Positions 1 to 64,000 of a stretch of DNA of 64,000 nucleotides are shown here, one piece after another. The DNA is from Eledone cirrhosa (taxonomy: Eukaryota): positions 46,748,001 through 46,812,000 of the forward strand of contig OZ024749.1 of assembly GCA_964016885.1 (NCBI GenBank). Reading direction: 5' to 3'. A program made the translations under genes and the position numbers. How positions within the stretch are numbered: position 1 is the first letter of the stretch; each line of letters starts with the position of its first letter. The notes beneath the pieces were generated by a model. It was not told where the DNA came from, did no database searches, and was given only the letters and a program-made list of their open reading frames with translations.

Positions 1-1140
1 GTCGGTTACAATAGCCTCAATTCACGGCAGGTAAATACAAGTTTCATGAACGCTACCATTCTCCTCTACCATCATATTTTGTACAACATAAAGAAGTTTA
101 ACTACATCAAAGTAAGTAAGCAGTACAATACAAATTGTCATAAAGTTTATTGCCATTATATATAAGTATACTGAAAACAAATAGTTTGTTTGAAAAAGAT
201 AATTATTTGTTGGGATACAAGAATGAAGCCTGGTAGGCTTACATTTACCAATTTCTAATTAAAACCACGGTAACTCTTACATATTGAAGATACACATATT
301 TACGGTGATATGATAAATACCATCATATTATACAAGATGGGAAAGTGCGTCAATATTTGATTTATATCATAAACCTTTCAATTTAAATCCATGTTGATTT
401 CATTTCTCTTCATGCTAAACAGTTGTCAATACGAAACTATACATAAATCACGTACTGAAATCGTTACCATCGATTATACAGCTCCTCTTATCTAACAAAT
501 AAATATTTCTGGCGTCAGTTGCTTTGCTTGTATTAACAAGCACATTTTTCTTAAATCAGAACCAGATTTGTGTATGTATTTTTCTTCTTCATTTTAATTA
601 GACACGCCAATGCGATCTCATATACATGTATTCAATAATTCTGATGATACGCCTTTATTGTGGCACTAATGCTTCAGATTTTTTCTTGGAGTTAACCTGA
701 AACATCAGTGGTGTATGGCTCGGGATTTGACTTGTATTGCAATCTGTGGTCTACTTCACCTGTGGTCTTCTTTAACGTGTTTCACCACCAGATAATCATA
801 TCAAATATATCTGAAATGTATATGGTGAATTATTTAATAGCTGTACATTTTAAAGTTTTAATTGACTATACAATCTTATGTGAAATACATATCATTATCT
901 TACTTCTTCTGAGTTATCTTCTTCTTTAAAACATCAAACGCAAAATAATTATTTATATAATCAGTATACTGCCAGGTGTCTGTCACCCACAACGGCACAC
1001 ACACTCACACCCACTCACACACATACACACACATATATATATATAGTGGTAGAACACTGGAAGGTAATGTCTGTAGTGGTAGAGCACTCAGCCTATGGGA
1101 TGAGTTAGGTAGAAGTGGTTACACAAAAGTTAGTTCACCA

Positions 1141-1187
1141 TACCGAGAACAATTGTTTCACCGTAGCGGATCTCCTCAGCTCGTAAT
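1141..1187 (-). ncRNA. Minimal type I hammerhead ribozyme motif
   Basis: Minus strand reads cgag-CTGAGGA-gatccgctacggt-GAAAC-aatt-GTT-ctcg: stem I cgag/ctcg, stem II ccg/cgg, palindromic stem III ACAATTGT, GUU site. Confidence 0.7.
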
Positions 1188-1250
1188 GGACATGCTTATA
1201 CGGAACACGAATGACCTGTTCCGTATAATCCTTTCCGTATAACCATGTCA

Positions 1251-1300
1251 ATTACGAGGTGAGGATCCCCGAAGGTGAAACAATTGTTTTGTTCTCGGTA
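1251..1300 (+). ncRNA. Degenerate hammerhead motif (inverted partner of 1141-1187)
   Basis: cgag-GTGAGGA-tccccgaaggt-GAAAC-aatt-GTT-(ttgtt)-ctcg; C3 changed to G, plus a 5-nt duplication. Confidence 0.55.
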
Positions 1301-1327
1301 TGGTAAACTTACTGTTGTGTAACCACT

Positions 1328-1738
<411 letters not shown>

Positions 1739-3117
1739 ACAATTACATACACATATAAACACAAACAGACATACGCATACTAGTGAGTAGAGTATACTAC
1801 TGTGAGTAATTAAACCAAAATAGGTGACGACATACGTGCTATAAATATACGCCAAACCACCTCGAAAATCTGAAACATTCGTCAAAGCGTTACATAGAAG
1901 TTTACTGCACGTTCGTCACTCGAACGCCTCTGACTATATGACTTGAGCAACGATTACTTGACGCTAAGGAAAGCGAACAGTAGGGTGCATCACTTCTCAA
2001 AATTGCCAGATTCTTTTTTTTATTTATTTGAATCTTGAACCATAAGATTATCATCAATATTTTAAACCGAATATTATTCTATATCAAGAGTAAACATTTG
2101 TTTGTTTTCATAATTGATTATATTAGCTTTCTCTTAATAATAACGCTTCAAATCAATATATCCACAGTTATAAATCTGAGTTATGAGTATAGTATAGATA
2201 TCAGCAATTTGTTGTAAATATATATCTTGGTGAAACTATGAAAGACACACAAATCTGATTATTTCTTACAGTGAATCAATTTCGTGCGAGACGAATCACT
2301 TGTGGTGGTAGGTTATAAAAACAAATGCAAAGTGTCTGGCCAATTAATCATCCTTTGCAATATTATGTAAAAGTAAAATACATAAAAAATCAAAACAAAT
2401 CGAAATCATAATATCCACATGAATGATAATACTTAATATTTGCCGCCTTTCTGTTTCATAAATAAATATTTCTTAGTGAAAGTCTATACAATACAAAATC
2501 ATTCTTGCAACTTCCTTTGTCAGATGTTTTGAGACATAAACACAAGAAATATGTCCACATATTTCAACAATACTATTGTCTGAAATATGGTGGGGTGCTC
2601 CTGTTTGATAATAATGAAAATATGAGATCATTCTAATCTTATTGTTCTGAAGATCAAATTTTCTTCTGTGATATGCATTTGTGTTTCAAATGAATTCCCA
2701 CTCCCCATTCTCTATGGGAAGCGCACGACGTCACTGTATGTTCTGGCACATATATATATTCAACCTCGCTATTATAGATACTTATCTTATTTAAATTCAG
2801 ATTTATTCCACAATCGAAGCCCCGAAATCCTATTTCTCATTACACACTCGGCTCCTTGAACATTCTTGAAGATCAGCATGTCTAACATGTCCGCCCTCAT
2901 TGTTTTCACTATGATAACTCTGTGATTAGGATATTTATAAAACGGTTTTATGCTCTCATCCATTGAGTGTATAAAAGACTGTAAATCTCACAGCAAATGA
3001 AGTAATGCCAGTCAAACAGAAACCATTACATATCTCAATAACTGACCTTATTGTAGAAAATGTGTTTACATCAACAACTCCGCCTTCCTATATTTCATAA
3101 GCATTATTAACAATATT

Positions 3118-3229
3118 GTGTTCAAATCCCGCCGAAGTTAACTTTGCGTGCCATCCTTACGGGGTCGATAAAATAAAGTACCAGTAATGCATTGCGATAA
3201 TTGCTGGCCTTGTGCCAAAACTAAAAACA
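3118..3229 (+). mobile_element. 5'-truncated tRNA-derived SINE (family A, Meta-like core)
   Basis: B-box gttcaaatccc, then catccttacggggtcgataaaataaagtaccagt; 15-bp TSD attattaacaatatt at 3103-3117 and 3230-3244. Confidence 0.92.
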
Positions 3230-6200
3230 ATTATTAACAATATTCCGAAATTTCACTAACTCAAACTTCTTCAAAAGTACTCACACAAGCATCATTCTAT
3301 GTTATTTCGGTCTCTTTCCGTGACATCAGACGTCATGAATTCCCGCTTATGCCTTACTTTACACAAATAATATTATATTCTATGTATTTGCTAATACGTT
3401 TCTTAGCCTACACATGGGAACGTAGATATCGGACGATATTAAATATATTTTCATATTACCAGATATGAACACAATCGAGGTGTCTTTGTTTCAATGATTT
3501 TTGCGACAGAATTGGTTGAGTATTTAAAGAAAATAAATGTGAATCCTTATCATAAATAATTGGGTTGTTGATTGTGACATAGCACATTACAACTTTCGGT
3601 CTTTCAATTATGTGTATATTCCAATCGATTGTTTCAACACTGTTTCCATTTAACGAATGTTAGTTAAAACGAACATGTTTCTTAATGATTTCGAAAGAAA
3701 TGTCATAAACATTCCAGCATGTTTCTTCCACTGGATGAGAGAAAAACAAACCAACTAACCTCATCTCTATGTGTATATATATAACATTTTGATATTGCAG
3801 AGGTAGTCACTAGATGTTTTTCTTCAAGATCAAATAGCGTTAATTAATAGTTAGATTCAAGAAACGACAAACCAACAAACTTTTGAGTAGTAGTTATAAA
3901 CTATTAATTATCATTCCGTTTTTTATTTTATTAGAAAACAGATGCAAATTTAGAATACACTCCGATATATCTTCTGAGATTTAGATAATTTTTTGCAGCT
4001 GCTGTTTTTGCAGTTTTGATACTGATACACAAACAAAGATAATGATAAAATATAAAAAAAAACAAAACAATATTCTCAAGAAGAAAAACACGAACAGTCA
4101 CTTATTCTGATAGTCGATATTGATATCTTAATGAAAGGAATTATTATCGCTCATATAATTTGACAGGATAGCCATTTTATAGAAGTGTTGATAGAAAATG
4201 TTCTTTCGTTTTCTTAGACAAGATTTATCGCGATGAAGGTTCTGATATCATTTGTTTTGAAATATTTTTCGATTCTAATATAGAAAGATAAAGATTGTTT
4301 GAAATCCCACTTACGGTGGAGTTGAGAAAATACCATTAATATCGTTTGTCATTTCAACATTCGCTGATATATATTGATAATGCTAATAAAAATGTAATAT
4401 ATATATATAGAGTGAGAGAGAGACATACACACAGACACGCACACACACACACACACACACACACGCATACACACTCATACATACATAAACACACATACAC
4501 ATACACCCACACACATATACACATATACACACACGCACGCACATATACACACTCATATATATATACGCACAACTTATATAAACTGAGATCTAAACGAAAT
4601 AAACTATATTCCAGCTATCTAAATAATACGACCACCCTCCTCTATCTATATCTTTATCTCTCTCTTTCTTTCTTTCTTTATATATATATATATATATATA
4701 TATGTAATCAGATGGTCATTAAAATATAGTATAAACATTTATAACAGTACGATTTGCTTATTTTCAAAATATATGGGGTCAAATGAAGACGGTTTCGTAT
4801 ATTATTACGAACAAATGCGATGAAATATGTAAATATGTTAAATTAAGCTCTAATTCTAAAGAGGTTATGAACATGTTCATGTGTTTGGATTACACAGGAT
4901 TCCCCAACATAATTTACTTTTTAATTACAACAATGGAGTGCAGCAGAGAAACATAATTTAGTTTTCACAGAAGAGGGACCAGTGTGTATTACTTACTGTC
5001 CCATTCCATTAAATTTACATAATTCCTCTTCTAATACATGCAATTATTGTTGTTGCTGGTTATTGTGAATATTTCTTTCCTCTGCTGCCGTTTTCCCAAT
5101 TAGAGTACTACTATGTCTTTTTTCTTAGCGGTTCAGTTAGTGAGGAATATCCCGGTAAGATTTTAATCTGTTCAGGCTCAGGTTGGATATGCACTTAAAT
5201 TCTGTTATACAGCTCCACAATGGAACATATTTTATTATTTTCTCCAAATCTTCCACATTGGAATTTTTCTTTCCGTCTTCATAGGCTTGTAATACAATGT
5301 TATTGATGACCGATGATACCATTTCCTCATCAGATTCTAGTAATTACCTGATTCTCACCACTGAGTCTTCCAAATATTACTTATGCAGTTCTAAATTGCT
5401 TATCCAAGACCCTGTGTTATTTAATAAGAATTTCAATATAAGGCTAGTTTCTAAATACCTTTGCTGATTGCATATCACATTGTTACTTTAAGTCCTGTTT
5501 TTTGTCAGATTAAACATTTATAATGCGGGGTTAATACACAGTTATTAGACGATTATCCGTGTTAATAATTACTCGCTTTTGTAGATTAACGTTACTATTA
5601 CCTGCGTTCTTATTATCGTCAGAAGTATCATGAGGCGCAGACATATATTACGTTTTGTTCCATTACCCGTTGCTCTTGAGTAGACTATTGTTTCACATAT
5701 CTATTCTAACATCCAAATAAAAATGATAAGATTTTGGTATTGAGCGAATACAATACATTATATTTTTCATTTCGGTATTTGATTGATGTCCAGAAGAGTA
5801 AAAATCTAGAATATATTTGTACGGTATCATGAATTTGGATTTAGGCAGTAACTATCAAATACATGGCGCTTAGATAAATTTAGTTGAAATGGTCTATCAT
5901 ATATTTCAGCAAACTCGTATTTAGTTCCATGTTAACATAAAAAAATATATGAAGACATAATTCTTACAAATAAGATTATTATCTGACAATGGTGTTAGGG
6001 ACAGATCATGACACGCCATAACTGCGAAGAAAAATCGAAGTACAAAACAAAATTTCTCATCCAAAATCTGCAATGAAAAGATGATAAACAAATGTCATTG
6101 AAACACGTTAAGAAGATTTTATTCATAGTTTCCTGAAATACTGGGAAACCAAACCCGAAACACGAAATATTCTGGTAACCACGTCGGGGAAAAAAATAAA

Positions 6201-7318
6201 CTGAAGAAACGTCATAAAACGTGATATTCATGCAGATATGTTTAACGAAAGGTCACGAAAAATATATAGCAAAGAAGTAAAATAGATGTAAGTTTCGTTT
6301 TCTAATTCACATTAACTTCTACATATCTGTCAAGATATAAATGATCGGTGTGCGTATGATACACCGACTCAATGTAATCTTATACACTGAAACAAAGATT
6401 TAATACAGAAATATATGTTACAGATTTCGTTTACTATTGATACGAAAAAAATCGCTCGAGTGATACCCCATATATCGCATAACATGTGGATATGTTAAGA
6501 ATAGTTTGTAATTACCAGCATTTGTAAATGGTGTGCCTGTACTTTCAGTTTTCTATCATATCAAAATTCACCTGAAAAGTTATCTCTATATAAGTGGGTA
6601 TATGAGCTTGTGTGCGAGCATGTTATTACTATATACTTATATATCTATATATAACGTGATAATATGCTTTAATACAGTTTTAATACAAACATAATATCAT
6701 ATATCATTGTAACGCAATAGCAAGGCAGAGCATTAATGTCATGTTATTGTCCTTCTGTATTTCCTAGGGGACATCTTCGTTTAACTCTTCATATTACAGG
6801 AAAGGATGTGGAACTATCTGCCTTTGCATATAAATAATAATATATGTATATATAGCATACCTATTAACGGAGGGTACACAACATATAGACAAGCACAAGT
6901 ATACCTATATTTAATTTTATTTAAATTTCAAGTTTTTAATTCTTTTTAATTCTTTTTAATTGAAATATTCAACATTTGATAACATTGATTACACTGATAC
7001 ATCGAAATCAGTTTATTTTATATTTTATATATGTTATATCCATTATAACTCTGCTTTTTTTTAAAACTGATCCTCTCATATTTTTTGAATAATTTCAATT
7101 TCACGGATCAAAGAAGAAAACATAGAAAATAGATCCTTTAAATATATTTTCCGTGCTATTTCCAATTCCACTTTCTCTCTCTCCCTATCTCCCTCTCTCT
7201 CTTTCTCCCACTCTCTGTGTATATATATATATATACATATATAGATATGTATGTGTGTGTGTATATTTATGTATAAGAGTGTGTGTGTCTGTGTGTCTCT
7301 GTGTGGGTGTGTAACAAT

Positions 7319-7500
7319 TGTTTCTACTTTTGTCATAAGGCCAGCAATTACCCAGTACATTACTGGTACTTTATTTTATCGACCCCGTAAGGATGAAAGG
7401 CAAAGTTAACCTCGGCGGGATTTGAACTCAGACCGTAAAGGGAGGTAATTATGCTGGAAAACATAGTATCCGACTCTCTACCGATACTGCCAATCCGCCA
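7319..7500 (-). mobile_element. Full-length SINE family A
   Basis: A-box (tggcagtatcggtaga) and B-box on the minus strand; imperfect 15-bp TSD at 7304-7318 and 7501-7515. Confidence 0.93.
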
Positions 7501-7587
7501 TGGGTGTGTCATAATGTTTAATAACAATATGCTTGGTACTTAATAGCTAAATTATAATATTATTATTATATATATATATATAATAAT

Positions 7588-7760
7588 AATTGTTTCTACT
7601 TTAGGCACAAGGCCAGCAATTACCCAGTGCATTACTGGTACTTCATTTTATCGACCCCGTAAGGATGAAAGGCAAAGTCAACCTCGGCGGGATTTGAACT
7701 CAGATCGTAAAGGGACGTAACTATGCTGGAAAGCTACCGATACTGCCAATCCACCGCCCT
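7588..7760 (-). mobile_element. SINE family A with an internal deletion in the tRNA head
   Basis: Same consensus as 7319-7500; about 15 bp missing near 7735. Confidence 0.92.
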
Positions 7761-7944
7761 TCTACTATTAATAATAATAGTACTATTTATAGTTATGTAT
7801 ATAGTATACATAACTATAAACAGGAATGTCAGTTATTTCTTGTTACCTTATTACCAGTAAGAGAAATAGCTCAATGTATGAATATCAGTTGTTTTACAGA
7901 GCAGGCAAATAAATAATACTTATGTATTCATTTATTTATTTATT

Positions 7945-8044
<100 letters not shown>

Positions 8045-9753
8045 ATGAGTGCTATAAATATTCTATGTAAATACGTAAAACACATATAGCCATACACAAC
8101 TCTCCCTAATATATACACATCTAAGGCGTGTATATACACTTATAAGGCGTACGTAAAGGGAACACTGCTGAAATATATAGAGTAAGCCTAAAGAAATTGG
8201 GATAGTATACCATGCAAATATGAAAAGATATAGAACATTTTAAAATAAATATTTGACTGAATAATTTCCATGGGTAATGTAATAAAATATAAGCCTATAA
8301 TAAAGGAAGACACAGAAGATTAAGTTAATAAAATATGAATAATTATATACAAATAAATAGATATGTAAGCTACCGTAATGTAATGTTTGTGCTTATGCAG
8401 GGAAAGTTCCGGAATGATATGGAGAGATATTCTATGATATTTAGTTGTTATCTATTTTACACGTTAACATTTTTGTTGTTTAGAATTTTCTTTTCCGGAG
8501 ACTTAACACAAATAATCATTACCATGAATTTTAATATGAATATCCTATGGAATTCTGCGTTCTAGTATTCGTATATTTGTTACATTGAAATTTGTAAACT
8601 AATGCTTTATGCTTTACTGCACTGGGTAACTTATGAGTATTTCGTACAGACAAATAACTTTCTACACGCCTGATTGAACTAAGAAATAAATCTGTTAAAG
8701 TTTCCTTAAATAACACACTACCGACTTAAAAAAATATTATGACTATGAATTATAACTTGCAAACATGTATTGCATGCGTGATGCTAACATCGATGTTGTG
8801 ATCGGTCAAATTCGGAGGGAGTTTGAAAAAAATGTTTGTTGAAAAGCGACACAGCTAGATGTTAACATGCAGAAAAATGTAAAGCCCTTTGTCTCTCAGC
8901 ATGTATACATTTAAACATTGTGATAGACATACGAAACAGTTATATTACATATATTATCTCACAACCCCCTCAATAAGCACAGCATTATTCATAATAGAGA
9001 TACTTTAAAAAGCCAGTATTTACTTCATTGGACACATATTCTCCATGTTTAAAAATAATATAATTTAGAATACAATATACAATAACAGTTAAGAGCTCCA
9101 GATGGTTCATTATGTAATACCAATTCTTGTGAATAGAAGAAAATCCACAGCAATAAATATTTTTGCAGGCATACGGGCTGTAAAGTGTGAATTGAAAAAA
9201 AACAAATAACATTATGAGACGGAAGAAAACAATACATAGCATTACATTTTAAATTAGCGTTGATATATTAACACAAAATTACTAATATAAGATTGCTAAC
9301 CAAAAACAAATTGCAAAATTGCAAGTCATGAAACGTTTTTGGCGGAAAAATGTATATGATTTTCTTCATTTGAATGAGTTAGAAAATTGAGAATAAAAGA
9401 GAATTAATCGATTTTACAAATATAATCCAAGAGTAGGGAAGATTCCTCATATATTTACAATCATTATCTTCTTAGTATCAACATATTTGGGAAGAAAAAC
9501 CATTATAGACTGACAAGCGTTAATTGCCGAAATAGAAATAATGAATAGAAATAATTTACCCCATACTAGGGTAGCAACGGCCATGGTAACAAACGTGGCA
9601 TTAATTACCATATTACTAATAGTAATGTACATAATTACACATATATATATATATATATAATACATACGCGTGCAAATATGCACATACATAAATATATAGA
9701 GACCACATAAAATATATCCTGCAGTTCTCACGTTTCTACCAATATTTGATATA

Positions 9754-9831
<78 letters not shown>

Positions 9832-9832
<1 letters not shown>

Positions 9833-9990
9833 GGACCTGTTATTTTTATCTAAAGACATTTTTCCAATTCCATTCCGCCCGTCCCCTCAATCTATGTTAT
9901 TTCTCATTCTTTCCTCTGGTGAAAGTCTAACGTCCGAATCCGAAACGTTAAGTCCCTCTTCCTGCTATTGTTATTTCTGTTTACCTTTTA
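9832..9990 (+). mobile_element. (TA)n-flanked repeat with a decayed HHR-like motif
   Basis: CTGGTGA (9916-9922) ... CGAAACGTT (9941-9949); stems poorly preserved; flanked by (TA)n on both sides. Confidence 0.4.
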
Positions 9991-9997
9991 CATATAT

Positions 9998-10028
<31 letters not shown>

Positions 10029-10547
10029 CATATATGTGTGTGTATGTGTGTGTGTGGGGTGGGGGTATGTGCGTGTGTGTGTGCATATGTGTGTATGTGT
10101 GCGTGTGTATGTGTGTGTATGTGTGTGTAAGTGTATACGTTCATATAAGGAGAAGTAAAATTTCAACGTAGGAAGACTCACTGTGTATTATTAATTTATA
10201 CACAGAACATTTTCATAGATATTTCAATTATTCACGAGTGACCAAATATTAATAATACATTTATGTGATATTAATATGATTATAGCTTGGCATTTAATGT
10301 AGAATAATAAATACACGTAAGGGTTGGGGAATACTAAAGTTTAATTGCTATTATATGCATATATTTATACATTTCATCAAATTATACACCTACAGAGAGC
10401 AACAGAACCATGGCCGTACAGGTAGTGAACGACGAAATAAATAATGATGCTTCAAAAGATGCATAAATAATATAAATGCAACACTAATTATATTCTTCAG
10501 GGAAAAGGTGTATTTAGTAAAATAGGTGTGAATAGGTTAACAAACTG

Positions 10548-10621
10548 TGTCTAGTGAGTGAGGGAAGAAGCGTTGAAAATATTAACAGTTAATGAAAAGA
10601 GCTTTGTTATATTCTTCCATA

Positions 10622-10672
<51 letters not shown>

Positions 10673-10751
10673 TTTTCTATGGAAGAATATAACAAAGCTC
10701 TTTTCATTAACTGTTAATATTTTCAACGCTTCTTCCCTCACTCACTAGACA
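10548..10751. repeat. Perfect 80-bp inverted duplication around a (TA)n spacer
   Basis: 10548-10627 is the exact reverse complement of 10672-10751; the spacer is (AT)n. Confidence 0.97.
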
Positions 10752-11938
10752 AAGTTTATATATATATATATATATACACACATAGATGCACAGACACGAA
10801 GATTGTTGGCCTGGTACCCGTTTCTTATGAGCATGTCATAACAATTCCAAAACGGTGTATGGTCCTTGACTATCCAAAAGAATAGCATTGACATGCAACA
10901 TAAGCAAGTGACCCGAACGTACGAATAGTTGCCTTCATAACAACATCGTCTATGAAACCACCTTCGAATCACTGTCTCTTGCATTATTAGTTGTTCTGTT
11001 TCCTATGAAAAACACTATATCCTCTGCTATAGTAATCTAAAATCCCAGTTATTGCAAATAAACCACTGTAGTGAATATGACATTTCCATAGTAGTTTAAT
11101 AAATTTATTTCACTATTCTGATGTGTGTATGTGTTTGTGTCTATATGTAAGCACGCGTGGGCATTTATGAATGTGCCATATATTTTCTTTTCGTATGTAC
11201 GTACACATGTATCCATAAAAGCAAGTGAGAAGCTATCAATTTGCTATTGCAGTACAATCGATTTATTTGCAAATATATTTAGAACCATTATTATTATACT
11301 TCGAAACCACATTGGTTTCTATTAATGCAACTAAAATCTCATATATTTTCATGAATGTATTCTATAAATAAAGAAACATATTTCTGTCATTTATCTGGAA
11401 CAAATATAGTGGAAATGCGCTTCGCTTTATTAATTTACTAAGCCTACTTTGGTTCATGGATTATAAATTGAGTGAATGTTTGGTATATAGTGTTTAAATA
11501 GTTAATATAATGCGAATGAAATTCGCTTCGAATCCTTGTATTAAACTAGCTGGAAATCATTCTGTAATTGATTGATGGCGTATCTCTAACATTATAAAGA
11601 CTGAGTAGAAGCACTAAATGAGACAATTATTTAAACAGAACATATTTACTACAAATGTTATTTCTTTCTTACAGTGACGAGGGTAGTCAAAAGAAAAGTA
11701 ATGCTTTAATGGTAGATATAATGTGTTTTCGTATTTAAAGCTTATTTTAATGTTAAAATTTGTATTTCTATTTGCGTACATCCCCGATATATGAAACAGT
11801 ATTTCGTAAACTTTAGTACTGAATAAAAGGAAAACAGCACTATCGGTGTATATTGCTGTATATTGGTCTCTATATTGGTGTATATTGGTCTCTGTAGTGT
11901 TATCATAATTTTAGAAACATTATAATTGTCATCATGTT

Positions 11939-12120
11939 GAAGAAGAAGAAGAAGAAGAAGAAGAAGAAGAAGAAGAAGAAGAAGAAGAAGAAGAAGAAGA
12001 AGAAGAAGAAGAAGAAGAAGAAGAAGAAGAAGAAGAAGAAGAAGAAGAAGAAGAAGAAGAAGAAGAAGAAGAAGAAGAAGAAGAAGAAGAAGAAGAAGAA
12101 GAAGAAGAAGAAGAAGAAGA
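11939..12120. repeat. Pure (GAA)n, about 60 units
   Basis: Read directly; source of the poly-K/F/S pseudo-ORFs. Confidence 0.98.
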
Positions 12121-14740
12121 TTGTGTCATATTGTTGCTGAAGCATCTCACTAAGCTACATTGTTTCTGGTGTGTTGTAGGTTTGTTTCTGTTTATTCATA
12201 TGTTTCTTTCGTCTCATGTCACGAATATTCTGGATGGTGTCTATGTTTCATATGCGAGGAGAAAAATATATCCTCTGTATAATATTGATACTGTACGAAA
12301 AATATATTTTAACTTGTTTTGAAAGTTGTATAGTCAATGTTTCTTTGAAAATGATGTTTTGTACATTTTGAATTTGTTATTTAAACAAAGTTATCAAACA
12401 ATAGATCAAGCACCCTTGTAACTTGGAAATATAGTAGACAACAACAATAAAGTTTGACTTATATTCACACTTACCGCTTAATTGACTTATGTCCTCTGAC
12501 ATATTTGTCTATTTTGTCGACATGTTTCAGATGTAATATGCAGAACATGGTGATTTTGAACAGTTTTATTCTATAGTTCACTAGGGAAATGATTTTGTCT
12601 ATTTTACTATGCAGTATGTTAGAAGTGGTGCATAGACTGTGTTATTTATATTGAGATGAATGTGCAATATTGTTCCCCATGGGCTCTGTATTCTTTTTTT
12701 CATTCCCATTCAAGCATTTTGAATACAATTGTTTTTTTTTCTAATCTGAAAAATGCAGTTATTCTACTTCTGTATTATCTTTCCTTCTCTAACAGAGAAG
12801 TTGCCCCTATGAATATTTAGATTAGTATTATTGATTGTTTCTAGCACATATTCAGCTTAATGTTTATAAAACATTTCAGTGCCTCAAGCAAGGGAACATT
12901 CGTCATTAACATTTATTTCACCTATGAAACTGAGACCATTGAATATCTGAATCGTTATGTTGCCTAGATAATATCAAAATGTGTTTCTCTTTACATAGCA
13001 TTACTTAAAACGAGAGACTATGTAATAATTTAATTCTTTCTTGCTTTAATTATTTCAAATGAAAACTAGCGCTTCCCTCTCATTTGAATATGCCAGCGCA
13101 TTGAATGTTTACGTAAATGTCATAATCATCTGTGAATCCATAGTTTAGGAGCGAAGATATGCGTGATAGCAATTAGTTAATCTCTCATCTGTTAGCCATG
13201 TGGGTGTAACGTTTGTCCTTTCGCTACAAAACATATTCTACACAAGATCTGGTTGCTTAAGAGACGTTGAAGTTAAAGTGTCAGGCATAGCATTAACTTA
13301 ACTAATATTACTGTAAAGGATGTTTTCTAAATATTCCTTGTGATATTGCAATGGATTCGGGTATCAAGTTTATTTCTAACAAAAAAAAAGATCCATCGTC
13401 ATTGTGTATACGCCTAGTATGCTATTGATTCGGATATACTTAGTTTCAATTTCAAAATATGTTTTGCTAAAACATTACTCACATTTCTTGGCTATGAAAC
13501 TTATTGATTTCCATATACTACAGTATTTTTGTTTGTGAAATTTTTCTGACTGAATGTTAAACCATATATTTGAGGGAACTGTTTCCATCAAACGCAAATT
13601 ATTATTTTTGTATACAACACTTATATTTTCCTCGTATTTAAAACCTTTTAGTGTTTGTAATCTCATTCGATCATTCTCTCATATATCTGTGTATGGAATC
13701 ATCATAAGGCATTCTACGGTGTTAATTTCCCTGGAATTTTTGGCCAACCGTTTAGATTGTCTATTATATACATCCTCTTATATATGATATATATTCTACG
13801 TTCGTATTTTCTATTTTTCGTAACTACAGCTTATATATTTTATATAACACAATCTACAGTTTGTAACAAGTACATTTATAGGAAACTGTTTAGATTGCTA
13901 ATAGAATTGAGAAACTTAATATTGTGATTTATTATATCTTTCTGCTCATGTTATGGCATTGCCTGTGTTGTTGTGGTGGTGTTTTTGTTTGTTTTGGTGT
14001 TGTTATTGTGTGTTTATTGTATTGTTATATATTTCACTTTCGGATAGGTTTCCTTAAAAGCTTTTCATGCTCGTGTGAATTGTTCACGCATGCTTTGATA
14101 CACTTAGCATGGGATTCTTCTACTTCGTTTCTAACAATATATTGTTAAATTCTATTATACTTAAATGGCAGATATGCTGTCAGTGTAGAAATCCTTATAC
14201 AGATAGTCATAATATCAATAACATCAACTTACGTTTTGATAATCTCCTATTATTGATATAAACAATATAATATTGCCTGTTTTAAGCAGCACCGTATTAA
14301 TCATGGCACTCCCCCGCTAAACTCTCTACCAGTAAGTATTCAAACAATGACATTTTTGTTTTGTATTTTATAATTGTGCACGTAGTAGAATATAACGCGA
14401 AAACGTGATATACATTACATATGTATTTGTGAAATATTACAGTAACAGCATGCAGCACCTTGATCAGAAATTCACACCGTTATACATAACAACAATAATT
14501 GCAACACACACAAAGCATCCTCGATATTCCTTAAGTTGACCTTCAGCATCAGTGATAACTCTCAGAAAGTGCAATATCAATGTAATTGTTACGAATATCA
14601 TCAAATTATGCTCACTAATATGACACTAGGTAACATAAAGAATTTTGATAGACTCCATAAATGCAAGTGTTGAAATAATAAATATTTAATATGTTTGAAG
14701 CCATACATAAAGATGTTCATTAATATAATGTTTACAGTGG

Positions 14741-14917
14741 ATTGTCAGTACCGGTAGAGGGTCGGAAGCCATACTTTGACGCATAGAGTTACGGCCCTTT
14801 ATGATCTGAGTTCAAATCCGCCGAGGTTAACTTTGCCTCTCATCCTTATGGGGTCGATATAATATAGTTCCAGTCGACTTTTCCCTCCCCCCAAATCGAT
14901 GGCTTATAAGAAACCAT
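14741..14917 (+). mobile_element. SINE family A (partly long-form central region)
   Basis: A/B boxes and core; 17-bp TSD tataatgtt(t/c)acagtgg at 14724-14740 and 14918-14934. Confidence 0.9.
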
Positions 14918-15030
14918 TATAATGTTCACAGTGGCGGTTTCCTACATTCATTGTTATTATTATTATTATTATTACTATTATAATTATCTTATCGATACAC
15001 TACCGATACTGGCAATAAACCTCCTTAATG

Positions 15031-15195
15031 TTGGCAGTATCGGTAGAGTGTCGGACGCCATGCTTTGACGAATAGAGTTACAGTTCAAATCTCGCCGTGG
15101 TTAACTTTGCCTTTCATCCTTACGGGGTGGATAATATAAAGTATCAGTAATGCACTGGGTAATTGCTTGCCTTGTGTCAAAAGTAGAAACAATTA
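15031..15195 (+). mobile_element. SINE family A preceded by an inverted copy of its own head (14993-15015)
   Basis: ttggcagtatcggtagagtgtcg at 15031; cgatacactaccgatactggcaa just upstream is its near reverse complement. Confidence 0.9.
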
Positions 15196-15262
15196 TAAGT
15201 TTCTCAGTGGAGAGTTTCAATAGCTCAATATAACGTTACATCAATTAAAGTTGCATGATAAT

Positions 15263-15354
15263 TGTTTCTATTTTAGGCACAAGACCGCAATTACCAAGTA
15301 CATTACTGGTACTTTATTTGATCGACCTCATAAGGATGTAAGGCAAAGTTAACC
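15263..15354 (-). mobile_element. 5'-truncated SINE family A
   Basis: 12-bp TSD ttgcatgataat at 15251-15262 and 15355-15366. Confidence 0.9.
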
Positions 15355-17086
15355 TTGCATGATAATAACGAAACATGCCCAATCATAATTTCAAACAAAG
15401 ATCTTTTGACTATAAAGAGGTTTGAGATTTCACTACCACGGAAAAAAAAAAATTAATTAGTGGAAACTTTGTTCAGAAATTAGAAAGTAATGAAACATCA
15501 CTCCATAATACATCGTATCATATGTATTTTTACTAATTCCGACATATACGCGTAGCTATTGTGCCGAATTTATGATTTATAATGTATTACATATGAAGAT
15601 GTGTAAAACAAAGAGGCGAAAGAACAACGTATGTTTTCTCCCCTATTAAGAACCCACAAAATATAATAGCAAAGGTAAGCCGCATGAATAAATCATTAGC
15701 TTGATTTAGCTCTAAATAAAGAGTTCATGAGTCTTTGTCGTTTCAAGTATCTGCCTCTAAAATGATATCATTTCTCCAAACATCACTATCAAATCTAATC
15801 TAAATAAAACAAAATTATAAACATAATGTACACTTATATAACTAAAGTAGCAGCAAAATCAAAGCGGCTAAAAGAACAATATACCAAGGCAATCTTGGAA
15901 AAATTTGGGGTTAGCTATTCACAAACTATGAAAAATATATTAATATTTTATTGACAAATCATCTAATTTGAATTTGTTCGACAACTCATATATCGATTGT
16001 GTTGAACAGTAAAATAAAAGAAATTCCTACTTAGGTCAGACGCTTGGTGGGTTTAAACACACGAGTGGATTATAATTTGAAACTAATGATTCTGCTAAAT
16101 AATGGTAAATCAAACACAAATGAAACAAAATCAAGAGCAATAACACTATCAACAGCAACGGTGGCAAAATAGACTCCAACTACTTATCCGCTCCACTCCG
16201 GATAATTCGAGGCCTGGAAAGTTCTGGTGTCAGTATCTTTTTCATTCTAAATAAAACATTAATAAAGAACGTAGAATCAATCTCATTTATCTGATAAAAC
16301 CTTTCTTTGCTGCAGTTTGAAATTATACAATTTGCAATGCCTCGATCTGTAATAATTAGGTGTGTACTTAGTAACTTAGATTCCTATCTACATAATATTG
16401 AGCAAAATACTATATTAACTTCCAGCAATGTATCATTAGTTTGCAATATATTTAGGACTAATTTCTAATCGAGTCTAACTGTTGATTTTTGGATATATTC
16501 AAATTCAAAAACATAATATATTCTGCACCTAATATCTCTTCGAGCCAAGAATAGATGGGAAATGTAACTACTGCCAAGAACTAAAAAAATCAACTATTAA
16601 TCTTATTATAAACGCTACAATACTTACTCTTCATCGTGCACTAAGGAGGAAAACCGATGTAGGATAGTTAAACATTAATTGGAATCTCGAGTCAGAGGTG
16701 TCTAACAATATATATACACAAACGTCTGATCTTCCGATAAATAATTAGATTTTCACACAATAGCGTAATGGATTACTTTCTATTGTTTACTGTTCATTCC
16801 TGACAGAAATCCTAATATCAGTGGTATTACTCTTACACAAACACATCTATATATAACTATGTATGTATGTATGTGAGTCTGTGTATGAATGTTTGCATAT
16901 TTGCATGTATGTATGAATGCATTTATGTATGTATATATGCTTGAATGTATGCATCTATGTGTGTATGCATATAAGTATGTATGAAGTATCTGTGTGGGTT
17001 TTGGAGAGAGTTGATTCGACAAATGAGCGTTAATCACGAAATATAACCACCAGGCCACCTGATTCCACTAAAAGTATTCGCATTAG

Positions 17087-17122
17087 TAGTAGTAGTGGTA
17101 ACATTAATTATAGTAGTAATAA

Positions 17123-17193
<71 letters not shown>

Positions 17194-17329
17194 TCATCAT
17201 CATCATCATCAGCAGCAGTAGTAGGTGTAGTAGAAGTATATAATGTCTGCTGAAATAAAATGCAGAAGTTAAGCTACATATGTTACATTACATTGCATTA
17301 CATTACATTACATTACATTACATTACATT
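17087..17329. repeat. Compound microsatellite: (TAG)n, (CAT)n, (CAG)n, then (CATTA)n
   Basis: Read directly. Confidence 0.93.
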
Positions 17330-18009
17330 TCAACAGCTGTTTCTGTCCTTTGCTCGTCCTTCTCTAAATAATGGAGTTTTACCAGACATCTATTAGCATA
17401 CAATATACATTACTTTAGAAAAAAAGAAATATCTACTTCTTTTGTTAAATTGCAATGCTTCTTAAATAATAGTAGTTTTCTAGCTTATTTTTGATTTTTG
17501 TCCTACTTTATTTATCCTGTTTTCGTCTTTTCCTTTGTTGAATGTTTTATATTTTTATGTTTCGATGAGAGAAAATGATGAAGTAAAACAAATTTCATCT
17601 CATTTGTGTATCCTATCATACAGTCTCTCTCGTGTCGCTTACATTTTACCTTATCTGAATCTGACCCTTTCAATGTAAATATATCAGTCATGAGTGTAAC
17701 GAAAGATGTGAATATCTATTTCTCATTAGAGGTTAAAAAAATCAGTCCAGTTACAAGCGAAAAGTCACAGATAGGGGTTATATGCGAGGTCAACATTATT
17801 TATCACACCCGGCTTGGTGACGTATATATTGGTAATTTTCTTTCCAATTCTAAGGGGAGTTAATAGAAAGATTTCATTAGAAAATGTAAGGTAAATAATT
17901 TTTTTCCTCTCATTTCTGATGACGAATAGAATAATTATGGTCTTCAAACCACCGTAATATAATTTACTGTAACACCATAGTGGACTATTTAACGTGGTAC
18001 ATGTCAGCC

Positions 18010-18720
18010 ATAATTCGATGAGTGTGTGGAATATCGGAACAAGTACAATGTGTGTTTATTAAATGCGTTCAATCTCTACATTGACTCCACGCTTCTCTAT
18101 TCTCTTAGGAAGCTCCTAAATCTACTGCACGAACAATGGGAATAATTCCAATTTCTTCATTGTACACAGCATGTATAATTTCCCGCTTTACATGTCACAT
18201 ACATCATTACTTCTAGCTTCATTGTAATCTCCTTTATACAGAACAAAATCTATTAATATACAGTTTCACACTTCATTGTTTATTACCACAATATGCTGTT
18301 TCCTGTGGAGAGGCTAACGGTCTAAGCCATGATATCTCATACGGTTTTGCATTTCTCATTTCCAAATACACATTCTAGGGTTTCCCTATACAATATCCTT
18401 ACATTCTTAAATTCATAGTTTCAATATAGTTCCCTTGTATCATTCTTTTAATATTGTAGTGTTCTATTTATATTCTCTTTTCTGCTGCTTGGAATACTTG
18501 CTACCAATATGTCATATTACTTCTATTTTCCACCAGCATATTACACTGATTAGTCTTATGATCTATTTCTCACTTCTTATTCTGTCCCCGTTTCTTATGC
18601 CCGTAAGGGTCAAGGCATTACTACCTTTTTATGGTAAAATGTGACTTATTATTAACAACCACCACCTGCTTCCAAACTGCCCATCACTTTTCTTTCCATA
18701 CTATTTTCATGTTTATTACT
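18010..18720 (-). pseudogene. Highly decayed R4/Dong-type non-LTR retrotransposon C-terminus (RLE region)
   Basis: Interrupted minus-strand translation gives WKEK..., HI..KYSK.QKREYK, ECVFGNEKCKTV*D, HIVVINNE..NCILIDF, KREI, IIPIV, LPKRIEKRGVNVEIERI, collinear with the better-preserved copy at 53439-54207. Confidence 0.62.
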
Positions 18721-20804
18721 ACTTCTTTAAACCCCTAATTTTCTATATTATATTATGTTAGAACTATATCAGAATATTTTAACGTAAAGATGGGTATGGT
18801 GCATGGCTTCTGTAGCATCCAAGGTCCTTTACCTCTGAGTTCGCATGAACTTTACATCTTATCATCTTCTTACACTTTTCTGCAGTAAAGTACAAAATAT
18901 TTACATTATACGTTTGCTGAAATGTACCATGCCTCTTAAGAAATTATCATGTACACAAGTCTAGTAATTATAATTCGTTCTTCAGCTAGTTAAGGACAGT
19001 AGTACCAGGCCTTAATAAACAAATTACAGAAGTTTTAATCACTTGAAGTTAAAATTAATCAATTCATTTGACGCTTGGCAAACGATTCACATCATATGCG
19101 TTAACAAGTAGTAGCACAGAAATTGTTGCGTTGTTTGTGATGCAAACTTATCAATATCTGCATAACCTATCCCAAACACACAAAATGCCTGATTATGCGA
19201 TATAGCTAATTACGCAAGCTAAACATATATATCTCAATACTAACTAGCTAAATATATGTGATAATATAAAGGGTTTCAAGAATATTTATAAGATATTTCG
19301 TACATATACAATATTTCCTGTAAATTAAAGAAAAATGGAAACTCAAAGTAAAATATGACATATACAAAATATATGTAATTTTGTCATATGTATTTGTCTA
19401 CATATAGTTTATTCTTCCCCTGCAGCCACACGGGTCGGTGGCGGTTTGACAATACATGTTACAACATGAGTTTAACATTTTAAAACTATACAGATAGATG
19501 TTTCTATAAAATAATACTGCTCAAGAGAAAATGAGCCACTACTTATACCATTGTCGTTTGTCGACATTTGAAATGAAATCACTGCTCACTCTATTAATCA
19601 TACGATTGTAAGCTACGAGTCATGAAAGCTATTATAATATGGACATACCATTTTACAATGATATAACATGCTAAAAATGTCAGGGATCCAAGCTGAGAAA
19701 AAAAAATTGCCTGTATACACATTGCCTGTATACACATACACACACACACCGACACAGACACGCACACACACAGACATATATATATATATATATATATGTG
19801 TGTTTATATATATGTGTGTGTTGGTATCCTGTTTTTGGTGTTGTTACTTCTATTTAAATAATATTAATTTCCGTAATATCTCTGCTGATTTCACGAGAAG
19901 TATGATGTGCGTATTCTATGAATTTGTGAATATTGGGGTTTGGGTTATCTGTCGTTGTGTGTGTTTTCTCCTTTTTTCCAGAGTAATTATTATTATATGG
20001 ATTGTTTCTTTGTTCAATCATCCATATTAGAGATATATCTATTTCCAGATATTTGGATAATTTATTCATTTCCCTGACATGCACTTTGTAGTTTCCCATG
20101 TGTGTATGAGTACGTGATGATTTTATAAGAATCCTTAGAAGTTGGTTCTGCGATATCACACAAAAATGAAAGGTAAAACCTAGTAACTCAGACTAACCCA
20201 TCTTTTGAAGAGAGAATCACGCTTTCAGTTCTGGGAAACCTACGACTCCACTATAAATGTTACACTCGATATATATTAAAATATTCTATCATAGATCTTG
20301 TTGGTCATGTCTGATTTGTGATAAATATCAATATTTTTTATTCATTTTGTATAATTTGTATCACATCTTTTATTTCATCAAATTTTAATTTGTATGAAAA
20401 TTAATTTACAGAATCAACAGGAATCTCAAAATATGCCAAACACTAAGATCGATTGTACGACCTTTCGTTTGGCTTTCAGTTTAAAAAAAATGTTTATGAA
20501 TATTAATGAATAAAATGAGCTTATTATCATGCTTGTATCAATACAAAAATATAGAAGTTATTCAAAGCAAAGTTCTTATTTTAAAAGCAGTGTATGTACG
20601 AACGTTTTACAACAATTCGCATTTTAAAAAGTTCACATTAACTTTGTAGCGTATGAATCAATCTTAGGAAGTGAGGCATCATTCTTATTTACACAGGCCG
20701 ATAAAGTAAATAGAGAAGCATGCTTCCCTAGTTATATATATGTATATACTGAGAGAAGAGAAGGAGATGGCGAGAGAGAGAGATAAAGATAGATAGATAG
20801 ATAT

Positions 20805-20887
<83 letters not shown>

Positions 20888-21022
20888 AGTAGTATCTCGA
20901 ACGACTCTTTGGTCCCAGCAACGCGTACCCTTTCTTTGTCTCTCTCTCTATATATCCCCATCTCTGTGTGCCTCTTTCTCAGTAAATATATAACATATAT
21001 ATATATATATATTTGTGTGTGT

Positions 21023-21064
<42 letters not shown>

Positions 21065-21065
<1 letters not shown>

Positions 21066-21490
21066 GATAAATCTACCAAGAGTTTACGGTAGTGTCCAAT
21101 CCGTATGAAGAACTCAATGTATTCCGGATATCATGGAAAGAAGAGATGTAATGAAAAACCACTTTCGGTGAAAGATAAACGGTATACAGAGTCAAGATAA
21201 AATATTAAACAAATAATGAATAAACAATTCCTTATATTAAACAAAAAAAGTTCATTATTTAACGATCGTTTCTAGGATATATATGTGTTAGAATTGGTAT
21301 GCATATTCAACAGATCTATGTACAAAATTATACAAAATTATACAAATTATCAAGATTAAATATACATACCAAACACATATATACGCCGTCTTCAGAAATA
21401 ATGAAGTATATTTATTGATAATAACAACAATTCAAAATTTCAGTTCAAAATTGACCAATGAAAACACAAAGGGTTAAATGCAGTTCGGTG
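21065..21490 (-). mobile_element. (TA)n-flanked non-coding repeat containing a long-stem-II HHR
   Basis: Bounded by (TA)n tracts at about 21027-21062 and 21529-21665; contains the HHR at 21251-21405. Confidence 0.55.
21251..21405 (-). ncRNA. Type I hammerhead ribozyme motif with extended stem II
   Basis: Minus strand: ttcattattt-CTGAAGA-[~116-nt hairpin with tatatatgtgt/acacatatata and ttggtatg/cataccaa pairings]-GAAAC-gatc-GTT-aaataatgaa; perfect 10-bp stem I; palindromic stem III ACGATCGT. Confidence 0.75.
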
Positions 21491-21527
21491 TGTGTATATA
21501 CATGTAAAACTCTTACACATATTCATT

Positions 21528-21664
<137 letters not shown>

Positions 21665-21735
21665 ACATAAAATTACAAGAAACGAAGTTATTGTAAACAT
21701 AGTTTAAGATGGTAATGTGGACGAATCAAGGGAGG

Positions 21736-21783
21736 AAACCCTTCATCAGCTGTTAACTGCAGATCATGGATGTTTCGGCGCTT
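21736..21783 (-). ncRNA. Possible type II (permuted) hammerhead motif with one core substitution
   Basis: Minus strand: aagcgcc-GAAAC-a-tcca-t-G(A)T-ctg-cagttaa-cag-CTGATGA-a-gggttt. Confidence 0.35.
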
Positions 21784-22534
21784 AAAACAGAAGATAGTGA
21801 AGAGTGAGGAAAAAAGATAAAATAAGGAAAGATGAAAAACGAAGTAAACTAACCGAATGAAAGCGGGGCTCCGGACAATGGCACATGCAAGTGAGTAACC
21901 AAGGAGAAAATGGAAACAGTTAAACGAATCGATTAGACTTGCGTCCTATGGCTAATACAACTGCGGAGGGAGGATTTTCCGTGCGATCTCAGCAAAGTGA
22001 GTGTAGATAGAGAGAGAGAGATAGACGGAGAAACCGGAATTGAGAGGGAGAAGGGAAAGGGAGATAATCCAAAAGAGGTTACGACATGCATGAGACCAGG
22101 TCGAAAACAAGCAGATGGATAGAGAGAGAGAGGGAGAGAAAGAGTGAGAGAAAATGAAGGGAGAGAAGGAAAGAGTCGATATATGGAAATGGTGCTGTGC
22201 TAATGTATGTGTTTAAATAAACATCACTTTATAATGGCGACATACTTGCAAAAAGACAACATTGAGTTTTAAAGAAATATATAGCAGATATTCTGAACAT
22301 GACGCGTATTCCAATGAAACAAATCCACATGCGGTTCAACCATCTCTTATATAATTCAGTCTTGAATTATTGTTTCATGGCATTCAAATATGATGAATTC
22401 GTTTGTTACGTTTGAAATCACTTTATACATTTTAGAAGAAATTCTTTATGTTGTGTTATATAACGTCAGGCTATGAAAGAACTTATCTCTCGCTCCCTCT
22501 TTATTTCTCTCTCATTTTCTCCCCCCCCCCTCTC

Positions 22535-22614
<80 letters not shown>

Positions 22615-22649
22615 TATATATACATGTGTGTGTCTATTTATATATATAT

Positions 22650-22683
<34 letters not shown>

Positions 22684-24045
22684 TTAAATACCGGAAACGA
22701 TATACTACGACTCTTTCAATATACTACTGGAGTTGTTTTGAAGAATATTTCAATTCTTTGAATAGTGAAAGTATAACGAATATAACGTGACATAAATAAA
22801 GAAAGGGGAATCGCGAGAACAAAAATCAATACTGCAAAACTATGACGTATTGTAAACGAGGTATATCATTTTAATACGCTCCTCCGTTAGTAGTGGAGCT
22901 TTGGCTTAAATAACTTTATACCTTCGATAATAACATTTAAAATACATTATTATTTCGATATATATTGGTTTTCATTGTATAAATACATCTTTGAATCTAC
23001 TGAGTATCCATTGTATATCATTATCTATTTCTTTTTATCTATCCTTTACGCTCTTTCTACCATTCCTACTATTACACGCAATATCTTGTACGTCCGTCGC
23101 TTTCTCTCTTTCGTTTGCCTCGATCTATTTCATGCATATACAAAGCACTACATTGTTATTGCTTGATATTCCCCGAGACCTCATTATATCTTATATTCAT
23201 GCACACATATTCCAGGATCAGTAGTCGCAGCAGCTGCAATGATAGTAAATACATAACAACATCTCGGAATGTTGCACAGTGTATTCACTGGTTAAAGGCT
23301 CGTTACTAATGGGCACGAACGTTAGCAGAATTGATAGATTTTTCGAGTATCTTCAGAATTCCAATACGCTGATATCAGAGTAGGATATTAATGTTTGCTG
23401 AATTTATAGAGATTCTGTATTGATTATTTTTAGATATTCAATGAGAGATAATAACTTTAAGGTCTAGTTCAGTTTGTGGAACTGTCCCAATATAGCATTT
23501 ATGCGACAATTTGGAAAGCGGTTAGTGAATACCATTAGACATTCTCCTCCATCTTCTGTTACTGATATCCATCTCATGTTACTGATAAACCATATCCGAT
23601 TTCTCAAATTGATTCCCTTACCACACTGTCTATACGGTCTGGTTGTATGTGGTTGTATTTTTGCAAGCGTGTGTGCTTATGTGCAATAATAGAAAGGTAA
23701 ATATACATATAACGACGGTCAGAAGAGTAGTAACATAATATTTTAGTAAGAGAAACATTCCATATTGTGGTTCGACATATGTTTAAATAAACACAATCTG
23801 AAATTTGAAAGTTTACTTTAAACTTAAACATGTAATACAATCTACTAACTATTACACACTATATACACATCTAAATCACTCCGTTAGATAGCATTCTTAA
23901 TTAATGAAACCGTATAGCATTACATAATTGCACCAGTAATGACCCTCCTCATTAATTGCTTCTCTTGACCTGACATGGGAAACATTAAAGAAATCATCAT
24001 GATCATCAATATTATTGTTGTCGCTATTATTATTAATAAGTGTGG

Positions 24046-24265
24046 TAGGGCGGTGGATTTGCAGTATCGGTAGAGAGTCGGACACCATGCTTCGAAGCAT
24101 AGAGTTACGGCCCTTTACAGTATGTGGTCAAATCCCGCCGACGTTAATGTTGCCTTTCATCCTTACGTGGTCGATAAAATAATGTACCAGTCACACACTG
24201 GGTTCGATTTAATCGGCTATCTCCTCCTCCAAAATTGCTGGCTTTGTGCCTATATAAGAAACCAG
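24046..24265 (+). mobile_element. SINE family A, long form
   Basis: Extra ~30-bp central segment (ttcgatttaatcggctatctcctcctccaaaa); TSD tatta(a/c)taagtgtgg at 24031-24045 and 24266-24280. Confidence 0.92.
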
Positions 24266-24280
24266 TATTACTAAGTGTGG

Positions 24281-24490
24281 GGGAGTGGCAAGTCGTGGCA
24301 AAACGTCTGATAAGCTTCTCGCCTTAGAGTTATGATCCTTTAACTTCCAGTTCAAATCTAGAAAAGGCCTGCTTTGATTTTCATCCTCACGGGGTCGATA
24401 GAATAAAGTACCAGTAACATTCTTGGTTTGATAAATCGAATTTCACTTCCCCTCGCCAAGGTTGGCCTCGTGTCTGCATCAAAATCATTA
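24281..24490 (+). mobile_element. Older diverged SINE family A (long form)
   Basis: gttcaaatc ... tttcatcctcacggggtcgatagaataaagtaccagt; directly downstream of the previous copy. Confidence 0.82.
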
Positions 24491-25675
24491 TTGTTATGGT
24501 TATTTATTGTTATATCTGGCGATAGTCATGATCCTAGTATTGCCAATAAAAAGAATCTCACTGACCCTATGCTGTTCACGTATCTTTATTAATAGTTAAT
24601 ATTTCATCAAAGTTCTTTCGGCACGCATTCCGCCAACTCCACTTTTGTGCCTTCTCTTGTTTCTTCTATTCCAACTTGTTGTTTGTTTTATTAAAGCAAA
24701 AGACAAATCTGAGTAGCTGATTAAGTTAAGAGAGAAGAGGAGGTGGCCATATCATCCTCGTTATTGTAATGTATTTATTCTATAACTATTGTATTTCGGC
24801 CTCTCTCATATTTTGATAATTTGAAATCGGCAATTAACAGTTGGTCTTGTATTATCGTCTATGGTATTTCTTCTTCTTGCAGAATACAAATCACTTGTGC
24901 AATCATACTTGTTTACAGATATCTTAGTAATCGGAGACACGTTTCTAGGCTCTAGCTTCAGATTTGCCTGCAATTCAGTTTTTCCTTCATAAGCAGGCTT
25001 GTTTTGTGTTAGTCATTCAACATAAAAACCAGCCATTCCGGAGACTTGCAATTCAACGGTATTCCAGGACCTGGTTCGGTCTTGTCAATTCCTGTAGCCG
25101 TTGTGCCAAACGGCCTTCAAATGAGACAGTTTATACCTTAGTTTTCAATGATGCCCAGAATGATTATCAGATACAACTGATACTGTATTTCTTTCTTTTC
25201 AAATCTATCCATTCCCTGTTAGTGGTGGTGCTACGCATATTGCTCAATATATCATTCTACAAATACGTGCGACACTCCCAATCTGGTACTTAATTGTTCT
25301 GCCCTTCTGCTCTCCACCTTCTCCGTTAATCAGCTATGAATATGCTGCAACAACCTTTTCTGCTGTTTCTGGTATATGACACACATGAAACAAGGATATA
25401 TTGTATAACATTTGGTTGTCTTTATCTCATTTCTTCATGGAACTACAGTGAACAGTTTCAGTATTCGGTTTCAATATCAATGAAGACGGAAAACATCACG
25501 AACAGGTGCGACACAAAATTAGAACTATATAGCTCTCATAATCAGACTGAGATTTTCTACATGTTCTATGTTACGAATTGGTCTAAGCTCCGTTATCTAT
25601 TTACACACACACACGCTTCTTTGCATAAAATATTACTCACAAATAAACATACTCATAGGAATATGTATGAATGTA

Positions 25676-25730
<55 letters not shown>

Positions 25731-25737
25731 AAAATAT

Positions 25738-25782
<45 letters not shown>

Positions 25783-25784
<2 letters not shown>

Positions 25785-25965
25785 CGAAGGAAATGTGGTA
25801 AGGAACCATATGGACCATAACGTACCAAAGTACTCAATACTTAGGGTAGTTGAGTGGGTAATAGGATCGAGTAGGACCCAGAATCAGAGCTCAAGCCGTT
25901 TCGACGGCTAATTCTGGACTAGCCGTCGAAACGGCTTGAGCTCAGCCGTCGGGGTCCTACTCGTT

Positions 25966-25970
<5 letters not shown>
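25783..25970 (-). mobile_element. Fold-back half-hammerhead element (family P), copy 1
   Basis: Palindrome 25861-25970 containing GAAAC-GGCT-tgagctc-AGCC-GTC (25928-25950); ~80-bp unique tail 25783-25860 shared with the other three copies; (TA)n flanks. Confidence 0.88.
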
Positions 25971-26025
<55 letters not shown>

Positions 26026-27841
26026 ATTTATTTATGCTTCAGACAAACCTGTCCGACCCCACCCACACACGTATACATATATAAATATATATATTTATCT
26101 GTGTGTATGTGTGTGTGTGAATATATATATATTGCAGTACTATTTCGAGTGAATTACTTCTCATTTTATGTGTATATATTCGTCGAAAAATATAATATTG
26201 AATAAGTTATGTTTTGAATACATAATCATTTTTTTTTTTTAATTAAATTTTGGAATATTACCATTACTCTCTATATAATAGTAGACCTGAAAATCTATTC
26301 ACAGTGTCTAGCCGCCAATTTTATCTGAAAATGCCCGAATAGATGTCTTTACAAGCTGCTAAGTATCATTTCTATTTTCAACAGAACACATCCGAATACA
26401 AACTGAATATCCTGGGATCCAGGTTTGTGACTAATATAATTATCAGATACAGATTAAAGCATAATTGAATACAGCAACGAAAAATACCTGAAGTTATGTT
26501 TGCATCAGAAATTTAATATATACTACGCCATTTGTTTCAAAATATATCACGCTGAAATAATGCTGGTTAAAATACAGTAGCAAACGAACAAGTAACACAC
26601 CCGCAAACACACAATCTTTTATACATAATAGTACATCATATACATATAGCAACGTATTTAATCATATCTTCGGCACACACTGTGAATAGAGTACCTTGCG
26701 GCATAATATGACTTTGTATTGTACTATGATATATTTTCTTCGTATAATTGAAATATCTCTATAATGAAACACGTCTGTGGATGTAGGTATATAAGGAAAC
26801 CCGCTGGATCATATCCGCAATTTAGTTTATTATCAAAAGTAAATTATTACATGAAACGATGCATGATGGCAGAAAACTGCTACACAGTAACTGAATACAA
26901 CCAAGAATTATTTCGTGGATATCAACGTGGCACAGAGATGATAATTGTTGTGGATGCAAATCATTTCGATATCAAAGGAAAGGAAATAGCCATTAAACAA
27001 TATATGAGTCTAAACGACATTGGATCATACTTATAAAATATTTCGTTCGATATTTCCTATGAAAGATAGGGCAGAATTGAGGCATTGTCACATAATCGAG
27101 TGGAAAAAAAACCCGTTTTACATCGTAAACTGCATATAAGGATATATATCTTTCTGTAGTGTTATACTCTTAAACGTTGGTATCCATCGATGTTATTAAG
27201 ATTTGTAAGGAATCAATGACTATAACATGGACAACGCGTCTCTGAACTGGAAAGGCTTATCAAACGGCTATTTGAGAGAGAAAACGTTATGAGTTAATGA
27301 AATACAAAATAGTTACATGCATCTGAACATGTTTATCGATTACTCAAGCATATTTCTTTATAAGGCAATTTCCGACCACACAATCGTAATTTACACGAAA
27401 TGTCACTTAAACCTATTACACGGAAATTATTAAAAAATACTCCTTACAGATTGTTTACGCAAATAAACAATAAATGAGTAAGGGAAAAAAAATCAATGCG
27501 TATTTAAGTCTATATGTGGATTACAAAAGAAGGAAATGGGTTATTACAACAAAAAAATATTCTTAGTAAAAATGATAATGATGGTAATAATGACTAGGGA
27601 TTTGGGAATATCGATGATGACGATGAGGATGATGATGATATTGTATATAATTATGGTGATGATAAAGAAAATGCTTCAGAGATGTTGGTAAAGAAGAACG
27701 TGATGCTTGTTATTACCATGTCAAATCTGAAAATGATAATGGCCTGGATGGCGGCAAATGTTTGGATGGGTGTTAGGATGATTAGGTTGATGGTTAATGG
27801 TTGATGGCGTACCGTTTACGGACGCTTTAGCATCCCACACC

Positions 27842-27891
<50 letters not shown>

Positions 27892-27940
27892 CTCTATCTC
27901 CAACTTATTTTTGAAAAAAAATAGAAATGCGCAACCGGTG
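27892..27940 (+). mobile_element. Decayed third copy of the U3-A8 HHR repeat (family Q)
   Basis: ctctatctccaacttatttttgaaaa...gcgcaaccggt aligns to 39093-39140. Confidence 0.55.
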
Positions 27941-28056
27941 AAACCTTAAAACTAAAACTGAATACTAACTAATACTTATTACTAATTTATACTTATTCCT
28001 AATTAAACTATTTCTCACTGGGAACAAATTGTCAGCATTTTATTTTCCTTTTACTA

Positions 28057-28099
<43 letters not shown>

Positions 28100-28176
28100 C
28101 GTGTGTGTGTATGTGTGTGTGTGTAAATGCATTTCTATTAGTGCATAATAATTAGTTTATTTAAGCATAGATATAT

Positions 28177-28615
28177 GTATACATACGTATAGTAGTATGT
28201 ATATACATACATGCACACACATATATATATATATATATATGTAGGTATGGGTTTACCGAACATTTATTATAATGCTCGGTTTGTTTGTAAACAAACAGTT
28301 TATTATGTATATTCCTTATGCATATTAACGGCTGCTCAGCCGTTAACATGCATAAGGGACGTATATACTTTCAAACGTTCAATTAACTGACAGGTAGGTA
28401 TACGGTGCTGATGACAGATAATAAGCTAGAAACTAGTTCCTCGTTCCTTTGTCAGTGTTGAACAAAATGGCAACGATGGTTGTCGAACACAGTGCGGCTA
28501 ATAATTCAGCTGTTTGTTTACAAACAATCCAAGCATTTTAATAAATGTTCGGTAAACCGATACGTATATATATATATGGGTGTGTTTATATGCATACTAC
28601 TGTACGTCTGTATAC
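28177..28615. mobile_element. Long inverted-repeat element with a central HHR
   Basis: Inner arms 28246-28298 and 28510-28562 (gtttaccgaacatttatta...gtaaacaaacag and its reverse complement); pairing continues outward through the (TA)n tracts to about 28177/28615. Confidence 0.8.
28402..28444 (+). ncRNA. Minimal type I hammerhead ribozyme motif
   Basis: acggtg-CTGATGA-cagataataagcta-GAAAC-ta-GTT-cctcgt; palindromic stem III ACTAGT; stem I pairs at 5 of 6 positions; weak stem II. Confidence 0.6.
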
Positions 28616-31600
28616 ACTCACATACACAAAAAGTAAAGTAATAAATACAAGTGAATAAACAGTATGAAAAAAAGGGTTACATGATTTACTGCATAGAAAG
28701 GCAGTAATGCTGATTAAAAGTAATGAAAATAGTATAATTTGTATTCTTTTATGTTTTGTTTCTTTAATGTTTCTAACACGGATTTTATTGTCAGTAATTA
28801 TATGACGGATTGATGTACAGCCAAAATACTAAAGTGTCTGAGAAAACTCTAAAATCAGAGATCGTCAATATTTATGACCATTCATTCAATCAGAACTTTG
28901 ATGTACATTCCAGCCAGCGACTAAATACTGGGACTATATCTAAAAATTGAATCAAATAAATTACTGTTTTCTTTACTTACATTTCTAGTAATGTCAACTC
29001 TTTTATTAATTTGTGTGTTTGTAAATTATGTTTTATTATGTCGCTATTTTTATTAGAAATATATGTTAAAAATATACGATGTTTTGAGTCAAAAACAAAC
29101 ACTGTGTATTTAAAGTTATTTATTGGAAGGGGATCATATATATTTGACTATGGATATTCTGGTGGAATATCTACTGTAGATCAGTTGATATAGAGCTCTT
29201 AAATATTATTTTTTAACTATTCAATCCCAAATTGTATTCACTGCGTCGTACATTTACATACTAACAATTATACATATATTCCCACCCCACACAATCACAG
29301 GCATGAATGCATATATATATATATATATATATATATCAAACAGGTAAATATATATATATATATATATATTTACCTGTTTGATGAATGCATATATATATAT
29401 ATATATATTCATGGATACATCAAACCGGTAAACATAAGTCATTAGATTCACGCTTTATATGGAAAACTATATATGCAAACTAATAATACAATATTGAAGG
29501 TAGAAGTAAACTGATAACGTCCGTGCATGTAGACAGAGCGTTCCACCGTTACAAACTTCTACTTCTATATAATTGTCTCATTTGCCAGTACATCAGTATA
29601 TTCTTGGGGATTTGAACACTGCGAAACATGCGGCCGTAAATGTGCACGATATTCTCGACGACAAAAGAACCTTACTAGATGTCCCACAATTACACTCGTA
29701 TTGGAGGAATACGCGTTTGTAAACCCATCTGGGAGAAAGGCTTAATTTAGTTGTTGACTGCACTTTTCTGTTGAGAGTGTCCAATGATTGAGTCGTGTGC
29801 AAAATGCCCCTCTGTCACTTTTTCTCTTTTTTTTCTGTCTATTCCTTTCTGTTTTTCTGTCTCTTTCTTTCTTTATTTCTCTCTACATCTCTGTCTCTGT
29901 CTTTCTCTCTCTCCTTCTCATTCTCTCGAACTGCTTATCTATTTCTTTATAACAAAGGTTTCTTTATTGCCACATATTTATCAGGATTTTTTATCCTGAA
30001 ATAAACGTTGTTTTTTTTATTCAGCACAACTATATCTGCCTTCATCGTAAACTTTTCAAGTTACATAAATCATTTTTATAACGAAATTTGGAAAGTTACC
30101 GGATTTGAGGCACCTTTCCTTGCAACAGAGCTCTGTCTCCGACACATTCTTAAAGTAAAGAAACATACTTTGAATGACATTCCCTACCAAATATTATTCT
30201 TTGAAACTTATGATTGTTACAGCAATAAAAGTTAAACGATATTCATGCAATGAAAGTTAATTCAAATCATATAACAATTCTTATTAAAAGGAGATAATCG
30301 ATATGAGACTGTCAATCAAACATTATTAACCGGAACATGCAGAAATCAATTAGCATAGTGTAGCAAAATATATTCTTAACAAAACAGTTGATATTCCAGA
30401 TTTGTACATTTATATGAATGAAAAACAATAAATAGTACATCTTAGGAATATCTAGTGATACAAATTGCATATTTTATAGCTCAGTAGTTTCTCAATGTTA
30501 CATACTGTTTAAATGACACAACATTTATTGTTGAATAATAATTTCTAATTTAAATGACAACCTCTGCATTTTAATGGAAATACAAAATTGAATAGATATT
30601 ATTACTTATGTATTATAACATTATAAATGTTATATGAACGACAAGAATTAGAATGTAAACGAAATAATGCAACACGCTATTTAAATATAGAGATAGAACA
30701 ATTTATAATTTTCAAAAAAGAGATTAGATATAATCAATATATATATTGCAAACAAAAAATCATAATTTTAATGAAGTAATTTAAACATTAATATGTGTAG
30801 AAAGATTTTATTAGTAATTCCTAACATATCAGGCTACATTAATTGAGAATCAACCATAATTTAAATGGAATAATTTACACCTTATTAGTGAAAATACGTA
30901 ATTAAAATGACGCAAGAACAAGTATATATTTATAGATATAATAAAATATACATGAGCTAATTAAACAAATATATTTTCATGGAAATACTTATTTACATGT
31001 TTTACCTAAGATCAGGGGAATATAAAAAAACATAAATCACTTTTTCAAATTATGTAACGCGGCGAATATTTTTAATGAATATGCATAATTTCAAATACAT
31101 CAATTCGCAAAACATATTAATGGAAATAAAACACAAAACTAATGACATCCTTTAGAAAAGAAAGGAAACAAATAAAGGAAGCACCGAAACGCTCAATGAC
31201 AAAATTACGAAAAAGAACCCCAAAACAATACATTATTAATGGAAGTGCACAATTATAATTACATAGCATAGTAAACCTTATTAACAAAAATGCATATCTC
31301 ATAAGTTGGAAAACAGTTTTAATTAAAAAGCGTAAATTATTAAATAACGTAAGTTATTAAAATGTATAAATAAAGGGTAAAATATATAGTGGAACTGTAA
31401 AATGAATGCATTTGTAATAGAAATGCTTAATTGAAATTATATCTTATACGAACACATGTTAATGGAGAATCATAATTTAAAGGAAATATTGAAACGAACG
31501 GAAAATCTTATATGATACCTTTCTAAACAATATTAACTGAATAGAAAACTTGCTTTTAAATTCCATTGATTTGCAAATCTTATGAAGGACGATATATTTC

Positions 31601-32058
31601 AAGGAGATAAGTCAATGATATTTTTTTTAATGAGGTAATTGATTTTAATGGAAATAATCTAATTAAATTGGCATTATTTATAAAAACTTATTAATGGAAA
31701 ACATGGAACTATTAATTAAGTAATTTAGAAAGAATGATCAATGAAATAGATGATGCGATTTTAAAGATATATTTAAACACGAGATCAGTGAAAGCAGAAT
31801 TAACAATGAACTAAATTGAACACAATACTACATATATAACACTATGTTATTTGAATTACACTTCTTAACAAATATTAAGGGTTATATAACACGTAGAGCT
31901 TGTAAAATAAATTATAGAATGAAGGAAATTAAAGTCTAACTAATATATATATAGTATGCACTAGCATGTAAGTATCTAAATGTATCATCAGATGAATTTG
32001 TATGTTACAGAACACATACATGCATACACACACACCTATACACACACGTACCCCCCCC

Positions 32059-32100
<42 letters not shown>

Positions 32101-32102
<2 letters not shown>

Positions 32103-32256
32103 GGGATAACAAATTAATATTATAGGTAGTCCACTTAGATGGAGTCCAGTTAGGGTACCTCGAGTAGTGGATAGTATCAACGCTTGGCTAAATTTGAATC
32201 AACAAGGCGTTTCCAGCCCTTATTGTATAGCAAACCGTGTGACTCTTCTTTCTTGA
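32101..32256 (-). mobile_element. (TA)n-flanked repeat fragment with an HHR 3' half
   Basis: Minus strand GAAAC-gccttg...caagc-GTT (32179-32213); no CUGANGA found upstream. Confidence 0.35.
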
Positions 32257-32279
32257 TGTATATATATATATATATATAT

Positions 32280-32335
<56 letters not shown>

Positions 32336-32359
32336 TTATATACATATATATTTATATAC

Positions 32360-32425
<66 letters not shown>

Positions 32426-32482
32426 TCTAAGTAAATATACAATAATTTAAAATATGTCTCATGAGCATTATGGGATATACAA

Positions 32483-32674
32483 ATTTATGGCGGTGGTTTG
32501 GCAGTATCGGTAGAGGGTCGGACGCCATGCTTTGATGCATAGAGTTACGGCCCTTGCTATTCTGAGTTCATATCCCGCCGAGGTTAACTTTGCCTTTCAT
32601 CCTTACGGGGTCGATAAAATAAAGTACCAGTAACGTACTGGTGAATTTCTGGCCTTGTGCCAATTGTAGAAACA
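32483..32674 (+). mobile_element. Full-length SINE family A
   Basis: A/B boxes and core; perfect 16-bp TSD attatgggatatacaa at 32467-32482 and 32675-32690. Confidence 0.95.
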
Positions 32675-32835
32675 ATTATGGGATATACAATAAATTCAAG
32701 TTTTGACTTCACAGACACCTCTCGTTAAAAGTTCTTTTACGAATCATCAAAGGTGCCTGTGTGCTTTTAGAAAATTTGCAGGAATATGCTACTCAATTTA
32801 TTATAACAAACTACACACACATGTACACACACTTA

Positions 32836-32937
<102 letters not shown>

Positions 32938-33841
32938 AACACAATCATACATCTATACACTTATACATACACACATATATATATATATATCTATATACCT
33001 AAGCATACATATTATACAAGTATATGATTATGCATATGTATGTACCCATATCTTTTGGAATTAGGTGATGTATCATAGAGAGGGCAGATAATTTTGAGTA
33101 AATAATAAATACCTTTCAACAAATATCCAATATATGTAATGCATTTATTTATTTCTCACGGGGCATATAAATAAATGAATATATATATATATTAATAACA
33201 ATTATGGACATTTCATATCGCTGAAATATCTTTTCATCATAACTAACGCAGACTACAGACATGTCTCTTGTAAATGAATAAGATACGAATAAATAATTGA
33301 CCTGTATAATTATCTATCTTAATAGAAGCAATTTCCATCAACATAATTTAGAACTGATATATCAAACAATATGTGCCAAATATTCCGTTTTATCACCATA
33401 CAGTGCAATGTTACTAATGTCATTTTATTTAATTTAAATCCAAAACAACTATATGCAAGTTAGTGTAAAATGATATATTATGACGTGTATCTTTGTGAAC
33501 TTATAAAATAGTTAAATAATTTCAAATGACTTACATGTGCTGAATAAGCTCTGTATTGTTTGTAAACATATCGTTTTATATAGTTACTTGGGATTTATTT
33601 TATTCATCGGGACAAGTGTGTTCATCCTATGAAATTAATAAAGAACCATAAACACCGCACGTTTGATGTAGTCAATCGATCTCAGGATGTGTGCACAGTC
33701 ATTATGTATTCATAATTAACAAATTATGCTTGACTTTCAAAGGGTTACTGCTCAGCATTTTGTCTAAACGTATATATACTCATATCTGCACACACATGCA
33801 TATATGTACATATATGTTGTTTTGTTTTGTGTTTATATTTT

Positions 33842-33886
33842 ACACACATACACACACACAGACACACACACACACACACACATATT

Positions 33887-33948
<62 letters not shown>

Positions 33949-33994
33949 CGTACATACATACATACATACATACATACATACATACATACATACA

Positions 33995-34026
<32 letters not shown>

Positions 34027-34030
34027 CACA
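33842..34030. repeat. Compound (CA)n-(TA)n-(TACA)n microsatellite
   Basis: Read directly. Confidence 0.95.
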
Positions 34031-34972
34031 TAACATATACATATATGTATGTATGTATCTATACGTGTGCTTTCCTGTGTTTTTGTTGATGCTTTGTGAG
34101 ATCTCAATTTTCAATATTACAAAATCTGTGCGAAATTTTTGCAAGTGGATTCGATAAGTCTAGTTCTATGTACGGAAAATACGATTGCACTCTCAATTGC
34201 CTGTATTCAGATAGATTACTACTGCGCTATCTGTCTGTGTATGTTTGTATCACAATTTCCTTCTTCCTATCGTTTGCGAAGCGTTCCAATATGATATCTA
34301 TACTTGAATAGATTCACTGTTCAGAGCGTATAAATAAAGAAAGAGAAAACAATATAGAAAAAGAAATAAAAATATCACAAAACATCAAGGTATTGTTATG
34401 GTAGAAATCTCACATGATAATTCTATTTTATATTTCATATAACAGCCCGCCACAAGCTACATTTATATGCTTTATTCTATCTATTCTTTCCCCCGTGACA
34501 CACTCTCCACACTACCCACGTTCATGATTTCTCTTTCTGATCTAACTTTCCTTCTTCTTCCTTATCAGGAACACATACTCCGTCGGCTTATACGTGTCTC
34601 TGTAGGAGTAATGTGCAAAACTTGATAGATAGTTACATATTAATGTTGCCATGCCAAGCTGTATGCATATCAGAATATGCGTGCATTTATGGACGTGGGT
34701 GATTGTGTATATGTTGCTTTATATAGGTTTCCGTGTATGATGCACGTGTATGTTTGTGATAGTGTTTTATTATTCATGTGTCAGTGCGTGTATCTGTTTC
34801 TGGGAATGTTTGCGTTTGTATGTGAGTGTATCTGAGCTGAATATACTGTGTTTTGTTATTGAAAATAAAGTTGTGTTTAGGTTTCGTATGTCATCCAATA
34901 TTCAGGAGAATTTGTCTGGCTTGGAAATATACTCACAAATATGAATAAATGTGTCTGTCTGTCCGTTTCGTT

Positions 34973-35095
<123 letters not shown>

Positions 35096-36151
35096 ATAAC
35101 ATAATTGTTTCTATGTGTGTGCGAATGTTATTGTATGTAAATGTGTGTGTATTTGGATGGATGATTCATTCTCTATATGCAATTATATATCGTTCACAAA
35201 ATTTCCAGACAGGTGTGCAATCAAACGTAAACTTCACTTTCCTAACTAAAAATTCTCATATTCATACATACACACTCTACATATCCCCGTATATTCACAT
35301 AGCCTAGTACACCCATAGATACAGTCACGTACATGCAAGTGCCTGGATAGCTGTAAGTTCTCTGAATAATTACAACTGAATATGAAATTCCGAAACAAAA
35401 TACAAGGTTTCTGCATTGGGAAGTGTGCTTATATAACACTGGCTGTATAAAACCAACGTGTCATAATCACTTATGTATATTTCTGAATGATTAAATTGAT
35501 ATTTAGCCTCAGGTCAGCCTTGTTGCAATAGGCACTTGATCGAAATCATTGTAGGAAATAATCATCAGCTATTTTGCCATTAACTATATGAACAGTTTTT
35601 TTACTTGTCTTTTAAATTTTCATTGTACTCAGCTATGTTATGGTGAAAATTAATCTGCAATTTGCAGCTGGAACAATAATGACGTAGCTACCTATTTAAG
35701 GTCTCACCTGTAGAGTATAATTCTTATGCAGTGTATTTTGCTTAGGTGTTGATCATGTTGTTGAGACTTTGCCCCAGGTTTATGTTTATCAACCTCACAT
35801 ATCATTCAAGAGATTTTAGCCGCGAACATCTTGACGTTTCATATGATCCAGTGCACAAATAAACTCAGTATCAATCATGTCCACTTGCATAATTGTAGGA
35901 TGTGATCTCAGGGAACTTTGGCGGCAATTTCCTGCTTGTTAACTGATGAAATATTGTATCCCTCAATGCCAAGGTTGGTATCCCATTCATGCATGTTGGC
36001 TAAATAAATTATCAAAAAATATAGCTGCGTCAATAAATTCATATGAAGCTGTTAATTTTCTCTATGAATATCATTTATATGTATAAAGCTAAAGAAGTCA
36101 GAAATAATATACAGAGCAGTCATTGCTGACGTAATAAATGACAGCATTATT

Positions 36152-36268
36152 GTGTTGAAATCCCGCCGAGGTTAAAAGTGCCTTTCATCATTACGGGGTC
36201 GATATAATAAAGCACCAGTAATACACTGGAATAATTGCTGGCCTTGTGCCAACAGTAGAAACACTTAT
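36152..36268 (+). mobile_element. 5'-truncated SINE family A
   Basis: B-box remnant, core and 3' end gtagaaacacttat. Confidence 0.88.
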
Positions 36269-36727
36269 GTGTGTACCTATTTACTTAATATGTCATGAAG
36301 TGTCCCTATCTATTTACTTGTTCCAATCTCTGATTACAATTACTATAGGAGTGAATTAGTGTTATATGAGGTGTATTCAATAAACTTTATAATTATTGCT
36401 CTGTATGTATCAGTTTAATCAATAAGGGATAGGATATGGTATGTATTTGTTCCTGGTGTATTTATCTGCTGTGTCCTTATACAAAGCTATTAACTCAGTA
36501 GAATAAAAGCTCATAATCATAGCGAGAGGATGCTATTATCTCATGAATTAATTACAATGTGGCTTTTCTAGGAACTTAACAGCATGTAATTATTAACATG
36601 TAAATAAGTATTAAGAAATGAATATCATAATTAGCAGAAGGACGCACGAATCATATATTGGATTGTGTAGTTGTTCCTCTGTTGGTTTCGATATAAAATG
36701 TCCTTTAGGTCAATGTGCCCTTTCATC

Positions 36728-36933
36728 GAGGAATGTCAAACTGAGGGTCCCCCGAGGGGCACATGGGTCACATATGTGTTTTCTGAGGGCCACACAGGAC
36801 GACTAATTGCGCACATTGCAACAAATATGTTTTATTTTATATTACGCTCAGGCTTTAAAAACCTTTGTGCGGACCGCAGGTGTGCTTGTAAAGGGCTGCA
36901 TGCGGCCTGCGAGCCGCATGTGTATCATGCTTG
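36728..36933. mobile_element. Decayed hAT (Charlie-like) MITE
   Basis: Ends gaggaatgtcaaact... and ...gcatgcggcctgcgagccgcatgtgtatcatgcttg resemble the GCGGCCCGCGGGCCGC subterminal palindromes of hAT-Charlie MITEs; TSD unclear. Confidence 0.5.
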
Positions 36934-38101
36934 CCTTAATTCATCCTGCATTAATATTAATATTTGCGATGATATTCCATAGTATAATATTCAGACAGTT
37001 ATTAGAGTATTGTCGCAACACTATGATAATGTGAAACCACTGAAAAGTATGAAGTAGATTAAAACAATGAGGCATATATGAATATTTTAATATGTAAATC
37101 TCATTGGATGAGCTTTCTTCATTAGGTCTTTAAAATAGTTTTATAGAATTTTGCATTCGAAGACATATACATTAATCACAAATATACTATAAAGATATTT
37201 CATAGGAGCGACAAATGTGTACAGTGCGCTATAGAACAAACACCCAATTTCAGACAAACAGGAACAAGAAGACATTGTAAATAATGTAAGCAATTATTCT
37301 ATATTTTAATAAAAGTTGCAGAAAAATCAATCATAAATAAAACGGGATAGTGACTTTGTGAATAAGTAACAGGTTGTATATCTGTTTAACCAGTAATGGG
37401 CAAATGATGATATATATTTCGCAAAATATGTTTGTAGTACAATATTGTGTGATATTGTACAAGATTGTGTGATATTGTTCCTGTCAACCTTACATAGGAT
37501 ATTCGTGCTAGAGATACCAGCATATATTATATAGAACATTACGCCATCAAACATTACCTACAAAATCCTGTGTAGATGTTTTAACGGTCATTATTTCCTG
37601 TCCTTCAGCAAAACCGCCGGCGCCTATCATCGATAACATACGAATAGGTGACGTTTATAATTCGTTTTAAGTTAATTAGTATTCTAAACTAAAATAATGA
37701 AAATATACTACCAATTTGGATCTCCATCGTGTTACACTGAGCATTAATATCGCGTAGATCGATAATATTTGTGAATCAATTCATCGATGTATAGAATACG
37801 GAATTGAAAACAACTAGGATGTTATATCACTGCTATGGCAAGTAATCTTAACAAATAAAACATTCTTGATCTAATTAACAATAACACTGCTGACTGCTAA
37901 TTGGAGTGAATAGTCCATTTCATTAAGTAGAGTAAGAATGTTTGAGATGTTAATGCAGCGAATACACAGAGTATAAAAGCTTGCGATATGTCTTGCAGGA
38001 TTTTGAATTTTGACTATAAATCTATAAACCTTGTAAACTGGGTTCGTCAAGTAACCACTTATACAATTGAACTGTTACCTACACACACACACATACACAC
38101 A

Positions 38102-38194
<93 letters not shown>

Positions 38195-38231
38195 GATGTA
38201 TATATCAATACATATATTATATATATATATA

Positions 38232-38895
38232 TTTCTCTTGACCACTATCTTTCCCTTGTCATAACATTCTCTATAAAGGCTACAGAATAGATTTCCAAAT
38301 AAGGGAGCGAAAATCTAGTGAAAACTTGTTCACGTGACAGCCAAATTTCTTTTATAACCAATCAAATCACGTTTATTAAAAAAAATCCTTCGTGAGCCAC
38401 CTTTTTTTAAAGTAAATCAATTCAAACTCACACACACACACACACACACAAGCACACAAATAAACATACATATCTTGACCTTCTTTATTCAATAGAAAAT
38501 CTGAATTCTGACGCCCCAGCGAACTAACCATATTCACTGAACCAGAACAATTCTCCCATCCCTTTCTCTTGACCATTATCTTTCACTTATCAAATCCCGA
38601 GTTCACTGAGTTCAAATCCCGCCGAGGTTAACTTTGCCTTTCATCCTTACGGGGTCGATAAAATAAAGTACCAGTAATACACTTGGTAATTGCTGGCCTT
38701 GTGCCTAACGTAGAAACAATTATCTTTCACTTATCATAACATTCTCTAAAAAGGCTACAGAGTGGATTTCCAAATAAGGGCACGCAAATTTAATGAAAAC
38801 TTGTTCACGTGACAGGATAATTTCATTTATAACCAACCCCCCAAAAAAGCCTTCGTGAGCCTCTTTTTTCAAGTAAAAAGAAATTCAAATACTCA
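38232..38895 (+). repeat. Diverged ~200-bp direct duplication; second copy interrupted by a SINE
   Basis: 38232-38430 aligns to 38563-38592 plus 38737-38895 (shared gaaaacttgttcacgtgacag and ccttcgtgagcc). Confidence 0.9.
38593..38718 (+). mobile_element. 5'-truncated SINE family A
   Basis: Perfect 18-bp TSD attatctttcacttatca at 38575-38592 and 38719-38736. Confidence 0.95.
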
Positions 38896-39075
38896 TATAT
38901 GAAAAAACAACATGTGACAAACCCCCCCTCTCATTTGAAGAACTATTGTAACGCGAACTGGCGCGAAATTTATTATAATTATTGACAAACCAATCAAATT
39001 ACTTCTCGAAAAACCTGGCATTTCGAGCCACTTTTTCCATATAAAACAAGTAACATTCAGAGACCAACCAGATGC

Positions 39076-39216
39076 GAGAAAAACCACAGACCCTCCATCT
39101 CAACTCACCTTTTGAAAAGCAAAAGAACTGCGAAACCGGTAAAGGAACCAAATAAATATATATATTTAAAAAAAATATAAGACTCCTGTTGCATTTTCGA
39201 TTCCATCTCTTTTTCT
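39076..39216 (+). mobile_element. HHR-bearing repeat (family Q), copy 1
   Basis: About 140 bp of clear similarity to 59427-59570; AATAAA at 39151-39156. Confidence 0.85.
39108..39145 (+). ncRNA. Minimal hammerhead motif with U3-A8 core variant
   Basis: cctt-TTGAAAA-gca-aaagaac-tgc-GAAAC-cg-GTA-aagg; stem I cctt/aagg, stem II gca/tgc, palindromic stem III ACCGGT, GUA site. Confidence 0.65.
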
Positions 39217-39282
39217 TTATACTTTCACTCGTGTAGGACACCTCGGTTATTTTTCAATTTGTAAAAAAAACCTCACTTTCTA

Positions 39283-39334
<52 letters not shown>

Positions 39335-39337
<3 letters not shown>

Positions 39338-39546
39338 CGAGTAAGACCCCGACGGCTAATTCTGGACTAGAATAATTCTAGCTCTGGATTGCTAATAATA
39401 GTTACCTAGTCCAGAATTAGCCGTCGAAACAGCTTGAGTTCAGCCGTCGGGGTCCTACTCGTTCCTATACTCACTCTACTACCCTAAGCATTGAGTACTT
39501 TGCGGAGTTATGGTCCATCTGGTTCCTTACCACATTTCCTTCGTTA
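39335..39546 (+). mobile_element. Fold-back half-hammerhead element (family P), copy 2, with a loop matching nearby DNA
   Basis: Nested inverted repeats gaacgagtaagacccc/ggggtcctactcgttc and gacggctaattctggactag/ctagtccagaattagccgtc; shared family tail; (TA)n flanks. Confidence 0.88.
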
Positions 39547-39567
39547 TATATATATATATATATATAT

Positions 39568-39786
39568 ACCGCCATCAATCGACTTTCGTCAAAGCAGACC
39601 GAGGAGACAATGTTTCCATTCGTTTTTCCAATTGCTAATACTATCTATCGGTAGAAACTCCATGTAGAAGTAACAATGTGAAATAAAGTGTCTTGCTCAA
39701 GGACATAACGCATCGCCCTGTCCAGGAATCGAACTTACAACCCCACTATTGTGAATCCAATTTTCTAATCACTCAGCCACGCGCCT
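39568..39786 (-). mobile_element. Second tRNA-derived SINE family (CORE/V-like domain)
   Basis: Minus strand: ggcgcgtggctgagtgattag (A-box) ... gttcgattcc (B-box) ... tgtccttgagcaagacacttt; (TA)n on both sides. Confidence 0.8.
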
Positions 39787-40468
39787 ATATATATATATAG
39801 GTGACTATAGCCATAATCGTGTCTTTATTTTGCATCTTGTCGGCGCAGCGATAGTTGAAATGATACATTTCTCGTTTGTAATATTGAATTACATAACAAC
39901 ATGGAATTTTATTCATTGTAAAACAAACTTCAAAATAATTATACGGACAAAGAAAAATAAATATTAAGATGACAATATAAGTTACAATCTACGTAAACAG
40001 AAATACTGGTCTAGTTGTTAATTAATTTATAAATATATATATTAACTAAAACCGATTTTAATATGCTAATATTCTAACGTTATATAATTTCAGTTGCAAT
40101 GTGTAAACAGAGATAGAAATACAACACTTCGGAACCCTTAGATACCATGATGTTGTAAACATCAAATGGAGAATAATGTCTTCAAAACGTAAGACAAATA
40201 TTATGTGTAATTAGATTTGTACGAAATAATGCAGCAGTGAGAATTAAATTAATTAAATCTGTTTTCTCTATGAATATCTGAGATTTGAAACAAACGTTGT
40301 ATGCATATTGATTTGTTATAATAAATTTTGATATTTCCAATTCCGATTTTTCCTTTGTTACCTCATGAGCAACTAAAGTTACGGGATCAGAAGATTTACG
40401 TGTTATGCATATAACATTCAAAACCACATGATTTTATAGTCAATGATGCAAAGACAAAAGCAAATAAT

Positions 40469-40645
40469 TGTTTCTACTTTAGACACAATGCCAGCAATTA
40501 CCCAGTGCATTACTGGTACTTTATGTTATCGAACCCATAAGGATGAAAGGCAAAGTCAACCTCGGCGGGATTTGAACTCAGATCGTAAAGGGACGTAACT
40601 ATGCTGGAAAGCATGGCGTCCGACCCTCTACCGATACTGCCAATC
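40469..40645 (-). mobile_element. Near-full-length SINE family A
   Basis: 20-bp TSD caaaga(c/t)aaaagcaaataat at 40449-40468 and 40646-40665. Confidence 0.95.
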
Positions 40646-41333
40646 CAAAGATAAAAGCAAATAATATAAATGTAACTTACAGAAAATTTGTAACACGAGA
40701 TATACCTTCTGAAATTTACAGAAAACATACTGAGATTAATTAAATTATAGAACATCAGGGAAGCTGTGTATAGTGTGTGCTAGACACTAGGCATGGGACC
40801 AGAGTTGACATGTTATTTGAAGCAAAGTGTTTATTAGTGGGCACGCATCCAATGCGTCGTATCCCTATTCAATATTCTTAGCTGCAAATCTATAAATAAT
40901 GTTCGTATCTGCTTACACAAACAATTAAACACGACTAAATAGATACACATAGACATACACACACTCACATACACACACGCACACATACACACACATAATA
41001 TAAACTTATATATATATATGTGTGTATGTGTGCATGTATGTATATATATATATATATGTTTGTGTGTATATATATATATATAGATATATATACACACACA
41101 AACATATATTAATATATATACATACATGCACACATACACACACACACACATATATATACACCAGGATTTTTTCATTCTGATGATTGAAAGCAAACCTTTT
41201 TTGCTTATTGTGGGTTACAATTGTTTCAGATGCATGATTAATTTTTCGTTTTCTATTCTATCATACTCTGCTCTGTAAGAGCATAGAGTATTCGACCGGC
41301 ATACCACATATGGAAGCATCTTCACAACCATCA

Positions 41334-41660
<327 letters not shown>

Positions 41661-43899
41661 ATAAATAGGTAGATATGTAGATAGAATACGCTCTCAGGCG
41701 TCGCACACACTCTTATTCACATTCTATATCATAATAGAAAGATTTCGCTCAGGAACTGACGTCTATAAAAGAAATATGGAAAATTCATTTCCTTTGTTCT
41801 GCAAATATCTTTACAATTTTATTAAATCCCCATTTATGTTGGAGGAGCATTAAACATAGTGATGATCTGAATTTACATGTTTACAACGAATTTTAAATAA
41901 TGCGATTGATTCTCTCTTTCGAATTGCGTCAGAATAATTCTAGCTCTGAATTGCTAATAATAGTTACCTCGTTAACAGTATTCAAAAGTGAATTAATATA
42001 TAATTTGGCATCACTTGCCTCATAATTATAAATATCATTTGAAGTGCCGAGATAAAAGCCGTGGCAAATTCCCAATAAACATTGGCTTCCTAATTAGTTT
42101 TATATTTTGCCATCTATTCCTTCAGGAAATAATTCCATAAATATTCGGATATAAAGATTTGGAGATTGCTGCAGTAATTATCACATAATTCCAAGTAATT
42201 TCTTCAAGAGAAACAAAGCTATATACTAAATGTGTGTAAATATGTATTTCAATGAAATTTCGAAGTATTATCTAATTTTATCTGAATTATTTATTTGAAA
42301 TTACAGATTTCAACCAGAAGCACAAGAACAAAACTATCTTGTAGATAAATGTTATTTTTATGAATTATCTGCGTACTTTTCAATAAAGTATTGCGTCGTG
42401 TGACGATTGTATATACTCACAAGAGCAGAACATTACGTAGGAGTTTTATGAAAATTATGGAGTTTTAAAAGTATATTATATACAGATTCTGACAGTCTGG
42501 ATATTATTGAGTTGCTGCAAGAGAGGAGATACATTTCGACATTACATCCTGAAACAACAATAGATATAATCAATATATTATATATATATATATAATATAT
42601 TTATATATATATATATATATATATACATTTCAAAGACAGATATGGACAACAATACCTCGCAGGTCAGAGAGCAGCATCCACTGGTAGGCAGGGAGACAAT
42701 CCTCTAGTTCTAAAATTGGTCTTGTGGTTGCAGTTGCTTGTATTAACATTGTTATCATTATCATCATCATCATCAGCAGCAGCAGCAGTAGCAGCATTAT
42801 TACTAATAAACATATTATAATTTATCTTAACAATGCGCGCTTCCAATTTGCAGCATGAGTTTGTCATTTTGTGTATATAAACTAAATATATTTTTGTAGT
42901 TTTAAAATTTGTGTTTTTGAGTTTGAGTGCTAGGTTTGAACGTCTATCTTCTTTTTCACCGCTTACCAAATATACATTAATTGTATGACATTATTCGATG
43001 TATTAATGATATATTAATTTCTATTCGTGTATTAAACACCTTGCGTATAATTAATTATTTTCCCCAATACAGGCATCATATTACACGCTTATTTAACAGC
43101 AATGTAATTTCATATATGAATAATCTCAGCAAATCTCAACAAATCGTTGACAAACCTATTTTTATTTGACATACATGTGTATGAATAATATACAAACATG
43201 CATGGATACACGTTTATTGTGGGAAGAATGTGATTGTTTAGGAAAAATAATCCACTGATAAGAATAACACACCTGTTATTTCGGATGTGATAAAAAGGTG
43301 TCAGAAGGAATATAGCTCGACTTTTGAATGCTACGATTGTTATGGATTTTCAAAGATAGCTGGACTATATATTGTTCTGTTTTATCTGTGGAGTGGCATT
43401 CACATTAAATCTAAAATATTATTTCTAAGAAATAACGTTTGTGCTTCTATGAGAAAACGCACATATTGATTCGTTTACTTTAACTTTGAATACGAAAACT
43501 TATCTTTCATACGACTGTCAGTAACACATGTCTGTTTAGATAATTTCGAACCAGGAACTGTTGATATTTTTCCGCAAATATATTGAATTCTTTTACTAGA
43601 GTTGTTAAAGAAACAGAGACAATTATCCAAGAGCAGAATTTGCACAGGATTTGCCTGCTAAGCAGAAACTGAAGGATTTTAAAATAGAATTTACCATGTG
43701 CAAAAATACGTCGTAAATGTTGTAATCGGAACTGGCTTATAATAACCGACTCATTATTTATACCATGAAATCCTAAATTTAGCAGTGAAATGTACGGTAT
43801 TATTCGTGGAAACAATAAGTCAAATAGTGTTAAAAATCACTGTTTTTTCTTTCATAATTGCATGCGTACACACACAAACAGACACAACACTCACGCACG

Positions 43900-43991
<92 letters not shown>

Positions 43992-44002
43992 TATTTATAT
44001 AC

Positions 44003-44044
<42 letters not shown>

Positions 44045-44522
44045 GTTATATCTCAAATACCCTCTCGTATCGTAAGAAACTAATGAGTTTCATGACTATG
44101 ATGACTTATTTGATGATCTCTAAATTACGAATCAAGAAATATATGGACTGCAAGATTGAAACCCTCAACTATTGAGACACAAAACAAACAGTTAATGCGA
44201 ATTAGCTGACTTGGTCGAGGGCCGAGTAAACATGTGAGTGCTATGGTCCTAAGAGGAATAAATATTGAAGATTATACCGTGAAATTATAAGGGAGTTTGA
44301 ATGCTATTTATAATAAGTCGATATAATATACACAAATAGTTTTCCTGTTGGATTTCCATATATAATTGGATAAAACCGTTGAGCAATTCATTCCTCGGAA
44401 TTGGTTGAGTTTGAATCCCGATTGTAATAATCACTCTGAAGTTTTCTCTCTCAACCTATTTCTTTCTCATCTGGATTTCATATACACGCACGCACGCACA
44501 TACAAAAACACACACACACACG

Positions 44523-44605
<83 letters not shown>

Positions 44606-46625
44606 GTATAATCGATTTAGCTATGTGCGTCTCCTCTAATTATTACAATAGGTGTCCATTTGGAAGTGAGCCAAGAAAATGCTTTTAACAACCTCCCTCC
44701 CTTAGTATTTGTTGTATTTTCATCCATGGCAGCATGGATATAGTGGTAGACCACGGGACAATAAAATATTGGAAAATAAAATTACTATTATCTAAATGCA
44801 ATCTGATCAAATAGCCATTGTTTTCATTGTATTTATATATATATCTGTAAATTCATGAGTGAACTTGTGTGTGTATGTTTTAGATCATGTTATGTGTACG
44901 TCTATGTTCATAAAGGTTTGTTGAACAAAACAATCTAGCCTCTGAAATGTTCTTTATATATATATACACAAACCTTTAGAAGTACAACACACACATAACA
45001 CGAAAAAAATAGTTCATAGCCTTTGTGATTGATATGAAATTCAAGATAACACTTGTAAACATCAGTAGTCTAGTTGAATGAATGAATTTATTGACTTAAA
45101 ACTCAGACATATTCACGATGGATTTATCGATTCTATCACGATATAAATATATCCCTTTATATATTTACAATAATATTGATATAGTTTCAAAGTCAAACAT
45201 AGACAATGCATCGTTATTCTAGACGCTGATATTTTCAGTGATCAAGTTCACACTTTCCCTATATACATATATATGTTCCCTATATACATACATAGGAACC
45301 GATAACAATTGGCGCGTGAAATAATATGTTTTCTCTTTATGTCCGAGATTGTGTTTTCTTGTACGTGTTTTGTTGGGTAAACACCATAGTAAAATGCTTT
45401 AAAAGTGCATGAAACCAAAGAATCCCAACCCATATATCACTGTTCTCGTAATATTGCGTAATAATTCATCGAATAGTTTAATATTAGCGGATTAAGCATC
45501 TCACACTATGCTAATTTTCAATGAAATACGGTAACGCATCAAAAGTGGATCTGGCTGATATATTTTCTAGGGGAATATAATATTAAATTTAACAAAGACA
45601 TTGAATAAGGTATAAACTTTAAATTATCAACAACACTAATTTTATTGTTGAACTTTTCCGAGATATGAGAGCATTTGAACTCCAAATATATGGTAAAGAT
45701 CCCCAAACACCCTGCATCCTCCCATTTGAATAATAATAATCACTTGAATTAGACATTCACAATTTCAATTTTCAAACGAAATATTTTTCAGCATCTCATT
45801 CATTTGAATTTCATAGAAGACATAGTCTGTTTTAGACGACATTATCTCAGCTGGATGATGATATCTCATATTGATGAGGATATCTCATATGGACAATGTA
45901 ATAATGCATGTAGGTGGGAGGCTGTTAATCAATGGAACTAGACAGAGTTTTGAGACAGTTATCTATTTCTTACGTAGCGACAAGATTACTGCTTTATATA
46001 AGAAATATTTAATACATATGATTATTCATAAGCCATATTCGTGCGGTTCTCAAAACTCAAATTGATATTGTTACTGAGAAGTATATTGACGCCAAAAAAT
46101 ACAGGCACACTAATATACATTGCTATAAAATTAATCAAAACCTGCTTCAATTTAGCAAGAGCTTTCATACTATTTCCCAGTAACATTGATAGATATTATC
46201 TACTTAGAAAGACGTGCTGTTATGTAATAGAACGCCTCTGAATTAATGAGATCATTTTCAAAATAATTAAACTTGGTAACTGAATGGTTAATGTAAGATA
46301 CTCTACACCGTGCCCGAGGTCAATGGTGATATTTAATTCTTTCGTATCATATATGATTTTATTTCTAGTAATATGACATCTTAATATTTGTAATAATATC
46401 AATGATGGGTATTTCCATAATTATTTCTACAGAACTTTACATATATATTAACACTCTCGTTTTGCTTGTGTTGCAATTTTTATATATCATGTTAAAATGA
46501 TAAGAACAAATATATCTCGAAAATATAAAACGTGCTTTGCCTGATCAAATATTCCTCAGTTCTATATTGCAATCTGAGCCTGGAATGGATAATACATTCA
46601 AACTGATAGATGTATGTTTCTTAGA

Positions 46626-46711
46626 GAGGTATTTGTTAGGTCTGGTGAAGTATTAATGAGGTATTAGTGAAGTCTGGTGCGGTATTACTGAGGTATTAGT
46701 GAGGTATAATG
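46626..46711. repeat. Degenerate minisatellite (gaggtattagt / tctggtg units)
   Basis: Several imperfect 11-12-bp units. Confidence 0.75.
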
Positions 46712-48600
46712 TTATGGTAAGTTTAGAGTAAATTTAGAGACAATTGCTTAAAAAACCGACAAGGATCAACTCCATCCCATCACTGCACCAGGGCTTGATG
46801 AACACAACCATAATGATATGGTCCGAAAGTGGAAGAGCCGAACTCAAACTGTCATCGCCTCCATCTCTCTCGCACTCCCATCTCTCCGTATGGTGAGCAA
46901 ATGGGTCCCACGTTCTGGCCTTCCCACAGCCCCCGCAGACAGAATGGAGAAGGGGTTTCCCAGGAGGGTGGTAAGGGAATGTGATATATGGTGTAAAGAT
47001 GGCAGCATGTTGACCGTCCTGTCCCAATTAACATACGGTTGGTTGATTTAAATCTGAACTGTTGTAACACCTACACCAGGTAATCTGTCATTATGGTATA
47101 TTGGAAAAAGAGCATCTGTCTGAAGAATTATACTGAAGATCAAATGGAGCTTACATTTGTTTTCTGAAAACGTAATTAAAACAGGATACTTATTTTCTAT
47201 TTCTCAGAAACTGTAAATAAATATCCATGTTTGATGGCAAGAAGAGAAAATGTAGAGTTCAAGTAGTCATCGATAATTCTACGACATTTTTTTTGTATTT
47301 GTATTTTGGAAGGTAAGTGAACGTTACCCAAATATTAGTTCCATGGCTAGCATGTTCGTTAATTAAGGGAATAATATGTAGGCGACGAATATCGTGTATT
47401 TGCACGATATAGATAACACAAATATAGATCAACTGTAGATAACAGTCCATACTGTCACTTACGGAACAATAGCGCTAAGTGAAACTGTATGTGTGCCAAC
47501 CGAAACACGTATTATAGTATCAATAGAGTGCCGAAGCATATATCAACCAATATGTGCCTCGATAATAACATGTAATAAAATGAAGACGATAGTCATGTGA
47601 ATTTCTTTTACTACAATTAAAGATCCTACAAACGTCCATCCAACTCATCCACATCCGGAATCTGCATATATAGTGAAAGGTATTTTAAAGAAGATTTATA
47701 TTATTAGGAATAAGGTTACTTAGCTAGAGCAATGGAGAAATAGAGAAAAATAAAGAAATTAGATTAGTGACAAAAGGAACACCAGGTTTATACAATGAGA
47801 CATTGTAAATATGTGTGCGTTGATTGCCTAAAGGTATATCATTAGATTTCACCAATAGAATCCGACAAATACATAGGGATGCTGGTAGTATTATAACTAA
47901 CCATAAATATAAAACATGTATAACGTTAAATTCAGTTGTAATTCACTATGCATATATATAGAAAGAGAGAGAGAGAGAGAGGGGGATACTTGTGTGTATG
48001 TATGCAGCAGAGAAAGAGAGAGAGAGAGAGGGGGAGAGGGAGAGATAATTTGTGTGTGTGTGTGTTACACTCTCTCGGACATTTAAGAGGGGCGAGGGAG
48101 ATACAGTTGACGTGAAGAATGATGTGCTCATGTGCGAGCATTCTTTAGAAAGTAACATGTTAGCATTGTACGCTAGGTGGACTCGAGTCCCGTCTAACTC
48201 AGACACCCACAGGGTTCTTTGAACCGGTGTCTGGGTTATGAGGGGTTCGATCGTCCACAACAGCCGATGGCCAGAGCTTTTTTCTGAATTAAGTGTATTC
48301 ACCGCGCAGGAGCACTACATTTTATATATAACTATATTTATGTGTTTACTTACATTCATGCGCTGAGGTATGTATGTATATATGAATGTGTGTGTGAGAA
48401 TAATACAATTGCACAGCATACGCTGAGGATGTATTTGATATAATGCTATATTATTAGTTAATTTCAATTTACCTGATATCAGTGAATCATATCTATGTAT
48501 TATACTATAATCTAATAATGAAGTTTCTTTGCTATGAATGACAACTCTGTTGAGGATCTTAAAAAAATGTGACGTAAAGTGTACTTAACGAATATAAATA

Positions 48601-48680
<80 letters not shown>

Positions 48681-48734
48681 AATATATGCATGTATATATG
48701 TGTGTATATATATATATGTGTGTATATATATATA

Positions 48735-48770
<36 letters not shown>

Positions 48771-48808
48771 AATATATATATATTCGTAAAGTAGACTTTA
48801 TATATGTG

Positions 48809-48851
<43 letters not shown>

Positions 48852-48915
48852 TCTGTCCGTGTGTGCGTGCGTGTGGCTGGATTTATCTCAGTGTCTATAC
48901 TTGCGATACATACCC

Positions 48916-48949
<34 letters not shown>

Positions 48950-49185
48950 ATATGTGTGTGTGTGTTTGTGTGTATTTTATTATTGGATGATCGAAATTGG
49001 ATTAGGTTCTGAATTATTTTAATTGAATTGGTAGAATATACGATTATATGATAACATTGTATATCAGGAAAACAAATACTAAAGTTCACATATAAATATT
49101 TAGTATTTTGTAATGATGTAGGATTAAAATTCTGTCATTTGGTTGTATGTCATACGCGAGATTTACATAGAATACATATGCTTGC

Positions 49186-49240
<55 letters not shown>

Positions 49241-50581
49241 AGCCTGATTCTGAGTGTGTGTATATATATATGAGAGTTACTGTGTGTGATTCTATGTTGT
49301 TGTAGTATTCCTAATAAATGCTTTTACTTAAGCGATGGTTAATAAAATCTACGCGTGCTGTGTTCAAATTTGTTCCGGTATATATCGTATATTTGTTGTA
49401 AATTACTTGATTTGATCTAAATACCTCAAACCCAATTTCTAATCGTGCGCCTAAGATTGAACCATATATATACATATAATGATTTCTACATTTTCAGAAG
49501 TTCTTATTCATTGCGAGATTCATCACCCTGTGGCTGATATGGGTGGTGCCTTGCCTTCCGTAATATATGCTTGCATCTATTTACTTCAGTAAATAACATA
49601 AATCATCTTTGGTAATCTCTCTGATGTTGCATGACTTATATACAATGCATGCTCTGTTAATTAATGGAAAGAGAGTGATCAGTAATGGTAATATGTTTTG
49701 GGATCTAGGGTTAATGCCATATATCGAAACTCACGTTGCAGCCAAGTTGAATATTCCATGTAGTTACTGCGTGATAGGCGTAATGTGATTTAAAGTTCAG
49801 CTCTGAAAATATACAATAAGCGGTATACAGTTGTGAATCATATATGAGCTGTAAATCTGTGGAATGCATATTGTGAAGTATATAAGCTATAGTTTCCTGT
49901 ATATTTTATGAGTATGTGTATATAACGCTTGTTTATAACAATTCGATAGCGCAGATTATTTATCTGCTCCATCATGTCTGTGCGTAGTTATTACATAATG
50001 TTTTGTTGAGTGCAAATGGTGGAATGATTGGAAGTTGCTATGTAATAGAATGCATGATGTGTGATTTAATAATAAGACCTTCTGTTGATTGTGTGTCAAT
50101 CTTTCAGTCTTTATAAACCATATTTTGTTCAGTTTCATACATTTTTAATGTTTATTGTCATGCAGCAGACCCCGTCTATTCCAATTTAAATTTCAACCAA
50201 CAGTGACACATTCTTCATCTTGTTGCGTCATTGTCTTTTGTTTGTGATATGCAACATTGCGCATGCATTTTGGCTCTCACGGACCTTGATTCACATATGC
50301 TGCCCATTTGGAGTTGAGAAGGCTGTCTTTTACTCTGTTTGATGTACAGTTATACATTGATGTTTTGGCATTCCGCCCATGAAACAGATCTATAGATTCG
50401 ATCAAAGTTTTGCTGACGTTAACATCTGAGAAGAGGAAATGAATCGGGAATATTTTCAAACGTAATTTAGTATTTAAGTAGTTTGTATCTTTCTACGCTA
50501 CGCATATTTAATTTATGTGGTTGTTTGTCGCTAGTTATTGTGTGCATGCAAAATGTCAGTGTAAATATTCACCAATATATG

Positions 50582-51240
50582 TCAATGTCGGCCCCCTCTT
50601 CTAGTGTCTCTGTGTAGGCGGTCCCATATAAGCACTGAGTGCAGTGTCAACTCTGAATGTCGTGAGAATGTCCAGCTAATCTCAGTTTCCTCTGAGTTAT
50701 TTTTGAGCTGACTTTTAGGAGGCTCCCGTAGAGCTCTGATTTCTTCAGCGGTCAGTGTATACTGAACAATATTCAGAGCCATTCTCAGAATTCTCATGTA
50801 GCACCTACCCACAATCTGAGTGAGTTTCTTGCTCAGTGTCCAGGTCTCAGACCCATGCAGTAGCACTGATTCCACTGAATCAACGAAGAGACGGATCTTC
50901 AGGCCTTTCCGAAGGTCCTACTTCAAAATCAACCCCAATGAGGCTTTGCACTTCCTTCAACCACATCATCCTCTGTGTTCCCAATGTTTGCTCCCGGATA
51001 CAGGAAATCCTGAACCAACTCTAGTGGCTTTCCGCCTACATTCATATACTATTATTGATATATATGACATTACAAAACCAATTATTAATGTACATTTGTT
51101 CGGTCTGTTGATTGCTGAACAAAAGCTACATCCAAGTATATATAAGGCCCCATTATGAAGCCAGACTGCAGATTAGTCACCAGACGTTAAAGCCCACTCG
51201 ACATCCATTTTCGCAACTGCAAACATCTGCAATAGCATGA
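50582..51240 (-). pseudogene. RTE-clade LINE relic (RT thumb / C-terminal region)
   Basis: ESVLLHGSETWTL...CYMRILRMALNI and upstream LELVQDFLYLG match RTE motifs (F.YLG; LLYG.ETWTL); frameshifted. Confidence 0.85.
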
Positions 51241-51977
51241 CCCTCTAGATTTCCTCTAGTTACCATGATATTCACACGTTCGATTTAATCATCGATTACA
51301 TCGATCTAACATGTCTGGTTCAACATAAAATGTGTATAGTTATACTTGACAATTTTATGGACAATAAAAAAAAGAAAATCTATAGTTTCTAGTCAGTAAA
51401 TCTAATTAATTGACGTTTATTTCAAATTTCATATTGCATTAAACATTTTATTTCATAGCATAGATTGCAATAAAATACATTTTTCTTTTTCTACAAGGTG
51501 TTATTACTCCATATTTTCTCATTAATTATATTTCTTTAAAAACAGTAGATATTCATCTGAAATTGGGAAAATTGCATCTGTTAAATCGTCATCCGGTATA
51601 CAGAAACAAGAAAAGCGAAACAAAAAAATTCAAGAAGTATAAAACAAAATCAAGATCTAACGAGACGCCTGAAAGCAATGTTCATGATTAAGACACATGT
51701 GGTGGCTTATTAAAATTGGAACTGTACCATCTGTTTGATTTAAAATTAACTTAAAATTAGACTTGTTGGCAACGTGTGTAAATATGGACTTTTCTCTGGA
51801 TATATCACTCTCGTATTCTCTCTCACTTCAAGTTCAAATACTAACACCCACATACATGCATACACATAGACAAGTACATACACGTATACCACTCTGTGAG
51901 AGAATGGAGAGTGACAGGTCTGATATACCCCAGTTCTAACCACTTTTCAAATCGTGACCTTTTAAATTATATATATA

Positions 51978-52150
51978 TAGGAAACATTCTGACCCCGACG
52001 GCAGAGCTCAAGCCGTTTCGACGGCTATTTCTGAGTCCAGAATTAGCCGCCGGGGTCATACTTTTTCCTATTCCCCACTCTGCTACTCTAAGTATTGAGT
52101 AATCTGGTGCGTTATGGTCCATCTGGTTCCTTACCACAATTCCTTTGTTA
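51978..52150 (+). mobile_element. Fold-back half-hammerhead element (family P), copy 3
   Basis: taggaaa...gaccccgacggcagagctcaagccgtttcgacggcta...tagccgccggggtca...ttccta, then the shared tail. Confidence 0.85.
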
Positions 52151-52168
52151 TATATATATATAAATACA

Positions 52169-52938
<770 letters not shown>

Positions 52939-52996
52939 ATTATTATTATAATTACTTATATATATATATACATGCACACACATACACCCCCCCCCC

Positions 52997-53034
<38 letters not shown>

Positions 53035-53040
53035 TGAGTT

Positions 53041-53081
<41 letters not shown>

Positions 53082-53082
<1 letters not shown>

Positions 53083-53332
53083 GTGGGAAAGTGAAACATC
53101 GGAGAATAGACCGTTAAAACATGTTTATTTAAAATATCACCTACGTACGTTTCGCCCAGTTGGGCTTCTCAAGGGCATAAGCAATCACAAGTGTTCCTTA
53201 CATAGTTCGGAAAGAGTTTTGGGGGCTAAATCCACATCAAGATTCATTGCTCGCAAAAATATCTTGTTTTGATTTTGCAGCAGGTCAAGCGAGGTAACTC
53301 TGGCCGGTGTGAGGGCAGTCTTTCCCCGATAA
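53082..53332 (-). mobile_element. (TA)n-flanked non-coding repeat ending in an HHR plus AATAAA
   Basis: GC-richer island between (TA)n tracts; HHR at 53134-53180; minus-strand AATAAA at 53124-53129. Confidence 0.55.
53134..53180 (-). ncRNA. Minimal hammerhead motif with U3-A8 core variant
   Basis: Minus strand: tatgccc-TTGAGAA-gccc-aact-gggc-GAAAC-gtac-GTA-ggtgata; perfect 4-bp stem II, palindromic stem III ACGTACGT, partly mismatched stem I. Confidence 0.68.
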
Positions 53333-53345
53333 TTTTTTTTTTTTT

Positions 53346-53398
<53 letters not shown>

Positions 53399-53438
53399 CA
53401 TTACTTATATATATATATATACATAATAATAATAATAA

Positions 53439-54207
53439 CGGAATTTACAGATCCACAGACATGAACTGGTTGAAAAGGGGAGACCTTAAAAAGGCTACAG
53501 AAGGGTTCTAATGGCTGCGCAGGAGCAAGCTCTCAAAACGAAGTTGCTGAAACACCATATTTACAAGGAGGAGGCTAGCACACTGTGTAGGATCTGTGGC
53601 GAGAGAGAGGAGACTGTGGCTCACATTGTATCCGAGTGTAAACACTGAGCCCAGACATACTATAAAGGCTGGAGACATGATGTGATGGGCAAGGTGAACC
53701 ACTGGCAGCTATGCAAAGTAAACAAGATTCTGAGAAGTGGTCGGATCATAAGCCAGAGTCGGTGATGGAAAACGATCAGGTGAATGTGCTGTGAGATTTT
53801 AGGATACAGACGGAAAAGAAACTGGAACACAATAGACCTGACCTGGTGGTTTTGGATAAGGGAAACAGATCCTGCCTGATTGTGGATGTAGCCTGCCCAT
53901 TCGACACGAGAGTGCAAGAGGGACAAAATTAACCAATATCAGGATTTAAAGTGAAGGGTAAAAAGGATTTTGAACTGCCATGATGTCAAAGTGGTCCCGA
54001 TTGTCATAGGCGCACTAGGTACTATCTCAAAGAGTTTCCAAGGATGGTTAAATAAAACTGGTCCCGCCCCGCTTTTCGGAACCATTCAAAAGGCATGTTC
54101 GCTGGGATCAGCAAGAACCCTCCGAAACGTCCTAAATATCCGAGGCCGCATATTCATTTCAACAAACTTTCCAGTTAAATAACATCAATGACTGAGACTT
54201 AAAGAAC
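53439..54207 (+). pseudogene. 5'-truncated R4/Dong-clade non-LTR retrotransposon (CCHC knuckle and RLE endonuclease)
   Basis: Across frameshifts: WLKRGDLKKATEGF-LMAAQEQAL...CRICGEREETVAHIVSEC...WRHD...RPDLVVLDK...IVDVACPFD...YQDLK...VVPIVIGALGTI...QKACSLGSARTLRNVL; flanked by (AAT)n at 53423-53438 and 54208-54228. Confidence 0.9.
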
Positions 54208-54222
54208 AATAATAATAAAAAT

Positions 54223-54268
<46 letters not shown>

Positions 54269-54863
54269 TCTTTGTTCATTCCTTCTCGCTTAGGTGCGAC
54301 GAAATCAGAAACATCTGAGTTATTATTTCTCTTTATTCCAACTGCTGTGATTTGTCGGTCTCAGTTTCGTTTAAATGTGTAAGGCTAGGTGTCATGTTCC
54401 AATCCCGTGTTTTTAATCGTAAACCCCACACATAAATGCATTATACTGTTAGATACATTATATAGTAATAAACCTCCAGGCATAAAGAAATTTAGATGTT
54501 GAGGCAATAATGTTTTTAACATGGTGTTAATGGTAAAACGTAATTTCAATCAATCCAATTTGCAATCTTCACTAGTTTGAAGCAAGCCACCTGCTATACA
54601 TTCATAGCTATATCGATCATAATAAGTATTGGTTTTGCAAAACAGGGAAAGGTGTAATCAATTGAAATAATTCACATGGGTTTTTTGATGTTGTCAAGAT
54701 TGAGTTTCATTGTAATCATATTCGATTTAATCTAAATTTATAATGTGTTGAACAGTTATATTTACGTCATTTTGAATGTGGTTATAGCATTTACTTCAAC
54801 CCACCATGATAGTAATTATACCCAGACTTACAATATGTGTAGATGTGTCTATATAATATAGAG

Positions 54864-55076
<213 letters not shown>

Positions 55077-55080
55077 TATT

Positions 55081-56112
55081 AATACTACTATGCATAGTAT
55101 TTTCTGTCTGGCCCTTATTCACTCATTCACATATGTGTCTGATTACCAACCTTGTAATTATAAGTAATTATATATTATATTATGTTCATTATTTTATATT
55201 GAAGTTGTTATTGTACTATTGATCCTTATTACTTACCGATGATTTTATGTACCACTATGATATGTAAAATTTTTTTATATATCATGAAAGATGTTTATAT
55301 TTTTGTACCATCATAATTTTGGGTATTGTACAATTTATATTTTTTTCTCACCTACTCTGTAACTCTATATGAATTGATTTGTTAACTTACATGCCATTAT
55401 ATATTATATATTATTATATTATCATTATAATATTATTGTGACATCTATATTGTTTGTGTAAATTAACTGGAGATTATCTATTATATTATATTATATATTA
55501 TATAATTATATAGTTTATTATATATTATATGTGATACTTTTAATCAATTCATTACTTCATGCTATACTGTATATTAGATATACGTATTATTATTATTTTT
55601 ATTCCTATTATGCTTATTTATATTTAAACTAAGGTTTATTTGTGATGTTAATGATGGAAATGTGTATTGATGTATATGTATATGTGCGTACGTGTGCGTA
55701 CTTATATACATATGTATATTGTGCCTTTTAATTTTAATTTTAATTTTAATATTGTTACAAGTATATTATATTATATTATATTGTATTATATATAGTACTA
55801 TAATTCCCTGCTCTATATAACCACCTTTAGTTTTTTTTTACTTTGGACTATATTTGTAATATGGTTCAACATGTTATCCACCTCATTAGTGATTTTTATT
55901 ATATATTTTTACCCATAATCTTCCAATACTTTAGTCTATGTACACTCCATATTCTTCGGAGTTTTCGGCTTGTATTGGCCGATAGTACTTCTTCTGGTTT
56001 TGATTGCCCTGATGATTCCTTAATAGGACGAAACATTGTTGGCTAATAAAGACTTTTTATGTATTGAAGGCTTCTTTGTTTTATTTTCATAATTCTTCGT
56101 TTAATTATCTGT
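55081..56112 (+). mobile_element. Very AT-rich low-complexity tract ending in an HHR plus AATAAA (PLE 3'-end-like)
   Basis: tattata-type repeats, T-rich strand bias, terminal HHR at 56001-56047. Confidence 0.45.
56001..56047 (+). ncRNA. Minimal type I hammerhead ribozyme motif
   Basis: attgcc-CTGATGA-ttcct-taat-agga-c-GAAAC-att-GTT-ggc(t)aat; AATAAA overlaps the 3' end (56045-56050). Confidence 0.72.
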
Positions 56113-57910
56113 TTAATTACATTGAGCTATACCTTTTACTGTCATTTCTATAATACGAAGAGGGTGTTTAACTCCAACACGCTCCAGTATTTTAATCCTT
56201 ATATATATATATATACATATAGATGGATATATAGATATGTATGTATATATATATACTGTTGAATCTTTACATATTGCAGACATTATATTACTAATCACCT
56301 GACTAATGATTTAATTTCATTCACATGTTTTTGTACTAGACCTTGTAGACGCAGTTGATATTCTAGGAGTAAAATGTGGGATGTTTGAGATATTCTTGAT
56401 TTGAAATTATGTTATATACAATATAATGCTGAATCCAATTAAATTGGTAATAAGATGTGCAGAGAAATTGGCATCTTAATACAACTGTGCGATGTATAAT
56501 GTTGATCTGAACTAGCTAACCATGAAAGCCAGACATAGATTTCATGAACTAAATATATTTATTTAGCTAGATCTCTTGAGAATGTATATCTTACATTGGG
56601 TAACGTATATAAAACGAAATACAGAAAATGAAATTATTGTATTAAATGAAATATGAAACAACCTACAGCTAACTCATAGATTTAATGATATTTATGAAAT
56701 CAGTACGAACGAGAAAAATATAATCTACATTGATAGAATCAATAAAATACAATAAATGGTACATAAGTCGAAAAGGACATAAGATCAACTATGAAGAAAA
56801 TTGAGAATAAGAGGCCCCATCACTCTCAGAGTAATATGTTGGCAAATCCCGAAGGCATATGCTATATACAATCATTTTATAATCTATATTTCAGAATTCA
56901 CATAATCATTCATCAGGAAATACGTCTGAAATTGAAATTAAAATATATAGAATATTATACTAAATGTATCTGTGTTTCTCTTAACTATAAGTCATCTTTG
57001 AATAAACAAACATTTCAATGAATGGTGTTCTAGCAATGACCAACTAGTTTACTATTCAGTTATTACTTGGTAGGAATATATTATGGAATGTTTTGTAAAA
57101 AAAGATGGGAAGAGATCTCATCGATATTTGGCAGCTGCATTTGGGGGTGGAGTAACAAATATGGTTACCCTAAAGAAGTTTCCTTAAATTGGTTTCTTAT
57201 CAGGAAAATACGAGATATAACGCTTCAGTCAAGATTTTTTTCCCTAAACGTCAGGAATGATGCCCTCAAAAGGCATACATGCTGATCGTATTTAATGAAT
57301 AGAACGGCGTTTTTTTCATTATTTTTCAGTCAGGCCAACTATCATTGGTTTCCTCGTATTCGGGCTTTTTATGAGCTTCATGAAATTGGATTTTGTTGAA
57401 ATATTACAAAGATGTATGAAGAAGAAAGCATAAATAGACACATGTTATATGATTACATATACGACCAAACCACCAGGAAACATTACAATGAGATCTTTCT
57501 TGAGATACACTTTAGGATACTAAACATTCCTGAAACTTTCCGTAAATATTATGTAGTACATGCTATAAAAATGACAACAAACCTGACGCACTTAAATTAT
57601 CAACATTATAAATTGTCACTAAATCATAGATGCATACCTAAAGTTTGTGAGTTCTGGTCATTGATAGACGTCTCATTTTGTAGTTCAGAGTGAGCGAGAG
57701 GGTTTCCAACTAATTGATACATTACCTAGTGATGATAAATATAGAGAACTGACAATTCTTTTGTGACATTCCTGATGATTTCATAGGAAAGAAAAAGTTC
57801 TACTCCTATAGAATTCATGTTGATAGATGACATGACTGTAGTCGCCAGAGAAACGATTGTAATATGACCAATAAATTCCATTCGTCGCAAAATTGATTCT
57901 CTTTTTTTCT

Positions 57911-57983
<73 letters not shown>

Positions 57984-58552
57984 ATATGTGTATGTGTGTG
58001 TTTGTATGTGTGTGTGTGTGTGTGTGTGTTAACAACGTGGTTACATGTACCCAATCTCTCACACAGAACGCTTAATTATTGGGCCGTCAATTATGAAATG
58101 TGTAGAAAGAACAGTCCAACAAATTTCATACTTTATGATCCAATATATCAATAACAGCATGCCGCTTACCTAGGTAGCTGTTTAGAAATGTCTAACCCTA
58201 TGCACTATTTAAAAGAATATATATAACCAACAACTGAGTTCCATAGAAAATATCAACACAAGACCGTATGTAGCAGATTCGTTACATGTGTCATTTCCAT
58301 AAAAAAAATACTTTAATATAATTACTATATTGATTCCTAAAAATACTCTTTCAAATATCAAGTATTTTCCATATCCTGAAAAAGGTATTTTTATCAAACT
58401 ACTCTCTATTTGTCTACATATATATTTTCATGCAAATACATAGACAAGAACATACGGTAGAATGCATATAAATGTCATCGCATTGAAACAAGTAGGAACA
58501 TACGCGAATTCTGTCATATGCAAGCATACACGTGCATATATATATATATAGT

Positions 58553-58689
<137 letters not shown>

Positions 58690-59345
58690 TATATGTATAT
58701 ATATATTTATGTATATATATATATAAATATATATATAGTGTATATATATACATTACTAGTATAAAATGTCAAGTTCACAAAGCGTATACATTATATAGGA
58801 AGATTAATATCCATTGCCTATATCTTGCTTTTGAAAAAGGAAATCGAATACAACTCAATAAAAAGAAGAATTGCAAAAAGTAAACTTGTGTTCAAGACAC
58901 CATATCGGTAGCACTAGCCGGGTTTATGAGAAGATGAACAAAAATTTCATATATAGAAAGTTAAAAAATAAAACTATGTCTTCCTGAAATATCTTATTGA
59001 AATATGTCAATAAGGCCACTACGAACATGAACATATTTGCATTTGATCTCAACATTATATAATATTAAGTAATTGAATTTCACCTATGTTCCGTAGATGA
59101 ATTTCCATCTGTAAATGCCAGGCTTACAAAACTTTATGTGAAAGCTTTCATAATCTCTATTTATTACAATTCATCATGTCATAACATACTAGATGGAACT
59201 GCAATATAGCGTTATGGAACCATAGATATTCAGACACATAAACATTGATATACACGCGGTGACACATACTCACAGACATTCAAACATACACACACACACC
59301 CATACACACAAACGTACACACATACACCCATACCCCCCCACACCC

Positions 59346-59412
<67 letters not shown>

Positions 59413-59426
59413 ATATATATATAGAT

Positions 59427-59570
59427 GTGAAAAAAACCACAGACCCTCCATCTCAACTCTACTTTTGAAAAGCGGAAGAACAGCGAAACCGGTAGAGGAA
59501 CCAAATAAATATATATATATTTTTTTGAAAATAAAACTCCAGTTGCATTTTCGATTTCATCTTTTTTTCT
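59427..59570 (+). mobile_element. HHR-bearing repeat (family Q), copy 2, embedded in (TA)n
   Basis: Paralog of 39076-39216; HHR actt-TTGAAAA-gc...gc-GAAAC-cg-GTA-gagg at 59461-59498, then AATAAA. Confidence 0.85.
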
Positions 59571-59634
59571 CTCTCTCTCTCTATATATATATATAGACAT
59601 ACACATGTATTTATCAATATAAGTGGTACGTGAA

Positions 59635-59980
<346 letters not shown>

Positions 59981-60288
59981 ATACATGTGTGTGTGTGTGT
60001 ATGTGTGAGTGTGTGTGTGTACGTATGTACATTTATGTACTTTTCGAAATCGAAAAGACACTATATTGAAAAACCTAAATAATAGATTCGATACGATCGA
60101 GAAAATATATGATGTTGATATCATGACACAGTTCTTATGATTTAAACCTGAAAAAGGAAAAATATAACATGGGTGTCCATACCCACCCCAAAAGATAACA
60201 ACATACCAATACCTCTCTATCCCTCTCTGTCTCTCTCTCACAAATACACACACGCGCAAACACATCAGACACACTCACTGTATATAAA

Positions 60289-60359
<71 letters not shown>

Positions 60360-60362
<3 letters not shown>

Positions 60363-60536
60363 TAAGTAAGACCCCGACGGCTGAGGTCAAGCCGTTTTGA
60401 CGGCTAATTCCGTCGAAACGGCTTCAGCTCAGCCGTCGGGGTCTTACTTACTCCTATTACCCACTCTACTACCCTAAGTATTGAGTACTTTGGTGCATTA
60501 TGGTCCACCTGGTTCCTTACCACTTTTCCCTCGCTA
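60360..60536 (+). mobile_element. Fold-back half-hammerhead element (family P), copy 4
   Basis: Arms gagtaagtaagacccc/ggggtcttacttactc; GAAAC-GGCT...AGCC-GTC at 60415-60437; shared tail; (TA)n flanks. Confidence 0.88.
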
Positions 60537-60606
60537 TATATATATATACATTTACACGCACATATACATGTACACACGTATATATGTACATATATATGTA
60601 TGAATA

Positions 60607-60748
<142 letters not shown>

Positions 60749-61069
60749 GTATATGTAGATACATATATACAAATACACGTACGTATGTATATATATATAT
60801 ATTTATATATATATATGTGTGTGTGTGATGCATGGAAGAATGGTCTCCTCGAAAATCATCTGATCCGAATCTGTTTGAAATTCATATAGTCCTTCGCTTA
60901 TTGATTTCATCTCATCAAATATGTTTCTATCTTCAGCACGTGTCATATATTGAACATGAACAGCTCACTGCGACACATACATTTCTCATTTTAATATAAG
61001 TCCGTTTTTGTTTGTTTCTGTCAGCGTGCTTGTGTATGTTTTTGTGCGTATATGTATGTGTACAGGTGT

Positions 61070-61151
<82 letters not shown>

Positions 61152-62186
61152 TTGTGATTTTATCTTCGTATGTGTGGGTTTGTATTCTTATTCAGTTTAG
61201 CATTTAATTTCGTTAGTGAATTAACCTCGTCAATTGGTAATATTTCCAGCATCAAATATAATTTATATTAAAAAATTGAAATCTATTATTTTATTTTCCT
61301 TTGACCTTCTTTTCAATTCCCTTCTTAATTAATTCTCTTCTATTTATTGACATTCTGATATTTATTTTAATCTTTCGGGCATTTAAAAAAAATATTGAAA
61401 ATAATGAAATGAAGATTGAAATAGGGCGTTTGTCCTTGAATTATATTATTTTCCAAAAGTATAGATTGTGCATTATATGACACGCAGGCAAATACGTATA
61501 TAATTATTTGGCAAATAATGCATTAACTCATAACATTTCTTCACCAAGTTTTAAATTAATGGAAAATGTGCGGTATCATTACGGAAATTAATGGCGTCAA
61601 CAATATTTGAAAGCAGCTGTGTGTTTATTAGTTGGTCATTAAATATATAATATTACAATTTAACTGGAATTATATGATGAGCACAATTGCAAATGAAAAG
61701 CTAAATTTAGAAGGTTTAGCTTGTAGCTTTTAGCATCATTATATAACTAATTTTACTTTCACTCGCACGTGGTTTATTTGAAATCTATTCAGAATATACA
61801 TGATTGAATAACCAGATAACATTGGAAGTAATTATAAAAGCACATATGACATTCAGTTTAAAGTTAAATGGAAATTGATTAATTTAGACACCGACAATTT
61901 TCAATGAGCATCGTCGTACACTGAAATACAATGAACTACATGTGAGATTAAAGTGGTTCCCGGATTTACATAAACACACACACACACACACCCACACACA
62001 AACACACATACACAAACTCACAAACACATATAAATATGTGTGTGTATATAAATATGTGTATGTGTATTTGTATATTTATATATATATATACAAATATATA
62101 TACATATATATATATATATGTATATCCTCAACAGAGGTCCGATGTGCCTTTGATTCCAGAGTCGGGACAGATCGATATAGATCGAA

Positions 62187-62230
62187 CCGTGAGCTGATTA
62201 ACAGCGAAACGTGCGTCACGAATCATTAAA
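62187..62230 (+). ncRNA. Decayed hammerhead motif (5' core partly deleted)
   Basis: cgt-[missing]GA-gctg-attaa-cagc-GAAAC-gtgc-GTC-acg, then ATTAAA at 62225-62230. Confidence 0.5.
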
Positions 62231-62272
62231 CATACTGAATATTTAACAAATCGTGCTGTTATTGTTATTATT

Positions 62273-62478
62273 GGCGTTGGATTGGCAGTATCGGTAGATG
62301 GTCGGACGCCATGCTTTGACGCATAGAGTTACAGACCTTGCCATTCTTAGTTCAAATCCCGCCGAGGTTAACTTTGCCTTTCATCCTTATGTGGTCGATA
62401 AAATAAAGTACCTGTAATACACTGGATAATTGCTGGCCTTGTACCAAACGTAGAACCAATTATTATTATTATTATTAT
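62273..62478 (+). mobile_element. Full-length SINE family A with (ATT)n tail
   Basis: A/B boxes, core, and 3' end gtagaaccaattattattatt. Confidence 0.93.
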
Positions 62479-63830
62479 CATATATACATATTTATATATT
62501 AAGAGAGAGCGAGAGAGATAGATACTGAGAGATAGATGGATAATAGTACGAGATGAGATGGAAAACATCTCAGGAAAAATATGTTATATACTATCATTTT
62601 AAGGATGTATCCTACGAAAGTGTAGATACTACCATTTACCTTGGTATTTTGCTCTTAAACGAAAATGTTCCAAATTTCATATAGTTTCCTTTATCGTTTG
62701 AAATGTGTATATTTTATTTGCATGTGTATGTACATATATATACGTGTGTCTTAGTATATGTGGGTGTGTGTGCTTTTTGGAATGTACGTGAGTATATGCA
62801 TGTGTACATGATAGAATGTATGTCTGTTGCTCTGTCTGTATTTTGGTGCGTGCGTTTTTATGTGGGTGCAGGTGTGTAGTATATAATTTTCGTTTTCCAT
62901 TTTCTAATATGTTCTACGCTAGAACAGTTACACAATAACTGATGCGTATGTTATACAGTTCTCTGCAGTACTTCATACCAGTATATAGTTATATCTTCTC
63001 GGTCTAACAATGGAAACGAACAGTAGTTATATGGGCAACGGTGGAACCCTGAGTATTTATCATGATTTCCTGCTATCACCCATAAATTATATTTCGAAAT
63101 TGTTTCATAAATATTACCGAATATGTGTCTGGGTATACACAAGGGTAAACAAAAAACTAAGAGTTATTTCTCAATATAGTGCACACTAAAACAAAAGGAA
63201 ATAACAATGGGGAAAGTAAAATCGATCAGATTGCTTGAAACATAAACAAATATTTCACATATAATAAAAAAACAAATAACATATAATTGATACATTAGCA
63301 TTGAGTAAGGATGAATAAAACTAGCAATACATATACTTAAAGAGGATGATATTCGCCAAATATACCCCTGCATAGAACATACTGCTATATGTACATTTGC
63401 AATAGAGCTCACATTTTCAAGAACAATCGACCATATACATACCCAGGCACCCAACGCCAAATTATAATGACTTGTATAACTTTAAGTTTAACTTTATGAT
63501 CATCGTGTACCACTCGATGAACTTTAAATTATATGTTGTCACAAGAATTAATTCACTTTCAGTATAGAAGCAACATAATTTTGTTTACATCTACAAATCA
63601 GATGGATCTCATCGAGAGGTCTCGAATCTCATGTCTGAAAAAACGTTATTTACGGTCTCCAATTGTATTGTCAGACAAGATATTAAGTCTTCAAATATTC
63701 AAGGAATGTTAGGAATTATCACACTGATAAATGCCATAACGTAAACAACATTAGCAGTGACAATAGAAACAACAAAGACAGGGACATATATCATTACACT
63801 CAACCAACACAAAATTCACCAAAAAGTGTA

Positions 63831-64000
63831 ATAATAATTGTTTCTACTTTTGGCACAAGGCCAGCAATTACCCAGTACATTACTGGTACTTTATTTTATC
63901 GACACCATAAGGATGAAAGGCAAAGTTAAACTCGGCGGGATTTGAACTCAGATCATAAAGGGGCGTAACTATATACTTCAAAGCATGGGGTCCGACTCTC
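63831..64000 (-). mobile_element. SINE family A, cut by the window edge
   Basis: Reverse complement of the consensus 3' end, core and B-box. Confidence 0.92.

What the first reader, a model, noticed from the sequence alone, without database searches (positions are those of the whole stretch)
39369..39407. Hairpin loop of family P copy 2 matches nearby genomic DNA (41931-41969)
Seen: agaataattctagctctggattgctaataatagttacct (39369-39407) matches agaataattctagctctgaattgctaataatagttacct (41931-41969) at 38 of 39 positions. The second site is ~2.5 kb downstream in otherwise unrelated sequence, and the other three P copies lack this loop. The junctions overlap the arms by 2-nt microhomologies (ag, ct). 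Inference: a templated insertion of local DNA at the palindrome apex, by RT template jumping or polymerase-theta-type repair of a cruciform break. The result is a variable 'spacer' between conserved inverted arms.
Basis: partly seen in the sequence, partly recalled or inferred. Interest (0 to 1): 0.7.

Follow-up and report, generated by a model that had tools for sequence, protein, structure and literature searches.

The report
Retrotransposon junctions copy nearby DNA
The centre of this hairpin-shaped stub of a Penelope-like jumping gene holds a 39-base copy of single-copy DNA lying 2.5 kb away, and fifteen other stubs in the same genome hold copies from 0.25-3 kb away, likely scars of the repair step that joined the two halves during insertion, reaching much farther than such scars usually do.

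Summary
The loop (39369-39407) matches 41931-41969 at 38/39, and its core occurs only at these two sites in the 3-Gb genome. The donor lies unbroken, with no difference in the 39-mer, in a contig of a second species label, so copying ran donor to loop. Family P is the inverted end (pLTR plus 77-bp tail) of a Hydra-clade Penelope-like element. About 15,000 hairpins have hypervariable centres that mark the head-to-head joint of two 5'-truncated copies. Of 29 hand-picked long centres, 16 matched their own +/-5 kb flank, against 3 of 812 wrong-locus pairs. Donors lie 247-3015 bp away (median about 0.7 kb), on both sides and both strands. Best reading: a templated insertion made while the two cDNA ends were joined (polymerase-theta-type repair or the element's own RT, untested). 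Later cruciform breakage is the main rival. Such inserts are known for L1 and for theta repair, but from templates within about 15-20 bp; the kb reach at Penelope joints was not found in print. It is a rare scar, not a CRISPR-like spacer system.

The parts
39283..39334 (.). (TA)n tract on the left, the likely target site
   Evidence: the unselected copies are likewise flanked by TA
39335..39369 (-). Inverted, 5'-truncated pLTR arm starting at the CCTAT end point; lacks a 24-nt inner hairpin (deletion between two GACGGCT words)
39369..39407 (+). Templated insert at the head-to-head joint (37 foreign bases plus 1-nt overlaps with the arms); one substitution, G39387, arisen in the copy
39407..39468 (+). 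Sense pLTR arm (3' part of a hammerhead-like motif: GAAAC, a small stem, GTC, GGGGTC)
39469..39546 (+). One-sided 'tail' of about 77 bp, which in a longer copy runs on into the start of the element's coding region
   Evidence: L106
39545..39569 (.). (TA)n tract on the right
41931..41969 (+). Donor: single-copy, ancestral genomic DNA 2.5 kb to the right, with no element arms beside it
25782..25970 (-). Family P copy 1 (short centre, no foreign insert)
51976..52150 (+). Family P copy 3 (short centre; ends approximate)
60360..60535 (+). Family P copy 4 (short centre; ends approximate)

Best explanation
The 39-base loop is a copy of single-copy DNA 2.5 kb away, placed at the head-to-head joint of two shortened copies of a Penelope-like retroelement end, and it was likely made during insertion, when a free DNA end briefly copied nearby exposed DNA before the two halves were joined. 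Steps: (1, shown) family P is the pLTR and tail of a Hydra-clade element with RT and C-terminal GIY-YIG. (2, inferred, fits PMC11167929) the endonuclease cuts (TA)n, and both DNA ends are extended from two fixed start points on RNA of one source element, giving an inverted arm and a tail-bearing arm. (3, shown) both arms usually end within about 25 nt of one another, and the centres differ from copy to copy. (4, shown) in a small share of copies the centre carries 23-87 bases copied from 0.25-3 kb away, on either side and either strand. (5, inferred) the template is DNA laid bare by resection around the open break, and the copier is a polymerase-theta-type end-joining enzyme (my split about 55%) or the element's RT (about 35%); neither was tested.
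For: Match and uniqueness. The donor is ancestral and unbroken in organism A, all four runs read A at 41949, and a second haplotype differs at 41932 and 41942, where the loop keeps the ancestral bases. 16 of 29 long centres match their own flank by a fixed rule, against 3 of 812 wrong-locus pairs; 14 of 27 without the focal copy and the one seen beforehand. Donors: 8 left and 8 right, 9 direct and 7 inverted, 247-3015 bp, median 724; a similar even use of foldback and cross-junction templates is reported for theta repair (PMC11541566, passages). L091 holds two overlapping pieces of one donor, as from repeated priming. RT and GIY-YIG frames lie upstream in sense with Hydra motifs RWR, DKT, YRDD, CxCX5C, CxxC and CxH. 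In L104, L107 and L069 the inverted arm holds about 450, 1080 and 480 bases the tail arm lacks, while only the tail arm has the tail, which needs two separately primed copies. Arms share subfamily letters in 36 of 39 unselected copies (shuffled mean 12.7, maximum 23). Insert-donor and arm-arm differences are alike (14/625 vs 25/879, p=0.51), and copies with 0 arm mismatches (L055, L056, L058) already carry inserts.
Against: No test separates insertion-time joining from a break at the palindrome soon afterwards; the age comparison is weak and biased by local alignment. Perfect palindromes with arms over 120 bp exist (L162, L163) and could break later. None of 19 junctions of long copies showed a local foreign insert, though at the expected rate this has little power. 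Theta templates in human cells peak within 20 bp (PMC11541566) and L1 templates lie within 15 bp (bioRxiv 2024.08.27.596794), so a kb reach is atypical for either enzyme. 13 of 29 picked centres had no clear local donor, and one (L059) matches a tandem array on another chromosome. The apex was not read-confirmed. Candidates were chosen by eye from partial listings.
Confidence: 0.62

Rival explanations
1. The element first inserted as a longer or perfect palindrome. Later it extruded as a cruciform, was cut at the centre and was repaired by end joining, which trimmed the arms and sometimes copied nearby DNA in.
For: Perfect long palindromes centred on a self-complementary 10-mer exist. Arm ends crowd into a zone of about 25 nt (9990 and 4625 short-centre sites against 239, 52 and 28 longer ones), as symmetric trimming would give. 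Centre-break revision of palindromes is a known process in mammalian cells (cited in PMC3300023, passages).
Against: The youngest copies (0 arm mismatches) already have short arms or inserts. Long copies with non-palindromic joints show that joints are made at insertion anyway. Insert-donor divergence is no lower than arm-arm divergence.
Confidence: 0.22
2. The element's RT jumped from its own RNA onto a nascent host transcript made through the locus, copied 25-90 bases and jumped back, so the template was RNA rather than DNA.
For: It would explain the kb reach without long resection. One insert comes from a distant tandem array (L059), which suits an RNA pool. L1 RT is reported to switch between RNAs (PMC11702581, passages).
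Against: Mismatches between insert and donor are of mixed kinds, with no A-to-G editing bias seen by eye. All 16 donors lie within 3 kb although +/-5 kb was searched, tighter than a long transcript requires. No transcript data were examined.
Confidence: 0.12
3. The match is an assembly error, or the 39-mer is a repeat or the family's own loop with a stray fragment at 41931.
For: The apex was not directly confirmed with reads.
Against: Only two sites genome-wide. The two sites differ by one base. The donor is collinear in another species label. Fifteen further loci each match their own, different donor.
Confidence: 0.02

Closest known systems
Inverted-pLTR insertions with a one-sided tail of endonuclease-bearing Penelope-like elements, Hydra clade (PMC8557442, passages and section 11; PMC3846280, parts 1-2 of 5; PMC11167929, parts 1-2 of 4)
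   Same: Inverted 5'-truncated pLTR beside a direct pLTR, tail on one side only, (TA)n targets, pLTR and tail running into the ORF start, Hydra protein motifs.
   Different: The tail is about 77 bp rather than 30-40. The hammerhead core is non-canonical. The parts read do not describe locally templated DNA at the inverted joint; PMC3846280 reports host DNA between pLTRs of 0.9-1.5 kb or whole genes, not short local copies.
Templated insertions in L1 and LINE integrants (bioRxiv 2024.08.27.596794, passages: 22 cases, under 250 bp, within 15 bp of the site; PMC11702581, passages: 3 cases; PMC4760211, passages: extra nucleotides from flanking DNA)
   Same: A short copy of local genomic DNA sits at a retrotransposition joint in a small share of insertions.
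   Different: Here the joint lies between two cDNA ends, in the germ line, and donors lie 0.25-3 kb away. The supplementary figures with L1 template positions were not seen.
Templated insertions of polymerase-theta-mediated end joining (PMC11541566 and PMC10923293, passages)
   Same: Short microhomology, foldback and cross-junction templates used about equally, repeated priming, occasional templates from other molecules.
   Different: Typical templates are under 10 bp and within 20 bp of the break; here they are 23-87 bp and up to 3 kb away. Enzyme dependence is untested.

Membership tests
EN+ Penelope-like element | RT followed by a C-terminal GIY-YIG endonuclease, linked in sense to the terminal repeat | tested here: met
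   RT frame (FDIES, YRDD) and GIY-YIG frame upstream of family P in L102-L106, L074, L075, L085, L087; 51 relatives of 717-953 aa at E<=1e-20. Pfam and PDB gave no name, so the call rests on motifs. No intact full-length copy was found.
EN+ Penelope-like element | Inverted 5'-truncated pLTR beside a direct pLTR, with a tail on one side | tested here: met
   40 unselected copies show the layout, with small deviations in a few; kb-long versions in L104 and L107
EN+ Penelope-like element | pLTR and tail overlap the start of the ORF | tested here: met
   In L106 the tail continues into coding sequence of a broken copy
EN+ Penelope-like element | Canonical hammerhead ribozyme in the pLTR | tested here: inconclusive
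   GAAAC, a stem and GTC are present, but 0 of 20 arms have CTGAnGA, and Rfam gave no hammerhead hit in L012 or L001. One subfamily reads TTGAGAA, which would be a U3:A8 variant (recalled, untested).
EN+ Penelope-like element | Target-site duplication or empty site | not testable with these tools
   The target is (TA)n; no contig spans the site
Hydra clade of PLEs | RWK and DKT motifs, CxCX5C linker, no CCHH inside GIY-YIG, CxxC and CxH near the conserved E and N, (TA)n targets | tested here: met
   RWR, DKT, CNCLDGSIC, a single C inside the GIY-YIG core, CNLC and CKH against section 11 of PMC8557442; no tree was built
Templated insertion (general) | Insert copied from a retained local template, beyond chance, with the template the older sequence | tested here: met
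Polymerase-theta-mediated end joining | Dependence on polymerase theta | not testable with these tools
   Needs a knock-out or inhibitor in a transposition assay
Polymerase-theta-mediated end joining | Templates mostly within about 20 bp of the break | tested here: inconclusive
   Foreign inserts come from 247-3015 bp, but by definition they lie outside the element; many other centres are copied from the arms or tail themselves, so the 16 may be the far end of a mostly near distribution
Polymerase-theta-mediated end joining | 2-3 nt priming and resolving microhomology | tested here: inconclusive
   1 nt per side at the focal joint against the family sequence; other joints show 0-4 nt or extra bases, judged by eye
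CRISPR-like spacer acquisition | Array of repeats with acquired foreign spacers | tested here: not met
   Copies are single and dispersed, inserts come from the host's own neighbouring DNA, and most centres have none

The most novel reading that the evidence does not exclude
Penelope-type insertion holds a double-strand break open with new cDNA on both ends, long enough that several kilobases of flanking DNA are exposed and searched. The element's telomerase-like RT itself hops onto that DNA and back, so thousands of germ-line joints in one genome form a fossil ruler of how far the break is laid bare and of how PLE cDNA ends are joined, a step no experiment has yet shown.
Probability: 0.25. 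Interest if true: 0.7.

Novelty: new variant of a known kind. Interest (0 to 1): 0.47.

Why it matters
How Penelope-like elements finish insertion is open: the in vitro study says later steps remain to be validated (PMC11167929). The joints give a countable germ-line record of that step, namely template distance, side, strand and repeated priming. If the kb reach holds genome-wide, the intermediate is a long-lived, extensively resected break, unlike L1, whose templates lie within 15 bp. It also shows a route by which these elements make small local duplications. No function of the inserts is implied.

Tried and rejected
Repeat finding on the whole window was swamped by microsatellites. Rfam found no hammerhead. 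Pfam and PDB did not name the RT or endonuclease, and the protein atlas gave no answer. Laying contigs on 38700-40900 was swamped by repeat contigs and did not test the apex. Depth over family P was 0-58 in organism A against about 4-8 x 10^5 in organism B, at most a weak hint that the family spread after the split. Widening to +/-15 kb found no donor for L059 or L062, and only a repeat-level hit for L048, equal to other loci. L052, L065, L089 (short or weak), L064, L092 (low complexity) and L093 (the element itself duplicated 2.2 kb away) were not counted; L066, L067, L094 and L095 had no match. Nineteen junctions of long copies showed no local foreign insert, uninformative at the expected rate. 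A test of which end primed, from microhomology polarity, was dropped as too noisy by eye. My first idea that the arms come from unrelated RNAs of a mixed pool was rejected (36 of 39 concordant, one of the three misses a parsing slip). A MITE reading was rejected because the tail lies outside the inverted arms and the arms continue into an RT frame. Fold-back of a single cDNA is rejected for L104, L107 and L069 but not excluded for short hairpins. Paper searches found no report of kb-range templated inserts at Penelope joints; PMC10962320 was not held, and PMC13580325 and bioRxiv 2026.07.22.740005 (passages) added nothing.

Full report
Observation. The loop at 39369-39407 and the site at 41931-41969 agree at 38 of 39 bases on the same strand. 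Chance expectation in the window is about 1e-15. The window is C9:46748001-46812000 of a 3.0-Gb animal assembly, octopus-like by recall of its repeats. A 26-nt core of the loop, with one mismatch allowed, is found at exactly two places in that genome, both here. The three other copies in the window have short, different centres. The claimed 2-nt overlaps shrink to 1 nt per side against the family sequence, because 21 of 22 long arms read CATT before TAGTCC. The donor begins with CAGAAT, also a word of the arm, and joints of the form GGACT-AGAATT occur in other copies, so a longer priming match through an earlier joined state is possible (inference).

Direction. Contigs from four runs (two samples, two studies) span 41760-42200 without gaps. 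Organism A differs at 15 of 441 bases, none of them inside the 39-mer. A second haplotype of organism B differs at 41932 and 41942, where the loop keeps the ancestral bases, and every run reads A at 41949. So the donor is old single-copy DNA, the loop is the copy, and the one mismatch arose in the copy. X2 may be the source of the assembly. The apex itself was not confirmed, since one search was swamped by repeat contigs.

What family P is. Longer copies continue upstream, in sense, into a GIY-YIG frame and an RT frame. The motifs RWR, DKT, FDIES, YRDD, CxCX5C, CxxC and CxH, and no CCHH in the GIY-YIG core, match the Hydra clade as described in section 11 of PMC8557442. There are 51 relatives of 717-953 aa; Pfam and PDB name none of them. 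Forty unselected copies show (TA)n, an inverted arm ending near CCTAT, a centre, a sense arm, a tail of about 77 bp and (TA)n. This is the known inverted-pLTR-plus-tail layout (PMC8557442 passages; PMC3846280 parts 1-2 of 5). A purified Penelope-type protein cuts and extends both strands, and starts at two RNA sites that bound the tail (PMC11167929 parts 1-2 of 4). Counts of hairpins with exact anchors are 9990 and 4625 with short centres (partly overlapping) and 239, 52 and 28 with longer ones. The listed centres are nearly all different. Many longer ones are the element's own upstream sequence, or short repeats of the arms. In L104, L107 and L069 the inverted arm holds about 450, 1080 and 480 bases that the tail arm lacks, which a single fold-back cannot make. 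Yet arms agree at subfamily letters in 36 of 39 copies, against 12.7 shuffled. I infer two primings on RNA of one source element, joined head to head; arm-to-arm conversion could add to the agreement.

From the listings (50 of 239 sites, 50 of 52, and all sites) I picked by eye 28 centres that looked foreign to the element and fetched +/-5 kb. One of them, L049, was already known to be positive. With the focal copy, 16 of 29 matched their own flank with score at least 22 and at least 5 above any other locus. The same rule passed 3 of 812 wrong-locus pairs. Without the two known cases it is 14 of 27. Matched pieces are 23-87 bp. Donors lie 247-3015 bp away, median 724; 8 are left and 8 right, 9 direct and 7 inverted (for L049 the nearer of two identical donors is counted). 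L091 carries two overlapping pieces of one donor. Thirteen had no clear local donor, and L059 matches a tandem array on C7. Sixteen is a lower bound among about 15,000 hairpins. Donor distances are cut off below by the element's own length, so these may be the far end of a distribution whose bulk is templated from the arms.

Mechanism. Shown: a local copy sits at the joint, repeatedly, with known direction in the focal case. Inferred: it was made while the two cDNA-extended ends were being joined. Insert-donor and arm-arm differences are alike (14/625 and 25/879, p=0.51, 15 loci with L061 left out), and copies with identical arms already carry inserts. All four side-and-strand classes fit copying from single strands exposed by resection (kb-scale resection is recalled knowledge), but they fit other templates too. 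Even use of foldback and cross-junction templates, and repeated priming, resemble theta-mediated joining (PMC11541566 and PMC10923293 passages); the element's RT is the other candidate. The main rival is a later break at the centre of the palindrome: perfect long palindromes exist, arm ends crowd into a narrow zone, and centre-break revision is known (PMC3300023 passages). Nineteen long-copy joints had no local insert, which has little power. An RNA template from a nascent host transcript is a lesser rival. I give about 0.97 to templated copying, 0.9 to the Penelope joint, and 0.62 to the whole insertion-time account.

Comparison and novelty. Templated local DNA at retrotransposon joints is known: 22 L1 cases among about 3,600 solo insertions, under 250 bp and within 15 bp of the site (bioRxiv 2024.08.27.596794 passages; its supplementary figure was not seen); three cases in PMC11702581 (passages); and LINE extra nucleotides (PMC4760211 passages). 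Theta templates peak within 20 bp. Searches found no report of kb-range templates at Penelope joints, but most subscription papers are not searched. An unchecked note from this scan describes one similar filler in another genome (e1-9261780); it is a lead, not support. Verdict: real, a new variant of a known kind, useful as a genome-wide record of an unresolved step in Penelope-type insertion, and not a spacer-acquisition system.

Noticed in passing
G000-wide; Both arms of most hairpins end in a zone of about 25 nt just 5' of CCGTCGAAAC (9990 and 4625 sites, partly overlapping, against 239, 52 and 28 with longer centres), although the two arms start 77 nt apart. This suggests a sequence-specific stop, an RNA 5' end or symmetric trimming. 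Unexplained.
   Followed up: partly
L149, L158, L159, L161, L166, L095: The two arms of one copy often differ by a 4-base in-place inversion just upstream of TAGTCC, even where they share private variants a few bases away (L161). Possibly a template-switch hot spot in hairpins.
   Followed up: partly
L059 (C5:48540617) and C7:29.23-29.26 Mb: This centre matches 36 of 36 bases of a tandem array on another chromosome (172 other sites, mostly C7), so distant templates are also used.
   Followed up: partly
L162, L163 and others: Several young, near-identical perfect palindromes with arms over 120 bp are centred on a self-complementary 10-mer of the element.
   Followed up: partly
L041/L042/L093 (C1:158783481 and 158785673); C3:345711722-345729452; C13:37172554 and 37174425; C4:53920056 and 53938832: Copies with identical centres recur 2-19 kb apart, apparently carried in local duplications.
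   Followed up: no
L049 (C1:262.2 Mb): The donor of this insert is itself present twice, 0.3 kb left (inverted) and 3 kb right (direct), so an inverted duplication flanks the element.
   Followed up: no
L105:6008: A family P arm is joined to what looks like an RT fragment of a different Penelope-like family (read by eye).
   Followed up: no
window 9939-9995: The words TCCGAAACGTT followed by (TA)n resemble the end of another hammerhead-bearing Penelope-like family (recalled resemblance).
   Followed up: no
window 39580-39810 and 40460-40650: Very high-copy short repeats (SINE-like) by contig depth in both species labels.
   Followed up: no
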